Sequence record: NC_031127.1
Length of the DNA stretch: 64,000 nt
Direction: 5' to 3' (one strand)
Within the stretch, counting starts at the first letter, position 1, and each line of letters starts with the position of its first letter. The translations under genes and the position numbers were made by a program. A model generated the notes under the pieces. The model was not told the DNA's origin. It searched no databases and worked only from the letters and a program-made list of their open reading frames with translations. Below are positions 1-64,000 of this stretch, one piece after another.

Positions 1-474
1 ATGACCACGATTGCGTACGACGGGAAAACGCTGGCGTCTGATAGCCAGACGACCCAAGACGGTATTCGCCTGTCGAACTCGGCAGTGAAAATCTTTTCAG
101 CCACACATCGTGACTGGGCAGTCGAGGGGAAGCGCATTGTCGCTTTCGGTGTAGCCGGTAATCTCCACGCCGCTAACGACCTCCGCAACGCAATGGAAAC
201 GTTTGCTGGCCACAAAGCCGGTGACCCGTTTGCCAAAGGTGTGACGTTCGCGTTCATCGCGATTGCCGAAGACCGTACCGTGTTTGTTGGCGGGAAGTAT
301 TCCGATGACGACCGTTCGTGGGTCGTACAAGCTGAATCTCCCGTTGCTGTTGGCAGTGGCGGTGATTTCGCCATAGGTGCCATGGCCGCAGGGGCCAAAG
401 CCGAAGACGCTGTGAGGATTGCATCGAAGTTTGATGTGAACACCAACGATTCGGTTACCTCCATCGATTGTTAG
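1..474 (+). CDS. HslV/proteasome-beta-like Ntn-hydrolase peptidase
   Basis: N-terminal M-TTIAYDG (Thr1 nucleophile after Met removal), DSQTT, a conserved Lys (AVKIF) and the VAVGSGG motif; the ATG is at base 1, so no RBS is visible. Confidence 0.7.
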   Translation: MTTIAYDGKTLASDSQTTQDGIRLSNSAVKIFSATHRDWAVEGKRIVAFGVAGNLHAANDLRNAMETFAGHKAGDPFAKGVTFAFIAIAEDRTVFVGGKYSDDDRSWVVQAESPVAVGSGGDFAIGAMAAGAKAEDAVRIASKFDVNTNDSVTSIDC

Positions 475-486
475 GGAGTTTCACAG

Positions 487-825
487 ATGTCTTCTCACGA
501 TAAACCGCTGATGCTGATTTACAATATCCAGTACACGCTGGATGAAATCGCCAACGCGTTGGGTAACACCCGGATTCCCAATATCCCGATTCTGAAGGAA
601 GTTGTTAGCAACGTTCAGATTCACCAATGGGATGGGTCTAACCACTGCACCGTAGCCGTCGTTACCACCCGCGGTCATATCTGCACGATGGATACATGGC
701 AAGAACCTAACGCAGAAAACCTGCACCGTGTTCTGAACGGTGCGTTGGAACACGCGTTGAAGAATGCAGCTCGGGCGTGGCTCGGTTCGCAAATCAACGG
801 TCTGTCCGACAACGTAGCGTTCTAA
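487..825 (+). CDS. hypothetical protein
   Basis: 112-aa ORF with AGGGAG SD upstream; codon usage like its neighbours. Confidence 0.75.
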   Translation: MSSHDKPLMLIYNIQYTLDEIANALGNTRIPNIPILKEVVSNVQIHQWDGSNHCTVAVVTTRGHICTMDTWQEPNAENLHRVLNGALEHALKNAARAWLGSQINGLSDNVAF

Positions 826-859
826 AAAAGTCTAATTACAAGAATACCTTGTGATATGC
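826..859 (+). promoter_or_regulatory. phage promoter for tRNA-Trp/Cys unit (AATTAC...TATG)
   Basis: AAAAGTCTAATTACAAGAATAC (826-847) is identical to 3997-4018; TATG follows at 856-859; resembles phiKZ middle (AA..TTAC) and late (TATG) motifs. Confidence 0.55.
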
Positions 860-882
860 TGAGAAGCACGTAAATGAATTTT

Positions 883-959
883 GGGGGAGTAGTTCAATTG
901 GCGAGAGCGTCGGATTCCAAATCCGGTTGTTGCAGGTTCGAGTCCTGTCTCCCCTGCCA
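883..959 (+). tRNA. trnW: tRNA-Trp (CCA)
   Basis: Cloverleaf; anticodon loop TTCCAAA, T-loop TTCGAGT, encoded 3' CCA. Confidence 0.95.
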
Positions 960-1022
960 AATTTAGCCAGCAAGAATGTGAGAAACCGCGGAAGACCAAA
1001 TAGTCAATCGCTGGAGAATCTC

Positions 1023-1250
1023 ATGAACCTGTATTTGCTAGAACGTCAAGACGATGTCGGTTACGACGAGTTTGATTCCATAGTCGTTGCAGCTCCTTCG
1101 GAAGCTGTAGCGCGCGCAACGAAGCCCGGCTGGCGAGGGCGTTGGACTGATGTGTATTGCGACGAAGACGGAGTAATCCTGAGATGCGAACTCATTGGTA
1201 CCACGCACTTAGAGGCTGGGGTCGTCCATGCATCGTTCAATGCAGGCTGA
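1023..1250 (+). CDS. small hypothetical phage protein between tRNAs
   Basis: GGAG SD before ATG 1023 (MNLYLLERQDD...); the track's upstream extension overlaps tRNA-Trp and is spurious. Confidence 0.7.
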   Translation: MNLYLLERQDDVGYDEFDSIVVAAPSEAVARATKPGWRGRWTDVYCDEDGVILRCELIGTTHLEAGVVHASFNAG

Positions 1251-1280
1251 ATACCGGTGGGCTTCGGCCCACCACACCTT

Positions 1281-1354
1281 GGGGCGCTGGCCGAGTGGTT
1301 AGGCGCTGGATTGCAAATCCTGTTACCGCGGTTCGATTCCGCGGCGTCCCTCCA
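1281..1354 (+). tRNA. trnC: tRNA-Cys (GCA)
   Basis: Acceptor GGGGCGC/GCGTCCC, loop TTGCAAA, T-loop TTCGATT, discriminator T, CCA. Confidence 0.93.
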
Positions 1355-1395
1355 AATCTTCTGTCTCGCCCGACAGATATACTTTACAAAAAAAC

Positions 1396-1447
1396 CCGTA
1401 GAGCCTTTCGGGGGTGAAGCTAGTTGGAGTGGTTGTTCACTCTACGG
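1396..1447 (+). promoter_or_regulatory. structured leader upstream of terB
   Basis: CCGTAGAG/CTCTACGG 8-bp stem enclosing a CC-TTTCG-GG hairpin and a TGAA/TTCA helix. Confidence 0.35.
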
Positions 1448-1496
1448 TCTTCTACTCCTGGGCGCTGGCTCACCCACCTAAAGGATAAAAAGAATT

Positions 1497-1922
1497 ATGT
1501 TCGGTCTTTTCAAAAAACGCGCTAACCGTGCTATGTCTGAAATCAAAAAATTCGACAAACGTGACCTGGCAGAAGCCGTGGTTAACGCCGCTTACCTGAT
1601 TGCGTACGCGGATGGCGAGCTGGAATCTTCTGAGAAATCGAAAATCGATCAGGTGCTGCGTGCCAACCCGGTACTGTCTAACTTCCAGTCCGAGCTGAAC
1701 ACAATTGCTTCTACAATCATCGCTCAGCTGGAAGCGGACATCGACATCGGTCGTCGTGCTGCCCTGCGCCAGATTGCTGATGTGAAAGGCGACCAGCGCG
1801 AGTGTGAAGACGTTCTGGACGTTGCTGTGGCTATTGCCCGTGCTGATGGCGAAATCGAACCGGCAGAAGTTGAAATGCTGAAACAGATCGCCGAAGCGCT
1901 GGGTCTGCGTTACGACGCGTAA
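1497..1922 (+). CDS. terB: TerB-family (tellurite resistance) protein
   Basis: Two A.ADG.....E motifs (IAYADGELESSE, IARADGEIEPAE) and C-terminal LKQIAEALGL, typical of TerB. Confidence 0.88.
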   Translation: MFGLFKKRANRAMSEIKKFDKRDLAEAVVNAAYLIAYADGELESSEKSKIDQVLRANPVLSNFQSELNTIASTIIAQLEADIDIGRRAALRQIADVKGDQRECEDVLDVAVAIARADGEIEPAEVEMLKQIAEALGLRYDA

Positions 1923-1925
1923 GCC

Positions 1926-2108
1926 ATGAAGCTGAAAACCAAGTTATACATCGGGGCCGCGTTGCTACTGATGCTGCTTGGCAACTTCGTTGGGCGAGCC
2001 TTTACGTTAATCGCCTACGTAGCTGTAATCGGCGTAGTAGCCTATCTGGCCTGGCCTGTCATCAAGAAGTTTGCGGCGAAGTCGCAGGCGAAGGTGAAAG
2101 GCAAGTAG
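1926..2108 (+). CDS. small membrane protein (2 hydrophobic segments)
   Basis: 60 aa, hydrophobic core with Lys-rich ends, directly after terB. Confidence 0.7.
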   Translation: MKLKTKLYIGAALLLMLLGNFVGRAFTLIAYVAVIGVVAYLAWPVIKKFAAKSQAKVKGK

Positions 2109-2114
2109 TAATTC

Positions 2115-2151
2115 GGTGCGGGGGTCGTTCCCTCCGCACCACCCTTTTATT
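2115..2151 (+). terminator. intrinsic terminator
   Basis: GGTGCGG/CCGCACC stem followed by a T-rich tract. Confidence 0.55.
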
Positions 2152-2174
2152 CTCATCTAAAAATAGGTATAACC

Positions 2175-3014
2175 ATGAGAAAGGTGCTTTTCGGAATACT
2201 TGCAGCGTTGACGTTTAGCATGTCCGCAGTCGCGGCAGACGAAGTAGTGATTACCACAGGACAGCAGGGCCTGACCTATAACTCGGTCTATGGCGTTAAT
2301 CTGGCCGGTGCCATCAGCGAGTTCGGTACTCGTGCACGGGTCATCCCGTCGAAGGGGTCGTTAGACAACCTCGATAAAGTTGCCGCCGGTGAAGCCCAGA
2401 TTGGTTTCACGCAGGCAGATGCTTTCCAGTTCTGGCGCGCTAAGCACCCGAACGAAGCGCAGAACGTTGACATCGTCGGTCAGCTGGCCCGTGAATGTGT
2501 CTGGGTCGCTGTCAAGAAAGATGGCAAAGTTAAAGATGCGAAAGATTTAACCGATGGCGTGAAAATCGCAGTCGGTGAACCGGACTCTGGCTCCTACGCC
2601 AGTTGGCAATATCTGCAACAGTTGGTGAAAGAGTATTCCAAAGCGGAAACTTACGCCAAGGGCGGTATCCGTTCGTTGTCCAAAGTGGCAACGGGTGAAT
2701 ACGACGCATTCCTGTGGGTATCTGCGCCGGATAAAAGCAACAAATTCCTCGAAGCGGTCAATCAAGACAGTTCTGGTTTAGAGCTGATTGACATGAGCAC
2801 ATGGAACGTCAACGACAAACTGCCTAACGGCCAGTCTGTGTATACGAAAGAAACGGCCAAGACAGACAAGACCGCGTTCTTCGGTAAGAAAGTTGATGTT
2901 CCGTGCACCACCACACTCGTCGTGGCCAACACTGACGCTGGTGATGATCTGCTCGAAACCGTTTCTACCATCCTCCTGAAAAACAATTCACGAGTGATGG
3001 GGGACAAAAAATAA
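2175..3014 (+). CDS. TAXI-family TRAP transporter solute-binding protein
   Basis: Signal peptide (…SAVA-AD), ITTGQQG..Y, SKGSLDNL, IGFTQAD and VGEPDSGS motifs. Confidence 0.82.
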   Translation: MRKVLFGILAALTFSMSAVAADEVVITTGQQGLTYNSVYGVNLAGAISEFGTRARVIPSKGSLDNLDKVAAGEAQIGFTQADAFQFWRAKHPNEAQNVDIVGQLARECVWVAVKKDGKVKDAKDLTDGVKIAVGEPDSGSYASWQYLQQLVKEYSKAETYAKGGIRSLSKVATGEYDAFLWVSAPDKSNKFLEAVNQDSSGLELIDMSTWNVNDKLPNGQSVYTKETAKTDKTAFFGKKVDVPCTTTLVVANTDAGDDLLETVSTILLKNNSRVMGDKK

Positions 3015-3020
3015 AAATAT

Positions 3021-3650
3021 GTACTGACCCAGTGCATCTTTTCGGGCTGGGTAGGGTTAATGTCCCTACCTGCGCGGTGTTCGTTAAGGCTGGTAACGTT
3101 CGCTAAGACCTATCGCATACCCGTAAGTCGATAGCAGCCGGTTACACAAAGAACTATCCATGTGGTAGGTAACCGACCGTTCACGATCTCATTAGGTGAG
3201 CAAATAATCTATGCAAGGACTTCTAGGATTTGTGCTCGACATGATGGGCAGCTTACGCCGCCTCATCAAGCAGTTACGAATCTGGAAGCTTGCCCATTAC
3301 TGGTTTACAGGCGAAAAGGCATCTCGTGAGAGTGTGCCATGCAAACTGCGTATTTACATTAGTATGTTCACTGCGGTGAGCATAGGTCAAGCCCCGGAAC
3401 GATAAGCCGGTCAGCTACGCCTGTAAAATACAATCTGAAAATCATAATGGGATTAAGTTCCCAGATTTGAAAAGGCGACTGTGTGTCGTCGGCGATAACC
3501 CCCCGTCGTGGACTCGGTTATCCCAAAGGTAATGTGAAAGGGGTTGGTGCTTGGAGGCGCTAAGACCGGCGGATACGCTGGCTCAGAAGAAGAAGAAGTC
3601 CATCAACCCCGTTCTCACCTGAGTAACACCCTTTACAAGGCGTTACTTAT
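3021..3650 (+). ncRNA. candidate large (~630 nt) structured non-coding RNA
   Basis: No credible ORF; more than 12 helices, including long-range TTTACAGGCG/CGCCTGTAAA, ATGGGCAGCTT/AAGCTTGCCCAT and GGGGTTGGTG/CATCAACCCC; begins at the G of a TATG. Confidence 0.6.
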
Positions 3651-3671
3651 ATATGCGAAAGCGAGGTGAAC

Positions 3672-3998
3672 ATGGGAATGTATCGTGAAGGCCCTGAAAG
3701 CACGGTGACTCACCGTAATCATGATTACTCTGTGGATGCATTGCTGGATATAGCGGAACGTCATAGCCTCGTTCAAATTCCAGTGTCTAGAATAGAATGG
3801 ATTTTAAACGAGACTACGCTCGATGATGAGCGGGTTAAGAATGCAGATACGGATTATCCAATAATCGTGCTGCACGAAGGAAGTTTGTATATTGTATTAG
3901 ACGGTGCCCATCGCCTTGCGAAGGCGGTAGCCGAAGGCAAAGACACCATCGCAGCCAAGATATTGGTGCCTGCGAATTTACCGAAACCGGTACGATAA
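3672..3998 (+). CDS. stand-alone ParB/Srx-like N-terminal domain protein
   Basis: PIIV...IVLDGAHRLAKA motif; GAGG SD. Confidence 0.72.
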   Translation: MGMYREGPESTVTHRNHDYSVDALLDIAERHSLVQIPVSRIEWILNETTLDDERVKNADTDYPIIVLHEGSLYIVLDGAHRLAKAVAEGKDTIAAKILVPANLPKPVR

Positions 3999-4029
3999 AA
4001 GTCTAATTACAAGAATACACTGTATTATG
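3997..4029 (+). promoter_or_regulatory. phage promoter for the main tRNA/ncRNA operon
   Basis: 22-bp exact copy of 826-847 followed by TATG (4026-4029). Confidence 0.55.
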
Positions 4030-4108
4030 TCGGAAACCCGATTTGATGTTGCACAGAGCGTTACGCTGCGGCGTTTGCTGGTGTGCAGGGTTAGGTCGGG
4101 ATTCTGGC
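4029..4108 (+). ncRNA. 80-nt rod-like hairpin RNA at the operon 5' end
   Basis: GTCGGAA/TTCTGGC, CCCGA/TCGGG and TGCAC/GTGCA stacked helices. Confidence 0.45.
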
Positions 4109-4116
4109 ACCTATTT

Positions 4117-4202
4117 GGCGGGTTACTCAAGCGGTCAACGAGAGCAGACTGTAAATCTGTTGCCTTCGGGCTTCGTAGGTTCAAATCCTTCACACGCCAC
4201 CA
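4117..4202 (+). tRNA. trnY: tRNA-Tyr (GTA), with stem mismatches
   Basis: Loop CTGTAAA, long variable arm, CCA end; G-A mismatch in the acceptor stem and T-T in the T stem. Confidence 0.88.
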
Positions 4203-4208
4203 AACAAT

Positions 4209-4428
4209 GGTACCTGTCACAGCAGCCCTTGAGGCTTACGCGATGATGACTGGTCGCCCATTTTACCGGGTAACACATTCCTGCCAGCGCGCTATTGCCG
4301 CGAAGGTTTGCCCCCGGTGTTGTGCGTTATTCGGGTCTACCCACCATCTGCGGATGGTGCGTTGATGTCTCGATATACGCCATAGGGACGCCTTGAGAAC
4401 TCCGTGAAATTCGGAGAGGTACCACCCA
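4209..4428 (+). ncRNA. ~218-nt tRNA-like RNA (acceptor stem + T-arm with large insert)
   Basis: GGTACCT/AGGTACC acceptor, CTCCG-TGAAATT-CGGAG arm, ends ACCCA; internal helices. Confidence 0.55.
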
Positions 4429-4495
4429 TTCTTGTGTTTCCTTATCCTGAAGACATTCCTAAGACAAATTCATTCATGGTCGAGGAAACACAGAA
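4429..4495 (+). ncRNA. hairpin with conserved 37-nt loop, copy A
   Basis: 13-bp stem TTCT(T)GTGTTTCCT/AGGAAACACAGAA; loop similar to 5579-5615. Confidence 0.55.
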
Positions 4496-4503
4496 CCTAT
4501 TCA

Positions 4504-4579
4504 GGTGCTATCGTCTAGTGGCCGAGGATACTACCCTGTCACGGTAGAGACCGGAGTTCGATTCTCCGTAGCACCGCCA
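4504..4579 (+). tRNA. trnD: tRNA-Asp (GTC)
   Basis: Cloverleaf, loop CTGTCAC, CCA. Confidence 0.95.
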
Positions 4580-4587
4580 TTTTCAAA

Positions 4588-4663
4588 TGCGTCTTAGCTC
4601 AGTTGGTAGAGCGCACCCCTGATAAGGGTGAGGCCACTGGTTCAAGTCCAGTAGATGCAACCA
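4588..4663 (+). tRNA. trnI: tRNA-Ile (GAT)
   Basis: Cloverleaf, loop CTGATAA, CCA. Confidence 0.95.
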
Positions 4664-4670
4664 GTATTGC

Positions 4671-4747
4671 ATTCCCGTCATCTAGTTGGTCCAGGATACG
4701 ACACTTTCACTGTCGGTACACGAGTTCAAATCTCGTCGGGAATACCA
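4671..4747 (+). tRNA. trnE: tRNA-Glu (TTC)
   Basis: Cloverleaf, loop CTTTCAC, CCA. Confidence 0.95.
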
Positions 4748-4752
4748 TTTGT

Positions 4753-4843
4753 AGAGAATTGACTGAGTTGGTTTAAGGTGCTCCCCTGCTAAGGGAGTGT
4801 ATGCGAAAGTGTACCATTGGTTCGAATCCAATATTCTCTGCCA
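4753..4843 (+). tRNA. trnS: tRNA-Ser (GCT)
   Basis: Loop CTGCTAA, long variable arm, discriminator G, CCA. Confidence 0.93.
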
Positions 4844-4844
4844 T

Positions 4845-5018
4845 GTTCTCTTGCTGTGGGAAATAGAAGCGAACGTAGAAACGCCGGTTAGCTCAAAGCT
4901 TAGAGCGTCTCATCTTCGGATGAGAAGGTTGGGGGCGCAACCCGAAATCCCTATCGGCAACGGCCTGCTTGTCAGGATTAGAAACATCTACGTGGATGGG
5001 TACTTCTACAGCAAGAAC
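4845..5018 (+). ncRNA. multibranch RNA enclosing a tRNA-like module (4883-4959)
   Basis: Outer stems GTTC..TTGCTGT/ACAGCAAGAAC and TAGAAG/CTTCTA; inner D-arm-like AGCTC..GAGC and an anticodon arm capped by cUUCGg. Confidence 0.5.
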
Positions 5019-5042
5019 AAAACAGTGGGAGCATTGTCCACT

Positions 5043-5151
5043 GTGACACCGGCAAAGGTTTCGACCTTGCGGGTTGGGCGGAAGCCCGATGTTCCCCCGA
5101 ACGCTGGCCTTCTGGCCAATACAGTGAAAGCTTACCCTTGCCGATGATCAC
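5043..5151 (+). ncRNA. multibranch structured RNA
   Basis: CGGCAA/TTGCCG and GGGT/ACCC close four tetraloop hairpins (TTCG, GGAA, CCCC, TTCT). Confidence 0.45.
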
Positions 5152-5224
5152 CTCTTCTGCTGCTGCCAACACACTGTATAACCAGAATCAGTCCTGCCTT
5201 AAATGGCAAGCGTTCACCCTTTAC

Positions 5225-5302
5225 GTTTCCTCAAGGCGGCTTGGGGTGTTATCTCTCGGCTCTGTTGGGTAACATCGTGGTTCAACTCCATGGGAAACAC
5301 CA
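5225..5302 (+). tRNA. aberrant tRNA-like RNA, anticodon unassignable
   Basis: Acceptor GTTTCCT/GGGAAAC + A + CCA, T-arm CGTGG-TTCAACT-CCATG; 4-nt D loop; 9-bp anticodon-position stem with a 14-nt loop. Confidence 0.55.
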
Positions 5303-5308
5303 AACAAT

Positions 5309-5400
5309 GGCTCCGTAGCTAAATCGGTAGAGGCAGACTTTAATTAGTTCTCCAACGATTTTATAATCGCGTGGTGTAGGTTCAAGTCCTACCGGAGCAA
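5309..5400 (+). pseudogene. degenerate type-II-like tRNA (possibly derived from Leu-TAA)
   Basis: GCTCCG/CGGAGC acceptor, GTAGG-TTCAAGT-CCTAC T-arm, long variable arm; 6-nt anticodon loop, no CCA. Confidence 0.5.
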
Positions 5401-5474
5401 GAGCACTGCTGTTAAGTTGGTTAACACCCGACCCATACTCGGATATTCGCACGTTCGATTCGTGCCAGTGCTCG
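5401..5474 (+). tRNA. atypical tRNA with CAT anticodon (Met or Ile2)
   Basis: GAGCACT/AGTGCTC acceptor, loop CCCATAC (C33 instead of U33), T-loop TTCGATT; CCA not encoded. Confidence 0.65.
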
Positions 5475-5484
5475 CCCTTATTTA

Positions 5485-5560
5485 GACTCTGTAGTTCAGT
5501 TGGTAGAACGGTGGACTGTTAATCCATATGTCGCAGGTTCGAGTCCTGCCAGAGTCGCCA
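5485..5560 (+). tRNA. trnN: tRNA-Asn (GTT)
   Basis: Cloverleaf, loop CTGTTAA, CCA. Confidence 0.96.
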
Positions 5561-5566
5561 CATTTT

Positions 5567-5626
5567 GCATTGCCCGAGTCCCGAATGACATTCCGGAAAA
5601 ATATCATCCATGGTCACGGGCAGTGC
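5567..5626 (+). ncRNA. hairpin with conserved 37-nt loop, copy B
   Basis: 10-bp stem GCATTGCCCG/CGGGCAGTGC; loop similar to 4445-4481. Confidence 0.55.
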
Positions 5627-5831
5627 AGAACCAAAATCCCAGCCTTCGCAGAAAAAGCTTACCTGCATTAGCGGTCCCCTGCGGGGGTTGGGTACCACCT
5701 TTGTCCGTTTTGTTTTTTTCTTTCAATTGCCTGGCGGTATTGGTGGGAACAAAACGGGTAAAGCCCTAGCGGGGGAAAAGCCGTTAACAACAACAGAAGC
5801 AGTAAAAACAGAAGTAAAAGCAGGAGTAGTT

Positions 5832-6644
5832 ATGTTTACTATCTTACGCAAAATCAATGGTAACCGCACACCAACCGAACACGAATCCCCTACGCTGGGT
5901 GATACGAAGTCACAAGTGTTCAAAGATGCGATGTCGCTTCTTACCGAATCCAATAACGTGCATAACTGCATGGATTCTGGGATGGATGCGAAGCCGTGGA
6001 TTAACGGCAAACCCAAACCGATTGAGGAGTGGGTAGAGCGCTTTAAGAAAGCGTACGGCGCGACAGACTCAGACAACCAAGAACTGGTTTCTCTGGTCAG
6101 TGAACTCGCACCGGGAATGTTTGACAAAGCCAATGCGCGTTTTGCATCGGACTTTGGTCAACTGGAAGAAGCCTTCCTGAAAGATACCGGGCAAACTATC
6201 ATCTGGAAATGTCCGAACGGACTCCCGATTGATATCCAGTTCCAAAACATTCCCCGTCAGTCTGTTGAAACACTACATACCACGCTCGATTTCATCGAAG
6301 CGGATGAGTTGAAGTTTGCGGTGTTCAACAGCAAGGCGTTGTGGGATGGGTATAACTCCGCTGAACTGTTTGGCGGTGAAGCCACCGAGATTTCCTCGGT
6401 AGAACTCCAACACGTTTACTTTGACGATACGGCCATGCCGCAAGAAGCGGTGCTCAAAGCCAACCGTCGTGGTACCCGCACTATGGAACAGGTCATCGGG
6501 GTGCTTGCTTATGGCAGCTCCGAACAACCCGACCCAACCACAGGCAACGTGCCGGTCACAGTGATGACCTACGAGTTTATCTACCAAGGCGATGAAGTCT
6601 ACATTACGAACCGTCACGGTAAGACCGTGGACTCCATCCGTTAA
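5832..6644 (+). CDS. hypothetical protein
   Basis: AGGAG SD before ATG 5832 (MFTILRK...); the track's start at 5610 overlaps structured RNA. Confidence 0.8.
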   Translation: MFTILRKINGNRTPTEHESPTLGDTKSQVFKDAMSLLTESNNVHNCMDSGMDAKPWINGKPKPIEEWVERFKKAYGATDSDNQELVSLVSELAPGMFDKANARFASDFGQLEEAFLKDTGQTIIWKCPNGLPIDIQFQNIPRQSVETLHTTLDFIEADELKFAVFNSKALWDGYNSAELFGGEATEISSVELQHVYFDDTAMPQEAVLKANRRGTRTMEQVIGVLAYGSSEQPDPTTGNVPVTVMTYEFIYQGDEVYITNRHGKTVDSIR

Positions 6645-6746
6645 GCATTAGCATGCTCGCTAATACCCGCCCTGAGGATTGGCCTCCTCATGCTTGAAGG
6701 GCGACTCTCCTGTAGTACGCTTTGTAAGTCGACGTAAATCGGTACG

Positions 6747-6789
6747 CCCTCTCCCCGAAAAGGGAGAGGGTAGTATCGTATATTTTTTT
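6747..6789 (+). terminator. intrinsic terminator
   Basis: CCCTCTCCC/GGGAGAGGG stem with a downstream T run. Confidence 0.55.
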
Positions 6790-6794
6790 GGATA

Positions 6795-6810
6795 TATATT
6801 ACCTAGGTGA
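6795..6810 (+). promoter_or_regulatory. early-type phage promoter KATATTAYC-N3-GTGA
   Basis: TATATTACCTAGGTGA; one of six copies; contains the phiKZ early motif TATATTAC. Confidence 0.65.
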
Positions 6811-6859
6811 GATTAAACTATAATCTTTTACCCATCATTAGACTTTCGAGGATAAACTT

Positions 6860-7840
6860 ATGCGCATCACCCCAATGTCAGCCCATGAAACTTTCGCTAT
6901 TCGTGGCTACAGCCCCGAAGAAGGCAAACGTATCCGCGGCTATCTCCCGCGTCGCTTTGGTGACATCAACAATGCACTGCCACTAACGAACGCCGAGTTC
7001 TGGTTGGCGTACGAGTGCATGAAACATTACAATGATAATTCCAGTGACCGTGGTCGTTTTTACAGCGTCGGGCCGTTTAGCTTCCAAGCCAACGGTAAAG
7101 TGAACTACCGCTCTGAGAAGTTAAACGAAGATTTCTCCATGGTGGAATTCATTCGTCACTTCGGTGACACGGTCTTCACTGACTTCGATGCTGAACTGGG
7201 TATGAAGGTCCCACGCACTAACGCAGACGGCTCGCTGGTAATGAAGAACCGCATGGTCGTCACTCGTCTGGTAGAGATTGAGAAGCAAGCTCAACCGAAA
7301 GAAGATTATTCCAGTTGGCACACCAACAGCTGGATGAACTTCCCGGTGGGGTCACTCTCCTTACCACCGACTGGGATGATATCGCCGGAAACTATCCTGA
7401 TGGCATCCTTACATGGCGAGATGGCGCAAGAGTATGCCAATACGCAGAGCGGTCGTATGTTCCATCCCACGATTGATTACAAATGGGTGGCAACGTACGT
7501 TTACCTGAAGCGTTTATACCATGCACGCGACCGCGAGTTCGGTCAGGATTATTACTCTGTTCGCTCATCCATTGAAATGAACCTGCGTTTCCGTTCAAGT
7601 AACTCACTCTATCCGAGCGATGTCATGACACCACCTCACTTCTTCCACATTGATGGGGATCGTGTCATGTCCAAGAACGGCATCATTAACTGTCCACGCA
7701 TCAACAACATGAATCCGATGGGGTTCTACGAAAGGCTTTATCGCTTCAACAACAACGGCCATGTTTCTGCTATCGCAACCATCCCCACTACACTCTTCGA
7801 AGAGTACAGTGAAGAGGAATGGAAAGCAGTCTTAGCATAA
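6860..7840 (+). CDS. hypothetical early protein
   Basis: 326-aa ORF, GAGGA SD, flanked by promoter and terminator. Confidence 0.85.
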   Translation: MRITPMSAHETFAIRGYSPEEGKRIRGYLPRRFGDINNALPLTNAEFWLAYECMKHYNDNSSDRGRFYSVGPFSFQANGKVNYRSEKLNEDFSMVEFIRHFGDTVFTDFDAELGMKVPRTNADGSLVMKNRMVVTRLVEIEKQAQPKEDYSSWHTNSWMNFPVGSLSLPPTGMISPETILMASLHGEMAQEYANTQSGRMFHPTIDYKWVATYVYLKRLYHARDREFGQDYYSVRSSIEMNLRFRSSNSLYPSDVMTPPHFFHIDGDRVMSKNGIINCPRINNMNPMGFYERLYRFNNNGHVSAIATIPTTLFEEYSEEEWKAVLA

Positions 7841-7846
7841 CCTTAG

Positions 7847-7877
7847 AGCGGGGGGTAAAACCCCGCTTTATTTTTTT
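7847..7877 (+). terminator. intrinsic terminator
   Basis: AGCGGGG/CCCCGCT stem + T tract. Confidence 0.7.
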
Positions 7878-7912
7878 ACTTGAATACCTGATTTATATAG
7901 GAGGGTAACATC

Positions 7913-8353
7913 ATGAAATCCAATTTGGCTTACAGCTTTAACATTATTCCATTCTATCAACCCATCGAAATGACGCGTGCGTTAACCGACGGTATTTTAC
8001 CTGAGACGTTTATACCGAAAGGTCGTTACGATGAAATGTTGCTGGAGACGCTGTTCCCCATCATCATTAGTCATCCATTATTCAGAGAGTTTTCATCTAA
8101 GCTGACACCCCAAGAAGGGTCGGGTTTCCGTAAGGGTGATGACGTGCCGGTAATTACCACCACGTATAACATCTCACGAGAGGAAGCGAAAGCCATGGCG
8201 CGCGACCCGGATGTTTTCTTCCGGTTCATGAAGTCAATGGCAGAGGCTTTAGATAAACGTGCCCTGCCGTTTGAGGAAATCTTCGCTGTGCTCCTCGACG
8301 CCATCTGTGCAAGTGACTATGCCATGTTCCACAACACAGACAGTCTGCACTAA
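7913..8353 (+). CDS. hypothetical protein
   Basis: 146 aa, AGGAGG SD. Confidence 0.8.
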   Translation: MKSNLAYSFNIIPFYQPIEMTRALTDGILPETFIPKGRYDEMLLETLFPIIISHPLFREFSSKLTPQEGSGFRKGDDVPVITTTYNISREEAKAMARDPDVFFRFMKSMAEALDKRALPFEEIFAVLLDAICASDYAMFHNTDSLH

Positions 8354-8419
8354 AAATTACGCCAGAGTCCCTCCCTATAGGGAATCTGTGCCTGTATAGA
8401 TTCCAATAGGAGATGAACC

Positions 8420-8806
8420 ATGAAGACGACACTGCGTCCGATGGACGTGATTCTCGCTCACCCCGACACGCTCAGCAAAATCGCACCACAGTCAGAACTC
8501 GACCGCCGGTTATTAGAAAGCCTAGAATGGGGATTTACCCTCCACCCAGATGAGGTTTCCAACACACGCGTTCTTGATGTCTCCGACACCGTGGTGATTG
8601 ACTGGACTGAACGTGAAGGATGTGACGATGTGCGAGAGTACGTGGCGCAAGCAACGGTACCTCCACGCGTACCCATCGCCGGACTGGCTGAACACACCAT
8701 TTCTCTGCGCCGTTTATGCAACGCTCAAGATGAGATTGTTCGCAACGGTGAAGCGTGGAGTTATGGTACTGCCAGTCACCTGAAGAACGTGCTGCTTCAG
8801 GCGTAA
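8420..8806 (+). CDS. hypothetical protein
   Basis: 128 aa, AGGAG SD. Confidence 0.8.
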   Translation: MKTTLRPMDVILAHPDTLSKIAPQSELDRRLLESLEWGFTLHPDEVSNTRVLDVSDTVVIDWTEREGCDDVREYVAQATVPPRVPIAGLAEHTISLRRLCNAQDEIVRNGEAWSYGTASHLKNVLLQA

Positions 8807-8861
8807 AAAAAGAAAAGAAGATAACCCCTGCCGAAGCAGGGGTTGGTCTTTCTTTTTTTGT
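8807..8861. terminator. bidirectional terminator between convergent genes
   Basis: A tract, AACCCCTGC/GCAGGGGTT stem, T tract. Confidence 0.75.
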
Positions 8862-9674
8862 CTACGATTTGAAACGACCACCGGACATGTAGTTGTAACG
8901 GTTTCCGATGTCGTCGTTGTGAACCAACGCGCGCTTCATCGCAGGTAGGGTGTCATCAAACATCTGCCCCGCATCCGAATAACTTTCCACCACGTTACGG
9001 AAGGCACCGAACTCCATACCGTTCTCAATCTTACCGGAATCCATATCGAAGATGAGTTGGTTATAGATGTATTGCTTCGTGGCAAAGACCGCCAAGTCAG
9101 CCACACGCGGATAGAATGGCGTCTTGATTTCGTTCAGTTCTTCACTGAGCTTATACATGATCGCAATCTTCGTGGCGTAGACAAACATACCGGGATCTTT
9201 AATCTTGATGGTGTTCGGTCCCAGTACACGCACCTCAGGTGAACTGATGCGCGGTAAAGCAGAGTTCGAATCCACCACTAACTGCGTCGCAGCGAGCGCA
9301 CCGGTGGTGGCCCCATCCAAATACGAGCCCGCAGGCGGGAGTGTATACGCCTGACCGGCCACCGGCGTAACTGCGATGTGCGCTTCGAGGATTTCGCGGC
9401 CACCCGTTTTAAATTCATTGATGTGGTAAATGCGCGAGTAGTAGTCTTCCGTATCGTTCTCATAGGGCAACCCCTGCAAGTCAAGTTCGGTATATTGCCC
9501 CATACGGGACACTTCGGGAATCACATACTCACGAATCACTTTATCCATGATTTCGTTTTCAATGCTACTGGCCACGCCTAACATCCGGAGGTTCTCTGGT
9601 GTAAAGGCGACTTTCAGCAGCGGTAAAGGAATGTCTCGCCGGATTTTGCGGAGACAATAATCTATCACGTTCAT
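8862..9674 (-). CDS. conserved jumbo-phage protein, probably virion-associated
   Basis: 270-aa ORF with GGAG SD; isolated minus-strand gene before the early block, as in SPN3US-like phages (synteny inference). Confidence 0.7.
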   Translation of the reverse strand: MNVIDYCLRKIRRDIPLPLLKVAFTPENLRMLGVASSIENEIMDKVIREYVIPEVSRMGQYTELDLQGLPYENDTEDYYSRIYHINEFKTGGREILEAHIAVTPVAGQAYTLPPAGSYLDGATTGALAATQLVVDSNSALPRISSPEVRVLGPNTIKIKDPGMFVYATKIAIMYKLSEELNEIKTPFYPRVADLAVFATKQYIYNQLIFDMDSGKIENGMEFGAFRNVVESYSDAGQMFDDTLPAMKRALVHNDDIGNRYNYMSGGRFKS

Positions 9675-9794
9675 TTTGGGCTCCAGAGTGGCGTTAGGCA
9701 GCTTTCATAGCATGGGTGGTGGGGTAGGATAGGTTATAGTAAAAAATACGCTATATGGCTATTATGTGCGTACCACAGTCTAATTAATTTGACA

Positions 9795-9812
9795 TAGATA
9801 TTATCTTTGTGA
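9795..9812 (+). promoter_or_regulatory. early-type phage promoter
   Basis: GATATTATCTTTGTGA upstream of the 9837-13899 operon. Confidence 0.65.
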
Positions 9813-9836
9813 CGAAACCATAAGGAGTATCTACTC

Positions 9837-10109
9837 ATGACGCGGGTGTTCTTTGAACTGAACTTGAAAACCAAGCGCGGTTACATCGGTCCCCACTGGA
9901 TTATCATCAACGCGATTCAAGAACTCATCTATCCGGGAACGTTCAACCTCGAGAAACGTTTACTGGAACGGGCCGAGGAATATTTCGGCACAGATGCATG
10001 GTACATGATTGCGAAGTTGGGTCCGAACCACCGTCATCCATTTATTTACCACAACGGGGTTGTAGAAACATGGTCAAGCTATACATCAAACCAGCTGATG
10101 TGCATGTAA
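9837..10109 (+). CDS. hypothetical early protein
   Basis: AAGGAG SD, first gene of the operon. Confidence 0.8.
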   Translation: MTRVFFELNLKTKRGYIGPHWIIINAIQELIYPGTFNLEKRLLERAEEYFGTDAWYMIAKLGPNHRHPFIYHNGVVETWSSYTSNQLMCM

Positions 10110-10723
10110 GCTTTTGGGGTGAGGCAGACAAGACGCCGTATGTGCAAGCATTACGCATGTCTGAGATGCAACGTCAGGAGGTGACAGTCCAGCTCCTCCA
10201 CACCGCATTAGAACACATCTTCCTTTCGCTCGAGGAGATGCCTTTCGCACAGCTGCATGACCACCTTGAGAAGTATGTTGATCAGGTGCTGCTGCATAAG
10301 CTCCTGCATCAAGACAAGAAGTTGGAAGAACCCGAGGTTATTCGCGGGCGAACCCGTATTGTAACAGAGACCATGTTCGGTAATGATATCCTCGATACCC
10401 GACTGGTTGACCGCGTCGTTTATGCAACTATCCGTGAACTGATTGATGTGGCGTTCGGCGATATCTTCAACAAGTTCGTTGATCAGATTGAATCGGTGAT
10501 TGAGGAATCGTGCAAACTGTGTAAGCGCAAGTTCAACCGTTACGCGATTGTGACTATCACACCGAGACTGGGCGTTCGTGCGAAGCTTGTTTGTTTGGAA
10601 CTCGAACTGGGTGATGATATTCGACATGTCTACTTCAATCAGCGTTTCCCAACCGGGCGGTATTGTTCAGATAACGATGATAAAATTCGTGACCTGCAAA
10701 GCCTACTTCCGAATATTGGCTGA
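10070..10723 (+). CDS. hypothetical early protein
   Basis: Start reassigned to ATG 10070 (MVKLYIKP); overlaps the previous gene. Confidence 0.7.
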   Translation: MVKLYIKPADVHVSFWGEADKTPYVQALRMSEMQRQEVTVQLLHTALEHIFLSLEEMPFAQLHDHLEKYVDQVLLHKLLHQDKKLEEPEVIRGRTRIVTETMFGNDILDTRLVDRVVYATIRELIDVAFGDIFNKFVDQIESVIEESCKLCKRKFNRYAIVTITPRLGVRAKLVCLELELGDDIRHVYFNQRFPTGRYCSDNDDKIRDLQSLLPNIG

Positions 10724-11045
10724 GGAGGAAGGACTTAGCAGTTACGATGTGCAGGTCTTGCTCAAGGATATTATCCTCGACTTGTTCAACTATCTGTTAT
10801 CCGGCTTTAACCCCACGGGTTCATGGGACGGCACTGCGGTGACAGTCATTGTGCGTTCTACACGTCCAAAGACCACAACGCATCAGGCCAACAATTGGGC
10901 GCGTCATGTTCGTCGTGCAATTTGCGAAGAACTGAATGTTCCCGCTAAAGGGTATCGGTTATGGTTGAATGTGACCGATGAGTTTATCCGCTTCATCCCG
11001 TATAAGGATCAGGACTATGAAAACGCTTTACTTCGAGTTTCCTGA
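10677..11045 (+). CDS. hypothetical early protein
   Basis: Start reassigned to ATG 10677 (MIKFVTC); start position uncertain. Confidence 0.65.
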   Translation: MIKFVTCKAYFRILAEEEGLSSYDVQVLLKDIILDLFNYLLSGFNPTGSWDGTAVTVIVRSTRPKTTTHQANNWARHVRRAICEELNVPAKGYRLWLNVTDEFIRFIPYKDQDYENALLRVS

Positions 11046-11406
11046 AACTTATCGCGAGATTAATCGGGTGCTCGAGAAATTTACAAATAAAAACTATTTT
11101 GATGACCCGGACACCATCGATCATTACATCGAGTTGCTCGTTCGCATGGAAACTCATCGGCGCTTGTACAACGCGGATATCGGTTCCCTGAAAAAGTGGA
11201 TGCGTAGTGAAATGGTTCGATGGCCGGTTTCTGCCGACTATTTCTCCAATAACACGGTGCAGTTATACATTATTGAGTCTTCGGATCTTTGGGCTGCGAT
11301 AGACAAAGAAATGACCATCACGCCCAATCCCGATTTCATCATGTGGCATGTCGAGCGTGGTGTGTGGAAAATGATCACTTCAGGAGTCAACCTTTATGTT
11401 AAGTAA
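11017..11406 (+). CDS. hypothetical early protein
   Basis: AGGA SD before ATG 11017 (MKTLYFEF). Confidence 0.75.
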   Translation: MKTLYFEFPETYREINRVLEKFTNKNYFDDPDTIDHYIELLVRMETHRRLYNADIGSLKKWMRSEMVRWPVSADYFSNNTVQLYIIESSDLWAAIDKEMTITPNPDFIMWHVERGVWKMITSGVNLYVK

Positions 11407-11902
11407 CACCTATTGCCTCATTCCCGATTACCAAGAGGTGGCGGGACCGTTAACCGAGTTTGACCCTGCATCTGTTCTCCGCGAAGTCAACGAAGACATG
11501 AACACGATCATCAACCGCGCATTTACATTTGTTGAGTCGGGTCATTTGGACGGCTCGCTCGAGTTCAGCATGAGGAATACTTTCAACTACGTGGCGACCG
11601 AACTGTCTACCCGTGGGATTGTGTTGGATAATGAGTCGACCGTGGTCTATGCGAACGCCATCCAGAATGTCGGTAAAGCATTCATGGTGGCTATCTCCTC
11701 CTCCCCTTACTGGTTCACCCGTTACGGTAAGTGGGTCGGTGCGCGTTATAGCCCGACGTGTATCGGTGGGGTTGATGTGTACCTTGACCATAACCAGCAT
11801 AAATTGCCGCAGTTCGAATCCGCTGAACAGTATCAGGCTATCACGCCGCGATTACTGACCGTGGTTGACATGCTGATTGGTAATCTGGGGGGTCGCCTAT
11901 GA
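11396..11902 (+). CDS. hypothetical early protein
   Basis: AGGAG SD, translationally coupled. Confidence 0.8.
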   Translation: MLSNTYCLIPDYQEVAGPLTEFDPASVLREVNEDMNTIINRAFTFVESGHLDGSLEFSMRNTFNYVATELSTRGIVLDNESTVVYANAIQNVGKAFMVAISSSPYWFTRYGKWVGARYSPTCIGGVDVYLDHNQHKLPQFESAEQYQAITPRLLTVVDMLIGNLGGRL

Positions 11903-12471
11903 AGGTCTTTTACGATGTGTCCTCACGGGTTGTGGAGTTCGGGGCTACGCGCTTCTATGAACACGTCCGCGAACACATCTCCGCGATACTGACGGAGTGC
12001 CAGTTAGAGGTGACGAATGAAACCGTCGATAACCTTTACCATCTCTATCAGCGTTATGCCATGGCATATGTCATTGGGGTAACGACGCGGGACGCCGGTA
12101 AGTTTATCGAGAATTTGGTTGATGAATTTGCCGAGGGTGATGACGACAGTTACACCCTAGCAACTGATCGCTCAGGCTATGAGCTTCGACAACAGGGGTT
12201 ACTACTTGACCAAGCATTCGAAGACATTGTGGTGGATGAGTTACCGCTCATCTCGTCGATGATTGCACAGTTCCCCGGTTGTTCGGGTACGCAAGAGGAG
12301 CATGAGAAAGCGATCAACATGGCCGCCGCTTTGTTCTTAGATGAAACCAGCACGGAACTGATGGGCCTAGCCAGCGTTATCGGTTCTGTGTGTCCGGGGA
12401 AATATATTGAACACTACGGCGATGATTTCAAAGGGTTAGTGGTGGTTTGCGAGCATGAAACTCTATTTTGA
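11899..12471 (+). CDS. hypothetical early protein
   Basis: ATGA overlap with the previous stop. Confidence 0.8.
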   Translation: MKVFYDVSSRVVEFGATRFYEHVREHISAILTECQLEVTNETVDNLYHLYQRYAMAYVIGVTTRDAGKFIENLVDEFAEGDDDSYTLATDRSGYELRQQGLLLDQAFEDIVVDELPLISSMIAQFPGCSGTQEEHEKAINMAAALFLDETSTELMGLASVIGSVCPGKYIEHYGDDFKGLVVVCEHETLF

Positions 12472-12889
12472 CCTCAATGATATCTGCGATGTTCCCGCTA
12501 TGCTTGACCGGGTTAACCAAGACAGCAACCGCTTCACGGAAGACTCGGCAAAAGCGTTTTACGCATTCACTGCGATGTATGCAGCCTACTCGCTCCGGTC
12601 TATTATTAATGGCGCAGCAGGAAATAACTTTGTTACTTATGTACCCGTTAAGGCCGCCAGCGTGTTTTCGAACATGACCAAAGTGTGGTCGCATGACACC
12701 ATCATCGACTTGCGTGTGTGTTTCGACACCATCGATATGGATAACGTGGTGCGCTTTAACAATGTGATTGCTACCGTGGACCATGCGTTGTTAAGCGAGG
12801 GCAAAACGTTCGAATCAATAAAAGACGCCAGTCACATACACATCGACCTGACAAACCCAAAAGGGACGGTGGTGTGTCTGGAGTGTTAA
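12455..12889 (+). CDS. hypothetical early protein
   Basis: Overlapping operon gene, 144 aa. Confidence 0.75.
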   Translation: MKLYFDLNDICDVPAMLDRVNQDSNRFTEDSAKAFYAFTAMYAAYSLRSIINGAAGNNFVTYVPVKAASVFSNMTKVWSHDTIIDLRVCFDTIDMDNVVRFNNVIATVDHALLSEGKTFESIKDASHIHIDLTNPKGTVVCLEC

Positions 12890-12898
12890 GGAGTTGCG

Positions 12899-13495
12899 AT
12901 GGTCTACAAAGTGGTAGCCTACCACACCTGGAGCATGCATTTGGGTGTGGTGGAGTATCTGACCGGCAGTGAGGCATTTTCAGAACTGGTGACACGAACC
13001 GTTGAATCGTTTCCCAAGATGAAGATTGCACTCCCCGTAGGTCCGTTGGAAGAAGACGCGATCTTCGCCGCGTTGCACAATACCATGCCCTCCTATCTTC
13101 AAGCCTTCATGCTCACCATGACACGGGCCGAAGAATCTCACGTTAAGAGCTTCCTGAAATCGCTCGATAAAGAATATCGTCGTTGGAAGTTTGGCACGGA
13201 AATGGATTCGGGTTCAGTTGACGGCGTGTTGGAAGATCTGGTTCCGCTGATTAAGCTCTACAAAGCAAACAACGCCGAAGGGGCAACCGTGACCAAGACC
13301 TTATTGGATTACTCGGTTGAAACATTGGCACAGTTCTTTGCCGGAGCAATTGTGGAAGAGTTCCGTGAAGCCGTGGATATGTTCCTGACGTGTCATTGCG
13401 GAAAGGTACAGTCCCTGAGTGTGGTGCTGAACTTCCCGCAATGTCAGTATAACCTCATGGATATGAGGCTATTAATTGATGTGTCGGAGGAATGA
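12899..13495 (+). CDS. hypothetical early protein
   Basis: AAGGAG SD, 198 aa. Confidence 0.8.
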   Translation: MVYKVVAYHTWSMHLGVVEYLTGSEAFSELVTRTVESFPKMKIALPVGPLEEDAIFAALHNTMPSYLQAFMLTMTRAEESHVKSFLKSLDKEYRRWKFGTEMDSGSVDGVLEDLVPLIKLYKANNAEGATVTKTLLDYSVETLAQFFAGAIVEEFREAVDMFLTCHCGKVQSLSVVLNFPQCQYNLMDMRLLIDVSEE

Positions 13496-13899
13496 TGTTT
13501 GACGTGAAGAGTCTGGAGGAGGGGAGCATCGTAAACATCGTTTATGATACCCCGATGCTTCAACCCGAAACGCGTGTGACGGTGTTGGGAACCTGCGGCT
13601 ATGAAATGGCACGCAGTATTGAAGATGTGACGGTGAAGCAGAAGAATATCTTCTCAACCATCGTCTCCCAACCAGAGAACAACGTAGCGAAGTACCGCTA
13701 TCTGATGTTCAAAGGGGCGGACGGTAAAGCCCATGTGGCTGCCGACGCGTGGATTCGTAGTGTGTCGGTTATCAAGAACCTGCAAGTGCGGTTCATGACG
13801 ATTGTGGACAACCGTGAGGAGATTGATTTAATCACCAAAGCGTTGGCCGACCGGGGCATTAACGATGTCACGTTTGAAATCGTTGACAACACCAACTGA
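13492..13899 (+). CDS. conserved jumbo-phage protein (possible SH3-like beta fold)
   Basis: GGAGG SD, beta-rich sequence, directly upstream of the DNA polymerase gene. Confidence 0.7.
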   Translation: MMFDVKSLEEGSIVNIVYDTPMLQPETRVTVLGTCGYEMARSIEDVTVKQKNIFSTIVSQPENNVAKYRYLMFKGADGKAHVAADAWIRSVSVIKNLQVRFMTIVDNREEIDLITKALADRGINDVTFEIVDNTN

Positions 13900-13900
13900 A

Positions 13901-13937
13901 TACTCTCCTCGCTTCGGCGGGGAGGTTATTTTTTTTG
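13901..13937 (+). terminator. intrinsic terminator
   Basis: CTCCTCGC-TTCG-GCGGGGAG + T tract. Confidence 0.7.
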
Positions 13938-14000
13938 ATCTTTTTTCACGTCAGTGGGTAATGTTATAGATGAAGATCCCGCGACCCACAGGAGTACAGC

Positions 14001-16313
14001 GTGGAATATAACGAACCCTTTCGGCTGTCAAAAGACGAGTACAATCGTGACATTGATGTCATTGATGCGTACTTCGAACAAATGACGCTGTACATCTGGC
14101 ACCAAACCGATCACAAGTACAGCAAAGAATTTATCCGTGCACAACTCGATGAGATGTTTGCGGAAGATGGCGAACTGGCTCACACTTACCCGAGTTGTAA
14201 GCTGTGGGTGCGCGACCAGCAAACGGGTGACCGTAAAGAGAAGTTCACCACCGTGGACAAGCTGCTGCGTGTGGTCATCGATAAGCAGATTATTTCTGCT
14301 CCGTCACTGACCTTCTATTTACCTGAGCATGTCAAGCGTTCGAAGCTCGCGGAATTCACCGCAGAGAACGTGCGTAAACGTGCGGTCATCAAAAACGAGA
14401 TGTACGAAGCGGCAGCAGCCGGTAACGACGTCTTAAAGACCAACAAGAAGAACGAACAGAACGCCGTTAAGACTCTGAACAACGGTATGTCCGGTGCGTT
14501 CTCTTCCCCGTATACTGTTATCTTCAACCAGTCGTCACACTCCGTACTGACCTCCACCTGCCGAACAGCGACGTCGTTTGGTAACGCAGGTAACGAGCGT
14601 CTGTTGGGTGGTAACCGACATTACGATACGCCAGCGCGTGTCATTGAGCACTTCCTCAGCATCGGTACCCTTACCGACTTTGCAGAATTCAAACGCTGTG
14701 TTGAGAAGTACAACCTGCATATCCCAACCGTCCAAGAAACCATGGACGTCATCAACTACTCTGCTAACCTGTACTGGCGTTCTGCCGTTGGGTCAGAGAA
14801 AGTTGAACACTACGTGTCCCGCGTCAGTGAACTCGAACGTGCGGCCTTCGTCTACATGGGTGACTTCTTCCATCTGGCGAAGTACAACGACAAGTTCATG
14901 CGTGGTTTCATCGGTGCACTGATCTCCGAAGAAGAGTTCGGCGATTGCGCCCATTGGACAGACGCTGATTGGTCAGCTGCTGAGAAAACCATCGACGGCG
15001 ATATGAAGATTGTGATTGCTCAGTTCCGTACCGATGTGGTACCGCTGGGTAAATCATTTGGGGATGTGAAGCTCAAAGATGAAGAAACGGAGAAAGCCTT
15101 ACCGTGGAGTGAACAGGCCAAGTATAAAGAACTGATTAGCACCGCGATGTACTTGCAGCGCACTATCGGTGAATACGCTTGTCTGATTCGCAACGTCCTG
15201 ACCACCAAAAACCTGCCAATCAACATTGCCCGTATGCCGGACATGATTCGTCGTGTGGGTGTGGTATCCGATACGGACTCCACCATGATGACCGCGCAGT
15301 GGTGGGCACAGTGGTATACCGGTCAGCATTACGGTCGTGAAGCCACCCGTGTGTCAGATGCAATGATTTACATTGCGACTCAGCACCTGCGTCACCTCAT
15401 GGCCAGTATGTCAGCGAACATCGGTGTGGCGAAAGAACGCCTGTTCCTGTACGCGATGAAGAACGAGTATAAGTTTGACTCGTTTGCACTGACCACGAAA
15501 GCGAAACACTACTTCTCCATTATTACCGGACAGGAAGGTCAGCTCAAGAAAGACCCAGAGTTGGAAGTAAAAGGTGTATCTCTGCGTACATCGAACATTC
15601 CACCGGTTATCATGAAGGAATTCAAGAAAACGATTCGTGAGCTGTGCATGATTGTTGCACGCGGCGACCGCATCGAAATCGTTCCACTGCTGGAGAAAGT
15701 GGCGGCTATCGAGCACAACGTTGTAGACTCACTGCGTGCCGGTAATGCTGGGTACCTGAAAACGACCAACATCAAATCCCGTGATGCTTATCAGGGCGAT
15801 GAGAAATCGTATCACTACCACCGCATGTACAACGCTATCTTTGGGCCGAAATATGGGTATCTGGAAGAACCACCGTATGATGCGGTGAAGCTGCCGGTGA
15901 ACCTCGGGTCTAAAACCGCCATGAAAGATTGGATTGAGTCTATCGAAGACCCAGTCATCCGTAATGGTGCGAAGCAGTGGTTTGAAGACACCAATGGCCG
16001 CACTTACGCAACCTTAATCCTGCCGGAATATCTGGTAGAGAACCACGGTATCCCACCGGAGCTGATTGCCGCGGCAGACTTACGCCGTACTGCGTTTGCC
16101 ACGGTAGAACCGTATTACCACGTTCTTGAGTGCTTGGGCGTCTTCATGATTGATAAGAAGCGCACACGTCTGCTGTCAGACTACTACGGTGAAACACTGG
16201 ATGCCGAAGAAGTGTTGCCAGAACTGAAAGATGTGAAGTACATCAAGAAATCTGAACGTGATGCGGAAGAAAGCGAGGAAGAAGAAGATGGTGAAGAAGA
16301 TGCAGCTGAATAA
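14001..16313 (+). CDS. split family-B DNA polymerase, subunit carrying motifs B and C (phiKZ gp50-like)
   Basis: KTLNNGMSG (motif B), VSDTDS (motif C), TTKAKHY; GTG start with AGGAG; acidic tail. Confidence 0.88.
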   Translation: MEYNEPFRLSKDEYNRDIDVIDAYFEQMTLYIWHQTDHKYSKEFIRAQLDEMFAEDGELAHTYPSCKLWVRDQQTGDRKEKFTTVDKLLRVVIDKQIISAPSLTFYLPEHVKRSKLAEFTAENVRKRAVIKNEMYEAAAAGNDVLKTNKKNEQNAVKTLNNGMSGAFSSPYTVIFNQSSHSVLTSTCRTATSFGNAGNERLLGGNRHYDTPARVIEHFLSIGTLTDFAEFKRCVEKYNLHIPTVQETMDVINYSANLYWRSAVGSEKVEHYVSRVSELERAAFVYMGDFFHLAKYNDKFMRGFIGALISEEEFGDCAHWTDADWSAAEKTIDGDMKIVIAQFRTDVVPLGKSFGDVKLKDEETEKALPWSEQAKYKELISTAMYLQRTIGEYACLIRNVLTTKNLPINIARMPDMIRRVGVVSDTDSTMMTAQWWAQWYTGQHYGREATRVSDAMIYIATQHLRHLMASMSANIGVAKERLFLYAMKNEYKFDSFALTTKAKHYFSIITGQEGQLKKDPELEVKGVSLRTSNIPPVIMKEFKKTIRELCMIVARGDRIEIVPLLEKVAAIEHNVVDSLRAGNAGYLKTTNIKSRDAYQGDEKSYHYHRMYNAIFGPKYGYLEEPPYDAVKLPVNLGSKTAMKDWIESIEDPVIRNGAKQWFEDTNGRTYATLILPEYLVENHGIPPELIAAADLRRTAFATVEPYYHVLECLGVFMIDKKRTRLLSDYYGETLDAEEVLPELKDVKYIKKSERDAEESEEEEDGEEDAAE

Positions 16314-16617
16314 AATTACAGCCCGCTTTATTTCTAACCAACCGTATAAAACCATTAACAACATTATCATACCCCCCAACCAAACCATTGGGCCGGTACC
16401 GGCGGGTTCGACGGCGTCCTACCCTAAGCAGGAAGTAGCCCCTCTCGTTCTTTGGGAGGGTAAGGCTTCTGACATTGACCCGCAGCATGAGCAGGTGGAT
16501 TTTATTCTGCGGACGTGGGTAGGGGTGTGTTTGCAAGAAAAAAGCATCGAACAGGTGCAGGCTGAGGAAGACGCTTATCGTGCACGATACCCTAAGCGGT
16601 TTCCTCCCAGACATTAA
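16300..16617 (+). CDS. hypothetical protein
   Basis: Start reassigned to ATG 16300 (MQLNKIT), overlapping the polymerase stop. Confidence 0.65.
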   Translation: MQLNKITARFISNQPYKTINNIIIPPNQTIGPVPAGSTASYPKQEVAPLVLWEGKASDIDPQHEQVDFILRTWVGVCLQEKSIEQVQAEEDAYRARYPKRFPPRH

Positions 16618-16622
16618 GGTGG

Positions 16623-16805
16623 TTGGTCGTGTACCATGACATCAAATCGTCAAACGAGCGTATCGCTGAGATACGCCGGGAGTACACCGAAAAGGGGTAC
16701 GAAAACATCACGGTCTGGCGAGCAGGGGAGCGGATACACATTCAGGCATACGACCCGAAGCGGAAACGCGACATTAACTGCTACGCCATTCCCAATCCAT
16801 TGTAG
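16623..16805 (+). CDS. small hypothetical protein
   Basis: 60 aa, TTG start, fills the gap in the operon. Confidence 0.5.
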   Translation: MVVYHDIKSSNERIAEIRREYTEKGYENITVWRAGERIHIQAYDPKRKRDINCYAIPNPL

Positions 16806-16813
16806 GGATTCCC

Positions 16814-17398
16814 ATGGAACAGATATTGTTGGAAAGGTTTAAACAGTTCTGCCGCAATGAACGCCTAAAAAGGATGCGGGAGAATCTCCGTGCAAGCATC
16901 TTAAAGATGGTAAATGATACAAACGAAAAGTCTGGGTATAACGAAGCCCTTCATCGTGAACTCGATGACGACAAACTGATCCCACACTTTCGGATGCCGC
17001 AGGCGAATAAGATTTATCAGCCCGGTGGTAAAGGCTCCACGTTGGTTGTGGAGATGAACCCGAACTGTACGCTCGCCAAACGTCTGCTGAAAGAAGCCCA
17101 GTACCGTTACTTCGCTGTCTGGGATTTCGAAGAGATTGAGATGGACTACGGTTTAGCCGGGCACTGCCGTGTGACCGCATTGGCGGGGTTCCTCAATCGT
17201 TTTCCGGGTTTGAAGGGTAAAGTGTCTGTGGGTGAAGACACCCGTGGTCCAACATTGAATGCACCGAACGATGTGGTTGAGTTGGACTTCGTGGTGATTG
17301 CCCCCGATGGCAAGTATCATCTCCAGCGTTTTACCAACGACAACGTAGGGCATGTGTGTGCGCAATTGCACATCAGCTACTACCAGTCAAAAAAATAA
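16814..17398 (+). CDS. hypothetical protein
   Basis: 194 aa, AGGGA SD. Confidence 0.75.
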   Translation: MEQILLERFKQFCRNERLKRMRENLRASILKMVNDTNEKSGYNEALHRELDDDKLIPHFRMPQANKIYQPGGKGSTLVVEMNPNCTLAKRLLKEAQYRYFAVWDFEEIEMDYGLAGHCRVTALAGFLNRFPGLKGKVSVGEDTRGPTLNAPNDVVELDFVVIAPDGKYHLQRFTNDNVGHVCAQLHISYYQSKK

Positions 17399-17432
17399 AA
17401 TGAGGTAATTGCACCCTTTCGAGTGCAATTAC
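17390..17432. terminator. terminator between convergent genes (main polarity minus)
   Basis: GTAATTGCAC/GTGCAATTAC 10-bp stem with an A tract on the left. Confidence 0.65.
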
Positions 17433-17488
17433 AAGTTATTCCCTATTATATGTAAACCGGAATGGTTTACGGGGGAGGGAGTAAATTC

Positions 17489-18553
17489 TCATTTTTCAGC
17501 ATGGTCTAACAAGGGCTGAATCAGGGTTTGCCGGAAGTGGTTATAGACCGCCTTTGGCAACTTGTTTAAGACCTTGGTATCTGAGTAGCGACCGATCTCA
17601 TACGAGACGTCCTTCAGGTACGCATCCATGTGACCTTTGTTGTACTGGAGACAGTGCAGCATCCAATGCCAGTTGACCAACGTCAGATGCCACGAGCCCT
17701 GGAATGTTAATCCGGGGTCACGGTGAACGATGCGGTCAATCGCACTCCGGTCTCCATCTAATGGAAACTGGAATGGCTGGATGACGTGTGCCAATACGAC
17801 CCCCGGTATTGGATTCCCCGTCAATAGCGACTGACGTGTCTGGGTGGCGTTGCGGATAGCAATATCGCGCAACGGCGGAACCGGAATCGTTCGCAAAGGT
17901 TGATCCGTCTCTATATCTTGACCTGTCGCGACAAAGCGATGGATGTTAAGTAAAGAGATATCCATATAGCTCGGTAGCATACGGCTGATAACGTGTCGCC
18001 AGATATACGTCGGGCTGGTCACTACTTCGTTGGAACGGTTGTAATAGGCAAATGCTTTAACGTGTTGCCACAGCAGCTCTACGAGATTGATCTCGATAAT
18101 ACTCACCCCACGCGGCTTGCCATTCCCGAGTTGCCAGTTTAGATTGGTGTACTCGTGATACAGGTAGCGGGCCGGTGCGTATTCGCGAAAGGATAACTCA
18201 GGATCGATTGGGCGGGCCACGAGCGAGATGATCTCATCTTGGCCTTCGATGAACATACCGTTGAAGACTTTTCCGTATTCACCCATCGAGGTTAAGCGCT
18301 CGGCGTTGCCGATGCCAATCAACCGTCGACGACATGCCCACTCTACGGTTTCGTAGTCGGGGTCTGTTGAGTAACCGATGGCTGAGATTAACTTCGCGAT
18401 GAGGTGGCCGGATTCTACACGGGTCTGTACCGAGTCAAAGTAGTTGCGAATACGTTGGTGGTTATTTTTTACAAGAGCTGCCAATTGTATAGCGGTAGGG
18501 TCGACGTTATGCCCTTTGATTTCCACTTGCTTTAATTCGGCTTGACTGAACAT
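17489..18553 (-). CDS. conserved protein divergent from chimallin (phiKZ gp53-like)
   Basis: AGGAG SD before ATG (MFSQAELK); position is the conserved chimallin neighbour. Confidence 0.7.
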   Translation of the reverse strand: MFSQAELKQVEIKGHNVDPTAIQLAALVKNNHQRIRNYFDSVQTRVESGHLIAKLISAIGYSTDPDYETVEWACRRRLIGIGNAERLTSMGEYGKVFNGMFIEGQDEIISLVARPIDPELSFREYAPARYLYHEYTNLNWQLGNGKPRGVSIIEINLVELLWQHVKAFAYYNRSNEVVTSPTYIWRHVISRMLPSYMDISLLNIHRFVATGQDIETDQPLRTIPVPPLRDIAIRNATQTRQSLLTGNPIPGVVLAHVIQPFQFPLDGDRSAIDRIVHRDPGLTFQGSWHLTLVNWHWMLHCLQYNKGHMDAYLKDVSYEIGRYSDTKVLNKLPKAVYNHFRQTLIQPLLDHAEK

Positions 18554-18599
18554 GATTCTCTCCTGTGTTACCACATAGGAACTAGGTCGTAGTCAAAGA

Positions 18600-18717
18600 A
18601 ATTACAGATGTATATTATCATTGTGACGGTTCCGGTTATTCTTTCTGTTATGTGTTATTCATTAGGCGACGGCTTAACTGTATCCCACAAATTTACAGAT
18701 TGATATTATCACTGTGA
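18600..18717 (+). promoter_or_regulatory. tandem early-type promoters for chimallin
   Basis: TTACAGATGTATATTATCATTGTGA (ends 18626) and TTACAGATTGATATTATCACTGTGA (ends 18717). Confidence 0.7.
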
Positions 18718-18756
18718 ACTTACTCGTACTAATTATCTTTCAAGGATTATATAACC

Positions 18757-20568
18757 ATGGTTAAATATGTTGGCGAAAATAACACTCACGTTGAAGCTCA
18801 AGCTGCTGCTGCGGAGTCTGTAAACGTAACTCAGAACACCACCAAAGCTGCACCGGCTGCTGACTACAGCACTGGTAACCACGTCGATTCTTTCGACCAA
18901 GCGTTTGACTGGTCTTCTTCTTCTTCTAGCGCAAACGACTTCGTGCGTCTGCTGAAAGAAGCCGCTGAGAAAAACGAATACCTGTCCCGTTTCCGTTACG
19001 GTCTGGTAAAAGGCATCTCTGCCGAAATGGGTTCTGCCGCATACGTTGCTGGCGAACTGAACGGCGCATGGCTGTACGGTCTGGTCTTCTTCGAGAAGGG
19101 CCAGTCTATCCGTATCTACGAAACCACCAACCGTCAGGAAGATTACTTCACCCTGTCTAGCCTCATCAATAAAGATGTGCTGGCGAAGGTGTCTGAGTCT
19201 ATCCGTGAAGACCACGGTATCGATAACGTCCACTACATGATCACCAACTGTGTGCCTGACTTCTCCGGCAACGTGGTTGACATCAACTGGGCGAAGTCTC
19301 TGATGGGCCAGCTGCTGCTGGGCGTGTTCGGTCGTGCGGTAGGTTACTTGGGTACCATCGTGCTGAAGAAAACCGATCGCTTCGTAGCGAACGTTGCAAC
19401 TCCGGAAACGGGCGTAGCAACCGACGTCAACGGTCACCCGAACCGTGCGGACATCGCTGTGTACGTTGAGCATACGCCGACCAATCAGGAAAGCGATACT
19501 CCAACGCTGCTGAGCGATAGCATCCCAACTGCGTACCCACCGGTTCGTAGCTGCGGTTATCCGAACCTGCGCTTCACCGGCCTGAAAAAGGCAGTGGACG
19601 GCGTACAGGATCTGAAACAGCTGCAAGGTGAAGTTGTTGTGTCACTGATTGACTCTCAGGCGAAAGGCTCTAAGGCCCCGCTGGAGCGTCAGTTCATCGC
19701 ATTCGGCGCGTTCGCGGATATCGCACAGAACGGCGGCTGGCGTGACCTGTACATCAACACCCTGAACAAACAGGATCGTAAGTTCTCCGCACTGGCTTCT
19801 CATCTGAGCTGGGGTGCAGAGCAGGCTCCTGACCTGGGTAAACTGGATAGCTCTCGTGAGCTGGTTGACCGCGCACTGCGTGTGTTCGCACCAAGCTCTG
19901 CTGCGCTGGTAGTCCGTCATCGTGCGGGTAACGGTGTGGGTGGTCTGTCCAACATGTTCGCTGAGATTGCTCTGCGTAACACCAACACCCTGGGTCAGCT
20001 GCTGAACGTTCTGAACAGCATGTTTGGCGATGTTGATGGTGTGAACTTCACTACCTACCTCGGTCAGCAACTGGGTGTATCTACCATCACCTGTGCACAT
20101 ATCGTTGCAGCCGCAGTGCCGACTCTGGATGGCGTGTACACGTCTACCGCAGCGCATCGCTCACTGCAAGATATGGACCTGACCTCTGTTGCTACCCACC
20201 TGGGTGACAAACAGCAGGAAATGTACCGTTACATGCACGCCCAGTCTTACGCTAACCGTGAGCTGGAAGGTCATGCTCAGCGCATCTACCTGGCTAAGCT
20301 GGCTTCTGCAATGTACGGTAACCGTTCACTGCGCTTCACTGGCGAATCTCTGGATATGGCAATCCATCCGGTGTTCGCACGTTGCGTACTGGATAAGCTG
20401 CGCCAGAAAGCAAGCTTCCAGGTGAACGGCGTCAACGCCAACAACGAGCTGGACAACTCCCTGTTCTACAACCAGGGTGGTGAAACGTTCGTGCTGTCAG
20501 GTAACGGCCAGACTGGTGGTATCGACACATTCGGTCTGGGTGTAACCCTTACCGACTACAAACTGTAA
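18757..20568 (+). CDS. chmA: chimallin (phage nuclear shell protein)
   Basis: 603 aa; extreme high-expression codon bias; double early promoter; immediately upstream of nvRNAP beta'-N, the conserved chimallin locus. Assignment rests mainly on synteny and size. Confidence 0.78.
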   Translation: MVKYVGENNTHVEAQAAAAESVNVTQNTTKAAPAADYSTGNHVDSFDQAFDWSSSSSSANDFVRLLKEAAEKNEYLSRFRYGLVKGISAEMGSAAYVAGELNGAWLYGLVFFEKGQSIRIYETTNRQEDYFTLSSLINKDVLAKVSESIREDHGIDNVHYMITNCVPDFSGNVVDINWAKSLMGQLLLGVFGRAVGYLGTIVLKKTDRFVANVATPETGVATDVNGHPNRADIAVYVEHTPTNQESDTPTLLSDSIPTAYPPVRSCGYPNLRFTGLKKAVDGVQDLKQLQGEVVVSLIDSQAKGSKAPLERQFIAFGAFADIAQNGGWRDLYINTLNKQDRKFSALASHLSWGAEQAPDLGKLDSSRELVDRALRVFAPSSAALVVRHRAGNGVGGLSNMFAEIALRNTNTLGQLLNVLNSMFGDVDGVNFTTYLGQQLGVSTITCAHIVAAAVPTLDGVYTSTAAHRSLQDMDLTSVATHLGDKQQEMYRYMHAQSYANRELEGHAQRIYLAKLASAMYGNRSLRFTGESLDMAIHPVFARCVLDKLRQKASFQVNGVNANNELDNSLFYNQGGETFVLSGNGQTGGIDTFGLGVTLTDYKL

Positions 20569-20586
20569 TCCGTTTGTAGTGTAGTC

Positions 20587-20628
20587 GGGGTGGGAGCAAA
20601 TGCTCCCACCCTACCACCATCTTTTTTT
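20587..20628 (+). terminator. intrinsic terminator after chimallin
   Basis: GGGTGGGAGC/GCTCCCACCC stem + T run. Confidence 0.7.
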
Positions 20629-20641
20629 GGTTGAGGTAAAA

Positions 20642-22234
20642 ATGCAGGCACCAAAGTTTTATGGAATCTCAGGACGATTAGAGGCACAGGATCATTATCT
20701 GCGTGACCTCCTTATCGAGGCCGGAGCGAAACAAATTAAACCTCCGACCATCATCAATGACTTGGCCATTGGTGGTGACCCCATCAAAGTGGCTGAGCAG
20801 ATTGACCTGCTGGTGCAAAACCGCATTATTGATGAACAGCTCAACTCTGCGCCAATTTGTAGCATCACTTGCGATAACCCGATCGCCCACCGTTACAATC
20901 TCGGTAAGCAATGTCCATGTTGTGGATATCGTGTCACCGAAAACCGTATTGAATCAGACGTGTGGTTGCGTGCGCCAGATGAGATTGAGTATTTCATCAA
21001 CCCGCGCTTCTGGGCGATGTTCAATGCGTTCTTTAATAACAACAAGAAACCGCGCAAGTTTGATCGGACAAAAGTTGCCATCGGTAACGGATCTGATCTG
21101 ATGATGTGGTTCCTTGACCCGTATTACCGTGCCGATGAGCCAGACTCAAAACGTGCGGCTGTTGTGAAGCGAATCATGGAAGAACATGGTGTCCGTCGTG
21201 GGATTCATTATTTCACCGGCCACTACAAACAAATCTTTGATATACTTACCCGGCCTGACAACTGGCGTGAGATTTATCCACCGCAACGCAACAATGCGAG
21301 TGAAAGCGAAATCCTGCGTACCCAATGGGTAGAGCTGATCGAAACCCAAGGTAAGGCTATACTCACCAAACATCTGCCGATTATTTCGTCGAAGATGATT
21401 GTGTCCGAGGAAGGTCGCCGTGGTGTGGTGATTGACCCTATCTTCACCGCTGCCATTGACTCGGTGAAAAACATTGCGCAGTTGTACACCCGTAAACGCA
21501 GTATGGAATCACGCTTTGTTATCAGTAAGGCACTGAAAGCAAACCGTCAGTTGACGTATTTCCATATTGACTTCCGTCGTGAGACACTGGAACAAAAGCC
21601 GGGCCACTATCGTGCGAAAGTATCTTCAACGCATGTGTGTAACTCCGGTCGTGCAACAATCTCACCAATTGCCTCTCCGCATGATGCGTGGAAGTTGGTG
21701 GCACCATGGCGTTGGTCAGTTGGCTTGCTCAGCGTAGACATCGAGTCGAAACTGTTGCAGCGTGGCTTCTCCTCACGTCAGTGTGAACGTATTGTTGCAA
21801 AAGCAGCGATGCAGTATGATCCGTTGGTCGATGAAATCTTCAAAGAGCTGATTGCGGAGTCACCGGGTGGCATGGGTATCCTTGTCCTACCACTGCGTAA
21901 CCCAACGTTGGTTCAGCTGTCTGTACAGGCGCTGTGGATTGACCAAATCATCACGGATGTTGACCAGTGTTCGATTCGTATCTCTGACCGCGTCATTAAG
22001 ATGGCTAACGCCGACTTTGATGGTGACCAGCTCATGGTTTACCGTCCGACCGATCAAATCGAAATCGATCTGGCGATGGCGTTCCGTCCAGACAACGGGT
22101 TCATGTCGTCTACCAAAGTCAATGAGGTAGAAAGAGGCATGATTTTACATAGCGAACTTATCAGTATGCAGAACAGCTTCCTCTTAGAGGCCGAAGAGGA
22201 TGATGAAGTAGGTTTAGCACTCGAAGACTTATAA
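20642..22234 (+). CDS. non-virion RNA polymerase beta' N-terminal subunit (phiKZ gp55-like)
   Basis: Zn-binding C..C/CPCCG, SGRATISP, LRNPTL and catalytic NADFDGD; GAGGT SD before ATG 20642. Confidence 0.92.
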   Translation: MQAPKFYGISGRLEAQDHYLRDLLIEAGAKQIKPPTIINDLAIGGDPIKVAEQIDLLVQNRIIDEQLNSAPICSITCDNPIAHRYNLGKQCPCCGYRVTENRIESDVWLRAPDEIEYFINPRFWAMFNAFFNNNKKPRKFDRTKVAIGNGSDLMMWFLDPYYRADEPDSKRAAVVKRIMEEHGVRRGIHYFTGHYKQIFDILTRPDNWREIYPPQRNNASESEILRTQWVELIETQGKAILTKHLPIISSKMIVSEEGRRGVVIDPIFTAAIDSVKNIAQLYTRKRSMESRFVISKALKANRQLTYFHIDFRRETLEQKPGHYRAKVSSTHVCNSGRATISPIASPHDAWKLVAPWRWSVGLLSVDIESKLLQRGFSSRQCERIVAKAAMQYDPLVDEIFKELIAESPGGMGILVLPLRNPTLVQLSVQALWIDQIITDVDQCSIRISDRVIKMANADFDGDQLMVYRPTDQIEIDLAMAFRPDNGFMSSTKVNEVERGMILHSELISMQNSFLLEAEEDDEVGLALEDL

Positions 22235-22249
22235 CAGGAGCAAACGAGT

Positions 22250-22837
22250 ATGTCGATGTGGAAGAATCTCTCTACCGCGTTTACGAAACAAGAAACCGGT
22301 AGCGGCTTTCATGATTTCTTTGAAAGCAAATTTAACATCGACCTGATAGCCCCCGACATGCGTGATAGCGTGTTGGAGCATCGTCGTGAGTTAGCGAATA
22401 TGGAAATCTTCCGTAAGACCACTGCGGCCGTACGCAAACTGCGCCATTCCGATGGTACAGAATGCATCCGCCAGCTGGAAACTATTGGGGAATTCCAACA
22501 CGCCAATCCACTGCTGCAACCGTTCTTGGTCGCCATGCCTGAATACCGTAAACCGTATAACGAATTTATGGCATCAGGCTATGAGAAAGGTTTCTCCGAG
22601 CTGGATATCTTCCGTGGTAATGCGTATATGCACACGGACGATAACTATCGTGAGATGACCACTGACGTCTCTACCGAATACGATGAAGATCGTATCTGGC
22701 ATTGGGTAACCAATGAAGACCGTCAGTACCGTCCGGACGCTGTCGCGAAGGTCGAGTTAAATATCAACCGCGTGAGAATGCGAGACTTTGATTGGGAAGA
22801 TGCAGATCCTTGCTCCCAATTCAACGCCTCGATGTAA
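22250..22837 (+). CDS. conserved hypothetical protein
   Basis: 195 aa, AGGAG SD. Confidence 0.8.
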   Translation: MSMWKNLSTAFTKQETGSGFHDFFESKFNIDLIAPDMRDSVLEHRRELANMEIFRKTTAAVRKLRHSDGTECIRQLETIGEFQHANPLLQPFLVAMPEYRKPYNEFMASGYEKGFSELDIFRGNAYMHTDDNYREMTTDVSTEYDEDRIWHWVTNEDRQYRPDAVAKVELNINRVRMRDFDWEDADPCSQFNASM

Positions 22838-22841
22838 TAGA

Positions 22842-22876
22842 AGAAGAGAGGGAGATAAGCACCCTCTCTTTTTTTC
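22842..22876 (+). terminator. intrinsic terminator
   Basis: AGAGAGGG/CCCTCTCT stem + T tract. Confidence 0.65.
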
Positions 22877-22922
22877 TTCTGTCAGCGCCCAAATCCTATG
22901 TCAGTAACTGGGGAGATTAAAA

Positions 22923-23309
22923 ATGGTCGTTGCAGTCGGAACACTTTCTACGCGGGGTTGGGCAAAAACAACCGGCGATATGATCACGGAACTGATGAAC
23001 CACTATACCGAAGCCGGGTATAGCCAGTCAGTGATTTACCGTGGGAATATCAAATCATTCTCTTTCCGCTGTGCTGCGTTCGCGCAAGACCCTGAGGAAC
23101 TGGCATCCAAAGTCCAACAAGACTTGGTGTCCTTATACGGGGGTGTGTTCACAGCCGGAGTAGAGGTCGAGTGTACTTACGAGTACCTTAACGATTCAGA
23201 CATACGCTACCGTCTGATCATCAGCCTGCGGGTGTTACCAGCAGTGGGCGGTGATTGGGTTGACGCCATGCGTTATGTGAATGTAGATAAAGGAGCTTAC
23301 GGTGGTTGA
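22923..23309 (+). CDS. conserved hypothetical protein (possibly virion)
   Basis: 128 aa, GGGAG SD. Confidence 0.75.
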   Translation: MVVAVGTLSTRGWAKTTGDMITELMNHYTEAGYSQSVIYRGNIKSFSFRCAAFAQDPEELASKVQQDLVSLYGGVFTAGVEVECTYEYLNDSDIRYRLIISLRVLPAVGGDWVDAMRYVNVDKGAYGG

Positions 23310-23973
23310 CGAACCGATTAAGTTTGAAAACAACGCCATGTACGACCTGAACAAGATGGGGCCACAGGAAGTCTTCGAGTTTAACCGCGCGATGGATATC
23401 GAAGCGGAGATTCGTGATAACCTCGACCCGTACGCTCGCTTTACCGAGAGCATGTTCCGTCGTCAGGCATTGCCAATTCTCAGCGGTCTGCTGGATGGGT
23501 CATTTGATGACAATGCGTACATCAACTGCATTGGTTCTGCGATGGTACCGTTACAGGTAGTGCAGGACGAAGATCCGACCAAACTGATGTTCACCATTCC
23601 ACCGTTGTTCTTTACCGGACAATCGTTGCTGCATGTGGAAGGACAACAGTCCCTGACCGATGAAGCGCTGGAGATTTCGTCGCGTGCGGAAATTCTGCCG
23701 ATTCTGGGGCCACGCGCCAAACACGATCTCATTGTCAATACGCTGGACGGTATTGAGATGGCGTCGTACGAAACCAATCGTCGTCGCGCTAAGCAAACGA
23801 TTGATCTGCTGAACTGGGTGTTCAAGCGTTATAAGCTGAATGGCCAGATTGCGTATCCTGCGGGCATGGAAGATTTGATCCAAGCCGACGGTAAAGCTGC
23901 TGCACCTGCGGCGGTTGTACAACGCCAGCCGATTATCTCAGACGATGGTATTGAAGATGGTGAAGACCTCTAA
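23302..23973 (+). CDS. conserved hypothetical protein
   Basis: 223 aa, AAGGAG SD, GTG start. Confidence 0.8.
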   Translation: MVDEPIKFENNAMYDLNKMGPQEVFEFNRAMDIEAEIRDNLDPYARFTESMFRRQALPILSGLLDGSFDDNAYINCIGSAMVPLQVVQDEDPTKLMFTIPPLFFTGQSLLHVEGQQSLTDEALEISSRAEILPILGPRAKHDLIVNTLDGIEMASYETNRRRAKQTIDLLNWVFKRYKLNGQIAYPAGMEDLIQADGKAAAPAAVVQRQPIISDDGIEDGEDL

Positions 23974-25126
23974 ATCCTCCATGGCCCGTGCCATTGAGAA
24001 GATTTACAACGTCCCACCGAAACCACTGGATGTGAAGCGCATTTTAGCGTTGAGTGATTTGCACCTGTTGCATAAGCGGGTGCCGACATGGCACTTGGTT
24101 AACGTGACCAAAACACTCATCCTGAAAGCCGGAAATACCCTCGATGCCATTTATATAGCAGGCGACCTCTTTGAGGATTCGCGACAACTTCGTCAGACCG
24201 ACTCCCAAGAAGCAATGGGTTTCCTGTCGTGGTTGTTACAACATTGTAAAGCGAACGATATCGCCTTGCGTGTTGTCGAGGGTACACCATCACACGACCA
24301 TGGCCAATCCAAGGTCATCGTGGAACTGAACGAAGCCATTGGCGCAGATGCGCTGTATTTAGATGGCATCGGCATCTTCTACGACCCGGCGATTCAAGCC
24401 ACAGTGGGTTGGGTGCAAGACGAGTACAAAGACCGTATTGCGGCGAACACCGAAGCTGAGATGGCGGAACTGATGGCAACGCGTGGACTGGAGAAGGTTG
24501 ATTTCTTCTTCATGCACGGGTGCTTTACGTTCCAGCTGCCGGTGGAATCTCCCCGTTCGTTCAATGAAAGTTTTTGGATTCCACGAACGCGTCTCGGTAT
24601 TTATATCGGACACGACCATCGTGAGAAGTTCTTCGACCTGATACGCGTTACGGGAAGCGTTGATAGGTTGTCACAAGGTGAGGAAGAAGACAAAGGGATG
24701 ACCCTTATCGATTTCACACCGACCTTAGCAAGGAACTATTTCCTTGTGAACACGGAAGCCTGTCCACAGCGCTCTGTGGCAGCAAGCTTAGACCATGAGG
24801 CGCAGTACGCCAAATGTCTGGCTGCGTTGGAGTATATCGATACCCACGTCTCATCGGCAATCGGCCGGTTTAAAGTGGAATACTATCGAGACTCTCCTAT
24901 CGAGGAGCACATCAACCGCTGGAAGCGTGAGTACCCATTCCACATCGAGGGAGTGCGTATTAACACCGACGAGGAAGAGAAGGCACTCGAAGCTGTGTTC
25001 TCCACAGAAACAGTTGCGGATGAACGCATCGGCCCCGATAATGTTGAGGCCGTGATGTTGAACGGACTCGAAGGTCAGCAATATGACCTAGAGGTTGTAT
25101 CCGACGTCATTAGGAGCATTGCATGA
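23957..25126 (+). CDS. SbcD/Mre11-like metallophosphoesterase nuclease
   Basis: SDLH, AGDLFE, GTPSHD, FMHG and IGHDH motifs; exact start uncertain (23945/23957/23981). Confidence 0.87.
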   Translation: MVKTSKSSMARAIEKIYNVPPKPLDVKRILALSDLHLLHKRVPTWHLVNVTKTLILKAGNTLDAIYIAGDLFEDSRQLRQTDSQEAMGFLSWLLQHCKANDIALRVVEGTPSHDHGQSKVIVELNEAIGADALYLDGIGIFYDPAIQATVGWVQDEYKDRIAANTEAEMAELMATRGLEKVDFFFMHGCFTFQLPVESPRSFNESFWIPRTRLGIYIGHDHREKFFDLIRVTGSVDRLSQGEEEDKGMTLIDFTPTLARNYFLVNTEACPQRSVAASLDHEAQYAKCLAALEYIDTHVSSAIGRFKVEYYRDSPIEEHINRWKREYPFHIEGVRINTDEEEKALEAVFSTETVADERIGPDNVEAVMLNGLEGQQYDLEVVSDVIRSIA

Positions 25127-25968
25127 GAACCCCAATAAGCGTTGATCGTGTATTTGGGAACTATCAGATGTCAATCGCCACTTCACTGGCGATGGAAGGT
25201 TTACTCCATACGGGCGAATATGCCGACTGGAAAGGCAAGCTGCCCATCCATGAGTATCAGGAAATTTATCTGAATCTCCGTACGTTGTTCCGTAATGCAT
25301 TTTACGCATTCGAAGATAATCGTGAAAGATTAACTGCTGAAGTTTTAAGAACTTGTGTCGAAGAAGATATAGAACAATTCACTGCCACCGCTGCGGCGGT
25401 GGCCCCCACGGTGGTATGTGTCCCTTATATCTGTCTGTACAAATCGGCCAATAAGCAGTTCCCTCTCGCGAAGTTCCGTAATGCGTTAGGTGGCGACGAA
25501 ACAATGACCCCGAATCAGGCGTTCTTCAATTCCGTTGAGCAGGATTTGTATCACATGCTCACGAACGAAGAGACGGGGATGGAAAACCTTCTGGCGTTTG
25601 ATGTGTTTCCAAAGAACAACAAAGACACCCTGTTGTTAACGCACTATCCGGCCGATCTTATCCACAAAGAGCGGTTCCCGAAACTGGGCCTGCTTGAATC
25701 CCACAGCGGGAAGGTAAAGAAACAACTGGAGTGGTACACGAAGATGTACAACAAGCCGAAGCAGATACCGTTTAACAAAGCGTTTCTGACTCTGTTTGGT
25801 GACCAGTACATGTTCGCGCCACAAGACAGAAAGATTCGTAACGTGTTACTGAAAACGGCTGAGAAATACAACTGGGATCAGACCACGTCGATGGACCGTA
25901 TTTACAACTGCCTGAAGTTGGTCAACGAACCGCACGTTATTGATTACCTGCGCAAATTGAGCCACTAA
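25123..25968 (+). CDS. conserved jumbo-phage protein (phiKZ gp66 position)
   Basis: 281 aa, AGGAG SD, ATGA coupling. Confidence 0.75.
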   Translation: MRTPISVDRVFGNYQMSIATSLAMEGLLHTGEYADWKGKLPIHEYQEIYLNLRTLFRNAFYAFEDNRERLTAEVLRTCVEEDIEQFTATAAAVAPTVVCVPYICLYKSANKQFPLAKFRNALGGDETMTPNQAFFNSVEQDLYHMLTNEETGMENLLAFDVFPKNNKDTLLLTHYPADLIHKERFPKLGLLESHSGKVKKQLEWYTKMYNKPKQIPFNKAFLTLFGDQYMFAPQDRKIRNVLLKTAEKYNWDQTTSMDRIYNCLKLVNEPHVIDYLRKLSH

Positions 25969-26030
25969 CTTTTTACACCACTGGGGTATCCTTTGAGGAT
26001 ACCCAAACATTTTAATTGAAGGACGCCAAC

Positions 26031-26693
26031 ATGGCCATGATCAACAAAGAACTCTTTAACGACAAATGGTGCTACCCGCAGACCGAGCCTGATAATCAGG
26101 GCAACACACGTAAGCTGGGTATCGAGCCGAACTTCTTTAAAGACTCGCCCGATTGCGAAGGTCTGAAGTTCAGCTACTCGTTCGGTAAAGGCGAAGGCGT
26201 TTATTACAACCTCGGCCCGACCATGTGTCAGGTGCTGGTTGATGCTCTGCAAGACATGCTGAAGAAGTCTGAAAAAGACGTTCTCAGTCTGCCATTCTCC
26301 GGCGGTAATAAAGGTACCATTACACTGTCTGTCGGCCGTGGCGATGACCTGATCCCGTTCATGGCGATTGGTGGTGAAATCAATGGTCAGCGTCGCACGA
26401 AGAAGTTCTTCTTCACCACACCGAAAGGTTACGGTATTGTGCGCAACGGTACGCCGGTGTCTGATCTCGAAAATGCGGAACGCATGTGTCGCGCCTTTAT
26501 TGGTCGCTTCCATAAGTTCCAAGAGTGGCTGGATGATAGCTACAAGAAACGCGAATGGAATCAGAATGGCGGCGGTCGTCAGGGTAGTGGTGGTTACAAT
26601 CGTCAAGGCGGTGGTAACAACAACAACTATCAAGGTGGCGGCAACCAGCAGTCTGCTCCGGCAGCAACGGACAATTTTGACGACTACGTTTAA
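26031..26693 (+). CDS. chmC: ChmC-like nucleic-acid-binding protein with Gly/Asn/Gln-rich tail
   Basis: C-terminal NQNGGGRQGSGGYNRQGGGNNNNYQGGGNQQ; directly upstream of the sigma-like nvRNAP subunit; GAAGGA SD before ATG 26031. Confidence 0.65.
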   Translation: MAMINKELFNDKWCYPQTEPDNQGNTRKLGIEPNFFKDSPDCEGLKFSYSFGKGEGVYYNLGPTMCQVLVDALQDMLKKSEKDVLSLPFSGGNKGTITLSVGRGDDLIPFMAIGGEINGQRRTKKFFFTTPKGYGIVRNGTPVSDLENAERMCRAFIGRFHKFQEWLDDSYKKREWNQNGGGRQGSGGYNRQGGGNNNNYQGGGNQQSAPAATDNFDDYV

Positions 26694-26812
26694 CTAAAAT
26701 AATGCCCACGGGACAACCCGTGGGCTTAGGATGATTATGTGCTCCGGTTGCATTCGATTCCTTTTTAGATAGATTTTATCGTCGTGCTAATAACAATCGG
26801 GGTTTCGCGATA

Positions 26813-28438
26813 ATGAAAATTGTAAAGAACAAAGAGATTATTACTATCAGCCACAATGGGGAGGAAGTACGGTTTGACCAGATTCCAACCCAGCGTAAAC
26901 GGCAGGGTCCCGAGCCGCGTGATAGTAAGGGTGTCGTGTTAACAGCAGACCGTTTGCTGTTCAGTGAACTGAATCGTTATTGGGGTACGCTGACTGAGGC
27001 GGAACAAGACGAGTTGTTCGGGGCTTATACGTTGTTGTCGGAATTAGCAGTAGAAGGCGATGAGGTTATAAGCGAACATGCACCGAAGGTCATGGAAATC
27101 ATCGCGAAACACCACAAAGCCGAACGTTTCAGAGAGCTGTATCCGCTGAAGAACGTGTTCATTCCGCAGAAGCTGCATGCGTCGATTGCAGACATGTCAC
27201 CGAACTACACGGAGTCCATGACGTACTTTGTCCCGGACTATTATCATCTGATGATTTTGACGTTGTTAATCAAACCGTTTATTCCGGTGTTTGCGGTGCT
27301 TGGGGCATACGTGGCAGGTAAAGGTATCTCGCAGGAAGCTAAGCGTAAGGTTGTGTACAAAATCAACCTCGCGTTCGACCTGCTGTCCGATACAGAAATC
27401 CGCCAGTCCGAAGCTGTTCAGAAGCTGGAGTTGTTCTTACCGAGTCTGGTAGAGAAGTTCCAGAAAGAGATGAGTAACCGTGGCTCAGGTACCAGCCTGT
27501 CAATCCTGTCATCCGTTATGGGGTACGGGTCTGACATGATGGATGAATACCTGTTGTCGTTGACGATTGTTCGTCTACTGGCGCTGCGTCCGTGCTATTG
27601 CGATTTCCCAGACGGGTCACTGGAAGACAGTTCTATCGTCTCCAGCATCTATTTCGGTATTCGCACCGAAGTGGAATCCGGCTTTGCAAACCGCATCGCA
27701 GGTCAGCAGGTTATCTTGAAACAACATCCGACTGCCGTGGTGTTTAATGGGGAAAAGGGGAAGGTCAGTGCCATCGACTTAGTACAAGGTCGTAGCCCTG
27801 CACCAATAAAGGAATATGTGCGTCCAGGCATGACGTTTAAGGATTACCGCCGTTTCATCAAAACGACCGGTTATGATATTGCGCCTGCCAACGCGAAGTG
27901 TCTGATTGATTCGCAAATCGTCAATCACACGGGGCCGACGTACGAACTGCATGAGTGGCTTACCGCCGCGGCTCTGCATCGCTTTACTGACCATCGGTCA
28001 TTCAAAGATATTGATCCAGACAAGTTCCCGTATGGGGTTGGTCTTGCTCAGGCCATTTACCTGTACTACGGAATGCCGCAGTTAGCACAACTGCTCAGCT
28101 GTGAAATGTTGCCGGGGAATATCAGTGGTTATCCGATCGAGCCGATCGATAGCGAACTGAAAATATCTACAGATAGATATTATCCTCAGGCATACCGTTC
28201 ACCCCGTAACGAATCACAGGAGAGTATCGTTCGCACATCGTTAGAGTTGTTGGTGCGTAATCACCTGAACCCGTATCACTTCCATCTCAAAGCGTCTCCA
28301 GAAGCCGCAGAGCTGTTGAAGTGTGAACCGGATATTCCGAACTATCGACCATACGGTCGTATCCTCACGCAGTTAACTGAGTTCCTCGCGATTCAAGCTC
28401 GCCAGAAAGTCAGTGAAGTAAAATGGTTTAATTCATAA
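26813..28438 (+). CDS. non-virion RNAP specificity (sigma-like) subunit (phiKZ gp68-like)
   Basis: 541 aa; size and synteny (between ChmC- and PicA-like genes); no diagnostic motif verified. Confidence 0.62.
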   Translation: MKIVKNKEIITISHNGEEVRFDQIPTQRKRQGPEPRDSKGVVLTADRLLFSELNRYWGTLTEAEQDELFGAYTLLSELAVEGDEVISEHAPKVMEIIAKHHKAERFRELYPLKNVFIPQKLHASIADMSPNYTESMTYFVPDYYHLMILTLLIKPFIPVFAVLGAYVAGKGISQEAKRKVVYKINLAFDLLSDTEIRQSEAVQKLELFLPSLVEKFQKEMSNRGSGTSLSILSSVMGYGSDMMDEYLLSLTIVRLLALRPCYCDFPDGSLEDSSIVSSIYFGIRTEVESGFANRIAGQQVILKQHPTAVVFNGEKGKVSAIDLVQGRSPAPIKEYVRPGMTFKDYRRFIKTTGYDIAPANAKCLIDSQIVNHTGPTYELHEWLTAAALHRFTDHRSFKDIDPDKFPYGVGLAQAIYLYYGMPQLAQLLSCEMLPGNISGYPIEPIDSELKISTDRYYPQAYRSPRNESQESIVRTSLELLVRNHLNPYHFHLKASPEAAELLKCEPDIPNYRPYGRILTQLTEFLAIQARQKVSEVKWFNS

Positions 28439-28449
28439 GGAGAATCAAG

Positions 28450-30147
28450 ATGTTATTACGCGACTTACAGTTATTCCCAGTACGTGAAATCCCACAGCAG
28501 TACCGTCGTCGTATCGCGTTCAACGCCACGACCGGTGCATTAGGCGAGTTGTCTGAAATCATCGAAGAAAATGGCCAATCTGCTTCGGGTACGCAAGCGT
28601 ACCAAGATTCACTCAGTAACATCGTGGGCTTTGATGGTACACCGGACGGTTTCGAACGTCCGTTGGTCAACATCTCCGGCGATGACAAAAAGATTCAACC
28701 TTTCCAGTACGAAAGCCGCGATACTGGTCTGTATAACTTCGTGGCCGTATTGGTGGCAAACCCGATTAACGACACCCGATCTCAGGAGCTGCGTTATATC
28801 GTAACCGGTTATACCTCACAGGCGGAGCAAAGCCTGTTTGGTAATCTGCCGAACGACATGGTGTTGTACATCAACGAAATCTACGGGATGCAAACGGTCT
28901 ATGACCGTACGCCTCTGGGTGAGCGGGTTATCAACCCGAACGGCTTTAAGATGGTGGATAACCTTGTCCTCTCGCGTGCTCTGGCAACGCAGGGTTATCA
29001 TGAATCCAGCATCAACGCCATCACCATCAGCAAAACCGCTGACATGATTAAGAAGATGAACCTCAACCCGGATGAGAAGTTCATGCCGAACGAGGATGAG
29101 ATTTATGCGCCAACTGCCACAGCAGCACCATCGCTGTTGGCAGGCCAACTTAGCCAACCTGAGAACTTCGTGACCGCTATCTCGAACTCTTATCTCCGCA
29201 CTATGGGGATGGACAACGAGTTAACGCAAGTCGAAAGTTTCTTCGAAGGCACCGGCGGTAGTAATGTTGAGAGTGATCTCAACTCACTGGGTGTGGTGCG
29301 TAACTTCTCGAACTACGACCTGATTAAAGCGTTCCGTCAGGCACTGACCAACTCATTGGGCAGCTCAGCTGACGCGTACAACGTGGCATCACGGGCGCAG
29401 TTCCGTCTGGGTGATCTCAAAGCCGCCGTGGCTAACCCAGAAGAAATCGATCGGCAGATTGTGGCATCGCTTGATCTCGCCCGCAAGCTCGGCCTGGGTG
29501 AAATCGAACAGACTGACCAGTGGATTGGCCATAACGGTTATTCCACCATGGGCTCTCTGGTGTCGTACGAACTGGCCATGCAGCTAGGCGCGATTCTGTC
29601 GCGTAACCTTGTGAGCCGTGTGAGCTTTGACTTCGATAACCGTCACAGCGATTTCTTGACCCCGGCGCAGTTGACCGTTCACAGTGATTCTATTTACTCA
29701 CTGAGCGACCGCCAGTTACCGCGCATTCTGGCAGAACGCTTCGAACGTGATATTCATGCGATGTTTGTGAAGGTGACTAAGCACAACCATATCCGTTGTG
29801 CAGTCAGGGTACATGCTCTGCTGGGTACCGTAACGCGTGTGGAAGTGCTCATGGATGGTGAGACGTCCAAAGAGTTCTTCACTTACGCATCGTTCATGTC
29901 TTCTCGTCTGCATAACGGTAACACCACCAGTCTCGCCTATACGGGTCGTCTGGCGAATGATACTTCGAAGCTGATGAAAGCCATCGAGACGGGTTTTCAC
30001 GGTCACACCACCGCCAGCAATCGTAGCAACATCATCACCTCCGCACCGTCATCACCAAATGCGTTCCGCACGGGGAACTCATTGTTAGATGATGATACCC
30101 CGGCAGCAGGCATTCGCCTTGGTACCGGCAACAGCCTGTTAGATTAA
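28450..30147 (+). CDS. picA: PicA/Imp1-like nuclear import factor (phiKZ gp69-like)
   Basis: 565 aa, AAGGAG SD; assigned by synteny only. Confidence 0.58.
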   Translation: MLLRDLQLFPVREIPQQYRRRIAFNATTGALGELSEIIEENGQSASGTQAYQDSLSNIVGFDGTPDGFERPLVNISGDDKKIQPFQYESRDTGLYNFVAVLVANPINDTRSQELRYIVTGYTSQAEQSLFGNLPNDMVLYINEIYGMQTVYDRTPLGERVINPNGFKMVDNLVLSRALATQGYHESSINAITISKTADMIKKMNLNPDEKFMPNEDEIYAPTATAAPSLLAGQLSQPENFVTAISNSYLRTMGMDNELTQVESFFEGTGGSNVESDLNSLGVVRNFSNYDLIKAFRQALTNSLGSSADAYNVASRAQFRLGDLKAAVANPEEIDRQIVASLDLARKLGLGEIEQTDQWIGHNGYSTMGSLVSYELAMQLGAILSRNLVSRVSFDFDNRHSDFLTPAQLTVHSDSIYSLSDRQLPRILAERFERDIHAMFVKVTKHNHIRCAVRVHALLGTVTRVEVLMDGETSKEFFTYASFMSSRLHNGNTTSLAYTGRLANDTSKLMKAIETGFHGHTTASNRSNIITSAPSSPNAFRTGNSLLDDDTPAAGIRLGTGNSLLD

Positions 30148-30156
30148 GGATAAACA

Positions 30157-31527
30157 ATGCACATCATTAAGTTTTATCAATCCATGTTGGAATCGCTTGG
30201 GTTCAATCGTGACGGTGACCTGATGGTCTATGCGGACGATGGCACTCCGGCGTATTTCACGTACAACAAAGAGAAGCGCCGTCTGGTGCTTCCTACCAAT
30301 GCCATGATTAAAGCGGGCATGGAAGATGCGAACGGCAAAGAATGCCACGCCTTCCATCCGCTGTGTGAATCCGTACTGACCGGGGAATCGGGCACCATCC
30401 GTTTCCTCAAACGTGCGATTCGCATGCGTCTGTGGATGAACAGCTTCGATCTCATCGATGCGATTCTTGACACGGCAGCAGAAGGCAAAACCATCAAGCA
30501 GGCGTCTTACAAGAAGTTCATGACGGATGTTATCTGTCAGGGCATCAAAGATCCGAAGCTCGATGATAAGCTGCGTGCGGCGTGGGTTACTCTGCGTAAC
30601 CACATGATGGAAGTGGAGAACAAGAAGCAAACCAACTTGTTCATTGCCTCCGACATGTCCATCGAAGGTGTGAAGTATGTCCGTGTGGCAAACTTCAAAC
30701 ACATCTTTGAAGAAGAGTCGTACGACGACACCGCAACCTACTTCGGGGTGAAGTTACCGCGTAAGCAGGATAAGGTGATTCTGCATCGCCTGCTGATGAC
30801 CGTGTTCGGTTGGTATCCGAGTATGTGTGGTTCCAATGACAACCGTCCGTACTTCGGCTGTCTGGCACGCGGTTGGGCACAATGGGTCATGAACTACAAC
30901 AACGTAGTGAAAGCCTTACGTGAACACTGCGCGCTGAAACCACTGAGCGATGAATGGATTGGTCAGCTGGATGAACTCCAGCAATACGACAACGTGATTC
31001 AAACGCTGCCGTATAACACCGGTTCATCATCCAAAGACCCGGAACGTGATACCACCGCGCGTGAGTATAGCGTAACGCCAACCACCACGAGTCGTTCAGT
31101 TGATCTGTTAGCCTCCGAGCAGAACAAGCCTGAGCAAGGTAGTCTGGAAGCGTTCTTCGACAAAGCACTGCCGAAGACAGTTACCTCTACCGGACTGGAC
31201 ATCAGCAAGCTGACCCCTGCCCAGCAGAAGTCGCTGCGCGAGAACGGACACCTTAACGGTACGTCTGACCAGTCCATCGTGGGCAAATCTCTGTCTGAAG
31301 CCATGGGCCAAACACCACGTAACCCGTTGGGTCTGACGTCTGAGATTGATCGCCGTAGTCTGCTGTCGACCAGCACTGCGAGTGGATTGTCCAGTAGCGG
31401 TAACTCGTTGCTGAATGATGCCCCGCCGCGTCTGGGTGGACTGGCAGGTCTGGGTGGCGAGACGTCAAGTGGCCCACGTCTGGGTGGTATCGATCCAACG
31501 AAACCGAAAGACGGGTTCCACTGGTAA
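30157..31527 (+). CDS. conserved nucleus-associated block protein (phiKZ gp70-like)
   Basis: 456 aa with a Ser/Thr/Gly-rich low-complexity C-terminus; synteny. Confidence 0.6.
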   Translation: MHIIKFYQSMLESLGFNRDGDLMVYADDGTPAYFTYNKEKRRLVLPTNAMIKAGMEDANGKECHAFHPLCESVLTGESGTIRFLKRAIRMRLWMNSFDLIDAILDTAAEGKTIKQASYKKFMTDVICQGIKDPKLDDKLRAAWVTLRNHMMEVENKKQTNLFIASDMSIEGVKYVRVANFKHIFEEESYDDTATYFGVKLPRKQDKVILHRLLMTVFGWYPSMCGSNDNRPYFGCLARGWAQWVMNYNNVVKALREHCALKPLSDEWIGQLDELQQYDNVIQTLPYNTGSSSKDPERDTTAREYSVTPTTTSRSVDLLASEQNKPEQGSLEAFFDKALPKTVTSTGLDISKLTPAQQKSLRENGHLNGTSDQSIVGKSLSEAMGQTPRNPLGLTSEIDRRSLLSTSTASGLSSSGNSLLNDAPPRLGGLAGLGGETSSGPRLGGIDPTKPKDGFHW

Positions 31528-31568
31528 AAAAATAAAAGAAGGAAGGGACCGAAGTCCCTTCTTTTTTT
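31528..31568. terminator. bidirectional terminator
   Basis: A tract, GAAGGGAC/GTCCCTTC stem, T tract. Confidence 0.75.
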
Positions 31569-31569
31569 G

Positions 31570-31893
31570 TCAGGTGGTAATGGTGTTCAAAACGTTCTCC
31601 ACAACCACCGGCGATGGAATACGTAGCACCGGATATTTCTCCGGCGTGAAATCCATCGGGTTCGATATCCCATTAATGAGCATAATGGGGTAAACTTGAT
31701 TATCCTGAATCTCGGCAAGTTTGCAGTATGCATAGAAGCTATGTATTTCTGGCCAAGCAAACTCCGCCTTTGTCGGGACATCCACAGTCTCTGGATGATT
31801 CCTAAAGTATTCAGTGTAGTCTTGCATTAGTTTGCGACGTTGACTATCGAGCGAAGGTACAACTTCACCGAGAGTGATCGAGCTGATAAGCAT
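31570..31893 (-). CDS. small virion-like protein, T4 gp53/LysM-like
   Basis: MLISSIT... 107 aa; YPIMLINGISNPMDF resembles the W.ILL.N.I.NP pattern of gp53/LysM-type baseplate proteins. Confidence 0.5.
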   Translation of the reverse strand: MLISSITLGEVVPSLDSQRRKLMQDYTEYFRNHPETVDVPTKAEFAWPEIHSFYAYCKLAEIQDNQVYPIMLINGISNPMDFTPEKYPVLRIPSPVVVENVLNTITT

Positions 31894-31921
31894 GAGGTCT
31901 CCTTGAAAAGATCTACGAATA

Positions 31922-31937
31922 TATATTATCTCGGTGA
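31922..31937 (+). promoter_or_regulatory. early-type phage promoter
   Basis: TATATTATCTCGGTGA upstream of nvRNAP beta-C. Confidence 0.65.
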
Positions 31938-31963
31938 AGTAACCAAGAAGGAGTATTAAAGTA

Positions 31964-34177
31964 ATGAGCATGCCCGTACAATTAGTCGGCACCCACGCCG
32001 ACCGTGAGTATTTGATTCGTAACCAATCGGGTGCGCGTGCATCGATGGTAGGTGGCCATATGAAATCGGCTGCACCCATTGACCACCCAACCCCGATGTT
32101 CCATTTCACAGGTGCGGATTCAAACTACCACGACGTCCTCTTCAACGACATCGTTGAGGATTCAGGTAGCGTTTGTATCTATAACGATAATGGCACACAC
32201 AAAAGAGCGGTGTTCACACGCCATGCCCAAATCGGCAGTGGCTCTCCGCTAGAGCATGCAATCTTCTTTCGTCGTAGTGAAACCAGTCCCGGCATGCTGA
32301 ACAAGCCTGTCATGGATGTTATTGAAATAAACCACTATACTTCGCACGATAACGTCTTCACATCTGAGAAGCGTATCACCGATAAACTTCGGGCGATCTT
32401 ACGTGGTGAAACCACCGTGTTGGAAAAGGATGAAATCCTGACCGAAATGAACTCCATGATGAACGGGGAATTTGTTGACGGTGTTGCACTGCCAACAGTG
32501 ACCATGTCGCATCCGGATATCATTGAGGATTCCTACACGATCTCAAAAACCGCCGCCGCGTTAATGCATGCCTATGGTTTCAAAGAAATCTGGATATCGT
32601 TACGCGAAGACGAGTTCTTGCTGGATACTTACGGTTACGACACACCCAACGGTCGTGTGCCGCAGTATTTCCCGAACGTGGGACAAGCAATCCGTGATGA
32701 TGGTTTGGTAATCGCCACGCGTCAATTCGACCCGTTGTACGCGGCTATCAATGCTTCTATCGGTGAGCTACAGCATGTCTCGCCACACTTTGACCACTGT
32801 GAATACGTTGACGCTGATCCGAAGCACTATGAAAACCCAACGGATGAAAACGGTTCACGGGTGATTGACATTCAGGTGTGGCGTGATGATGTTAGCTTTA
32901 GCAATGGTAACAACAACATCAAAGCCACCGAAGAGAACAAACGCGTTCTTGACTCGTATGCTGTGGCGTTGAAAGACTACTACCGCGAAATCGTTCGCTT
33001 CTACTTCCTCGTGAAAGATGATGTGGTGTGGTCACCGAAAGCCTGTGAGTTCTTAGAGAAAGCGTTCGCCTCTGAAACTCATGAAGTGTATCAGGAATTC
33101 CGCGAAGAGATTCGTGGTGTGGTTGAAGCAGCGGTACGCCGTGGTGAGTATAAGAAAGACACCATGGAAACCAAAATCATCAACCGTATCAACCGTCCAG
33201 TGGAACGTTCCCTGCGCGACCCTATCAACACGTACACCATTAAGCTTGTGGTGCGCTATCCGATCCCGGTCACTGTCTCGTCCAAGATTACGGACTTGTC
33301 AGGTACGAAAGGTATCGTTGGCGAAGTGAAAGAAGACGAAGACATGCCACTGAACGAATTCGGACAACGCGTCCATTCAATTCGTTCGATGAATGCTGTG
33401 GTTCGTCGCTCAACGTACTCTGCTCTGTTCCACATGTACTGGTCAGCTGCATCTGAACAACTCAAGATGCGCTTAAAGCCAATGTTGGATGCAGGCAAGG
33501 TGAATGAATCGTGGAATGTCCTGATGGATTATCTCGCACGGTACAATCCCGATTGGGCAAACTGTCTGAACGTGACGCACGATACGCATCAGAAGCGACT
33601 GGAACTCTTCAAAGAGATCTACGACTTCACGATTCGTATCTGGCTACCGCATGAACTAGACAATACGCCGATTGGTATCACCAAAGCGTTGGGTGAATTT
33701 GCACCGAAGAAGTCCCGTCTCCAGATCACCAACTACCAAGGTGAGAAGGAGTGGACGAAGAATGAATTCTACGTGGGTAATGTCATGACCTTGCGTCTTG
33801 ACAAAACCGGCCGTGAGTTCTCGTCTATCTCTTCGATGCACACGAACTATCTGGGCTGTATTGATGCATCAGGACAAGGGCGTGGGTCATATCCCATTAA
33901 CTACAGTCCGAAGAAGTGGGGTGGTGAAGCAGAGCACCGACTGACGGATGGCTACGGTCAAGGTCTGTTCGATGAAGCGCATAACCGTTCCAACTGTCCA
34001 GATGTCCATCGTCAGATTGTTGAAGGGAAGTATGCTTCCGATACCCCAAGTAATCCGGGTGTGTTGGTTGACCGTGAACGTTACCCGCTGGGTGAATCGC
34101 AAGTGGATAAGATGATTGACAACATACACCGCTGTGAAGGGTTTGTGTTAGTGCGCCCCACTCGGGAGGATAATTGA
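31964..34177 (+). CDS. non-virion RNA polymerase beta C-terminal subunit (phiKZ gp71-73-like)
   Basis: SSKITDLSGTKG (GDK..RHG.KG equivalent), LRLDK, KKWGGEAEHR (G.R.GEME equivalent). Confidence 0.88.
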   Translation: MSMPVQLVGTHADREYLIRNQSGARASMVGGHMKSAAPIDHPTPMFHFTGADSNYHDVLFNDIVEDSGSVCIYNDNGTHKRAVFTRHAQIGSGSPLEHAIFFRRSETSPGMLNKPVMDVIEINHYTSHDNVFTSEKRITDKLRAILRGETTVLEKDEILTEMNSMMNGEFVDGVALPTVTMSHPDIIEDSYTISKTAAALMHAYGFKEIWISLREDEFLLDTYGYDTPNGRVPQYFPNVGQAIRDDGLVIATRQFDPLYAAINASIGELQHVSPHFDHCEYVDADPKHYENPTDENGSRVIDIQVWRDDVSFSNGNNNIKATEENKRVLDSYAVALKDYYREIVRFYFLVKDDVVWSPKACEFLEKAFASETHEVYQEFREEIRGVVEAAVRRGEYKKDTMETKIINRINRPVERSLRDPINTYTIKLVVRYPIPVTVSSKITDLSGTKGIVGEVKEDEDMPLNEFGQRVHSIRSMNAVVRRSTYSALFHMYWSAASEQLKMRLKPMLDAGKVNESWNVLMDYLARYNPDWANCLNVTHDTHQKRLELFKEIYDFTIRIWLPHELDNTPIGITKALGEFAPKKSRLQITNYQGEKEWTKNEFYVGNVMTLRLDKTGREFSSISSMHTNYLGCIDASGQGRGSYPINYSPKKWGGEAEHRLTDGYGQGLFDEAHNRSNCPDVHRQIVEGKYASDTPSNPGVLVDRERYPLGESQVDKMIDNIHRCEGFVLVRPTREDN

Positions 34178-36276
34178 TGGATGCTCGCCAAGTACACGTA
34201 CGCGATCTCCGTAACCTGAACTCGGATCAGGTATGGCGACTACGCGGACGTTATGATGTAACGTTTGATGATGGTGTGACTCAACCGATGTCGGGTCGCC
34301 ACATCAAACTCAGTTGGCCGTACTGGGGCATCTCTCGATTCTATCCGCAAGTACCGACGCCTTCCACGATGTGTTATCGTCGTGGAGGTGAGTGGGCAAC
34401 GGATGATCGTCACATCGACCTGATGTCCGAAGCTGCTGTACTCGCCCGCAAAGCGGGCATTGATTTAGCCGATACCCGTTATCTGTTAAGTCAGCACATC
34501 TATGCTGATGCGTTCAACCTGACAGTGAAGAACTTGCTGTCTTATTGTACGACCATCGACATCGATACCATGATGCAGATTTACGACCATCCTGATTATC
34601 AGATTATCCACGAGTGGGCAAAGCAATACCCAAGTGGTTATGATGAAGAAGGGGTCGATAAGGTTAACGAAGCGTACGAGATTATCGAGCGCATCATTCG
34701 TTCACCTGAGCTGTCAGACAACCCGGTGGCAATGTCGGTACTCGACAAAACCATCAAGATGGATCAGGTACTCCAAGCCTACGTGCGTGGTAAAACCTCT
34801 GAAATCGATTCCCGTGTCTATTCGAATCAGGTATGGGAAGGGTTCTTCGGTGGTCTGAACTCGGTTATCAGCCGACTGAAAGAATCGGGTGCAACGTCAC
34901 GTTCGCACCTGTACAACACCGACAAGATTGCGGAAGCAGAATACGGCTCCCGTAAACTCCAGCTCGCTGCAAACGTGCTGACCCACTTCACCTTAGATGA
35001 CTGTGGTACCGAGCACGCTCACGAACATACGTTTCGTGACACCAAAGAAAGCCAGACTCAATACGACGCCATGGTCGGGATGCGTTTCCGCTTCAACGGT
35101 GAAACGGGGCCGTGGCGCGTGTTCGAGAAAGGCCGCTTCGAGGATGTGGTTGATAAGCCGCTCCTGTTCCGATCTGCCATGACCTGTCGCCATATGGCGA
35201 AACAGGGTATTTGTGCAGTCTGTATGGGCGACTTGGTGTACAACCTGTCGGAGAAAACCTCACCGGGCCACTTGGCATCCACCTCCATCTCGGAGAAGGG
35301 TACCCAAGGGATTCTCTCAACGAAGCACCTCGACTTCCTGCGTGAACTGTTTACGCTGGTTATCGGTGGGCGCATCAAAGGCTACTTCCGTGGCTATGAG
35401 AAAGGGTCAGAGAAAGGTCTGCGTTTACTCGACAAGCCGGAGTTCGGTACGTGGAGTGAATACTCACTGGTAGTATCTGAGAAGATGCACTCTGAGCTGA
35501 GTCAGGTGGCGTACTACGACAACCTCGAAGACATTGATGAAACCTCTCTGCCAGATGTCACAGACGTTACGTTTGTGCGTTTGAATGCAGATGGCGAACC
35601 GTGTGGCGGGGAATCACTGGATGTCCGTATGGGCGTCTGCGGGAACTTCTCGAAAGCGTTCTTGGCGTACTTCCTAAAAGTGCGTGACGAGATCCAGTTC
35701 ATCCGCAAAGGTGAGATTCGTATTCCAATGAGTGGCTGGAAGCCGAAAGCGCCGTTCCTCATTTATACTAACCGTTCTGAATCCATGGCAGAGTTCGTTG
35801 CCGGTCTTGAGACCAAGCTGCGTTCTGTTGCTGCGGACAAGAACGAAACACCGATGGACTTCACCACGGATGCCACGGTGAAAATGAGTAAAGATGGTAA
35901 AGTTAAGACGCTTACCTTGGTGGAGATGGGTGGGTCTACCGAACGTCAATGTACCTTTGCGATGTTCGATACCTTCCGCTACATTAACCGTAAGCTGAAA
36001 GGGATTCCGATGACACACATCGGCATCATGCTTGCCATTTCTCGTGTGGAAAGCCCCATCAATCCGTTCCCAGCGGTAGGGTTTGATAAGGAAACTGCCA
36101 TTGATGGTATGGGTAAACGGTTCTTAGACCACAATACGCTGATTGCGATTCGTAGTGCTGCCCCGATGTTGTTCTTCCAAGGTCAGCAAGACAATCTCAA
36201 CCGCGTAGGGTTCTATACCACACGTAAGATTCCGGCGTCGTTGTATGACGGGTCATTCAAAACACGGTTGCATTAA
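34174..36276 (+). CDS. non-virion RNA polymerase beta' C-terminal subunit (phiKZ gp74-like)
   Basis: Bridge-helix-like SRSHLYNTDKIAEAEYGSRKL, RSAMTC..GICAVCMG, trigger loop ASTSISEKGTQGILSTKH. Confidence 0.9.
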   Translation: MMDARQVHVRDLRNLNSDQVWRLRGRYDVTFDDGVTQPMSGRHIKLSWPYWGISRFYPQVPTPSTMCYRRGGEWATDDRHIDLMSEAAVLARKAGIDLADTRYLLSQHIYADAFNLTVKNLLSYCTTIDIDTMMQIYDHPDYQIIHEWAKQYPSGYDEEGVDKVNEAYEIIERIIRSPELSDNPVAMSVLDKTIKMDQVLQAYVRGKTSEIDSRVYSNQVWEGFFGGLNSVISRLKESGATSRSHLYNTDKIAEAEYGSRKLQLAANVLTHFTLDDCGTEHAHEHTFRDTKESQTQYDAMVGMRFRFNGETGPWRVFEKGRFEDVVDKPLLFRSAMTCRHMAKQGICAVCMGDLVYNLSEKTSPGHLASTSISEKGTQGILSTKHLDFLRELFTLVIGGRIKGYFRGYEKGSEKGLRLLDKPEFGTWSEYSLVVSEKMHSELSQVAYYDNLEDIDETSLPDVTDVTFVRLNADGEPCGGESLDVRMGVCGNFSKAFLAYFLKVRDEIQFIRKGEIRIPMSGWKPKAPFLIYTNRSESMAEFVAGLETKLRSVAADKNETPMDFTTDATVKMSKDGKVKTLTLVEMGGSTERQCTFAMFDTFRYINRKLKGIPMTHIGIMLAISRVESPINPFPAVGFDKETAIDGMGKRFLDHNTLIAIRSAAPMLFFQGQQDNLNRVGFYTTRKIPASLYDGSFKTRLH

Positions 36277-36277
36277 T

Positions 36278-36305
36278 ACAGAGGGGCAGATGCCCCTCTT
36301 TTTTT
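36278..36305 (+). terminator. intrinsic terminator
   Basis: AGAGGGGC/GCCCCTCT + T tract. Confidence 0.6.
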
Positions 36306-36317
36306 GTAGAGGGGTAT

Positions 36318-38024
36318 ATGCAGCAGATTAACATCACGCACACCACCATGGGGGTGCGAATTGAAGTTCCTATCCGACCCGTTGAGATTGCTATCAAGAC
36401 ATGGGCGGAACGGAATCTGCACGCCCCGAAAATGGGAAAAGAGCGCGGCAAGATTACCGTGGAACAAGGAGATGGCTACTACGCCCACATGGAAGGCGCA
36501 CGTAGCTTTATCTTTCACAAAGCCCACCTTGAGGAAATCCTCTCCATTATCAAGAACGCTATCATTGAATACCGTCTTGAGGCGGAGGTTAAGCACCACA
36601 AGGTCGAGCGGGCGGAGCCTTACCGTTGCACATTTGAAAACTTCGGCACGCCGATGGTAGTGGACGATCCTGAATCACGCTTCTATTACCAGAACGATGT
36701 GGTAGAGAAAGCGCTTGATCCGAACCGTCTCCAGACCATCTTTGCCATCGATACTGGCCGCGGGAAAACGAAGTCGTTGCAAAAGGTGATGGTGCGTAAG
36801 CAAGTGCGTACTGCCCTCATCATGCGTCCGACGTACGTGGACAAATGGCTGTTCGATATCTGCGAAGACCCGACTGGGTTGCAGATTGACAAAGACAAAG
36901 TTCTGGTCTGTCGTGGCGTCCAAGGGATTATTGAAGCCTACGAGATGGGTATCAGTGGGGAGTTAGACCGTCGGGATATCCGGGCGATTATCTTCCCAAC
37001 CGTTTCGCTGCAATTGTTCCTGAAAGAGTACATCAACACCGGCCACTCAATGGGGATTGACATTGAGCGGTTCTACGATGTGATGGGTGTGGGTCTGATC
37101 GGAATGGATGAGGTGCATGAGCATTTCTATTTGGTGTATCTGGCTGGGATTATCCTGAACCCATGTGCATCGATTGAAATGTCAGCCACCTTAGAACCGG
37201 GTGCCGCGAAGACGTTTATCATCGCGCGCTATCTGGAACGTTTCCCAGTCGACTTACGGCTGTCCGTTGAACGTATTAAGGTTGTTGATATCCGCGCGTT
37301 CTACTACACGCTGGATGATAAGAAGTTGGCGTGGTGGGCGACAAAGATGTCCCCGTACAACCACAAGTTGTTTGAAGGTAAGTTGATTCGCGAAGGCTTC
37401 CACGTTTCGTATTGTGAGATGTGGTGGAATCTGATCGAGAAGGTGTATCTGTCCAATTACCAACCGGGACAGAAAATCATCATCTTGTTCTCAACCGTTG
37501 ACATGTGTGAGTTCTTTACCCAGTTCCTGCATCAGAAGCTGGCGGGGAACGAACAGTTCAGCGAGTTGATGGTGGCGAAGTATAACGGTGGCGATTCGTA
37601 TGATGACTTCATCATGGCGGAGTTTGGTGTCTCTACGCCGAACAAAGCCGGTACCGCGATAGACAAACCGGGTATGGTCCACATGATTGTGACAGTGCCA
37701 GTTGATGACCAACAGCTGAACTTACAGATTGCCGGACGTCCACGTCCTGTGCGTGAGGTGTTCGGTTGGGACATGAACCCAATTGTGTGGTTCGGGCATT
37801 GCATGAACATTGCTAAACACGGTACGTACCTGAACTCACGTATGCGTTCGCTGCGCGACACGGTATTGTCATTCAAGGTTGCGACTTCCCCTTATGTTGT
37901 AAGGAAAACGTATGATAACGCCCCCACTTCCAGCCGCCCCAACAGCCCCTTACGCCGGATTGACGTTGGCAGACTTTCTCGTAAAGGTTCTAAGGGCCTA
38001 TCCCGGCGCAGAAAGCGCCGCTAA
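36318..38024 (+). CDS. SF2 (DExH) helicase
   Basis: Walker A TGRGKT, DEVHEH, SAT, QIAGRPR. Confidence 0.9.
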   Translation: MQQINITHTTMGVRIEVPIRPVEIAIKTWAERNLHAPKMGKERGKITVEQGDGYYAHMEGARSFIFHKAHLEEILSIIKNAIIEYRLEAEVKHHKVERAEPYRCTFENFGTPMVVDDPESRFYYQNDVVEKALDPNRLQTIFAIDTGRGKTKSLQKVMVRKQVRTALIMRPTYVDKWLFDICEDPTGLQIDKDKVLVCRGVQGIIEAYEMGISGELDRRDIRAIIFPTVSLQLFLKEYINTGHSMGIDIERFYDVMGVGLIGMDEVHEHFYLVYLAGIILNPCASIEMSATLEPGAAKTFIIARYLERFPVDLRLSVERIKVVDIRAFYYTLDDKKLAWWATKMSPYNHKLFEGKLIREGFHVSYCEMWWNLIEKVYLSNYQPGQKIIILFSTVDMCEFFTQFLHQKLAGNEQFSELMVAKYNGGDSYDDFIMAEFGVSTPNKAGTAIDKPGMVHMIVTVPVDDQQLNLQIAGRPRPVREVFGWDMNPIVWFGHCMNIAKHGTYLNSRMRSLRDTVLSFKVATSPYVVRKTYDNAPTSSRPNSPLRRIDVGRLSRKGSKGLSRRRKRR

Positions 38025-38292
38025 GGCATTGTGTCAGGACCCGGTGATTAACCGGGCCTTTCACTATTACACGATTACGGAACACTTCACATCCTGCTTT
38101 ATCATGCAGCGTGGGTTAACGTATTTCGTCACTCGTACGTCCAGTATTCGTGGTACTGCGGCGTACGAACTTTATTCTTACGAACTGTGGAACAACAATC
38201 CCGCAGGGAATACCGATGAAAACCCGAAGGTGGCCTACCGCCTCTTCTCGGACAAATGGCATGATTGGGTGACTGTACCACATAACGGTTAA
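37912..38292 (+). CDS. hypothetical protein
   Basis: AAGGA SD; overlaps the helicase 3' end by 113 nt. Confidence 0.6.
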   Translation: MITPPLPAAPTAPYAGLTLADFLVKVLRAYPGAESAAKALCQDPVINRAFHYYTITEHFTSCFIMQRGLTYFVTRTSSIRGTAAYELYSYELWNNNPAGNTDENPKVAYRLFSDKWHDWVTVPHNG

Positions 38293-38346
38293 TTACACGG
38301 TTAGTGTATATTGTGTAGAGTCACTTTCATTAATAAGGAATATCCG

Positions 38347-38958
38347 ATGTCTCGTCGTAAAAAGCAGCCTGGTTTTAGCCCGCGTGAAGCAGCACGCGAA
38401 CGTGTCCGTAGCATCATGCGTGGCATGAACACGACTGAGAATGTTTTCCTCGGTCATTCGAAAACGCACGCCGAGAAAATCGACCGTGAGTTTGAACGTA
38501 TCAACTCGCTGATGGGCGAAGACCTGAAAGCGTATTTGACGGAGTGGTTAAAGCACTCACAGGCTGCCTTCTTGGGTGCCATGCACGACTTCAAAACGCG
38601 CCTGTTTGCGGTGCGTACTGATGCCGATGCAAAGGCAACCAAACTGATGGCGGTCATCGACGGCCACAAGTGGGACGAAATCAAAGATGTCGTGATTGTG
38701 GCTGAGCTGGAACTGGCGGACTTTGACATTCAGGTGGACAACGTGGCACAGGAAACCCTGCTGTCTATCGTTGAAGCCGGTGCGGCGTATGAACAGCGTC
38801 GTGAATGTGTCCGCGTGGGCCTGAACAACAACTGGACCCATGAAGCAATCCTGACCAAGCTGCGCGAGCTGGATGCCCAAGCTGCCGCCGAAGCACTGGC
38901 AGCGGCAGAAGCAACAGCTGAATCTGTAGTAGAGCAAGAGGAACCTGCGAATGTCTAA
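38347..38958 (+). CDS. helical/coiled-coil hypothetical protein
   Basis: AAGGA SD before ATG 38347 (MSRRKK). Confidence 0.8.
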   Translation: MSRRKKQPGFSPREAARERVRSIMRGMNTTENVFLGHSKTHAEKIDREFERINSLMGEDLKAYLTEWLKHSQAAFLGAMHDFKTRLFAVRTDADAKATKLMAVIDGHKWDEIKDVVIVAELELADFDIQVDNVAQETLLSIVEAGAAYEQRRECVRVGLNNNWTHEAILTKLRELDAQAAAEALAAAEATAESVVEQEEPANV

Positions 38959-40975
38959 CGATCCGCGTCCGTCGTTCGGTGCTGCCGAACCGGAAACGGC
39001 TGAGGTGCGACTTCCTCCGCGTGACACCCTTGTGGGTAAGTCCGCGGAAGAGGTGGCCTTCGAGCTGGTAAAACTCAATCCCACTTTTTCTTTTGCCGAA
39101 GCAACTGAACGCGCGAAAAGTCTGGTGATGTTAAATGCCCCGGTAGAAGATACCCCACCCCCTGTGGTGGATGTACTCGATCAACCGATGATTCGTGAAG
39201 CGTCACCAGAAAACCTGGCGGCCCTGCAAAGCACTGAGAACCAACTGGAGCAGCCGGTCAAACTTGACCTGTCTCAGTCACAATCTCAGCCTGAACCAGC
39301 GCCTGCGGTGCAACCGCGTGCGGAACCCATCGCAAGCATTCCTGCTGCAAGTGCGGAGAATTTCCCTAAGCCTCAGCATGTTCCGGTTAAAGCGGAAGTG
39401 ATTCCTGCCCCAGCGCTCGATGCCGAAGATACTCCGGCTGACCGCGATGAGCAGACGCCGAACCTCTCAAAAGAGAAACGTCGTCAGATTGATTTCGGGC
39501 CAGAACCGCACCGTGCTGAAATTGCCAGCATGGACCCGGAAGACCCACATCGTGTGCTGACTCAAAGTGATGAGCTGGTCGGTACTACATTGCCGCTGGC
39601 AGGTGAGCAGGAAGTCATGCAGTTCTTCGCCAGCATCCCACGTAATCGTGAAGGGCGTCCGATGTTCCGTTCAGCCGCCGAAGAGGAGCGTTATCAGAAG
39701 CTCTTTACGGCGCTGGAACTGACCCCGCCTATCATGATTAACAACCGCGCTGCGTTTGACATGGCGTTGGAGCGTGAAGATACGTCGTGGCAACAGACCA
39801 TCCAACTGTCGAACGGTAAGTATGTCTCTGCGGTCACCGACCGTGGTGCAAATGCCCAAGGTGCGATGGCTGCCCTGCGTCGTCGTCGTGGTTCCGGTTC
39901 TCCGGTCTCAGTGTGGTTGCCTGCAACCGGTATCTTTGTCGGTTTCCGTGCCCCGCATGAAAACGACATGTGTGACTTCGACATTCGTATCACGTCAGAA
40001 CAGTCGAAAATCGGGATGTTCACTTACGGTCTGCTGTTGGCCTCGTCTTCGGGCGTGTATCTCCAGCACATGATCGAACACTCGCTGAACTTTGCGGTGG
40101 ACACCACGTACGACTGTCAGGGTCTGGACATTAAGACCGCCCTGATGGACATCGTGGATGTGGACGACTACTGGCTGCTGGTCATTGGCCCATTGATGGC
40201 GAAGTTCCCAGCGGGTATTCCGTGGAAGCTGCTGTGCCCTAACCACGAATGTGGTCATGAGCGTGAAGTGCGTCTGAATCTGGCCCGCTGTATCCGTATG
40301 GCAGATGGCCTGTTCTCTGACCTACACCGTTCGCTCTGGCTGCGCCAGCGTGGTAAAGGCCCGGATGCAATTATCGGCAACGCCGAGTATCTGGAATACC
40401 GCAAAGAGCTGCCGAAGTCCAAAGCCGCCCGTTTCCATTACGAGCAGCTGGGTATCACGGTAGAGTTCGGTCGTTCGACCATCGGTCAGTTCATTGACAA
40501 CACCAATGCGTGGGTAGAGAAGATTAACAGCTCTGCCACCAACGCACTGGCGAACCATGCAACTGAAACCGAGCGCTCGCAATACATCCGTCTGGCTGCT
40601 GAGAACCGCCGCCTGACCCGTTATGCGACGCACGTTAAAGCCATCATCGTTGAAGAGACGGTGAAAGGTGAACCGGTTGAGACCCGCGAAGAAGATCCAG
40701 ACCGTATTTTCGAAATGTTAGAAGAACTCTCTTCTGACCGCATGTACGTGCTGGCATTTGAAAACGCGCTGTCCACTTACAACGAAGAATCGCGCATGGC
40801 CGTGTTTGGTTACATGGGTCACGCGTGTCCGAGCTGTAAGACCGGCGAGGGTGAAGAAGACGGTCCGTTCCGTGGTATTGTTACCATCAGCCCGGACAAG
40901 GTTTTTTTCGCGCTATCTCGTGTGGTGTTCGAGATACAGAGAGTCTACTTACAACAATTCGAAAATATTGGATAG
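38951..40975 (+). CDS. putative tail/baseplate-hub assembly chaperone (T4 gp26-like C-terminal half)
   Basis: Disordered Pro/Glu-rich N-terminus; DYWLLVIG...WKLLCPNHECGHEREVRLNL and CPSC Zn motifs resemble gp26-type chaperones. Confidence 0.55.
   Translation: MSNDPRPSFGAAEPETAEVRLPPRDTLVGKSAEEVAFELVKLNPTFSFAEATERAKSLVMLNAPVEDTPPPVVDVLDQPMIREASPENLAALQSTENQLEQPVKLDLSQSQSQPEPAPAVQPRAEPIASIPAASAENFPKPQHVPVKAEVIPAPALDAEDTPADRDEQTPNLSKEKRRQIDFGPEPHRAEIASMDPEDPHRVLTQSDELVGTTLPLAGEQEVMQFFASIPRNREGRPMFRSAAEEERYQKLFTALELTPPIMINNRAAFDMALEREDTSWQQTIQLSNGKYVSAVTDRGANAQGAMAALRRRRGSGSPVSVWLPATGIFVGFRAPHENDMCDFDIRITSEQSKIGMFTYGLLLASSSGVYLQHMIEHSLNFAVDTTYDCQGLDIKTALMDIVDVDDYWLLVIGPLMAKFPAGIPWKLLCPNHECGHEREVRLNLARCIRMADGLFSDLHRSLWLRQRGKGPDAIIGNAEYLEYRKELPKSKAARFHYEQLGITVEFGRSTIGQFIDNTNAWVEKINSSATNALANHATETERSQYIRLAAENRRLTRYATHVKAIIVEETVKGEPVETREEDPDRIFEMLEELSSDRMYVLAFENALSTYNEESRMAVFGYMGHACPSCKTGEGEEDGPFRGIVTISPDKVFFALSRVVFEIQRVYLQQFENIG
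40903..40936 (+). promoter_or_regulatory. candidate -1 ribosomal frameshift signal
   Basis: In-frame T TTT TTC heptamer, 4-nt spacer, TATCTCG/CGAGATA hairpin; -1 frame open into the next gene. Confidence 0.65.
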
Positions 40976-41013
40976 ACGCCGACGACGTTCCAGCCGAAGC
41001 TATTATCACTGCC

Positions 41014-41382
41014 ATGAAGCTGGACACCACCTCGCTGTTCAAACGGCGAGACAGTCGACCTATCACGTATCAAGAAGCGCATGACGAGCTACTCTCCACG
41101 TACGACGGGATACTCGGGTTAGAGACCGGTGAGAACAACATCAGTGTCTCTGACTTCGAGAACCCTATCAACCAGAGCTTGTATGAAATCTGGGCGACCA
41201 CGTACGTGCGTGAAGGTATCAAGGAACTGTTTGGTTACGACCTTGATACTTGGCTTGATAGGCCGCGTTGGAAGTTGATGAAGCATCTGGAAATCGCAAA
41301 ACGTCGTCGCGCTGAGCTAGACAATGCTAAGAAAGGCGCAATCCCGCCAGAACTTGAGAAAGAACTGAAAGGGCGCATCTAA
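41014..41382 (+). CDS. tail chaperone 'T'-like segment, probably expressed as a frameshift fusion
   Basis: No SD before ATG 41014; frame open back to 40855; LDTWLDRPRWKLMKHL resembles gpE/gp51-type chaperone tails. Confidence 0.65.
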   Translation: MKLDTTSLFKRRDSRPITYQEAHDELLSTYDGILGLETGENNISVSDFENPINQSLYEIWATTYVREGIKELFGYDLDTWLDRPRWKLMKHLEIAKRRRAELDNAKKGAIPPELEKELKGRI

Positions 41383-41410
41383 GGGAGCTTCGGCTCCCTT
41401 ATATTTTTTT
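41383..41410 (+). terminator. intrinsic terminator
   Basis: GGGAGC-TTCG-GCTCCC + T tract. Confidence 0.75.
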
Positions 41411-41441
41411 GTTGTTATGAGACTCATTTTAGGAAACCGTC

Positions 41442-42296
41442 ATGACTGACTTATACGAAGACTATGCCGACACACTCGGTCTGGTGAGACAAGAAGGCCG
41501 TCTGGCCCCGGTGTTAGACTTAGTGTCGTTAGCTATCGAGTATGGTTACGATACGACGCTGATGGACATTTATACCGGTCAAATCCCGGACATGAACGAA
41601 GAGTGTCTGCGGCTGGAAGCGCTGATTAACCGTTGTGCCTGTGCATTGGCGCAGCGTCTGGGTGTGGGCTTGAACCCACAGGTGGCTTACCGTAAACCAA
41701 AAGAAGTCGTGCGCATCCTTCACGGCCTGACGTCTGCCTTCGAAGAGTTCGAAGACACCGATACCCTGTACGGGATTCTGTTGTCGGGTGAACCGCCTGC
41801 GTACATTCTGGAAAACATGGTGCGTTATGTGTACGGGGATAATGACATCCACTTCGAAGACCTTATTGTCGTGGTGGAGCCGCGTGTCATGAACGTGATG
41901 CGCAACTTCCTTGCAGCTACGTCTGCTGAACAGCAAGCCGAAGGTACCGATAACCCACGCACCCAACGTGTGGTGCAATACCTGCGTGTGTATCCGCAGA
42001 ACCCGTCGGCTTACGTGTTCCTGAACCTGAGCGACACCTCTGACATTAATAGCGTCATCAGTGCGCTGGATTTCAGTGAAGAGGGTGGTGTCGGGGAAAG
42101 TGAACTGCTCACCATCTACGCGGTAGGACTATCCATCATTGAGAACGATACCTTTGATGAAGCCTACGCAGCGCTGGAAGGGATGCTCGAGCTGATTAAC
42201 AGCGATGAAGCCCCAGAAGACCCTATCCTGCGGGATGGCTTAGCAGGCTTGAAATCAATTTACGGGGAAGAGGAGCAAACTGATGAACCGGATTGA
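41442..42296 (+). CDS. conserved acidic protein, probably virion-associated
   Basis: 284 aa, AGGA SD, coupled to the vRNAP gene. Confidence 0.7.
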   Translation: MTDLYEDYADTLGLVRQEGRLAPVLDLVSLAIEYGYDTTLMDIYTGQIPDMNEECLRLEALINRCACALAQRLGVGLNPQVAYRKPKEVVRILHGLTSAFEEFEDTDTLYGILLSGEPPAYILENMVRYVYGDNDIHFEDLIVVVEPRVMNVMRNFLAATSAEQQAEGTDNPRTQRVVQYLRVYPQNPSAYVFLNLSDTSDINSVISALDFSEEGGVGESELLTIYAVGLSIIENDTFDEAYAALEGMLELINSDEAPEDPILRDGLAGLKSIYGEEEQTDEPD

Positions 42297-43581
42297 GTAT
42301 TTGATTGCTGCGTGTAATGCCGAGGCGTGGCGACGACTCGTCTGGCGTATTGGTTTGTTCAACGTCTGTATCTTTCCCGAAGCGCATGAGCGACCGGAAC
42401 AGTATGACCTGAACTTCATTGAAGGGATGGCGCATTACTGGGACGAGGTGAATGGCCACTGGGAGTGGGTGCCGATTAAGGACGCTGTAAAGGACGCTGA
42501 GCTGTTTGTGCCTGAAATGCGATTCCAGCTACCGGTTGGTGGTTATCCGGGCTTAGAGAGCGCGGTAGAGACGTCTGTGGGGCGTTACGTCCTGAACTGG
42601 ATCGTCATCTATTACGCTTTTGAGAAACGGATGCCGTATCTGGAAACTGGCCACCCGATGGACATCCGTAAAGAGATGTACAGTCGTTGTGTGGACTACG
42701 AGGAAGATGACCCGGAGAACGTGGGTGCTATCCGTCCGAGTATGGTTGACCGGTTCGTTAACGGTCTGGCCGAACTGGCCCCACTGGCCAAAGCGATTGC
42801 CCCGACCGGTACACTACGTTCATGGACGGTTCACCCCGACACGTACAAAATCCGTGATGCCCTGCTTGAGAAACACAAAGACGAACTGGATAACCCGGCC
42901 GTCATCGTGAAGATTGAACAGGCGCTGGATGAGCTCGATAGAGAGTGGTTGTCCGGTGACCAGTCTGTGCAGTATTACTCCTCGAAGAAATCCCGCATGC
43001 GCCGTCGTAAGCTGATGCTGATGTACGGGATTGAATCCGCCTTCCAGGAAGGCGCGGACTTTACCCTGATACCGAATGCGCTGGTTGAGGTGGATAAAGA
43101 AGGGCTCAAGAATTTGGTCGCGAAGTATAACTCGATTCGTGACGGGTCATTCTCCCGTGGTGCAGAAACCGCGAAAGGGGGCGAGCAGGTACGTATCATC
43201 CAGATGATTTTCCAGAACCACAAAATCGTGGAAGGTGATTGCGGCACGAAGCTCGTCCATCAGGTCTTTATCACCGAACTCAATGTGAAGCGTTATCTTG
43301 GCATGAACGCCATGGTCAATGGCAGGCTGACACCGATTACCGACGGCTTCCTGAAAGCCAATCTGGGCAAAATCATTAACCTGCGACGCCCCATCCTATG
43401 TCAGATGGGTCACGTTGACTGCTGCGCGGCTTGTGCCTCGAATGAGAAAGCCAAAGAACCGCGCGCAATTGCCGCCGATATTTCTACCGCGTTCTCAAAC
43501 GTCATGGGTGTGGCAATGGCAAAAATGCACGGTTCTGACACCGTGGTCGTCGAGTTCAAACCCAAACTTCACATCACTTAA
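42283..43581 (+). CDS. virion RNA polymerase beta' subunit segment (phiKZ gp80-like)
   Basis: RDGSFSRGAETAKGG (bridge helix), EGDCGT, RRPILC...CCAACA, AMAKMHG. Confidence 0.85.
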   Translation: MNRIEYLIAACNAEAWRRLVWRIGLFNVCIFPEAHERPEQYDLNFIEGMAHYWDEVNGHWEWVPIKDAVKDAELFVPEMRFQLPVGGYPGLESAVETSVGRYVLNWIVIYYAFEKRMPYLETGHPMDIRKEMYSRCVDYEEDDPENVGAIRPSMVDRFVNGLAELAPLAKAIAPTGTLRSWTVHPDTYKIRDALLEKHKDELDNPAVIVKIEQALDELDREWLSGDQSVQYYSSKKSRMRRRKLMLMYGIESAFQEGADFTLIPNALVEVDKEGLKNLVAKYNSIRDGSFSRGAETAKGGEQVRIIQMIFQNHKIVEGDCGTKLVHQVFITELNVKRYLGMNAMVNGRLTPITDGFLKANLGKIINLRRPILCQMGHVDCCAACASNEKAKEPRAIAADISTAFSNVMGVAMAKMHGSDTVVVEFKPKLHIT

Positions 43582-43592
43582 AAGGATATATC

Positions 43593-44102
43593 ATGTCTCA
43601 GCCAGTTAAAGACACGAGCACCCAAAATGCTGCGCGTCCTGAAACCCTTTCCGTCACCGGTCCAACGTATGGCAACGATGAACAGAGTCAAGTTAAACTG
43701 ATTGCCGATATGCTGGACACTGCTGGTAACACCGTTGGCCGTAACAAGTCACCGAGTGCACAGAAGAAAGCGGAAGCGTACGGTCAGCTGCACAATGCGT
43801 TCCGTAACCTGTTCAAACTGCGTGGCCAAGCGTTCCTCGATGGCTTCGCATGTTTCGTAACCGCCGTGAACAAATACCCGGACGGGATTTTCTATCTGCC
43901 ACTGGTTAACGAAAACCTGTCAGACTTCAGCAATCAGGCTGAGCGTGAAGTGTTCATGATCTTCATCAACAACACCGTGCGCTTCGCGCGTTCTGCGAAC
44001 AAAGCGAGCTTCGGCCAGCTTAGCAACATCGATCGTCTGACCTCGCGGATGTCTGACCCGGAACTGCGCAGCTTGCTGCGTGCTGCGTTCCTCGTCGAAT
44101 AA
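43593..44102 (+). CDS. conserved hypothetical protein
   Basis: 169 aa, AAGGA SD. Confidence 0.8.
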   Translation: MSQPVKDTSTQNAARPETLSVTGPTYGNDEQSQVKLIADMLDTAGNTVGRNKSPSAQKKAEAYGQLHNAFRNLFKLRGQAFLDGFACFVTAVNKYPDGIFYLPLVNENLSDFSNQAEREVFMIFINNTVRFARSANKASFGQLSNIDRLTSRMSDPELRSLLRAAFLVE

Positions 44103-44145
44103 AAAATAAAGCTACCTACTCCCGATGGAGTAGGTAGTCTTTTTA
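44103..44145. terminator. bidirectional terminator
   Basis: A tract, CTACCTACTCC/GGAGTAGGTAG stem, T tract. Confidence 0.75.
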
Positions 44146-45924
44146 TTAAAACCCTTGTGCGTATTCTTCAGCAGGTTCACTGTTGGCCACACGACGGTTA
44201 AACACCTCCAACACGTCATCCTTATCCGGTAACAGGAAGAAGGTGTTGGCAATGTCCATGGCATTCACACGACCGGCTGTCAGGTTCACACCGGTACGAC
44301 GACGTACCTCTTCAGACACCCCATTGATGAACAGCAGTTCAAAGATGGTGGTTTCACGAGACTGGTTCATCATGTTGGTCGCTGACGGATAAGCCTGTGT
44401 CAAGTCCGCATCTGCCGTCTGACCACGGAAGGCAGAATAGAACTGTGGCAGCTCCTTCAAGACATCCAACCCGTTCTCGGCATTCATACACGCCGTTAAC
44501 GTGACGATCCAACCGTCTGTCCCGATAACCTCCTCATCGTAGTTGTTACGCATCTCTGCACCCACACTGCCCGCCACGTAGCCTTGGGCTAACAGGTAGT
44601 AGGTGAAGGCGATACAGATACGCTTCGGTAACGACGGGAAGATGTCGTACATCGAGTAACCGGCCAAAATCGTTATCGCTGAGGAAAGGTCGTTGGTTTT
44701 CTTATCCAACAAGACAATCATCAGGTTATCGAAGATGTTATAGACACAATATTCCAACGGGAACTCTCGTTGGGCTTTTAAGTGCCAATCCAGTTTCTCC
44801 TCGTACGGCAATCCCGGTATGTCAAGTTTGTTCAGGCCCAGCTCTGAATCCAGAATCGCATTCAGTTTATAGCTGGGTCGCTGACCCTCATGCACACGCA
44901 GGGAGCGGAACAACACCATGGCATCCACGCAGAAGAACGACGCCATACAGTACAAGACGTGCCACTGCTGGCTCGGTGCTTTGGTAAGCGACTTGGACTC
45001 CGTCTTCTTCGACGCCAAATCTTTCTTGAACCACACCTTACGGTACTGCCTTGGCACATCCGGGTGACAGAACACGTCTTCCGGCTCGATACAGCCACGC
45101 TCTAACGCTTCCATCATACGGGTGATATCGAACTCGTGGTTCCATGCCACTAACAGGTCAGGCAGACGTGGGTGAATCTCTTCAAACATACGGACGATAC
45201 ATTGCGCCGAGTCTAAGCACTCGTAAGTGAAGATTTTGTAATCGGCAATGACGTTCTTCACTTTGACTTCGGTTTCGCCCGTCTTTTTATTTTTTTCTCT
45301 GAACTCAATCTTGCTCAGCAGTTCCTGCGCTTTGGCAACCAGGCGGTTATCCCAGTTCTTGCCGATACGCGCCACGTAATCCTTCGTGCAGAACATGTGA
45401 ATTTCATCGTCCAGTACAAAGGACATGATCCACGGGTCACGCGATTTGTCTTCTTCGCGTGTTTCTACGTCGTAGACACAGATGCGGTTCGGTGTGGTGC
45501 AGTCTTTGTACTTCGCCATGTACTTCTGTTTAATCCAGCTAGTGACCGGTAAGTCCGCCAGATAAACAAACGGGCTAGTACAGACCTGACGAAGACGCTT
45601 CTTCGGATCAGGGAAACGGGCACCCAGACCCATTTGCAATGTCTTGGCCATTAACGCATCGGTCGTCAATAACTCCTGACAACGCGACTTCAATTCGAAC
45701 TCTTTCTTTTCCTTGTGATTACGGTACGGCTCTTGCGTCACGTACACCGGACGCTTCACATTTTCACGCAGCTGAATACGCGGAATAAGCCGTCCATCCT
45801 TAGTATGGATGACCTCTTTAATGAGGACTAAGTCGTTTTCTCCGCTTTCGTCAGTGGCATAAGCGACGTGCTTACACTCCTTCGCTATGACGTCATCGGG
45901 GCTGAAATACATGTTGGTTTCCAT
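44146..45924 (-). CDS. split family-B DNA polymerase, 3'-5' exonuclease + motif A subunit (phiKZ gp82-like)
   Basis: ExoI YDVETRE, ExoII AWNHEFDI, ExoIII YNIFD, motif A DADLTQAYPS near the C-terminus. Confidence 0.88.
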   Translation of the reverse strand: METNMYFSPDDVIAKECKHVAYATDESGENDLVLIKEVIHTKDGRLIPRIQLRENVKRPVYVTQEPYRNHKEKKEFELKSRCQELLTTDALMAKTLQMGLGARFPDPKKRLRQVCTSPFVYLADLPVTSWIKQKYMAKYKDCTTPNRICVYDVETREEDKSRDPWIMSFVLDDEIHMFCTKDYVARIGKNWDNRLVAKAQELLSKIEFREKNKKTGETEVKVKNVIADYKIFTYECLDSAQCIVRMFEEIHPRLPDLLVAWNHEFDITRMMEALERGCIEPEDVFCHPDVPRQYRKVWFKKDLASKKTESKSLTKAPSQQWHVLYCMASFFCVDAMVLFRSLRVHEGQRPSYKLNAILDSELGLNKLDIPGLPYEEKLDWHLKAQREFPLEYCVYNIFDNLMIVLLDKKTNDLSSAITILAGYSMYDIFPSLPKRICIAFTYYLLAQGYVAGSVGAEMRNNYDEEVIGTDGWIVTLTACMNAENGLDVLKELPQFYSAFRGQTADADLTQAYPSATNMMNQSRETTIFELLFINGVSEEVRRRTGVNLTAGRVNAMDIANTFFLLPDKDDVLEVFNRRVANSEPAEEYAQGF

Positions 45925-45996
45925 CGGTTCTCTCTCATCGATCCGCCTCTATATTGATCGGTGGTGACGTAAAAACTTTTTAAAGGAACGTCTGAT

Positions 45997-47355
45997 ATGG
46001 GCTACTGGTCTAAGCACGCACAGAGCGTGAAAGAACTCAAGCGTGTTGCCGCTGAGTCAATTAAGTTTCAAGATAAGAAAAAACTGGCATCACTCGCCGA
46101 TATCGTTGCTAAGTTCCAGGCTGCGGGGGATTTCTCCGTGGCTGCATACGACACCTCCGGTATCAAAGAGTGGATTCAGAAAAACCACGGCATTGGCGTC
46201 GTCTTCACAAACGGGGCTGAACTGGGTCTGGAGTCGGAACTGTTTGCGGCGATTCAACCGCCACAGATTGATGCCAACAACCCGATTGTGGCGCAATTCC
46301 ACCGTGTGGTGTATCAGGGCAATAAAGACCTTGACCTGTACAGCAAGTTTATCAAAGACAACGAGCTGAATGGCGAGTTCGATGATAACAACGCGGTACT
46401 GAAAGGCGACCTGTCGAAAATCACCTCACCGCTTTACGTGACCCCACCGATCTTCAATGGTCGTGCCGAACTGACCGCGTATGAAATCGCCGCCATCATT
46501 CTGCACGAAGTGGGCCACGTCTACTATTACCTGCGTACGCTGATGCGTGGTGTGATAGTGAACCTGTTGGCGGATGCCGCGGCAAACCGCATGATGGAGA
46601 TGGATTCACCGCAAGAGAAACTGCGCGTAGTCAAAGACGTTGAACGTATCCTCGATACGAAAATCAACCAGCCGGAGACTATCTGTGACTCGTTCAAAAA
46701 AGAAAACATCTACATGCACCTCGTTACCCAGACACTGCTTGAGCGTCCGAACATCACCGGCGGTAAAGGGTTTGGTAACCGTAGCTGGGAACGTGCTGCC
46801 GATGACTTCTCTGCCCGAATGGGTGCTGCGCCTTACCTTGCGTCCGCGCTCTACAAGATGGAAATGAGCCAGTGGTGGATTCTGCGTCATAACTCGTACA
46901 CCAACATCTATACGCACCTGTTTGGCGAACTGCTGAACATGGCGGTGTTGATTGTGGGTGCAACTACACCATTCGGTATTGTGTATGCCTCGGTGATGGT
47001 TGCGTTCGGGTTAATCATCAACGACCCGGAAAACACCATTTACGATCCACCGCAGGAACGCTTCGAAACGCTGCGTCGCAATCTGGTCGAGGAACTGAAT
47101 GTCCTCAAAGGGTTGAACACCAAAGCCGCGAACGAACAACGTCAGCGTTGTTTGGACGGTATTGCCGGGCTTGACCAGATTCTGAAGACGGTCAAGGATA
47201 AAGATAACATCTATGCCTTCATCATGAAAACCTTGACGCCTGCGGGTCGTAAGGAACGTGCCGCGGTAGACTACCAGCGTGCCCTTGAAGGCTATATGTC
47301 CAACGACCTGCGTGTTGCCTCTGCGAAGATGTCTCAGCTGGCCAACGCTAAATAA
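45997..47355 (+). CDS. virion protein with an M48-like zinc metalloprotease motif
   Basis: ILHEVGH (HExxH), ERAADDFSARMGAAPYLASALYKM, hydrophobic segment. Confidence 0.7.
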   Translation: MGYWSKHAQSVKELKRVAAESIKFQDKKKLASLADIVAKFQAAGDFSVAAYDTSGIKEWIQKNHGIGVVFTNGAELGLESELFAAIQPPQIDANNPIVAQFHRVVYQGNKDLDLYSKFIKDNELNGEFDDNNAVLKGDLSKITSPLYVTPPIFNGRAELTAYEIAAIILHEVGHVYYYLRTLMRGVIVNLLADAAANRMMEMDSPQEKLRVVKDVERILDTKINQPETICDSFKKENIYMHLVTQTLLERPNITGGKGFGNRSWERAADDFSARMGAAPYLASALYKMEMSQWWILRHNSYTNIYTHLFGELLNMAVLIVGATTPFGIVYASVMVAFGLIINDPENTIYDPPQERFETLRRNLVEELNVLKGLNTKAANEQRQRCLDGIAGLDQILKTVKDKDNIYAFIMKTLTPAGRKERAAVDYQRALEGYMSNDLRVASAKMSQLANAK

Positions 47356-47379
47356 CTTGATTACTGACAAGGTAAAATC

Positions 47380-47820
47380 ATGACGCATAAACTTTCTCTG
47401 AATTCCCTCGTGCTCGACTTCAAACGCGACAACGAAGGGAAAGGTGTGCAGGGCTCACAGGCACTGACCGCACTGGTGGCTTTCACGTTGGCTTACTCCG
47501 TCCGTTTGCCGGACAACGGCGCATACGGCTCTACAGAAGCCGCACAGGCGTTCCTCGTACCTATCATGAAGAACATCGTCTCGGATGTGAACGAGTTGTA
47601 CTGCGTTGACCTCGGTACCGTGCTGGACTTGACCTCTGCACTGTACTGCAACCGTTACGACAACGTCTGGGGTGGTCGCCGTGCGCTGGATGCGTTCTCA
47701 CCGAAAGCCGTCATTGACGAAGCGTACGGTGTGGATTGCTACCCGACCGTTCAACTGTGGGCTGAGCGTTTCTTCGAAACCGTTGGCTTCTACATCAGCG
47801 AAACAACTCAGAAGGCGTAA
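47380..47820 (+). CDS. probable virion protein
   Basis: 146 aa, AAGG SD, in the structural operon. Confidence 0.7.
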   Translation: MTHKLSLNSLVLDFKRDNEGKGVQGSQALTALVAFTLAYSVRLPDNGAYGSTEAAQAFLVPIMKNIVSDVNELYCVDLGTVLDLTSALYCNRYDNVWGGRRALDAFSPKAVIDEAYGVDCYPTVQLWAERFFETVGFYISETTQKA

Positions 47821-47823
47821 ACC

Positions 47824-49581
47824 ATGACCAGCATGACCGAAGTAGGTGGGCTGGTCTCTACCGCCCCACAGTGGCGTCTCGGTGAAATGGGCAACCTGCT
47901 CCAAGAGCACATGAACCACAAGATTGGCAGCCTCGACCAGCTAAACTTGTACATGCAGCGTAACGACGCTGACTTGCTCTACGGTAGCCGTATCCTTGCG
48001 CAGGTGGAAGCCATTCTGGATGATGTCCGCCGCCATGGGATTTCACGCGACCTTGCGGTTGCCGTGGAGTCTACCCGTCCGGGCACCATTCCAAAGAACG
48101 TGCAGAAAATCCTGACTTCCAACTACACCGGTACCCATCAACAGGAAACGGTTGCGGCACTGGAGTCGTGGAAAGAAGCCGGGCGTATGGGCCTCATTAT
48201 TCTGGTACTGACCGCCATCCTGAAAATCATCAGTTGGATTGTGGAGTCGGGCAAAGGGTATAAAGGTAACACCAACCCGAAAACTGCCGCAGACAAAGTC
48301 GAAGAATACAAAACCAAGACTGACGAGAAATGGCAAGCCGCCGCCGAAACACCTCCTCCGGCTCCGAAGTCCGTTAAGCCGGATGACTGGAAGCGTGAGT
48401 ATGAGTCGCTGGCAGATACCCTGACCTGCGCGTCTGTCAAAGCCGCGTATCTCGACGCTACCAAAGAGCTGTCCAGTCGTAGTCTGTCACAACTGACTGC
48501 GGCCGCACTGCGTTACGACGCGTTGATTAAGAACGCCAACGCAAGCGATTACGTGGACACGGTGACAGCGGTCTCTGGCCGTAACCCTATCGTACCCCTG
48601 CTGAAAGACGTGGCTTCGGGTGAGAAAGGGGCCGGGTCTGTCGGTGGTCTGGTCGCTGAACTGCTGCGCATGAACGTATCCGAAGGTATCTTCACACCGC
48701 AGGCTGCGGCGAAAGCATATTCGATGTTGCCAAAAGGCATGCACGAAGCAGGCGTTCGTATTCCTAACGAATCTGTCTTCCGCATGATGGCTAACCGTGC
48801 ACCAGAACTGAACAACTTCTTCCAAGCTGCCGGTAAAGGGTTCGATGCGCTGTCTTCGATGATGTCGCAGAAGCACGAGCAGAACAAATGGAATGACGAC
48901 GACCTGCACAAGCCGGGAACGGAATTTGCCCACGCGATGCGTTTCCTCAACGACTACCTTGCTACCGTAATTCCGGTCGTGAAAGGCGGGAAGTTCACTG
49001 CGGAAACCTCCCCGACAATTGCTGTGGTTGGCACACTGTCTGGCGGTGGCTTAATCGGTTACGACGAGCCTACGGAATTCCTCGGTAACACGGTGTTGGT
49101 GTGCGCGCAGTACGGTGCCTACCTGAACAGCAGCTTCCTCTCTTCCTACACAGAACGCCGTGGGTTGAACGATGACGAGGCAGGCGGTGTCTTGCAGGCA
49201 TTGGTGGTCATGGCCAACGGCCTGTCAACGAACAGTGGCGTCACAAACTTCAACGCGTACAGCAAGATGGAAGGTGAGGTGAAGACCCTCATCGACCGTA
49301 TTCAGTCGTGGGAGAAGTCCATGTCCCGTAGCCGTGAAGGCGCACATGCGTTGCAGGTGATTGGCGCAGGTCTGCTCAGCGTGATGATGGAAGAACGTTC
49401 CGACAGCCTGAATATGGGCCGTGAACTGTCAGCGGATTACAAAGACCAAGGCTCCGGTGATTTCTGGATGGGTCTGCGTAAGAACCTGAACTACATCCGT
49501 CGTATCTGCATGGGTACGGTTGGGATGCAGAACATCATCAGTAAAAGCCAGAACAACCCGTTCATCAAAGGCAAAAATTAA
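47824..49581 (+). CDS. probable head/ejection protein
   Basis: ALES-WKE processing-like site followed by a hydrophobic helix, as in jumbo-phage internal head proteins. Confidence 0.65.
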   Translation: MTSMTEVGGLVSTAPQWRLGEMGNLLQEHMNHKIGSLDQLNLYMQRNDADLLYGSRILAQVEAILDDVRRHGISRDLAVAVESTRPGTIPKNVQKILTSNYTGTHQQETVAALESWKEAGRMGLIILVLTAILKIISWIVESGKGYKGNTNPKTAADKVEEYKTKTDEKWQAAAETPPPAPKSVKPDDWKREYESLADTLTCASVKAAYLDATKELSSRSLSQLTAAALRYDALIKNANASDYVDTVTAVSGRNPIVPLLKDVASGEKGAGSVGGLVAELLRMNVSEGIFTPQAAAKAYSMLPKGMHEAGVRIPNESVFRMMANRAPELNNFFQAAGKGFDALSSMMSQKHEQNKWNDDDLHKPGTEFAHAMRFLNDYLATVIPVVKGGKFTAETSPTIAVVGTLSGGGLIGYDEPTEFLGNTVLVCAQYGAYLNSSFLSSYTERRGLNDDEAGGVLQALVVMANGLSTNSGVTNFNAYSKMEGEVKTLIDRIQSWEKSMSRSREGAHALQVIGAGLLSVMMEERSDSLNMGRELSADYKDQGSGDFWMGLRKNLNYIRRICMGTVGMQNIISKSQNNPFIKGKN

Positions 49582-49628
49582 AATAAAAAGACCTACTCTC
49601 CTTCGGGAGAGTAGGCTTTCTTTTTTTA
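49582..49628. terminator. bidirectional terminator
   Basis: CCTACTCTCC-TTCG-GGAGAGTAGG flanked by A and T tracts. Confidence 0.78.
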
Positions 49629-52574
49629 TACCGGCGCAGTATCGTGACGGTTGTAGCTTGCAACAATGTCGTCTTTCAGACCGACACGGCCGTTAGCCTC
49701 AATCACCAACTTCTTACCGACAGTGACCTGTGTGGCATCGGACATGACCGTAAACAGACGCATGTCTTGGTCAGGCCCCATCCCACCCACTACCACACCC
49801 AAGATGGTGTCTTTTAACGCATCTTGCAGGGCTTCACCCAACGCCACCGCAGACACGGTGCTGTTGTTAATCAGGTACTGACTGATAACCTCAGAGGTCT
49901 TCTTCTGGATGGCTTTAATCAAGTCCGCATTCTGACGGTTCACCGCAGTCAGGTAATAGCTTACCGTGAACTGTTGCTCAGCAGGGATTGGTGTAATGGC
50001 ACCGTTCTCCGTGCGGGCATCGATGTACCCCATGGTGGTGATAGGCACGAAGTACGCATCGGTACGCTCCAACAGCAGCGGGGTCAGTTGTGGCATGTTC
50101 ACCGTGATTTGGTTGATCATGTAATCAACCACCGATTGGCGGTACGCCGCCACTTCATCACTGTCTGCAAACAGGTAACGGGCATCAAAGACCGCCATCT
50201 CGTTACGGAACCGGATGCTGCGTGGACGGTCAATCACGGAGTTACCGTCACTGTCCTTCACCAACGTCCCTTTCTCGTGCAACACTTCCTGTACCCCGTT
50301 ATCATCAAGCACCGGGTCACCTTTACGGTGTTTGTACGTCAACTGCAACGGCGGTGTTTTGGCTGCGTCGTACGTGTACTCAGGCACACCACGCTCGTTC
50401 GTCTTCACCACATCCGCCTCGTAGAACTTCAGCACATCGGCTTCGTAATACTTGTAGTTGATGCTGTCGGTGATAGGACGGGCTTTACGCCAGTATGCGG
50501 TTAAGGCTTTACCCAGTTCGATTTTGAAAATCTCATGGGTGATGCCAATCGCATCACGAGACGGAGCCACAATCAGGGTGTCCATGTTCGCCCGTTCGTA
50601 GTTCTTCGGATAGTACCCTGTACAGCCATAGAAGATGTTGAAGTCTTCAGTCAGGCTAACCGGGATATTCACCGTTGACGACGACGTGGTGCGGGTGTTG
50701 GTGATAATCATCTCATCGTTACGGTCAACGTCAAGATTGGTCTCCAACAGGAACTCCCACACACGCTCACTGCCCTGCTTACCAACGAGTGTCCCCTGAA
50801 CCCATGCGAGGCTTTCAGAGTTACGCGGTTGGAAGGAGAGTTGGGCGAACACCTGTCCATCGTCCAGTGCTTGGTACGGGGATTCCGACTTGGTCACTGT
50901 GCGCAGGACATAACCTTGGTCGGTCATCAGAATCTGATAGTCGGCCGTGACCACACTCAGTTCAGTTGTGATATTGGTGCTGATGAAGCGCTTCGACACG
51001 AGGCTCGGACGGTCAAGCTGGTAGATACGCACGTCGATGGAGTTGTTGTTGATGTCCAGCACGTAATGGAATGGCGTGAAGAGATACGAACCACCATTCC
51101 CCGCATTCACCAAATCCTCTTTACGCATGGTCTTCAACAGTTCCGTCATCGTGGTTTCCACCGACAACGTGCTACCGTCAAACTTGTACAGCGTATTCGG
51201 CAGTACGGTCATACGGTTATCATTGATACGCACGGTCGAGAGATTCGACAACTCATCCCAGCTGAAGTACAACGCCGATGTCACCGAACCAATCGGCGAG
51301 CTGACGTTCTTCAGGGTGGACGCCGGTAACGGGGCTGACATCAGATACGTACGACTGGTGACATAGTCGATAGCGTTCTGAAGGGTCAGGTTGAAGTCGG
51401 CCGCCACGGCGGTCAGTTGCTTCTCCGTAATCGGTGCTTGACGTAAGCCCACGGCGTTATTCACCACACGGTCGCGCAGTTCCGTAAACGGCAATTCTGC
51501 TCGTCCGCCAGACGTCACACCCACACCGCTCTCTGCCACTATCTGGAAGATAGAGAAGTTACGCAGGGGGTTCACGTAAGACGCGTCGTATTCCCCGTTC
51601 AGGTCACGGAAGTCCCATGAGAACTGGTCAGTGGCATAGCTGGACAAATCCACTCTCAGCACACCCATGGTGGTGTAGACGTCCATACGCACTTCACCTG
51701 ATACCAAACCGGTGGTCAGGTAAATAGAAGGAATGGTACAACGAATGTTCTGGCCCACAACCTGAATGACCGCAGTGGCCACATTCGGGTCATACACGTC
51801 ACGGCTGTGCGTGTGCGGAATCTCCACCCAACCGGTACCAGCAGCATCACGTTGCCAGACACGGGCGTAAAAGAAGCTGTTGGTGAAGCTGCGGATGATT
51901 TGCAGTTCGTTCGTCCCGACGGTGGTGTCGGTGTGGCTCTTGACGTCGTACTGCTTCACCGGAATCTTGATACGCAACAGAATCGAGTTAGTGGATGGGG
52001 ATGAACCCAAGTCCCATTCGAGGGCGTTGGTAGAAACCGGAGCAATCGGTGATTGTGTCTCGGTAATCCACAGCACTTCGAAAGCCGGGTTGTCCGGTGT
52101 CCCGTATGGCAACACACGAATCTCAATCGGGTATTGAATCGAGAAGGTGTAGCCGGACACTTTGAAGACGGTGTCGCGTGGGATAACCAGTTTGCGCACA
52201 CCGGCGTAAACCAGCGGCATGGCTTTGCTCAGTAACGAGTCCACGTCGATAATCAACTGGAGTTCGGCACCCGACGGCTGTGAGAACACATCGACGTAAT
52301 CCACATCCGACATGTGGCGGAAGAGGTCGTCCATGGTCTGAGCCTGAGACGGGTATGTTTTCGGTACTGTTGCCCGACACCCTTCAATCGCAGTGTGTGC
52401 CAACATCACACCGGCTTCGGCTAAGAAGACCACGGGGTCAGTTGGGCTGCGAAGGGTAATGGAGGCGGCGTTGTCGCTGACGTTTTGGAGCTGCTTTAAT
52501 AACAGCGTCTGCATCGCGGCGGGGTTATGCGCCAACAGCAACATATTCGATGCCAGCTTATCATAAGTGTCCAT
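49626..52574 (-). CDS. large virion structural protein, probably baseplate wedge (phiKZ gp87-like)
   Basis: 982 aa, beta-rich; ELRDRVVNNAVGLRQAPITEKQL resembles baseplate-J/gp6 patterns; synteny. Confidence 0.6.
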   Translation of the reverse strand: MDTYDKLASNMLLLAHNPAAMQTLLLKQLQNVSDNAASITLRSPTDPVVFLAEAGVMLAHTAIEGCRATVPKTYPSQAQTMDDLFRHMSDVDYVDVFSQPSGAELQLIIDVDSLLSKAMPLVYAGVRKLVIPRDTVFKVSGYTFSIQYPIEIRVLPYGTPDNPAFEVLWITETQSPIAPVSTNALEWDLGSSPSTNSILLRIKIPVKQYDVKSHTDTTVGTNELQIIRSFTNSFFYARVWQRDAAGTGWVEIPHTHSRDVYDPNVATAVIQVVGQNIRCTIPSIYLTTGLVSGEVRMDVYTTMGVLRVDLSSYATDQFSWDFRDLNGEYDASYVNPLRNFSIFQIVAESGVGVTSGGRAELPFTELRDRVVNNAVGLRQAPITEKQLTAVAADFNLTLQNAIDYVTSRTYLMSAPLPASTLKNVSSPIGSVTSALYFSWDELSNLSTVRINDNRMTVLPNTLYKFDGSTLSVETTMTELLKTMRKEDLVNAGNGGSYLFTPFHYVLDINNNSIDVRIYQLDRPSLVSKRFISTNITTELSVVTADYQILMTDQGYVLRTVTKSESPYQALDDGQVFAQLSFQPRNSESLAWVQGTLVGKQGSERVWEFLLETNLDVDRNDEMIITNTRTTSSSTVNIPVSLTEDFNIFYGCTGYYPKNYERANMDTLIVAPSRDAIGITHEIFKIELGKALTAYWRKARPITDSINYKYYEADVLKFYEADVVKTNERGVPEYTYDAAKTPPLQLTYKHRKGDPVLDDNGVQEVLHEKGTLVKDSDGNSVIDRPRSIRFRNEMAVFDARYLFADSDEVAAYRQSVVDYMINQITVNMPQLTPLLLERTDAYFVPITTMGYIDARTENGAITPIPAEQQFTVSYYLTAVNRQNADLIKAIQKKTSEVISQYLINNSTVSAVALGEALQDALKDTILGVVVGGMGPDQDMRLFTVMSDATQVTVGKKLVIEANGRVGLKDDIVASYNRHDTAPV

Positions 52575-53842
52575 CAGATGAGACCTGCCCTTTTCAGAAT
52601 GCGTTGGTAATCAGATTGGTATACCCACCACGTCAGTTTCCGGCGTACCGGGTCGATGTGGGGGTAACCGTAATAGTTGAACAGTGGGAGGAACTGTGGA
52701 ATGACCTGCACCAACTGGTCGCGAGCCGTCGGTACGAAGTTACCGGTTTGCAGACTCTCTGGGGTCGGTGACATATCCGGGTTAAAGTAAGACACGGTGG
52801 CGTTAAACATCTCCATGTAAAGCGGGTCGTCGTAACGTGCCCCGATACACTGCCACTGCAACGTGATGTTGGTGTCATCGTTGCTCATCGGTTTGGAGTT
52901 ATCCACCTGTGCCTGTTGCCCGGCGTTGTTGTTCATTGGCCATGCCACGCACGCTGTCCAGAAGCGGGTGATGTTCCCCATGGGGTCGTACTTCATCCCG
53001 TACATGCGGGTTTGGTAATCGATACGGCGTTGAATCGAGTTACGAATCTTCGGCATGAACTGACCACGACGCACCCCAGACATGTACTCCAGCCACACAC
53101 TGGCCATGCGCATAATCGCATTACCGTACGGGTTGGTTAAGGTCGAGGACATGGTGTAGCCGTAGTTCACAAGGTTCGTGGAATCGACCATCCCCCACTG
53201 CTCACGTAACAGCCCCTCGTCCGACATCCAGTTATCCACGGACTCATCCGGCATCCCCGACAAGCTAATCAGCTGTGTGGAAAGCAATGGTATGAAAGCC
53301 TGTAAATTATCGAAGGGGATATCGGGCAGGAACGGGGTTCCCAACCGGTTCTTTCGTAATCCCCTTGCGGTAAGCGGCGAGTCGGAAAACCCCAGTTCGA
53401 AATCAGGGTCGAGGGCTGCCAGAATCGAATAGTCGAGAGACGACTTCGGCTGCATTGCCATGTTTGACATGCGGCGTGAATTCGAAATGTTGTCGTAGCT
53501 AAGGTTAAAATCCGGTCGGGTAAAGAAGGTCATCCCCCCGTATTCCCGGTTCACCGGCACGGGGTTGTTGGCCATCATATGGTTGAACCCCATCAAGGGG
53601 TTGGTCATACGCTGCGCAGCGATACCTAGACCGACTGACAAGCGAATGCGGTCTGCCCACACGGATAACTCATCATCGAAACTCTTCTTTTGAGTGGGAG
53701 CTGTCGATGAAGAACGACCGTCAATGTAACCCGCTAACGAGGGAACGGCATCGGAATTGTTCGGGTTTGGGACGGTATAGTCGATATCCGTATTAGGGTC
53801 GTAACCGGGATCTGTATTCTTCTTTTCAGTCTCGTCACTCAT
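52574..53842 (-). CDS. virion structural protein, tube-like baseplate component (phiKZ gp88-like)
   Basis: 422 aa, GGAG SD; WLEYM...AWP...ITLQW pattern suggests a tail-tube fold; synteny. Confidence 0.55.
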   Translation of the reverse strand: MSDETEKKNTDPGYDPNTDIDYTVPNPNNSDAVPSLAGYIDGRSSSTAPTQKKSFDDELSVWADRIRLSVGLGIAAQRMTNPLMGFNHMMANNPVPVNREYGGMTFFTRPDFNLSYDNISNSRRMSNMAMQPKSSLDYSILAALDPDFELGFSDSPLTARGLRKNRLGTPFLPDIPFDNLQAFIPLLSTQLISLSGMPDESVDNWMSDEGLLREQWGMVDSTNLVNYGYTMSSTLTNPYGNAIMRMASVWLEYMSGVRRGQFMPKIRNSIQRRIDYQTRMYGMKYDPMGNITRFWTACVAWPMNNNAGQQAQVDNSKPMSNDDTNITLQWQCIGARYDDPLYMEMFNATVSYFNPDMSPTPESLQTGNFVPTARDQLVQVIPQFLPLFNYYGYPHIDPVRRKLTWWVYQSDYQRILKRAGLI

Positions 53843-53871
53843 GAAATTTTTACTCCGGAGTAAAGTATAAA

Positions 53872-55113
53872 ATGGCAGAAAAAACTGTTGAGACGAGTGT
53901 CATCTCGTTTCTCTCTAAATTCCCAGACCTGTTTCGGCAGCGTGCCGACTCGCTGGAAGAGTTCAACCAGATTCTGTATAACGAATACACTACGCTTGTT
54001 GAACAGTCGCTTTTAGGCGTTGATTACCTGCCAGGCATTCTGGATAAGTTGCAGATACTGCTGGCCGCTAACCAATTAACTGCCATCTCCCTGCTGATTG
54101 GCGTGCCTGAGGTGGATGTTATTGGAACGCTGGACAAAATCTCCACGCGCCGTAACAGCCTCGATGCCGCCGCCCGTAGCGGTTCCCGTCTGGCCACAAT
54201 GGCTATCGGCGAACGCCGGGGTCGCTTTGGTTTACCGTCATACGATAGCCTCGCCATCGCGGTGGGTGAATCGAGCCGTCGTGGTAGCCGACCGGTGAAC
54301 CAGAACAACCAGTTCAACGGAAACACCGAGGTTACCAACAACAACGACAACAGCCGTACTGAGAACTTTAACTCGACCACCAACAACTACGACAGCAAAG
54401 CGGGTAAAGTGGCCTCTACGCTACCGACCAACTTCATGAAGCAGATGATGGAGCAGGAAGGTCTGGCGGGTGGTAAGGTGTTCAGCGCGACCTTTGAACG
54501 TAACGGGAACAAAACCGAAGTGCCGATGCGTCTGCGCCTCGATGTGAAGTCTGTGCCGACTGACGGCATGGAAACCCTGATTGCGTTTGCCTCCGAACAG
54601 AAAGACTTCTGGGAGCGTTACATCCGTCTGCAACACAAAGGCGATCGTAACGGGGGTTGGCTGGATAAACTGGCGGCTGCAAAAGACCTCGCGTTCTCTA
54701 ACGACCTGATGGAAGAGTACCGTAAGAATCGCTACCGCGATAAGACGGGCTACTACACCAAGATGATGGAGAAGCGCAACGGTAACTGGCTGTCTGGTCT
54801 GTTGACCCTGTCGCCGTCTATCAACAACGCCTCTGGTGTGATGGTGGTCTCTCAGGAAACCATCGATGGTCTGGAAGCACAGCTCGGCGGTAGCTTCGAA
54901 GACTTCAACGTGCGTCAGCGCGTGTTCCAAGATACCCTGACCGTTTACTACGTCGTGGTTGATACAACGTGGAACCGTGTGACCATCTACACCCGTGGCC
55001 TGAACGGCTCGCAGGAACTGGATAAGTCTGACTTCTCCAAATCGAAATCTGGTGCGGCTGATGTGAACAAAATCATCGAAGCCTACCGCTCTGGCGCACA
55101 GCCGGTTCTTTAA
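53872..55113 (+). CDS. virion (head) structural protein
   Basis: 413 aa, GGAG SD, AVGES site, Asn-rich linker. Confidence 0.7.
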   Translation: MAEKTVETSVISFLSKFPDLFRQRADSLEEFNQILYNEYTTLVEQSLLGVDYLPGILDKLQILLAANQLTAISLLIGVPEVDVIGTLDKISTRRNSLDAAARSGSRLATMAIGERRGRFGLPSYDSLAIAVGESSRRGSRPVNQNNQFNGNTEVTNNNDNSRTENFNSTTNNYDSKAGKVASTLPTNFMKQMMEQEGLAGGKVFSATFERNGNKTEVPMRLRLDVKSVPTDGMETLIAFASEQKDFWERYIRLQHKGDRNGGWLDKLAAAKDLAFSNDLMEEYRKNRYRDKTGYYTKMMEKRNGNWLSGLLTLSPSINNASGVMVVSQETIDGLEAQLGGSFEDFNVRQRVFQDTLTVYYVVVDTTWNRVTIYTRGLNGSQELDKSDFSKSKSGAADVNKIIEAYRSGAQPVL

Positions 55114-55124
55114 GGGGTTTAGCA

Positions 55125-56060
55125 ATGCCTATTCCAAATATGCTGTCGGTGCTCTTACCGAGCTTCGAAGCAACGAATCTGAAAAACACGCTGAACGCAA
55201 ACTGCGACGCCATCAGTGAATCACTGCTGCCACAGTTTGAAAACCTGCGTGACCTGGTCGGTACTGAACAGGGCAAACCATTCATCTCCAAGCCGGTGCA
55301 AACACTGAGCGAAGAGTTGGTAAAAATGTTGCGCAGCTCTGGCCTCGAAGTCAAAGGTCTGCGTGACCCATCCGCACTGGAATATATCGTCGCTGCCATG
55401 CGTAACACGCTGGAACTGCGTCCGTTTATTGAACAGTGCATTAACCGTGACATCGGTAAGCAGGTTGTGACTGCTTCACTGACGTTCAACAAATCCACGC
55501 TCCTTCAATTACTGGACCTCATTAACTTCTTTGTTCTTTACAGCGGTACGCTCGTAAACTACATCACCGCCGAAGAACTCGGCGCGGTGAAAGACTCGAA
55601 CATTGCAGTGAAAGGTATCGGTCCAAACGATTTGCAGTACCTCCATGTTCGCATGGTAACGTACGGCATCGCTTGTCGTGTTCTGGCTACGCCTCAGTCG
55701 AAGCTCAAAGCAGACTATGCGGAAATCCCGGAAGCGGTATTTGATGAAGACACCTACAATGATCTGGTTAAGTCTTTCGGCTCGAAAGCGACCGATCCGT
55801 TGGGTCTCTCCGCAGTACCATTCCCGCTGACCATCATTTATCGGATTAATCTGTCGTGGAACGAATGGCAGATGGACAACTACGATGAAGTGTGTGAAGC
55901 GGCGAAAGCAGCCGAGTACCGTATCTTACTGTTCAAGAAACAGCAAGCGGAAGGTAAAGGCGACGCGGCGTTGGAAATCCTTATCGAGAAACACGAGAAG
56001 CGTCTGGATTCCCTGAAACGCAAACGCGAACGTCTGGCGAAAAAGAACGGTCTCGAATAA
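55125..56060 (+). CDS. virion (head) structural protein
   Basis: 311 aa, C-terminal coiled coil, structural operon. Confidence 0.7.
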   Translation: MPIPNMLSVLLPSFEATNLKNTLNANCDAISESLLPQFENLRDLVGTEQGKPFISKPVQTLSEELVKMLRSSGLEVKGLRDPSALEYIVAAMRNTLELRPFIEQCINRDIGKQVVTASLTFNKSTLLQLLDLINFFVLYSGTLVNYITAEELGAVKDSNIAVKGIGPNDLQYLHVRMVTYGIACRVLATPQSKLKADYAEIPEAVFDEDTYNDLVKSFGSKATDPLGLSAVPFPLTIIYRINLSWNEWQMDNYDEVCEAAKAAEYRILLFKKQQAEGKGDAALEILIEKHEKRLDSLKRKRERLAKKNGLE

Positions 56061-56075
56061 CAACAGGAGAGACTG

Positions 56076-56636
56076 ATGAACCCGATTAACAATCCCGACT
56101 TTAACGTGGCCGAACGCCTCGTTAAACGTTACATGGCCAAACTGTCCGAGAACCCGACAGAAGTCCATGATGATGACCTCATTCATGAGACGCTGACCGC
56201 GGCAGCCGTTATCCTGCCTTACTTCCGGCTCTTAGCCGCGGAGTCTGTGCAACAGGTATTATATGACGAATTTCCACAAATCGGTTTTACGTTTAATACG
56301 TTTTACAATGAAACAGTTGCGTTTGTTGTAGACGGAAAGAAACGTCCAACCAATGTCGGTACCTGGTCTGTGCTGATGTCGACGTACATGAATGATGTAC
56401 ACGGCACCAAATACGTTCAGGAGAAAGGCAGCTTGGGCTCGCGTATGATGTCTGCCGCTTTCGGTCAGGCTGGTAAAGTTCGTAACATGGGCACGCAACA
56501 CCAATCCATGCAACCGGATACTCGCCTCTTATCTTATGCAGACCACGAACTGCTTGCGCGGTGGATGACACGTACTAACGGATTGTCCGATATGATTATG
56601 TCGCTGGCAGTATTCTTGAAAATCGCACGTCCCTAA
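56076..56636 (+). CDS. probable virion protein
   Basis: 186 aa, AGGAG SD. Confidence 0.7.
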   Translation: MNPINNPDFNVAERLVKRYMAKLSENPTEVHDDDLIHETLTAAAVILPYFRLLAAESVQQVLYDEFPQIGFTFNTFYNETVAFVVDGKKRPTNVGTWSVLMSTYMNDVHGTKYVQEKGSLGSRMMSAAFGQAGKVRNMGTQHQSMQPDTRLLSYADHELLARWMTRTNGLSDMIMSLAVFLKIARP

Positions 56637-56693
56637 GGGGGCCCCTTTCTAGGGGCGTGTAATTCGGTTATAACCAAACAGGAACTAGAACAA

Positions 56694-58022
56694 ATGGCAA
56701 ATTTTGCACAACGCAGAGCTGCTCGTGAAAGCATCGAAAACACCGAACCGGGTGAAATCGACGGCCTGTCTAACGTAGAACCGGGTGTAGAAAACCTGGA
56801 TACCCAACTGGCTGAAATGGCATCGGAAGATGCACAGCTGGAAGGTCTGGCTGGCGATCAGGATACCCTGGGCGCGGACACCGCACGTACTGAAGACGCT
56901 ATCGACGATGCGCAAGACGCAATCGATAACGGCGAAGAACAAGCTGAAGAGTCTATTGCCCACACCGAAGTGGCGCAAGAGTCTATCCGCCGTCGTTGGG
57001 GTATCGACCGCACCAAACTGGCACGCGAAAGCTTCCGCCGTGGTCGTGGCATGACTGCCGCTGCGCAGGAAGGCTGGAAAGAAACCCTGAAAGATCTGTG
57101 GAAACGTTTCCTTGAGCTGATCAAGTCAATCGTTAACAAGATCAAAGAGCTGAAACTCAAGTACATCAACGTGGGTAAAACTGCGCAGAGCCGTGCTAAG
57201 AAGTATCAGGCTGCAATCAAAAACCTGGGCAGCAAAAAGACCAAAGATGAAATCGGCGGTAGCTGGATCAGCAAACTGTCCATCGAAGGCGCTTTCAACG
57301 TTGACGGTTCTATCGGCATCGCGAAAGAAGTTACTCAGGGCAAAGCCAAAGGCGCGATCGCTGCAATGACCAAACAGGCCGATGCAGCTGCAACCTACGT
57401 CGTGAAAGCGGCTGACGGTGAAGTGTCTGCGTCTAAAGCCTCTGGCGGTTCTTCTGCTTCTGGTCCGGGTGTAATGCTGGCGTCTGACGCACCGACTTAC
57501 GACAAAATCGAACTGTTCGGTACTGCGGCTACCAAACTTCAGAATCTGGAAGAGTTCGCCGATGGCGAATACCAGAAACTGCAAGCCCTGCCGGGCAACG
57601 CCTACATTCAGGCCGGTAACAAGAAACTGGCTGGCGGCGTAGACTTTGCTGCTATCGGTTTCATGACCACTGGCGATGCGACCGAAGACAAACAGGTTGC
57701 AACTCCTGAGCTGGGTAAACTGACTGCCGCTGCACAGGGTCTGGATGCGATCGGTAAAGGTTTCGAGAAAGTCCTGCAAGACTTCCGTACCTTCGATAGC
57801 GAAGTTGAGAAACTGCAACGCGCTGCTGAGAAAGCATCTGGTGCTGTAGATAAAGCTGACGACGCGAACCGCGAAGCGCTGCAATCTGCACGTACTGCTG
57901 CTGACCAGTCTGTGAAGAACTATCAGGTTCTGAACCGCGCTGTGGCTTACGTTGCTAACACCGTAATCGCTGGCCTGAACGGCTACATCGGTGCTGGTAT
58001 CGGTGCGTACGGTAAGAAGTAA
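56694..58022 (+). CDS. abundant internal head/ejection protein (SPN3US gp53 / phiKZ gp93 family)
   Basis: Acidic propeptide with A-x-E sites (ARE, AQE), then GWKETLKDLWKRF helix; strong codon bias. Confidence 0.8.
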   Translation: MANFAQRRAARESIENTEPGEIDGLSNVEPGVENLDTQLAEMASEDAQLEGLAGDQDTLGADTARTEDAIDDAQDAIDNGEEQAEESIAHTEVAQESIRRRWGIDRTKLARESFRRGRGMTAAAQEGWKETLKDLWKRFLELIKSIVNKIKELKLKYINVGKTAQSRAKKYQAAIKNLGSKKTKDEIGGSWISKLSIEGAFNVDGSIGIAKEVTQGKAKGAIAAMTKQADAAATYVVKAADGEVSASKASGGSSASGPGVMLASDAPTYDKIELFGTAATKLQNLEEFADGEYQKLQALPGNAYIQAGNKKLAGGVDFAAIGFMTTGDATEDKQVATPELGKLTAAAQGLDAIGKGFEKVLQDFRTFDSEVEKLQRAAEKASGAVDKADDANREALQSARTAADQSVKNYQVLNRAVAYVANTVIAGLNGYIGAGIGAYGKK

Positions 58023-58098
58023 GCCTTCTTAACCCGTAAACGACCCGACGTTAATCATTGAGGTGGGGCACGCTGCCCCACCTAGAGGAAAAGTGAAA

Positions 58099-59379
58099 AT
58101 GGCAAACTTTGCACAAAAACGCGCTGCTCGCGAATCCATCGAAGGCACCGGTACTGTTGTTCCGGATGGCCTGGAGCTGCCAGCAGAATCGGTTGAAGGT
58201 ATTCTGGCCGAGCTGGCTGAGAAAGAACGTGATATCGATACCACCGACTCTGAGCACGATGTGCTGATTGAAGATGGTAACGAAACTGATGCGCAGCTGG
58301 ACGCGGTAGACGCGGCTGACGACGCAGCAGCAGAACCGGCCGACGACAAAATGGAAGCGGAAGAAGACATGCCTGACGAAGCAGCGGAAGCGCTGGACGT
58401 TGCGCAGGAATCTATCCGTCGCCGTTGGGGCTTCGACCACCGTACCAGCGTAGCGCGCGAAAGCTACGGCAGCCGTAACCGTCGTAGCGTAGCCCGTGAA
58501 AGCCTGTGGGAAGACATCAAAGCCTTCCTGAAGCGTGCGTGGGAATGGCTGAAAGAGCAGGGTCGTAAGATCAAAGACCGCTGGCTGAAATTCAGCAACC
58601 AGGGTAAATCTGTTCAGGGTCGTTCTAAGAAGTTCGGCGAGCAGATCAAAAACCTCGGCAAGCAGAAGTCTGGTAAAGACAAACTGTCTGGCGGCTTTAT
58701 CAAAGATCTGACCATCGCAGGTAAATTCGAAGGCACCAACACTGCTGCTATCGATGCTGTGTTTACTAAACACGGTGACTACGCGAAACTTCAGGACGGG
58801 GTTCTGGGTGAGATGACCAGTGCGGTTGATGAGATGGCCAACGCGTCTGAAGCTGACTTCGCCAAAACTGGTAAGACTGCGAAAGAGCTGGCTACCCTCA
58901 TGTCCTCTGATATCAAAGGCGAGCAGCAGCTGTTCGGCAACCAGGTCTTCAAAGTGGACGTCGAAGTGTCTGATGAAGGTGAAAGCTTCGAAGTGAGCAC
59001 CACCGTTGTTGAAGCTGATCACAGCGTAGAGAGCGATATCTCTACCCCGTCTGTTGCTCAACTGTCTACAGTCAACACCTTCTTCAACAAAGTCGGTGTG
59101 GAGATCGAGAAGAAGGTTAAAGCGTATCACGCAACTAACCAGAAACGCGATCGCTACGAAGCGGCCATCGAGAAACTGCTGAAGAAAGTCGACGGCGTGA
59201 AAATCGATGCTGAAAACGGCGAATTCTCCAAGTGTGTCCGTCTGATCCGTAAGATGATCGGTGCGACTAACCAGTTCCTGGGTGCTGCTGAGCGTGCCGA
59301 TGCTTCTAACACCAAGAACATCGTCTCCGGTCTGAACGGCCTGCTGGTTGCTGGTATCGCGGCTTACGAGAAAAAGTAA
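58099..59379 (+). CDS. internal head/ejection protein paralog (SPN3US gp54-like)
   Basis: MANFAQKRAARES and AQESIRRRWG shared with the upstream gene; GAGGA SD before ATG 58099. Confidence 0.8.
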   Translation: MANFAQKRAARESIEGTGTVVPDGLELPAESVEGILAELAEKERDIDTTDSEHDVLIEDGNETDAQLDAVDAADDAAAEPADDKMEAEEDMPDEAAEALDVAQESIRRRWGFDHRTSVARESYGSRNRRSVARESLWEDIKAFLKRAWEWLKEQGRKIKDRWLKFSNQGKSVQGRSKKFGEQIKNLGKQKSGKDKLSGGFIKDLTIAGKFEGTNTAAIDAVFTKHGDYAKLQDGVLGEMTSAVDEMANASEADFAKTGKTAKELATLMSSDIKGEQQLFGNQVFKVDVEVSDEGESFEVSTTVVEADHSVESDISTPSVAQLSTVNTFFNKVGVEIEKKVKAYHATNQKRDRYEAAIEKLLKKVDGVKIDAENGEFSKCVRLIRKMIGATNQFLGAAERADASNTKNIVSGLNGLLVAGIAAYEKK

Positions 59380-59400
59380 GTTAGTGTGCTGACACAGATT

Positions 59401-59434
59401 ACCCTACTCCTTCGGGAGTAGGGTTTTCTTTTTT
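59401..59434 (+). terminator. intrinsic terminator
   Basis: ACCCTACTCC-TTCG-GGAGTAGGGT + T tract. Confidence 0.8.
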
Positions 59435-59456
59435 TATTTTAAAAAGTTTTCAGATA

Positions 59457-59472
59457 GATATTATCCTAGTGA
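59457..59472 (+). promoter_or_regulatory. early-type phage promoter
   Basis: GATATTATCCTAGTGA. Confidence 0.65.
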
Positions 59473-59505
59473 CTATTCATCCTATTCACCTTTAAGGAGT
59501 ATCAA

Positions 59506-60138
59506 ATGCAGAAAACAAACCGCCACACCCTCACCGTAAATATTGGCGTGTACCAGAATCCCAAAGTGCGCTATAACCGCCGTGAAGATAAAGTCTCAGT
59601 AACGTCTGGCAAGGCGGAGTTCGTGTGTAGCTATCTCGAATTCTACGCGTTGCTGATGTGGGCACGTCTGTGCTACCACGAAGAAGAACAGATGGCCTTC
59701 GTTGCCGGTAACACCCGTTATGAATTAGACCCGCCGTACGGCACCACACATCGTGACCGTATCAAAGGTCTGCTGGACGCTGCCAAAGGCTTCCTGCCGA
59801 TGCCAACGGATGAACCCGCAACGTATACGTGGGATGACGAAATCATCTACGGTAGCGATTTAGAGCACCTCTATCTGCGTAAGTCGGTCGACTCATGGCG
59901 TCCGGTGTTTGCGCTGCGTGTCACTTTACCGAAGACCCTGAAGCGTGACGATGGTTTAGCCCTGTACCATCAGGCGAAAGAGACCATCAACGAAGGGCGT
60001 GCCCTGCCCGCCGGTACCGAAGACATCAGCATCATCTACCCGAAAGAAGATGCGAAGTCGCCGACATACCGCGGCATCAATAACCGGAAAATCTTTGAAG
60101 AGTTTTCTGGGGTACCTGTGCCAAACGCACCGGTCTAA
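59506..60138 (+). CDS. hypothetical early protein
   Basis: 210 aa, AAGGAG SD, own promoter and terminator. Confidence 0.82.
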   Translation: MQKTNRHTLTVNIGVYQNPKVRYNRREDKVSVTSGKAEFVCSYLEFYALLMWARLCYHEEEQMAFVAGNTRYELDPPYGTTHRDRIKGLLDAAKGFLPMPTDEPATYTWDDEIIYGSDLEHLYLRKSVDSWRPVFALRVTLPKTLKRDDGLALYHQAKETINEGRALPAGTEDISIIYPKEDAKSPTYRGINNRKIFEEFSGVPVPNAPV

Positions 60139-60143
60139 AAGGC

Positions 60144-60177
60144 TACCCCACCTTCGGGTGGGGTGCTCTTTCTTTTT
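60144..60177 (+). terminator. intrinsic terminator
   Basis: ACCCCACC-TTCG-GGTGGGGT + T tract. Confidence 0.75.
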
Positions 60178-60303
60178 TACAAATCCCCTTTTGGTTATGC
60201 GAGGGGGTAGGCCCTTTTATGTCTTTGGCCGATCGATCGGCGCTTGTCGTTCAGACAAGCTGCCTTATTGCTGTTGACCTTTATCGAGAATCGAGGAACA
60301 CGT

Positions 60304-60669
60304 ATGTTGGAAACAACCAGCTTTGCTTTTAAAATGGAAACCATCATCCACCCGGTGATGGTATTCAAATCGCCTACCCGCCCCCAAATCAAGCTGTTTG
60401 TCATGCTGGAAGATTTGGAAGCGGCACTCCTCGAACTGGGGAGTCGTGATTATCGCGGCCCTATCACTATCCGACTGGCTACGCCGTTCTACGGCAAGGA
60501 GACGTACGCCAACAGTCGAATGGATGGGATTGTGTTCGATGTGGAACACCGTACCGTTTCCACTGCGGTGATTACTGACAGTGTTGAGCTGTTTACATTC
60601 TCCCGCAGAACGTTCACCACGTACCTGCGTGAACTTATCAAAGAAATCAATAAGGATAAACAATCATGA
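60304..60669 (+). CDS. hypothetical protein
   Basis: GAGGA SD before ATG 60304 (MLETTSF). Confidence 0.7.
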   Translation: MLETTSFAFKMETIIHPVMVFKSPTRPQIKLFVMLEDLEAALLELGSRDYRGPITIRLATPFYGKETYANSRMDGIVFDVEHRTVSTAVITDSVELFTFSRRTFTTYLRELIKEINKDKQS

Positions 60670-61208
60670 AGTTGAGTATCATTGCTGCGACCGACCGTAA
60701 GAACGCCATTGGTAAAGAGAACACGCTCCCGTGGCGTTTACCGGCTGACCTCAAGAACTTCAAAGCCTTGACCGACGGCAAGCTCATCATCATGGGGCGT
60801 AAGACGTGGGAATCGCTCGGTTCCAAGTCCCTGCCCAACCGCCAGTCCATCGTCATTACCCGTGACCATACGCGCGTAACGGAAAACAGTCCTAACAACG
60901 AACGCGGTGTGATTATCGCCCCTAACCTTGCGGATGCGATTGGTTGTGCAGAAGCACTGGTCAAACAAGGGACGTACCCGGACGAAGTGTTCATCATTGG
61001 CGGGTCTGAAGTCTATCACCAGACCATCAAAAAAGCTGACCGCATTTACGTCAGTCGGGTGGACACGGTGGTGGAAGGGGCAGATGCGTTCTTCCCGGAT
61101 ATCGACCGTGATTATTATCAGCAGTCTATGTCGGTTCGTCACCTGAAAGACGATGCAGGTAACACGTACGACTGGCATTACCAAATCTGGGACAAGATTA
61201 GGGGTTAA
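60666..61208 (+). CDS. folA: dihydrofolate reductase
   Basis: IGKENTLPWRLPADLKNFK, IMGRKTWESL...LPNRQSIVIT, IIGGSEVY, DAFFP. Confidence 0.96.
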   Translation: MKLSIIAATDRKNAIGKENTLPWRLPADLKNFKALTDGKLIIMGRKTWESLGSKSLPNRQSIVITRDHTRVTENSPNNERGVIIAPNLADAIGCAEALVKQGTYPDEVFIIGGSEVYHQTIKKADRIYVSRVDTVVEGADAFFPDIDRDYYQQSMSVRHLKDDAGNTYDWHYQIWDKIRG

Positions 61209-61228
61209 TTACAAACCCTTCTAAAAAG

Positions 61229-61258
61229 TGGGGAGCTTCGGCTCCCTGTTTTTTTTTT
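61229..61258 (+). terminator. intrinsic terminator
   Basis: GGGAGC-TTCG-GCTCCC + long T run. Confidence 0.78.
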
Positions 61259-61326
61259 GCATTTGCGTTCAGTGATATGTATAAGCACAAGCAATGGCCA
61301 CCATGTGGACGGCCTGAGGGGATGAA

Positions 61327-62853
61327 ATGCAACAGTATTTCGAAGTGCCGTCACTTGATGTGACCATCCGCAAGGCGGTTATTGACGGCATCGTCTATCG
61401 ATTATTAAACGAATCGGGGATGGACAAGTCCGACGCAGTCTTCTTAGACTCGTTCAACACAGCCCACCAACCCGGCTCGACGCTCGGTGATGCAACCGAT
61501 GTGGAATACGCCTCGACTGACCGCGTCTATGTTGAAGTGGACGAAGAACGTGATGAAATGGCACGCATCAATCGCGGTGTGGGTCTGAACATTGAACTGC
61601 CGTTCTTCCACGATGAAACCAACGGTATTAAAGCGTGGCCGATTCGTACCAAATACAAAGTCACCATCACCTTCCGCCGTAACGCCCAGTCTGAGGACGA
61701 ACTGTTACGTTGGACAAACCGTTTGAACAGTTTACTGGACATGGGTCGCTATTCATTAGTGACGGAGTCCGAAGCTTACTTCGTGATTCCCAAACCCCTG
61801 TTCAATCTGCTGAATGCCTGCTGGGTCGCTTCTGAAACCCGTGTGCCCGCGTATCCTACATTTAAGGAATATCTGGCCGCCAACTTCGAAGAGACGGTTG
61901 GGGTAGTGGCCAACGACAGTGGCGGCCAGCAAACGCTGATGGTGCGGTATTCACCGACCCGCGTCGAGATGGTGTACGATGTTAACCCACCGGCATGGAG
62001 TAAGGAAGATAATCACTACGAAGCCACAATGACCGCGAGCTTCGAATATGACCGCCCGGAAGAAGTCGGGTGTGTCTATCCGTACATCATCAATCAGACA
62101 CCGTTGCCGGATGCCTACTTCCCGCAAATCGATCCGCCGTGGATGGAAAACGAAGACGGTGTCGAACGCAGCGAAGTGCAGACATCCTTTGACGGTACGT
62201 GGTGGCAGAATGAACGCCGTCAGTTGATTCGACTGCCTTACCTGTTGTGTCCACCAGAACAACTCCACCGTGTCCATTCGCCGTTAGAGGCAAAGCTTCT
62301 GCGGATGTTCGGTACCGATGTGTGTTTCGGTGAGGAGAACATGTCGAACCCGGTGGTGATGTCAACCTCTGACTTGCCGTATGAGTGGAACCCGGTACTG
62401 CTGCCGTACATCGAGCACTGCCGCACGATTGACCCGACGGGGATGACGGGTGTGTTCCGTACCGAGCTGTTTGAAAACGGTTTACGTATCGAACCCCGGT
62501 TGTACCACTGGCAGGATGATGAGTTCTCCTTAACCCGTGAGATGGATGTGCACAAAGCCTACTTCCTGACCGAGTCAGTGATTTACGACTGGCGGGGATT
62601 AGACCTCTGGCCGCTCCAGAAATACCCGAAGGCCGCAGAGCTGCTCATCAAGTGGTTGTTCCCGAATCTGGACTTCCCGGATTGGTGGTGGGACTTACCG
62701 ACGCTCCCGCCGAGTGCGTGGGAAGAGATAGAAGACAAAACCACCCAAGACGAGACCGGTGCAGGCACCAACCGCAAGCATTTGCTACTGACTGTCTTTA
62801 ACACCACCATCATTGCAATACGAGGTACTTCGAATGCTGCAAGCGAAGGGTAA
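61327..62853 (+). CDS. virion structural protein (possible neck/head-tail completion)
   Basis: 508 aa, GAGG SD, preceded by TATG; function inferred from context only. Confidence 0.55.
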   Translation: MQQYFEVPSLDVTIRKAVIDGIVYRLLNESGMDKSDAVFLDSFNTAHQPGSTLGDATDVEYASTDRVYVEVDEERDEMARINRGVGLNIELPFFHDETNGIKAWPIRTKYKVTITFRRNAQSEDELLRWTNRLNSLLDMGRYSLVTESEAYFVIPKPLFNLLNACWVASETRVPAYPTFKEYLAANFEETVGVVANDSGGQQTLMVRYSPTRVEMVYDVNPPAWSKEDNHYEATMTASFEYDRPEEVGCVYPYIINQTPLPDAYFPQIDPPWMENEDGVERSEVQTSFDGTWWQNERRQLIRLPYLLCPPEQLHRVHSPLEAKLLRMFGTDVCFGEENMSNPVVMSTSDLPYEWNPVLLPYIEHCRTIDPTGMTGVFRTELFENGLRIEPRLYHWQDDEFSLTREMDVHKAYFLTESVIYDWRGLDLWPLQKYPKAAELLIKWLFPNLDFPDWWWDLPTLPPSAWEEIEDKTTQDETGAGTNRKHLLLTVFNTTIIAIRGTSNAASEG

Positions 62854-64000
62854 GGGTAAAACCACATTCGAGCCGGTTAAGACGGAACCCGAATACCTGA
62901 ATCAAGCTCAAGACGGCGTCAAGGAAAAAACCAACATCGTCACAGAGCCCACCAGAACGACCGTAGTCGATTTAGAGCGTACGCCTGCCGTTAACCTGCT
63001 TCCTGTCGTTGAAGGCTCCTCGTGGCCGCTGCTGGCGTATTATCGACGGTTAATGGGCAAGAACGACCCGAAGATGCTGTTCGACCCGAAACAGGACACG
63101 CCGGTACAGCAATACGACTGCATCCACTATCTGGAGCTGCGGGTTAACAGTCCCTTGTCGCGTGACCAAGACGGGGGCAACAAAACCTTCACCATGTCGG
63201 GCAGTGCCACCATGGCCACGTCCGTGGTACCGAACGAAAACGATATCTTCACGGCCTCCCTTGGAGATAACCGTGTCGGTATCTTTAACGTCACCACTAC
63301 CACCCGTAATTCGAACAACAAGGTTGCCACCTATTCCATTGAGTACACCTTACTCTTTGAAATGTCACCTGCCCACAAAGCCATACTGGACAAGTGTACG
63401 GCGCATGAGTTCTATTACGTTAAGGAACGTGCGTATACGGGTGGTGACACCTTACTCACCCCGAACGAGTACAACGCGTACTTGGCACTCGGTGAGCATG
63501 TCAAGGGGATTGAGGAGACGTACCTGCGTCGTTTCTTTAACGAGGACGCGCAAACGATTCTCTTCCCGGATGACCGTTACGGGTATGCCTACGATGTGTT
63601 CTTGGCGCAGTTCGTCCGGGACATTGGCCTGCGTATGGTGGGTAAAGATGTGCGTATCTATCCGCACCCAACCAAACCGATTCGTGATATCGAAACGCTG
63701 TTCACGGTCATCATCGCCCAACAACCCCTGTTCCTGCAAGATGTCAATCGCAAGAACAAAGGGTTGTCGGTGCGGTCGTTCCGTACCATGCAGACGTACA
63801 ACAACGTGGGTTGGTCGAAGATTGCAGTAACGCGCTACTTCTCTGACGATGCGCCGTTGCGTCAAATGCCTGCGGAATGGCCGAAGTTCGATGACTTTAC
63901 CAGCATAGATGTGTTGCTGGAAGGCTCGAACGAAACGGTGCCGGGCTTCCTGCCGTTAACGTACACGCCATACCTGCTGACTGACGTGTTTTACAACGGC
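62834..64000 (+). CDS. virion structural protein (possible neck/adaptor), truncated by the window end
   Basis: GAGGT SD, ATG 62834 (MLQAKGKGK...), open to the end of the window (389 codons); absent from the ORF track because it has no stop. Confidence 0.7.
   Translation, partial: MLQAKGKGKTTFEPVKTEPEYLNQAQDGVKEKTNIVTEPTRTTVVDLERTPAVNLLPVVEGSSWPLLAYYRRLMGKNDPKMLFDPKQDTPVQQYDCIHYLELRVNSPLSRDQDGGNKTFTMSGSATMATSVVPNENDIFTASLGDNRVGIFNVTTTTRNSNNKVATYSIEYTLLFEMSPAHKAILDKCTAHEFYYVKERAYTGGDTLLTPNEYNAYLALGEHVKGIEETYLRRFFNEDAQTILFPDDRYGYAYDVFLAQFVRDIGLRMVGKDVRIYPHPTKPIRDIETLFTVIIAQQPLFLQDVNRKNKGLSVRSFRTMQTYNNVGWSKIAVTRYFSDDAPLRQMPAEWPKFDDFTSIDVLLEGSNETVPGFLPLTYTPYLLTDVFYNG

Follow-up and report, generated by a model that had tools for sequence, protein, structure and literature searches.

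Gene content of the locus

The window analyzed here comprises the first 64 kb of the genome of Erwinia phage vB_EamM_Huxley (KX397368), an SPN3US-like jumbo phage of the genus Machinavirus, and window coordinates are those of the record. The first 6 kb contain nine to ten tRNA genes, and every gene and tRNA there is encoded on the + strand. Between gp8 (2175-3014, + strand), which encodes a TAXI/TRAP solute-receptor-like protein (Pfam NMT1_3), and a small ParB-like gene (3666-3998, + strand) lies a gap of approximately 650 bases (3015-3665), adjoined by tRNA genes, in which GenBank annotates two tiny ORFs, gp9 (3211-3405) and gp10 (3547-3669). The initial annotation had placed a large non-coding RNA at 3021-3650 of this gap and described it as packed with helices. 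Most of the helices and the position beside the tRNA genes are real, and the fold of the gap is more stable than those of dinucleotide shuffles (z = -5.0 for the + strand and -8.3 for the - strand). The proposed boundaries had to be redrawn: what is conserved is a + strand module of approximately 570 nt (3048-3612), made up of a structured 5' leader (D1), the small ORF gp9, a hairpin domain that overlaps the 3' half of that ORF (D2), and a structured 3' domain (D3).

Distribution and conservation of the module

The module is colinear in approximately 55 genomes of SPN3US-like phages, and a blastn search against phage genomes matched the region in 50-52 records. The carriers fall into four to five clades drawn from Machinavirus, Seoulvirus, and the phiEaH2 group: (i) the Huxley type and (ii) the Caitlin/ChrisDB type of Machinavirus; (iii) Seoulvirus, with SPN3US, the SPFM phages, E. 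coli phage Lh1B, Proteus phage 7, and pEa_SNUABM_29; and (iv) a fourth group consisting of phiEaH2, Stratton, Asesino, Kwan, and Wellington. Most of these records leave it unannotated. Pattern scans added homologs in nine metagenome contigs; 15 of the 24 metagenome loci that they returned were judged to be chance matches by nhmmer and inspection by eye, and the sole match in a bacterial genome (Prevotella, 8.7 bits) was likewise attributed to chance. DNA-pattern scans of viral sequences returned nothing beyond SPN3US-like phages. In Klebsiella phage FBKp24 and Pseudaeromonas phage KLEP7, covariance models of D1 and D3 run next to the TAXI genes yielded nothing credible, the best score there being 13 bits, within coding sequence. 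No second copy of the module was found within the 64-kb window. Judged by these searches, the module is a new RNA family that appears to be restricted to SPN3US-like phages of Enterobacterales.

For comparative work we assembled 24 nonredundant sequences from the four to five clades, dropping near-duplicates; some of these are only approximately 40-50% identical to one another over the region. D1, the ORF, D2, and D3 occur in the same order and with the same spacing in all 24, and never separately. The module is always located in the tRNA gene region, and tRNA genes flank it in every clade. Its protein-coding neighbors are less constant: Seoulvirus and ChrisDB have no TAXI gene upstream of the module, and only the Huxley type carries the ParB-like gene, an insertion missing from most module-carrying clades. 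Because the flanking protein genes change between clades, the module behaves as an autonomous unit that stays within the tRNA region.

Nucleotide identity is higher in D3 (62-70%) and D1 (51-59%) than in the N-terminal half of the ORF (35-57%). The TAXI gene, at 70-78%, surpasses every part of the module in conservation, and the module evolves faster. The module is thus not unusually conserved in absolute terms; what carries the signal is the pattern of change.

That pattern is evident in the helices on which the initial annotation was built, which we scored on the 24 nonredundant homologs. The GGTAGGG/CCCTACC helix (93% of cells paired, with compensatory changes at four of seven pairs), the CTATCG/CGATAG helix (99%, five of six), the GGTTAC/GTAACC helix (100%, four of six), and the GGGGTTGGTG/CATCAACCCC helix (99%, four of ten) were all borne out, as was GATAACC/GGTTATC, a variable hairpin exchanged as a whole, with compensatory changes at five of its seven pairs. 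The TTTACAGGCG/CGCCTGTAAA helix is invariant in three clades and hence uninformative, and the phiEaH2 clade has a different closing helix. By contrast with those that were borne out, the 11-bp ATGGGCAGCTT/AAGCTTGCCCAT helix is paired in 41% of cells and is confined to the Huxley lineage. The same is true of a 5' pseudoknot proposed between GACCC and GGGT, part of an ACCCAG/CTGGGT hairpin, in which 44% of cells are paired. This lineage-specific hairpin is situated outside the conserved module, in the upstream flank (3015-3047, + strand), together with an AT-rich tract and the TATG (3018-3021) that had been taken as the start of the RNA. The TATG is not conserved even among near relatives, being TTTG in SNU6, CATG in L030, and absent from other clades; in phiEaH2-clade phages the first helix of the module begins no more than 16 nt after the upstream gene's stop codon. 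The central proposal of a large, conserved, multi-helix RNA adjoining the phage tRNA genes nevertheless stands, with real covariation in both D1 and D3.

The 5' domain and the putative ribosome-binding region

D1 (3048-3193, + strand) contains five helices and a loop-to-tail pseudoknot. P1 (3048-3056/3064-3072) is capped by a conserved 7-nt loop. It is followed by P2 (3074-3078/3176-3180), which encloses a variable insert hairpin (3079-3104), P3 (3110-3115/3129-3134), P4 (3139-3145/3169-3175), and P5 (3154-3158/3164-3168). The pseudoknot joins nucleotides 3059-3062 of the P1 loop to 3190-3193, and 95 of its 96 cells are paired. Compensatory changes were detected at 19 of the 26 pairs of D1 when RNAalifold was applied to the alignment. 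In a model-based alignment, 97.7% of D1 cells were paired, compared with 75.7% in shuffles; the covariation score was 0.601, compared with 0.200 in shuffles, of which none of 500 scored as high, and controls in which the partner strand was slid scored 0.055-0.087. Two positions of the pseudoknot covary (A-U/G-C and G-C/A-U), giving the variants GAUG/CAUU, GGUA/UACU, and GAUA/UAUU.

D1 ends one base ahead of a purine tract, GGUGAG (3195-3200, + strand), that is directly 3' of the pseudoknot strand and 10 nt before an AUG. All clades have a purine tract of this kind (GGUGA, GAGAG, GAUGAG, or ACGAGA) 6-10 nt ahead of the start codon, and its resemblance to a Shine-Dalgarno (SD) sequence is weak. 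A hairpin that would sequester the tract, P6, was considered and set aside, as it is poorly conserved: 14 of 24 sequences form the two middle pairs. A long-range pairing of 3136-3141 with 3300-3305 is compatible with 23-24 of the 24 sequences; it displays one-sided changes only and competes with the covarying P4.

A conserved small ORF within the module

The initial annotation had found no credible ORF in the gap. Comparison across clades led us to the opposite view: gp9 (3211-3405, + strand), which encodes 64 amino acids in Huxley and 55-64 in relatives, is open in all 24 nonredundant sequences, and its start and its TAA stop each fall in the same aligned block. Codon counts differ by clade (64, 63, 55-57, or 61-62), and the differences are multiples of three. 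Among 11 representatives, frame 0 of the gp9 region has no stop, compared with typically one to six in the other five frames; the exception is SNU4, in which frame +1 is likewise without a stop. The probability that a composition-matched shuffle of gp9 lacks a stop is 0.03-0.09 per sequence, giving a joint probability of approximately 1e-5 over four largely independent clades.

The coding signal is concentrated at the N terminus. Over codons 2-25, a stretch approaching saturation at the nucleotide level (35-57% identity), frame 0 scored higher in BLOSUM62 similarity than the other frames and than a column-shuffle null in eight of eight pairs (P = 0.000-0.017). From codon 26 on the signal is weak, which fits a dominance of RNA constraints in that part of the ORF. 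Within clades, codon-position bias is also weak, with a mild third-position excess, from which we infer that the peptide evolves fast. The peptide comprises a predicted N-terminal amphipathic helix, a core of the form W-x-L-x-H-Y-W-[FL]-[TS]-G, and a poorly conserved tail ending in A-P-x-x. In an AF2 model, residues 2-33 form a helix (pLDDT ~80) and the rest is of low confidence. When 1.84 billion proteins were searched with a profile of the peptide, four clusters were significant, with lengths matching those of the clades, and one further match was weak and repetitive; gp9 had no match in Pfam, and its only match in PHROGs was its own cluster. The peptide thus appears to be without relatives outside these phages, and no function is predicted for it. 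A literature search found no transcript, ribosome, or proteome data on the region in these phages; taken together, the comparative evidence for translation points to gp9 being a real, fast-evolving small protein gene.

These findings bear directly on the view from which we started, namely that the module is a purely non-coding, large ornate RNA of the GOLLD or ROOL kind in which any ORF is incidental. The size of the module, its many helices, and its place beside phage tRNA genes all agree with that view, as do the predominance of RNA constraints in the 3' half of the ORF and the weakness of the within-clade synonymous bias. We nonetheless consider it very unlikely, as it leaves unaccounted for a frame that is open in every sequence, length differences that preserve that frame, amino-acid similarity seen in frame 0 only, and an SD-like tract in all clades; nor is there a match to GOLLD, ROOL, or any other Rfam family at E<=10. 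Of the alternative raised in the initial annotation, a new class of purely non-coding RNA, the new structured class remains and its non-coding character does not, given a conserved ORF embedded in the central third.

The domain overlapping the ORF

D2 (3304-3427, + strand) is closed by P7 (3304-3313/3418-3427) and contains three hairpins: P8 (3318-3338), whose loop (3326-3329) is of the GNRA type; P10 (3363-3384); and P11 (3390-3416), which holds the gp9 stop codon (3403-3405) within its 9-nt loop. The P8 loop is GUGA, GCAA, GUAA, or GAGA, always conforming to GNRA, and its stems compensate. The stems of P10 compensate both within and between clades, as illustrated by CCG/CGG compared with CUA/UAG in L017 and L024. 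P7 and P11 show no variation in 19 sequences of three clades and are therefore uninformative as to covariation. In the phiEaH2 clade D2 is closed by another helix, GUGGG/CCCAC. D2 is the weakest-supported of the three domains.

The 3' domain, its strand, and its boundaries

D3 (3428-3612, + strand) comprises six helices together with invariant single strands, the first of which is ACAAUCUGA (3430-3438). Pb (3448-3452/3459-3463) and Pc (3474-3479/3485-3490, with a UGUGU loop) precede a variable, swappable hairpin, Pd (~3491-3525), and a purine-rich linker (3526-3539). The terminal helix, Pe (3540-3552/3596-3610), encloses Pg (3563-3571/3576-3584) and invariant GGAG and GAAGAAG strands. Of the 39 pairs in D3, 16 (in the alignment fold) or 17 (in the model-based alignment) exhibit compensatory changes. 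Cells were paired in 98.0% of cases, compared with 86.0% in shuffles, and the covariation score of 0.360 (0.144 in shuffles) was equaled by none of 500 shuffles; slid controls scored 0.041-0.076. A further pairing in D3, AAUCUG with CAGAUU, was rejected because it is not conserved.

Because approximately 11% of helix cells (127 of 1169) are G-U, and would be C-A mismatches on the opposite strand, we assign the RNA to the + strand, which is also that of all neighboring genes and tRNAs. The G-U content weighs against an element that acts at the level of DNA, such as a parS-like site, a packaging site, or an origin near the genome end, whose inverted repeats would bind a protein. Such an element would suit a position 3 kb into the record, the ParB-like gene that adjoins the module in Huxley, and the good folding of both strands. 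It is, however, extremely unlikely: the compensatory changes maintain pairing while the sequence drifts, the G-U pairs form only in the + strand RNA, and most module-carrying clades have no ParB-like gene here.

The second annotated ORF, gp10 (3547-3669, + strand, 40 amino acids), was rejected as a gene. Its frame is broken in relatives, by a stop at codon 8 in SPFM17 and at codon 23 in SNU29, and by a frameshift in SNU43; it had no match in PHROG or Pfam, and it shares sequence with the covarying helices Pe and Pg as well as with a downstream promoter-like region. The latter contains the motif TTACAAG-N-TATATATG (3633-3655, + strand), which follows the module, precedes the ParB-like gene and the tRNA genes, and ends in TATG. 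Its counterparts are TTTACA..TATATATG in the Caitlin type and TTTACG..AGTATG in Seoulvirus, and a similar site occurs at 17429-17452. By analogy with the late promoter of phiKZ, T(-3)ATG(+1) (PMC7598289), the 3633-3655 site may be a promoter resembling the phiKZ-type late promoters. No conserved promoter was found upstream of the module and no intrinsic terminator downstream, and a scan for sigma-70 promoters and terminators returned sites at the level expected by chance. Lacking such signals at either end, D1, the ORF, and D3 could sit on different transcripts.

If they did, the domains might be chance neighbors, with D1 and gp9 forming a small regulated gene and D3 an independent small RNA cut from a tRNA precursor, like species 1 and 2 of phage T4. 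Several properties of D3 are in keeping with this account. It is the only part of the module that blastn matches across genera; lineages exchange its terminal sub-domain and its Pd hairpin as modules; and it abuts a tRNA in one clade, the tRNA beginning 3 nt past D3 in phiEaH2-type genomes (L017 and L022), in which the downstream promoter-like motif is missing. We consider separate units quite unlikely all the same, since the four parts are never found apart and maintain constant order and spacing in 24 sequences, no promoter-like motif lies between the domains, and most clades carry a promoter-like motif between D3 and the tRNAs.

Comparison with known RNA families

A cmscan of positions 2990-3700 against Rfam 15 with permissive filters returned no match at E<=10, which removes the GOLLD/ROOL-like membership suggested in the initial annotation. 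A scan of window positions 1-9000 returned no match to the region at E<=1, and scans of four relatives from other clades returned nothing apart from their tRNAs. A snoRNA model reported at E=10 was on the wrong strand and was discarded. ARAGORN, run on the window, found tRNAs only and no tmRNA. GOLLD, ROOL, OLE, tmRNA, RNase P, group I and II introns, and known riboswitches are therefore excluded as families, and the comparisons that follow concern architecture.

Like GOLLD (RF01998) and ROOL (RF03087), the Huxley module is a phage-encoded RNA of several hundred nucleotides, with many helices and a pseudoknot, located beside tRNA genes. It differs from them in having no covariance-model match at E<=10, in containing a conserved and apparently translated ORF of 55-64 codons mid-RNA, and in being confined to one group of enterobacterial jumbo phages. 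The arrangement of folded domains around a small ORF, with RNA parts that are more constrained than the peptide, is shared with dual-function (coding) regulatory RNAs such as RNAIII/hld of Staphylococcus and SgrS/SgrT of E. coli; the module has no sequence or structure relation to either, is phage encoded within a tRNA cluster, and has structured domains that are much longer than those of SgrS. With tmRNA (SsrA) it has in common pseudoknots, structured RNA around a short ORF, a stop codon in a hairpin region, and a link to tRNA biology. Unlike tmRNA, it lacks a tRNA-like domain (by ARAGORN and the Rfam tmRNA models), and gp9 begins with an AUG preceded by an SD-like tract and is, at 55-64 codons, far longer than a tag. 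Species 1 and 2 of T4 are also structured, non-tRNA RNAs encoded among phage tRNA genes, with ends made by tRNA processing enzymes; those RNAs, however, are approximately 120-140 nt in length and non-coding, and homology with them is not expected.

The remaining comparison is with autoregulatory leaders, such as those of ribosomal-protein genes and phage translational operators, and with riboswitches. D1 resembles these as a multi-helix leader of approximately 150 nt in which a pseudoknot ends beside the ribosome-binding site. The module matched no known class of them, and its large 3' domain is left unexplained by the comparison.

A probable composite of folded RNA and mRNA

The likeness to leaders raises the question of whether the locus is an ordinary small gene with cis-acting untranslated regions, in which D1 would be a leader of the riboswitch, thermometer, or operator type, D2 and D3 would stabilize the 3' end, and the RNA would have no function of its own. 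We regard this account as possible but not likely. The ORF is conserved and under constraint at the protein level, the D1 pseudoknot abuts the SD-like tract, and known autoregulatory leaders of ribosomal-protein and phage genes are of comparable size and contain pseudoknots. As a mere stabilizer, however, D3 would be unusual, since this element of ~185 nt downstream of the stop codon folds into six helices, has invariant loops, and is conserved better than the rest of the module; the peptide diverges much faster than its supposed untranslated regions; and no known riboswitch or leader family was matched.

On balance we consider it probable, with considerable reserve, that 3048-3612 is one composite + strand module, folded RNA and mRNA at once, and a dual-function RNA. 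Two arguments incline us to this reading: (i) RNA domains of this complexity exceed what padding for so small a gene would require, which favors an RNA function beyond the regulation of gp9; and (ii) D3 and D1 have diverged less than the N-terminal half of the ORF and contain invariant loops and junctions, which favors a dual-function RNA over a gene with decorative untranslated regions.

We postulate that the dual-function module would be transcribed with, or beside, the phage tRNA genes. D1 and its pseudoknot would set the accessibility of the ribosome-binding site, and ribosomes reading the gp9 ORF would melt D2. D3 would form a stable body at the 3' end and bind a partner, either protein or ribosomal, and in the phiEaH2 clade its 3' end might be made by RNase P cutting at the adjoining tRNA. 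A function of the RNA in trans is purely conjectural. As one such conjecture, which we believe to be rather unlikely, the RNA and its small, basic, amphipathic peptide could constitute a phage-specific ribonucleoprotein or a ribosome- or tRNA-directed device, the first translated "ornate" large phage RNA, used in the cytoplasm by the nucleus-forming SPN3US-like phages, for example in tuning translation or phage tRNA usage.

GOLLD, ROOL, and similar large structured phage RNAs are among the least understood RNAs, and we know of no large structured phage RNA of this type that carries a gene. To these the module adds a structured RNA family that is well supported, absent from existing catalogs, and built around a conserved small ORF. 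It also calls for a correction to existing annotation: gp9 should be added in the approximately 40 genomes in which the region is blank, and gp10 should be removed. SPN3US is a genetically tractable model giant phage, and Erwinia phages are studied for the control of fire blight. With both SPN3US and fire-blight Erwinia phages among the carriers, the role of the RNA, the cooperation between peptide and RNA, and expression from the tRNA region are all directly testable.

Genes and candidate promoters 3' of the module

In Huxley, the structured RNA module is followed on the + strand by a ParB-like gene (3666-3998; PHROG 17560), which is confined to Huxley-type genomes. Because the module of Caitlin-type genomes runs straight into the leader of the tRNA-Tyr gene, directly 3' of it, the ParB-like gene looks, from this comparison of gene order, like a lineage-specific insertion in the Huxley type. 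The leader itself (4026-4089, + strand, upstream of tRNA-Tyr at 4117-4202) is approximately 65-90 nt long, ~76% conserved in Caitlin-type phages and alignable in Seoulvirus. A TATATG/TTATG motif at 4023-4028 marks its start, and the region upstream of tRNA-Tyr may comprise a promoter and a structured tRNA leader.

Two similar + strand sites, 3633-3655 and 17429-17452, carry the motif TTACAAG-(N9-10)-TAT(TA)TATG. The count of this pattern is by itself not above chance; the site at 3633-3655 is conserved among relatives. We consider both sites candidate phage promoters.

Farther downstream, between the annotated tRNA-Ile(AAT) and tRNA-Asn, positions 5402-5473 (+ strand) score 38.9 bits with the Rfam tRNA model. 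Neither ARAGORN nor the GenBank annotation places a tRNA at this site, which may represent an unannotated or degenerate tRNA.

TAXI-like gene neighborhoods in distant phages

Homologs of the TAXI-like gene (gp8, upstream of the module in Huxley) in the distant phages FBKp24 and KLEP7 are also adjoined by tRNA genes and by unannotated gaps of 750-890 nt, located at 7485-8233 in Klebsiella phage FBKp24 (L054) and at 4838-5725 in Pseudaeromonas phage KLEP7 (L055). In KLEP7, positions 5036-5107 encode a tRNA that is missing from the annotation. Searches of both gaps gave neither an Rfam family nor a homolog of the 5' (D1) or 3' (D3) domain of the module.

The gp9 reading frame

Within gp9, the small ORF inside the module, the Tyr-Trp-Phe codons include CUGGUU (3300-3305), which is pairable with AGCCGG of D1 (3136-3141) in 23-24 of the 24 sequences. 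This pairing, which shows one-sided changes only and competes with the covarying helix P4, may form an alternative conformer joining D1 and the ORF. Outside the four clade-length clusters, the sole match to the gp9 profile in the protein library was P0005 (325 aa); the match is weak (E = 2e-5) and consists of five repeated short stretches, aligned to profile positions 23-43.

Variation in D3

The terminal helix of D3 is retained through compensatory changes (GGAGGGGAUG/CAUCCCCUCC) in two Wellington-like contigs, L051 (1880-1950) and L050; the interior GGUGCUUGGAG...GAAGAAGUCC, invariant elsewhere, is swapped there for unrelated sequence. For the Pd hairpin of D3 (3491-3525) there are three or more versions, unrelated to one another. 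L004 and L031, which are Huxley-clade members of the pSal-SNUABM-04 type (pSal-04/L031), have the one that otherwise occurs in Seoulvirus and in phages of the phiEaH2 clade. Such a distribution of Pd sequences suggests that this hairpin has been exchanged as a module between phage lineages by recombination.

Follow-up and report, generated by a model that had tools for sequence, protein, structure and literature searches.

The locus described here raises a simple question: what are the stretches of DNA that separate the tRNA genes of a jumbo phage? The window, that is, the whole 64,000-nt stretch that was analysed, corresponds to bases 1-64000 of Erwinia phage vB_EamM_Huxley (NC_031127.1), a 241-kb phiKZ-like jumbo phage. 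At positions 4007-5831, after a promoter motif and a leader hairpin, real tRNAs are interleaved with structured non-tRNA elements. Judged from sequence comparison, the inter-tRNA stretches are at least nine conserved folded RNAs, neither junk spacers nor protein genes, and on their modelled folds the majority are tRNA-shaped, without an anticodon. An original prediction, made from the letters alone, had described 4029-5790 as one non-coding array in which tRNAs alternate with mimics and other structured RNAs; this alternation is supported, and nearly every item of the proposed anatomy was found at or near its predicted place. We therefore read 4007-5831, with moderate confidence, as a tRNA operon driven by a phage RNA polymerase (RNAP), whose inter-tRNA segments would be genes for structured non-decoding RNAs, mostly derived from tRNAs.

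The real tRNAs

Canonical tRNAs are taken to be those scoring at or above the RF00005 gathering score of 29 bits in Rfam. Tyr, Asp, Ile, Glu, Ser and Asn (47-76 bits) and a tRNA with a CAT anticodon (38.9 bits) do so, and all seven had been predicted. ARAGORN makes seven calls in the stretch, one of them an 'Ile-aat' at 5308-5401, and the CAT tRNA is added by Rfam.

4117..4202, + strand: tRNA-Tyr (GTA), CCA encoded (ARAGORN; Rfam 47.1 bits)
4504..4579, + strand: tRNA-Asp (GTC) (ARAGORN, Rfam)
4588..4663, + strand: tRNA-Ile (GAT) (ARAGORN, Rfam)
4671..4747, + strand: tRNA-Glu (TTC) (ARAGORN, Rfam)
4753..4843, + strand: tRNA-Ser (GCT) (ARAGORN, Rfam)
5402..5477, + strand: tRNA with CAT anticodon, Met or Ile2 (Rfam 38.9 bits, match 5402-5473)
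5485..5560, + strand: tRNA-Asn (GTT) (ARAGORN; Rfam 76 bits)

The CAT tRNA, missing from the Huxley GenBank record, has the anticodon loop CCCAUAC (C33) and a G-CCC tail, and its orthologue in relatives is called Met-CAT by ARAGORN. Since this genuine tRNA ends in GCCC, completion of CCA must occur in the Huxley system anyway.

Promoter and leader

4007..4029, + strand: phage-type promoter-like motif TTACAAG-N12-TATTATG (motif copies, conservation in other genera)
4029..4109, + strand: 81-nt 5' leader rod hairpin (minimum free energy -49.8 kcal/mol, z = -6.6)

The window holds four copies of TTACAAG-N12-14-TAT(A)TG, all on the + strand: that of the array, one at 836 preceding tRNA-Trp, one at 3633 preceding gp11, and one at 17429. 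Alignment shows that the motif upstream of the Tyr leader is also kept in other genera. A promoter had been predicted ahead of the array, and the motif is indeed there, although it is of the phage-RNAP type and not similar to a host sigma-70 promoter: the sigma-70 scan gave no + strand promoter, and the pair TTACAA/TATTAT was rejected as a host promoter, its elements being only 10 nt apart. Huxley encodes split multisubunit RNAP genes, and promoters of the phiKZ type show either AT-richness around -10 or the sequence T(-3)ATG(+1) (PMC7598289). The G at 4029 is the likely transcript start. The rod hairpin, also part of the original prediction, shows 32 pairs by RNAalifold over 8 phages, 12 of them with compensatory changes.

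Conservation of the inter-tRNA elements

The "spacers" are 91-99% identical to those of five relatives, whereas flanking third codon positions reach 75-95% against the same five and tRNA-Asp, -Tyr and -Asn merely 70-89%. Since their identity exceeds that of the neighbouring third codon positions, the spacers are conserved above the neutral level. Moreover, three families (TLE-1, TLE-2, and the hpA/hpB hairpin) are kept outside the Huxley clade, in up to five genera, with compensatory changes. These changes were counted on alignments, with slid and shuffled alignments as controls; together with folding z-scores of -1.8 to -6.6 for the array elements, they place the structures beyond chance. Non-tRNA segments that are rapidly degraded and lack structural conservation among relatives had been named in advance as grounds for abandoning the prediction; the covariation shows that structure is kept.

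Rfam 15, searched at gathering thresholds and at E <= 10 in the window, the region and seven relatives, yields only tRNAs and tRNA-driven noise. At E <= 10, there is no + strand tRNA match for TLE-1, hpA, E3, E4, TLE-2, tL1, hpB, or E9, and the sole match among the non-tRNA elements is a marginal one, to tL2. In shuffled sequence, a scan for modules of acceptor, T-hairpin and NCC already returned a background of about 33 per strand, which makes its total count uninformative; the subset with seven perfect Watson-Crick pairs is alone enriched in the cluster.

The TLE-1 and TLE-2 families

4209..4427, + strand: TLE-1, 218-219-nt tRNA-derived non-decoding RNA (fold, covariance model (CM), covariation)
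5099..5219, + strand: TLE-2 (homologues, covariation, z = -3.5)

The topology of TLE-1 maps onto the acceptor, D-stem, anticodon-stem, variable loop, and T-arm of a tRNA. AACAAU stands directly before the element, which has a perfect 7-bp acceptor or closing stem (GGUACCU/AGGUACC), a 4-bp D-like stem (GUCA/UGAC) around an enlarged loop, an equivalent of the anticodon stem (P3) that encloses an insert of about 130 nt, a 5-bp T-like stem with the 7-nt loop UGAAAUU, and an A-CCC tail. A 218-nt tRNA-like RNA had been predicted, and it is here that it was found, closing stem, hairpin and ACCC tail included. A CM built from 8 homologues of other genera matches 4209-4427 over positions 1-147 of 147 (42.8 bits, E = 6e-8), with no second match in the 64 kb. 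In the alignment of 14 sequences, the share of paired cells is 93.5%, compared with 35-52% for the slid controls, and compensatory changes are seen at 9 pairs. Because MAFFT shifts the D-like stem in some rows by one column, this stem was tabulated by script; it follows Watson-Crick pairing in 11 of 12 sequences and comes in seven distinct versions. The 19-mer of the T-arm is invariant across five genera, where neighbouring genes cannot be aligned at the DNA level. A scan of 185,579 bacterial genomes for this T-arm returned 84 matches, none of them TLE-1-like after filtering, which were taken as chance; in metagenomes, five true copies were found, all phage-like. In Moabite, a CDS is annotated over TLE-1.

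Two further readings of TLE-1 were dropped. A tmRNA-like tag frame in the conserved GCAGCCAAUAAA... segment gave way to a covarying helix (G-C to A-U), which explains the variation, and G3.U70 is absent; an intron in the insert was discarded on the absence of any Rfam intron match and on the shortest homologues, which leave no anticodon loop.

TLE-2 consists of a 7-bp acceptor-like stem (GAACGCU/AGCGUUC), a side stem, a 4-bp hairpin with the loop UUAAAU, and an A-CCC tail. Its homologues are found in Caitlin, ChrisDB, pEa_SNUABM_4/9/11, and metagenomic phage contigs; that of Caitlin has the stem GGACG/CGUCC and an encoded ACCA, and in the hairpin C-G/C-G is replaced by G-C/U-A in homologues. 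Neither the T-like loop of TLE-1 (UGNNAUU) nor that of TLE-2 (UUARAU) is a canonical T-loop, and it is thus an assumption that RNase P or the CCA-adding enzyme would recognise them.

The hpA and hpB hairpins

4430..4499, + strand: hpA, paralogue of hpB (nhmmer; z = -3.8)
5562..5634, + strand: hpB (nhmmer, alignment; z = -3.9)

Two loop motifs had been predicted at these places, and nhmmer and alignment join them into one hairpin family of about 70 nt, present twice. In hpA, an 11-bp stem closes a conserved loop of about 40 nt (GACAUUCC ... CAUGGUC); in hpB, a 12-bp stem (5565-5576/5617-5628) closes the corresponding loop, which is kept in sequence across three genera. In the joint alignment, pairing is kept in 98.4% of cells, with compensatory changes at 6 of the 12 pairs. 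Directly after tRNA-Asn, hpB is found in Machina-, Erskine- and Seoulvirus phages. Neither hairpin resembles an intrinsic terminator, the stem being followed by CAGAACC and no U-run. A search for antisense targets of the hp loops and TLE-1 junctions in the window gave chance-level matches only. Since hpB is conserved in phages that have no TLE-1, a candidate kissing contact of its loop with the TLE-1 insert was discarded.

Clade-level and other tRNA-like elements

4849..5016, + strand: E3, multibranch RNA with a 13-bp closing stem (consensus fold; z = -3.2)
5027..5098, + strand: E4, 72-nt cloverleaf with a 9-bp closing stem (z = -2.7)
5225..5302, + strand: tL1, tRNA-shaped RNA (fold, covariation)
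5309..5401, + strand: tL2, tRNA-like, the 'tRNA-Ile(aat)' of GenBank (Rfam 31.4 bits, marginal)

Two multibranch RNAs and two aberrant tRNA-likes had been predicted between tRNA-Ser and the CAT tRNA. E3, found in the Huxley clade only and annotated in GenBank as the CDS gp17, has a tRNA-like unit nested in it (4883-4958), with a 7-bp stem and a UUCG tetraloop as the 'anticodon arm'; in pEa_SNUABM_43 the sequence of this arm differs and its pairing is kept, and the D-arm-like 5' half of E3 resembles that of tRNA-Ile. E4 has three arms, two of them with UUCG and GGAA tetraloops, and a CC tail, and its closing stem shows compensatory changes from C-G to U-A and from G.U to G-C (alignment columns 188-189/249-250). 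Both E3 and E4 are seen in one narrow clade, with few substitutions.

tL1 has a canonical T-loop (UUCAACU) and an encoded ACCA, its D-arm being turned into a tetraloop hairpin and its anticodon arm into a 10-bp rod with three compensatory pairs (alignment columns 407-409/434-436). In tL2, the acceptor, D-arm and T-arm are canonical, a 36-nt insert replaces 17 anticodon-arm positions of the model, and no CCA is encoded; in relatives, its slot is occupied by different tRNA-likes. A 5-bp anticodon stem with a 7-nt loop (U33, anticodon, purine 37) is lacking in tL2, the nested unit of E3, E4, tL1, and TLE-1.

The 3' end of the array

5638..5700, + strand: E9, a long stem followed by U-ACCA-CC (z = -2.75; alignment)
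5699..5763, + strand: U-rich hairpin (inverted repeat; z = -3.0; 12 pairs with compensatory changes)
5767..5786, + strand: small conserved hairpin (alignment columns 149-168, one compensatory pair)
5832..6644, + strand: gp20 CDS, start corrected; first genuine protein gene after the array (orthologue starts)

The stem of E9 is kept in distant relatives despite a different sequence, and its N-ACCA tail is conserved. The U-rich hairpin may belong to the 5' UTR of gp20 or act as a weak terminator. Just downstream of the small hairpin come an A-rich leader and, 6 nt before the start at 5832, the AGGAG that serves gp20 as ribosome-binding site. The gp20 orthologues are annotated as 813 nt in five relatives, with starts that correspond to 5832 and not to 5610, so that the GenBank start is 222 nt too early; within gp20, third codon positions diverge (75-87% identity), as coding sequence should. 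The array may run on into gp20, with part of it serving as a 5' UTR.

Processing signals and proposed mechanism

The odd elements had been suspected to be processed units, and their borders agree with this: ACAAU before, a G at the start, and ACC(A/C/U) at the end, behind the stems. The AACAAT spacer predicted to recur after CCA at 4203 and 5303 proved to belong to an exact 13-mer repeat, CACCAAACAATGG, at 4198-4210 and 5298-5310, and ACAAU is found again and again: ahead of TLE-1, ahead of tL2 and, in relatives, ahead of the TLE-2 homologues. What is retained of the tRNA is a 7-bp acceptor stem stacked on a T-like hairpin, with G at +1, U at -1, and an unpaired N-CC tail; the anticodon loop is lost, replaced by tetraloops, rods, or large inserts.

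In the mechanism that we propose, the primary transcript would begin at G4029 and be protected by its 5'-terminal rod hairpin. Host RNase P would cut at every ACAAU|G, and 3' trimming and the CCA-adding enzyme would complete the ACC ends, releasing the tRNAs plus stable tRNA-shaped small RNAs (TLE-1, E4, TLE-2, tL1, tL2, and E9), while hpA and hpB would be left over between two processing sites. Asesino, a relative with TLE-1 and hpB, forms a phage nucleus (PMC11724907); if Huxley does so too, the array transcript must exit before host enzymes can act.

In the most speculative step, the released mimics, which have no anticodon, would tie up in trans those proteins that bind tRNAs at the acceptor end or the body, such as processing or modifying enzymes or host toxins attacking tRNA 3' ends, leaving decoding undisturbed. 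A decoy function is plausible, and its putative targets would be abortive-infection toxins that modify or cut tRNA 3' ends, or host enzymes of tRNA processing and modification. Most mimics have no anticodon loop, so that these could hardly be simple decoys for anticodon nucleases. The window contains no host defence gene. The broader proposal, that SPN3US-like/phiKZ-like enterobacterial jumbo phages maintain anticodon-less, CCA-ended decoys or sponges for proteins reading the acceptor end or the elbow, is one we consider unlikely.

Alternative explanations

The main alternative, possible though still doubtful, confines the elements to a role in cis, as folding insulators, processing 'punctuation', or stability elements for tRNA excision and dosage, plus a 5' UTR for gp20, with functionless fragments. 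In its favour, the elements fill precisely the gaps between processing sites, the leader and the 5699-5786 hairpins are of a type usual at transcript ends and in UTRs, and no trans target was found in the window. Nor is there a terminator between the array and gp20: the only terminator-like call, at 5681-5704, is weak, and the first strong hairpin with a U-run comes after gp20. However, punctuation needs neither five or more distinct tRNA-like architectures, nor a 40-nt loop conserved over three genera, nor a T-arm 19-mer invariant over five. Relatives also have arrays whose tRNAs lie 3-9 nt apart without such elements, so that tRNA processing does not need them.

It is improbable that the blocks act at the DNA level, as homology arms or target sites for the exchange of tRNA cassettes and for homing endonucleases. 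This would agree with close relatives differing in tRNA alleles and content while the conserved blocks stay fixed, and with the HNH endonuclease ORFs inserted in the clusters of pEa_SNUABM_6 (in the T-loop region of tL1) and pEa_SNUABM_29, as the T4 cluster has segB. Homology arms would not require conserved stems, however, and the compensatory double substitutions, including G.U pairs valid on the transcribed strand only, point to selection on RNA.

Decaying tRNA pseudogenes among neutral spacers would account for several elements being clearly tRNA-derived with a lost anticodon loop, and for the tL2 slot varying between relatives; conservation above synonymous sites, helices kept by compensatory change, and the persistence of TLE-1, TLE-2 and hp across genera make this very improbable.

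We give equally little credit to membership in a described family (tmRNA, YrlA, 6S RNA, group I intron, GOLLD/ROOL, or T4 rnaC/rnaD). GOLLD and ROOL are located near phage tRNAs, and tmRNA and YrlA, as TLE-1, place an acceptor stem and T-arm module on a non-tRNA body, but the tRNA-driven noise mentioned above is all that Rfam 15 yields. For tmRNA, there is no ARAGORN call and no Rfam match, and the 3:70 pair of TLE-1 is U-A or C-G, not G.U. The YrlA model (RF02553) scores at best 25.7 and 14-15 bits, i.e. 14-26 bits against a gathering score of 69, over real tRNAs. Unlike the tRNA-like domains of both, TLE-1 has a non-canonical T-loop. As for T4, the TLE-1 CM has no match in its locus, and BLAST against rnaC/rnaD finds only a generic T-loop 11-mer, on tRNA-Ser.

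Finally, the array can hardly be protein-coding as in GenBank (gp17 at 4851-5147, gp20 from 5610), since the frames, open in Huxley, are contradicted by a frameshifting 1-nt indel in gp17 in 3 of 5 lineages, variable columns spread 16/11/11 over its codon positions without bias, no Pfam match for it, and a gp20 extension that overlaps hpB and is absent from the orthologue annotations; the prediction of no credible protein gene thus holds.

Comparison with known systems

The closest likeness is to the species 1 and 2 stable RNAs of T4 (rnaC/rnaD), which are 119-139 nt long, with a function listed as unknown. As the Huxley elements, they lie inside a phage tRNA cluster, co-oriented with the tRNAs, and both settings have a homing endonuclease, segB in T4 and HNH genes in Huxley relatives. 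The canonical T-arm of rnaC beside a terminal stem, part of an acceptor stem, recalls the acceptor and T-like modules of Huxley. By this analogy, the best reading is that the Huxley elements would be cut out by the tRNA-processing machinery as well. The differences are also clear: Huxley has at least nine elements and T4 two, several in Huxley fold into complete cloverleaves that lack an anticodon, the acceptor stems of TLE-1 and TLE-2 have the full 7 bp and an ACC tail, and the Huxley lineage is phiKZ-like, with its own RNA polymerases. The original prediction had raised the possibility of an undescribed system; literature searches found no description of these RNAs, but their kind is not wholly new, given the two stable RNAs of T4.

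Other parallels are more distant. The E. coli 3'ETS-leuZ is a tRNA-operon spacer RNA that acts as an sRNA sponge via Hfq and base pairing. Like it, hpA is bounded by a CCA-type end on one side and by the RNase P site of the following tRNA on the other, and would thus be released as a by-product of tRNA maturation; unlike it, both hpA and hpB have a long stem and a large conserved loop, and no pairing target was found in the window. The MHV68 TMER vtRNAs and mascRNA, also tRNA-shaped and non-decoding, are excised by tRNA-processing enzymes and given a CCA end. Hairpin RNAs lie directly downstream of the tRNA-like unit, as with the Huxley hairpins; however, these RNAs are eukaryotic Pol III or nuclear products, yield miRNAs, and have no homology to the Huxley elements, the weak Rfam mascRNA match lying on the real tRNA-Asp.

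Phage tRNAs are also known to replace host tRNAs cut by defence nucleases, as T5 tRNA-Lys does against PARIS. A similar replacement of tRNA-Tyr counters a retron effector (PMC11455837). By analogy, the real tRNAs of the cluster could replace cut host tRNAs, among them Tyr, Asp, Asn and, in relatives, His, whose anticodons are all GUN, whereas the mimics have none of the functional anticodons that replacement needs.

Significance

Stable non-tRNA RNAs in the T4 tRNA cluster have been known since the 1970s, and the Huxley array presents the same phenomenon in an unrelated jumbo-phage lineage and in a much richer form. Its three multi-genus families with clear covariation offer a comparative handle on structure and key nucleotides. 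For annotation, gp17 and 'tRNA-Ile(aat)' are spurious, gp20 is mis-started, and the CAT tRNA needs to be added; the same errors recur in Huxley relatives. If the decoy or sponge reading were true, the translation apparatus would be protected or re-tuned with decoding untouched, and a function of the same kind might apply to the T4 species 1 and 2 RNAs, which have lacked an explanation for about 50 years. Should the mimics act as decoys against tRNA-directed defences, phage counter-defence would gain an RNA-based class; should they be only processing scaffolds, they would show in what way a phage assembles a long tRNA precursor that resists nucleases.

Anatomy of the array

The array, a tRNA operon of Erwinia phage vB_EamM_Huxley (4007-5831, + strand), consists of real tRNAs interleaved with structured non-tRNA RNAs. 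ARAGORN calls seven tRNAs in it and Rfam adds an eighth, a CAT-anticodon tRNA of Met or Ile2 type (5402-5473, 38.9 bits), whose orthologue is called by ARAGORN in relatives. Position 33 of this tRNA is C, not U, and GCCC follows it instead of CCA. The gene (5402-5477) is unannotated in the Huxley, Machina and Parshik records; in the latter, L002:1617-1704 (PARSHIK_11) is recorded as tRNA-Asp(gtc), where ARAGORN finds Tyr (GTA).

The non-tRNA elements of the original prediction were all recovered. The rod hairpin corresponds to a leader hairpin at 4029-4109 (z = -6.6), and the tRNA-like RNA given as 218 nt measures 219 nt, with a perfect 7-bp closing stem, an adjoining hairpin of 5 bp and 7 nt, and then ACCC. 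The two loop motifs are homologous hairpins, the two multibranch RNAs (as predicted folds) and the two aberrant tRNA-likes are present, and a further stem complex follows the second hairpin. The repeated spacer is part of a 13-mer, CACCAAACAATGG, found exactly at 4198 and 5298.

Structured non-tRNA elements of the array
4209-4427, +, TLE-1, tRNA-like RNA family
4430-4499, +, hpA, hairpin
4849-5016, +, E3, multibranch RNA with a 13-bp closing stem; the inner unit combines acceptor stem and D-arm with an 'anticodon' stem of 7 bp under a UUCG cap
5027-5098, +, E4, 72-nt cloverleaf; UUCG and GGAA tetraloops; closing stem of 9 bp with compensatory changes
5099-5219, +, TLE-2, tRNA-like RNA family
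5225-5302, +, tL1, aberrant tRNA-like with a canonical T-loop and encoded ACCA
5309-5401, +, tL2, aberrant tRNA-like; only its acceptor, D and T arms match the tRNA model
5562-5634, +, hpB, hairpin
5638-5700, +, E9, long stem, then conserved N-ACCA

TLE-1, a tRNA topology with no anticodon loop

Homologues of TLE-1 (118-156 nt) were traced through an invariant T-arm 19-mer in Asesino and phiEaH2 (Erskinevirus), pEa_SNUABM_29 and SPAsTU (Seoulvirus), pEa_SNUABM_11, Kwan and Wellington (Wellingtonvirus), Serratia phage Moabite, and several metagenomic phage contigs. All of them lie within tRNA clusters, with ACAA(U/C) before and N-CC(C/U) at the end. The predicted topology is that of a tRNA: a 7-bp acceptor stem is directly followed by a 4-bp D-like stem around a loop of 24-35 nt, a single nucleotide, and an anticodon-stem equivalent (GGC.A.GC / GC.A.GCC), which has a variable domain in place of an anticodon loop; this domain measures about 30 nt in SPAsTU, against about 130 nt in Huxley. 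The 3' part would comprise a variable loop of 6-7 nt, a 5-bp T-like stem with the loop UGNNAUU, and the acceptor 3' strand, after which come A (U in Moabite) and CC.

The acceptor stem covaries, with GGUACC in the Huxley clade versus GACAC(C/U) elsewhere, and its pair 6 is C-G, U-A or U.G. The D-like stem comes in seven sequence variants, and all its pairs are Watson-Crick in 11 of 12 members. A covariance model of eight members, none of them from the Huxley clade, matches a single site in 64 kb, the window copy, at 42.8 bits (E = 6e-8, a rough value from a shortened calibration), and has no match in T4. In an alignment of 14 sequences, pairing is kept in 93.5% of the cells (35-52% in slid controls), and double-sided changes occur at nine pairs; this alignment was fitted to the model and is thus biased toward structure, a bias tempered by the slid controls and by the independent table of D-like stems. 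Among 185,579 bacterial species, 84 matches turned up in a scan; filtering left no TLE-1-like one, all were taken as chance, and the family appears to be phage-specific. The Moabite copy scores 79.5 bits against the covariance model, and a second, weak TLE-1-like match (24.5 bits) lies at L026:2094-2219 of the same phage.

TLE-2 and the paired hairpins

The stem of TLE-2 is a perfect one of 7 bp (GAACGCU/AGCGUUC); the element also has a side stem, a 4-bp hairpin (loop UUARAU) and ACCC. Caitlin, ChrisDB, pEa_SNUABM_4, _9 and _11, and metagenomic contigs carry homologues 78-101 nt long; the majority of copies from beyond the Huxley clade are preceded by (A)CAAU and followed by N-ACAAUGG or N-ACAAAGG. 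The Caitlin copy shows the double change A2-U71 to G2-C71 and encodes ACCA. Within the family, C-G/C-G in the hairpin gives way to G-C/U-A, and UUCUGG/CCAGAA in the side stem to UUUUCAU/AUGAGAA.

In hpA and hpB, a stem of 11-12 bp surrounds a loop of about 40 nt that is conserved in sequence, not in pairing (GACAUUCC ... CAUGGUC). Three genera supply 16 distinct copies, in which 98.4% of the stem cells pair, versus 44-56% in slid controls, with compensatory changes in six of the 12 stem pairs. The start of hpB is always 2-4 nt past the CCA of tRNA-Asn, and hpA is a clade-specific paralogue placed directly after TLE-1. No U-run follows either hairpin, and they are therefore not terminators.

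Clade-specific elements and the 3' end

The evidence for E3 and E4 comes from one narrow clade, in which the 'anticodon' arm of E3 differs in sequence in pEa_SNUABM_43 and keeps its pairing. In tL1, the D-arm has become a tetraloop hairpin and the anticodon arm a 10-bp rod, with three compensatory pairs. A 36-nt insert takes the place of the anticodon arm in tL2, so the GenBank assignment of this element as 'tRNA-Ile(aat)' is not credible; to our knowledge, bacteria use A34 only in tRNA-Arg-ACG. The tL2 slot is occupied in relatives by different tRNA-likes whose acceptor and T arms are canonical.

The last 130 nt of the array hold two more conserved hairpins and the ribosome-binding site of gp20. 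After gp20, a strong hairpin with a U-run lies at about 6740-6790, uncalled by a simple terminator scan. The surrounding gp20-gp21 intergenic region (6645-6859) is 97-99.5% identical in relatives, with only 57-88% at gp21 third codon positions; it folds with z = -3.0 and contains a 10-bp GC-rich hairpin with a U7 run a few bases on (a candidate terminator), then an AT-rich tract.

Annotated coding sequences over the array

The claim that the array holds no credible protein gene stood up. The GenBank CDS gp17 (4851-5147) has a TTG start and no Pfam match, carries a 1-nt frameshifting indel in three of five lineages, and spreads its substitutions evenly over the codon positions (16/11/11). For gp20 (HUXLEY_20), the GenBank start is probably too early: it is placed at 5610, an ATG within the hpB loop. 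In five relatives the orthologues are annotated as 813 nt with starts corresponding to window 5832, behind AGGAG; 222 nt at the 5' end of the Huxley CDS (5610-5831) are therefore probably non-coding. A 40-aa 'hypothetical protein' annotated over the Moabite TLE-1 copy (CPT_Moabite_078, L026:1473-1595) is probably spurious as well.

A conserved scaffold with probably exchangeable tRNAs

Across five Huxley-clade relatives (Parshik, pSal-SNUABM-04, pEa_SNUABM_6, _10 and _43), identity is 91-99% in the non-tRNA blocks and 75-95% at third codon positions of the flanking genes. For several true tRNAs the alleles clearly differ (Asp 70-74%, Tyr 82-89% and Asn 84% identity), and tRNA content also varies, with Gln, His or a second Asp appearing and Ser lost in one relative. 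The tRNAs thus behave as exchangeable cassettes within a fixed structured-RNA scaffold, which suggests cassette-like replacement and is the reverse of the pattern expected from neutral spacers.

With Glu included, the Tyr, Asp, Glu and Asn alleles of close relatives are 70-89% identical within the 91-99% identical scaffold. Of the four GUN anticodons, the cluster has tRNAs for three (Tyr, Asp, Asn); the fourth, His, is found in close relatives. HNH/NUMOD4 homing-endonuclease-like ORFs are inserted in the clusters of pEa_SNUABM_6 (L004:3320-3838) and pEa_SNUABM_29 (L011:1071-1607), one of them replacing the 3' part of tL1, in parallel to segB in the tRNA cluster of T4.

A candidate phage promoter

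The promoter of the original prediction failed as a host-type one: its TTACAA and TATTAT are separated by only 10 nt, and a scan found no sigma-70 site on the + strand. The window instead contains four + strand copies of the motif TTACAAG-N12-14-TAT(A)TG.

Copies of the candidate promoter motif
836-865, +, upstream of tRNA-Trp
3633-3662, +, upstream of gp11
4007-4029, +, upstream of the tRNA cluster
17429-17458, +, further copy

The copies at 836 and 4007 have AAAAGTCTAA upstream in common, the TTACAAG motif before the Tyr leader is also kept in other genera, and the G of TATG is the first base of the leader hairpin. The Huxley genome (KX397368, 240,761 bp, genus Machinavirus; bases 1-64000 identical to the window) has several split 'RNA polymerase beta' genes, which mark phiKZ-like jumbo phages, and these are transcribed by their own virion and non-virion polymerases (PMC7598289). 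Huxley was isolated on Erwinia amylovora ATCC 29780. Asesino, a relative with two of Huxley's RNA families, is a nucleus-forming chimallivirus (PMC11724907). In sequence, the motif agrees with the promoters of phiKZ-type polymerases (AT-rich/TATG(+1)), and it probably represents a promoter class read by one of the polymerases that Huxley itself encodes. Within TLE-2, ACACACTGTATAAC (5169-5182) resembles the -10 part of the motif at 4015-4028 with 3 mismatches; its TTACAAG part is absent, and a match this close would be expected by chance.

Processing model and relation to known systems

These comparisons show that RNA-level selection acts on many tRNA-derived folds. These folds retain precisely what tRNA maturation enzymes read, and the feature needed for decoding is gone. 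Bacterial RNase P reads the stack of acceptor stem and T-arm, favours U at -1 and base-pairs with the 3' RCC; the ACAAU leaders that recur before G, together with the N-CC tails, fit these preferences. The CAT tRNA is followed by GCCC and tL2 lacks CCA, and therefore 3' trimming and CCA addition must operate on the transcript. A single precursor would start at G4029, be protected by the 5' rod hairpin, and yield, on cleavage, eight tRNAs together with stable RNAs of tRNA or hairpin shape. Our preferred guess is that the released RNAs bind proteins recognising the tRNA acceptor end or body; the main rival is a cis-only role, in which the elements would serve the folding and processing of the precursor.

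Species 1 and 2 RNAs of T4 likewise arise by processing in its tRNA cluster, and T4 rnaC has a T-arm and a terminal stem but no homology to the Huxley elements. No Rfam 15 family matches the non-tRNA elements, apart from a marginal match of the generic tRNA model to tL2; no description of these RNAs was found in the literature, and a 2026 jumbo-phage review leaves tRNA-like RNAs unmentioned. Non-tRNA stable RNAs in a phage tRNA operon are thus an already known kind, and the families themselves are not among the known ones. The array stands out by packing at least nine such elements into 1.8 kb, by having lost the anticodon loop repeatedly while the remaining tRNA is kept, and by cross-genus RNA families with covariation.

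Follow-up and report, generated by a model that had tools for sequence, protein, structure and literature searches.

A conserved, previously unannotated gene for a tRNA-like non-coding RNA in the tRNA arrays of Huxley and related jumbo phages

The interval between the tRNA-Tyr and tRNA-Asp genes in the array of the Erwinia jumbo phage vB_EamM_Huxley, which is without any annotation in the GenBank record, is confirmed here to carry a real, conserved and previously unannotated gene for a tRNA-like non-coding RNA (positions 4209-4427, plus strand). The window analysed is a stretch of 64,000 nucleotides that constitutes the first 64 kb of the Huxley genome (KX397368, 240,761 bp) and is identical to it in sequence; the phage belongs to the genus Machinavirus, which NCBI taxonomy places in the Chimalliviridae. 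The explanation that best accounts for all the observations jointly, and is considered likely, is a gene for a tRNA-shaped non-coding RNA that is matured by the tRNA enzymes of the host and serves as a stable, non-decoding tRNA mimic. The present analysis establishes the conservation, the structure and the placement of the element and the absence of tRNA, tmRNA and YrlA features; its transcription, processing, stability and function we infer from sequence.

The boundaries of the element were defined with a covariance model (R1), which places it in the window as a single copy of 219 nt, starting 6 nt past the encoded CCA of tRNA-Tyr (Table 1). The spacer between the two tRNA genes is 92-93% identical in the phages pEa_SNUABM_43, pEa_SNUABM_42, pEa_SNUABM_10 and pEa_SNUABM_6 and in the Salmonella phage pSal-SNUABM-04, all of which carry an extra tRNA-Gln and other units inserted upstream, whereas the adjacent tRNA-Asp has diverged much more than the element in the same Machinavirus relatives. 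Scans for sigma-70 promoters and terminators gave results at chance level; the carrier phages, which are classified in the Chimalliviridae, are transcribed by their own multisubunit RNA polymerases.

Table 1. Coordinates in the window of the tRNA-like element of phage Huxley, its parts and its immediate neighbours
Feature	Position	Strand	Description
tRNA-Tyr	4117-4202	+	CCA at 4200-4202
Leader/spacer	4203-4208	+	AACAAU, from the Tyr CCA to G+1; predicted RNase P cut at U4208/G4209
P1, 5' strand	4209-4215	+	GGTACCT, acceptor-like; 7 bp with 4417-4423
P2 arm	4216-4250	+	Base formed by GUCA (4216-4219) and UGAC (4247-4250); hairpin inside
Single U	4251	+	Joins P2 and P3; counterpart of tRNA position 26; invariant alignment column
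P3 arm	4252-4392	+	Base helix 4252-4259 with 4385-4392
P3 sub-domain 1	4264-4319	+	56 nt; closing helix ACCGGG (4265-4270) with CCCGGU (4313-4318)
P3 sub-domain 2	4324-4380	+	GCGU/ACGC; contains the hairpin 4342-4359
Hairpin in sub-domain 2	4342-4359	+	CACCATC (4342-4348), TGCG, GATGGTG (4353-4359)
Linker	4393-4399	+	UUGAGAA, counterpart of the variable loop; 6-8 nt in every member, mostly UUNAKAA
T-arm mimic	4400-4416	+	Stem CUCCG (4400-4404) with CGGAG (4412-4416); 7-nt loop UGAAAUU (4405-4411)
P1, 3' strand	4417-4423	+	AGGTACC; stacked directly on the T-stem, giving a 12-bp coaxial stack
3' tail	4424-4427	+	ACCC: discriminator-like A, CC, then C in place of the A of CCA
Separate conserved hairpin module	4428-4503	+	Stem 4434-4441 with 4484-4491; fills the spacer to tRNA-Asp
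tRNA-Asp	4504-4579	+	Followed by Ile, Glu, Ser and other tRNAs, all on the plus strand

The first leads across genera were obtained by a BLASTN search with the spacer, which returned short matches to the T-arm and the 3' strand in other genera; the loci behind these matches proved to be shorter elements (118-156 nt) with the same T-like arm, the same tail and GACACY/RGUGUC ends. Pattern searches in collections of viral, metagenome and genome sequences complemented the covariance model, which was based on 15 sequences; together they gave 21 distinct homologs of 118-220 nt from five phage genera and from uncultivated viral contigs. The carriers are jumbo phages of Erwinia, Salmonella, Serratia and Pectobacterium and include the Huxley group (Machinavirus), SPAsTU and pEa_SNUABM_29 (Seoulvirus), Stratton/phiEaH2 and Asesino (Erskinevirus), Kwan/Wellington and pEa_SNUABM_11 (Wellingtonvirus), Moabite, 2050HW and ParM-25 (Moabitevirus) and several uncultivated contigs of about 230-250 kb. 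Each phage carries one copy, except in Moabitevirus, where two paralogs are present in each. The metagenome scan contributed one new long-form member, and four more full-length matches were duplicates of the known members. An exact T-arm pattern gave three matches in bacterial genomes, to which the model fits in the T-arm hairpin only (18-21 bits); these are probably due to chance, and the scan gave no sign of a cellular origin of the family. Judging from these collections, the family appears so far to be confined to the SPN3US-related jumbo phages (Chimalliviridae).

All the 21 members share a common plan with the topology of a cloverleaf, in which a terminal stem (P1), a second arm (P2), a single U, a third arm (P3), a linker, the T-like arm and the tail are arranged around a four-way junction, P2 starting right after P1 with no intervening nucleotide. 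The minimum free energy fold of 4209-4428 in Huxley consists of exactly the noted helices, and the folding z-scores are -2.48 (element) and -4.16 (entire 301-nt spacer); none of 100 shuffled sequences folded as well. The GGTACCT/AGGTACC pairing, the T-arm, the ACCCA (4424-4428) and the inner helices had all been located correctly in the earlier note; the '~190-nt insert' described there is in fact the two arms, P2 and P3, that complete the cloverleaf-type junction. Since GGTACC is self-complementary, two copies of it will always pair, and the terminal pairing in a single sequence is therefore weaker evidence than it appears. The question is settled by the homologs, whose GACACY/RGUGUC ends are not palindromic. 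Conservation of the terminal pairing, on which the earlier reading had been made to depend, is evident from compensatory changes across the 21 homologs.

The covariation extends to the entire core of the structure. P1, P2, P3 and the T-arm were all recovered by RNAalifold from a plain MAFFT alignment, with eight compensatory pairs. In the 21-sequence model alignment, which is itself fitted to the structure and with which the MAFFT-based result and the raw sequences agree, 96.7% of the cells formed by the 21 core pairs and the 21 sequences hold standard pairs; sliding the 3' partners by 1-3 columns lowers this figure to 39-51%. Double compensatory changes were found in 14 of the 21 core pairs, those of the terminal stem and the T-stem included, and none of 500 shuffles matched the observed pairing or covariation score. 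In P1, 96.6% of the cells are paired and five of the seven pairs have changed on both sides, the variants being GGUACC/GGUACC, GACACY/RGUGUC and GACGCC/GGCGUC. The base of P2 is paired in 93.8% of the cells and all four of its pairs covary (GUCC/GGAC, GCAC/GUGC, UCCC/GGGA, GUUA/UAAC and others), while the P3 base is paired in 95.9%. The T-stem is paired in every cell (100%), with covariation in its three inner pairs (CUCCG/CGGAG, CUCAG/CUGAG, CUACG/CGUAG, CCACG/CGUGG, CCAGG/CCUGG). The U-G pairs at positions 6 and 7 of P1 would be A-C on the opposite strand, which indicates that the RNA is read from the plus strand.

The T-like loop reads UG-N-R-AUU in all the 21 members, and U1 and A5 of its pentaloop, the residues that close the pentaloop according to the definition of the T-loop (PMC4810234), are invariant. 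The top of the P2 hairpin differs by lineage (in Huxley the AGCC/GGCT hairpin falls inside 4221-4241), and the GA (4245-4246) before the P2 3' strand is invariant. The P3 base has the family consensus GGC-A-GCC on both strands, resulting in a conserved internal mismatch. The P2 and P3 arms vary from about 20 to 140 nt across the family and the P3 interior from about 28 to 140 nt. The sub-helices of P3 were taken from a consensus fold of five sequences; the hairpin 4342-4359 shows the compensatory variants CACCAUC/GAUGGUG, CACGGUC/GACGGUG and CAUGCUC/GAGUGUG, and the ACCGGG/CCCGGU helix a change from G-C to G-U. The short forms of the family are without 4264-4319, and the P3 sub-domain 4324-4380 appears to match the P3 interior of these forms; the expansion specific to the Huxley lineage is only about 60-90 nt of P3. 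A search by eye in the Machinavirus subset for a partner of T-loop positions 56/57 gave a correlated column at 4244, which fails in the other lineages, and no D-loop partner for the T-loop, as in the elbow of a tRNA, was identified. The conserved abutment of P1 and P2, the invariant GA, the single U, the P3 mismatch and the linker argue that a defined three-dimensional shape is under selection, which is more than a bare RNase P handle requires.

This pattern bears on the possibility that the element is a decayed tRNA gene interrupted by an insertion, or an inverted repeat arisen by chance, for which the automatic pairing of the GGTACC palindrome and the mosaic nature of the tRNA arrays, with their degenerate tRNA-like units, could be cited. 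Such an origin is contradicted by the occurrence in five genera, the compensatory changes in four helices and the invariant T-loop that is not of the tRNA type; in addition, the element outlasts tRNA-Asp in conservation and the stems of the homologs are not palindromic, and this reading is scarcely credible. The earlier proposal of a tRNA-like RNA is supported by the covariation of the terminal stem and the T-like arm in five genera, the occupation of a tRNA slot and the AACAAU spacer.

The ends of the element carry all the determinants that bacterial RNase P is known to read, namely a 12-bp acceptor/T stack, a T-loop and R73-C74-C75, which pairs with the GGU of L15, the optimal cleavage site being A(-2)U(-1)/G(+1) (PMC10731613). 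The 7+5 bp stack, the G1-C72 pair and the CC are present in 21/21 members, A73 in 19/21 and G73 in one; in the leader, where the preceding sequence is ...ACAAU, A(-2) occurs in 21/21 and U(-1) in 18/21. The AACAAU spacer is shared with the real tRNAs. In 11 members, 6-7 nt separate the element from the CCA of the tRNA before it, and in four members the next tRNA follows 9 nt past P1. The tails are ACCC in 14 members and ACCU in four, with GCCC, UCCC and ACCA in one each. With every determinant present, the element is presumed to be transcribed together with the phage tRNAs and released at its 5' end by a cut of the host RNase P at U4208/G4209; a cut by RNase P at the next tRNA, followed by 3' trimming, would then leave the 3' end at or near ACC (4424-4426), to which the CCA-adding enzyme of the host could supply the A. 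As the carrier phages use their own RNA polymerases, access of the host RNase P to the precursor is an assumption here, as it is for the phage tRNAs. The element is thus most likely cut from a tRNA precursor by the tRNA-processing enzymes of the host and may persist as a stable RNA of tRNA shape. Maturation by RNase P and the CCA enzyme had been suggested earlier as a possibility; the agreement of the cleavage-site context with the published bacterial optimum lends weight to such processing, making biogenesis through the tRNA-processing pathway likely. The 3' end could be made differently, given the non-CCA tail of 20/21 members; this tail would fit a mature end that is trimmed back to ACC and then given an A by the host CCA enzyme, and would fit equally well an end that is not intended for charging.

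The same ends would serve an element that is only a processing handle, similar to the t-elements of plant mitochondria, guiding RNase P and 3' processing of its neighbours, with the excised RNA itself having no function. Its ends are optimal RNase P sites, the 118-nt pEa_SNUABM_29 element begins 7 nt after a protein-coding gene and not after a tRNA, and several other non-tRNA units of the arrays have similar acceptor/T ends. P1 and the T-arm would suffice for a handle, however, whereas conservation between genera also extends to P2, the single U, the P3 base with its mismatch, the GA and the linker; even the P3 expansion specific to Huxley is conserved to about 92% and has compensatory changes. 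The flanking tRNAs, moreover, already have RNase P sites of their own. This explanation is accordingly regarded as rather unlikely, and the reading as a stable RNA with a shape of its own is retained.

Known RNA classes were searched for with ARAGORN and with the Rfam models. ARAGORN and the tRNA model RF00005 (E-value up to 10) gave nothing at 4209-4427, no Rfam family matched the element at gathering or permissive thresholds, and R1 in turn gave no matches to genuine tRNAs, whether of the window or of T4. The absence of a match in Rfam says little, since rnaC and rnaD of T4 are also missing from it. A canonical tRNA is rejected since there is neither an anticodon arm (5 bp and a 7-nt loop) nor a D-arm G18G19, P2 and P3, which occupy the positions of the D and anticodon arms, being hairpins of variable length with no conserved 7-nt loop, and the T-loop is UGNRAUU and not UUCRANY, with only U54 and A58 kept in 21/21. 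The tmRNA and Y RNA models, recommended earlier as a check, gave nothing on the element, and it belongs to neither of these known classes. For tmRNA, the G3-U70 pair, its absence already pointed out for Huxley, is found in none of the 21 members (position 3:70 is C-G in 15, U-A in five and U-G in one), a tag reading frame is missing and the short forms have just 118-125 nt. For YrlA, the model RF02553 missed the element, giving only weak sub-threshold matches to genuine tRNAs, and 20/21 members lack the Ro-binding motif GNCGAAN0-1G. A protein-coding role is also rejected: the only open reading frames are short and unconserved, stops occur in all three forward frames and nearly all the reverse frames, substitutions are spread 11/9/7 over the codon phases without a periodicity of three, and 1-nt indels are observed.

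Two further explanations involve these classes in a broader sense. In the first, the RNA is a chargeable relative of tRNA or tmRNA that is aminoacylated after addition of CCA and acts in translation or in ribosome rescue. The 7/5 acceptor/T stack and the ACCA encoded by one member (2050HW/ParM-25) point in this direction, and A73 in 19/21 members together with CC at 74-75 makes CCA repair plausible. It is countered by the lack of G3-U70, of an anticodon loop and of a tag frame, by the size of the short forms, by the failure of ARAGORN and of the Rfam tRNA and tmRNA models to match, and by a T-loop without U55 and C56. In addition, the terminal A (A76) is not encoded in 20/21 members, whereas a complete CCA is encoded by each of the eight canonical tRNAs in the window. 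Charging of the RNA is hence highly unlikely. In the second, the RNA is a bacterial Y RNA of the YrlA type, partnered with a Ro60/Rsr protein, which derives some appeal from YrlA being a tRNA mimic that is present in phages and, in one case, is cleaved by RNase P and bears CCA (PMC4201824). The negative results with RF02553 and the Ro motif, the different order of the modules and the absence of an annotated Ro60 (TROVE) gene in the flanks examined around the loci leave this possibility with a very slight probability.

The preferred reading is therefore that of a stable tRNA mimic, and the mature RNA would be incapable of decoding. In the least certain step of the proposed mechanism, it may engage a factor that recognises tRNAs by their acceptor/T-arm side, either as a decoy or as a platform; the sequence analyses performed here gave no pointer to a specific partner or target. 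One specific form of this proposal, tentative and with a small probability, is that the RNA is a decoy, produced abundantly from the tRNA operon, matured by the host enzymes and neither decoding nor chargeable, which titrates a host factor that attacks tRNAs at the acceptor/T-arm end or modifies them there, and thereby protects phage translation; a defence toxin directed at tRNA 3' ends would be an example of such a factor. Were it true, T4 RNAC would be the earliest decoy of this type to have become known, and the remaining RNAs of the arrays that end in an acceptor/T structure would make up a group of them.

The element is absent from Caitlin and ChrisDB, which are close Machinavirus relatives, and from pEt-SU, and its absence from the first two implies that it is dispensable. 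With its free arm length, its patchy presence in close relatives and its differing tRNA neighbours, joined via the CCA-AACAAU junction, the element has the character of an accessory cassette, acquired and lost in the manner of the phage tRNAs.

Other structured RNAs are present in the same array. The hairpin module downstream of the element (Table 1) lies outside the tRNA-like RNA, as elsewhere the next tRNA follows only 9 nt after the element; it recurs at 5561-5632 of the window and stands alone in Caitlin. The heptamer ACATTCC, taken earlier for a repeated motif, is not enriched in the window (10 matches versus 9.3 expected); two of its copies (4453 and 5588) sit in the two copies of the hairpin module. 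The array also holds a conserved structured RNA of about 349 nt with acceptor/T-like ends and an ACCC tail, beneath an annotated CDS, and further tRNA-like units. Annotated CDSs and seemingly empty spacers in these tRNA arrays thus conceal several structured RNAs, and a covariance model of the family would improve the annotation of these genomes. The natural variation within the family separates what is constrained (the junction, the UGNRAUU loop and the non-CCA tail) from what is free (the tops and the lengths of the arms). The carriers are nucleus-forming jumbo phages.

Comparison with the known systems places the element close to tRNAs in its ends and apart from them in its core. It shares with canonical tRNAs (RF00005) the 7-bp acceptor, the 5-bp T-stem with G53-C61, the 7-nt loop with U54/A58, the single nucleotide between the second and third arms, the four-way junction and the placement and spacing in the array; unlike them, it has no nucleotide between P1 and P2, carries G55 and N56, measures 118-220 nt and obtains no score with the tRNA model. 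The tRNA-like domain of tmRNA, a known RNase P substrate, resembles it in that the ends form a 7-bp acceptor stem on a T-arm around a large structured middle, and in the optimal U(-1)/G(+1) context for RNase P, whereas the element differs in size and in the absence of G3-U70, the tag ORF, the series of pseudoknots and an encoded CCA. The YrlA RNAs are tRNA mimics that also occur in phages, and that of M. smegmatis is cut by RNase P and gains CCA (PMC4201824). In YrlA, however, the tRNA-like part is internal and the Ro-binding stem is at the ends, in contrast to the acceptor stem formed by the ends of the element, and YrlA has the conserved D- and T-loop nucleotides of tRNA and a link to Ro60.

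The closest analogue is the species 1 RNA of phage T4 (RNAC, gene rnaC; 139 nt), which has the same architecture and no detectable homology to the element. The species 1 and 2 RNAs of T4 (RNAC and RNAD) were the first known stable tRNA-like RNAs in phage tRNA operons, and species 1 RNA is cut from a tRNA precursor by host RNases, RNase P among them. Like the element, RNAC lies inside a phage tRNA cluster on the strand of the tRNAs, and it is predicted to fold into two arms plus a closing stem that stacks on a T-arm at the 3' end, a cloverleaf-type topology with no anticodon. Its T-arm (CCGGG-UUCGAAU-CCCGG) is followed by a 7-nt strand that pairs with the 5' end with two U-U mismatches. Thus RNAC has a canonical UUCGAAU T-loop and a mismatched closing stem, whereas the present family has a UGNRAUU loop, a clean 7-bp stem and an N-CC-(C/U) tail, and the phages themselves belong to different families (Straboviridae for T4, Chimalliviridae for the carriers of the element). 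The R1 model scores T4 rnaC at 3.6 bits (E-value 0.8), and BLASTN searches from the element reached no T-even phage; with a shared architecture and no homology, the element is not a member of the T4 family. The earlier description of the RNA as novel therefore applies to the family: it is missing from Rfam and from annotation, and searches of the literature on SPN3US-type phages, on the carrier phages and on tRNA-like RNAs of phages gave no description of it. The description does not apply to the kind of RNA, the architecture being that of RNAC. T4 RNAC is a validated late RNA that accumulates, 'of yet unknown function' (PMC9697503), and the family described here represents a second, independent example of the T4-type architecture.

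The stretch beneath the annotated gp17, which shows nearly no variation among the Machinavirus relatives, is probably another tRNA-ended structured RNA and not a protein gene. Its fold has a GAACGU/AGCGUUC closing stem, a T-like hairpin of 4 bp (UGCC-UUAAAU-GGCA) and an ACCC tail, and a compensatory hairpin swap is seen in its counterpart in pEa_SNUABM_43. Caitlin and the phage loci L007, L018 and L020 carry short versions, about 90-105 nt long, that share these ends. An Rfam search of the stretch gave no match. The 88-nt unit of pEa_SNUABM_10/_6 is a further non-tRNA with tRNA-like ends, in which GGAAGUA at one end pairs with AUGCUUCC at the other, accompanied by a hairpin (CCGG-UGCUAUA-CCGG) and an encoded ACCA.

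Coordinates of the tRNA-like units, structured RNAs and hairpin modules
Feature	Location	Context	Details
Conserved stretch	window 4871-5219	overlaps annotated CDS gp17 (4851-5147)	~349 nt
tRNA-like unit, unannotated	window ~5225-5302		canonical T-arm CGUGG-UUCAACU-CCAUG
Noncanonical tRNA-like gene, 'tRNA-Ile(aat)'	window 5309-5400		92 nt; 31.4 bits; G1-A72 mismatch
Noncanonical tRNA-like gene, unannotated	window 5402-5473		Rfam tRNA match, 38.9 bits
Hairpin module, copy 1	window 4428-4503	3' of tRNA-like RNA 4209-4427	stem 4434-4441/4484-4491
Hairpin module, copy 2	window 5561-5632	3' of tRNA-Asn	stem 5567-5576/5617-5626
Hairpin module, phage Caitlin	L027:1490-1560	3' of tRNA-Asn	
88-nt non-tRNA unit	L003:1190-1272 (also L004, L032)	between tRNA-Gln and the element, pEa_SNUABM_10/_6	
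Second, divergent family paralog	L009:1717-1842; L041:4031-4155	Moabitevirus phages	

Three tRNA-like units follow in the Huxley array. The first, called by neither ARAGORN nor Rfam, is closed by a stem of 6 bp and encodes ACCA, after which comes the usual AACAAU spacer. The other two are directly adjacent and both lack an encoded CCA; ARAGORN misses the second of them, and 120-nt 'tRNA-Ile(aat)' calls occupy the equivalent place in Stratton and Asesino.

The second paralog in the Moabitevirus phages carries the T-stem CCAGG/CCUGG and the acceptor-like stem P1 GACGCCU/GGGGCGUC. In Moabite it is overlapped by the minus-strand hypothetical CDS CPT_Moabite_080, probably a misannotation.

The hairpin module, itself conserved, consists of a long stem enclosing conserved GACAUUCC...CCAUGGUC, followed by AGAACC, with covariation between the copies in the stems; copy 2 overlaps the annotated start of gp20 (5610). 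A role as an intrinsic terminator was ruled out, since the module has no U-tract.

The tRNA arrays of the compared phage loci (L002-L010, L025-L027 and L040) are mosaic in their make-up, close relatives differing by the shuffling, gain and loss of both tRNAs and tRNA-like units. The CCA-AACAAU junction recurs between the units of these arrays, and this organisation suggests an exchange of cassettes through recombination at the spacers.
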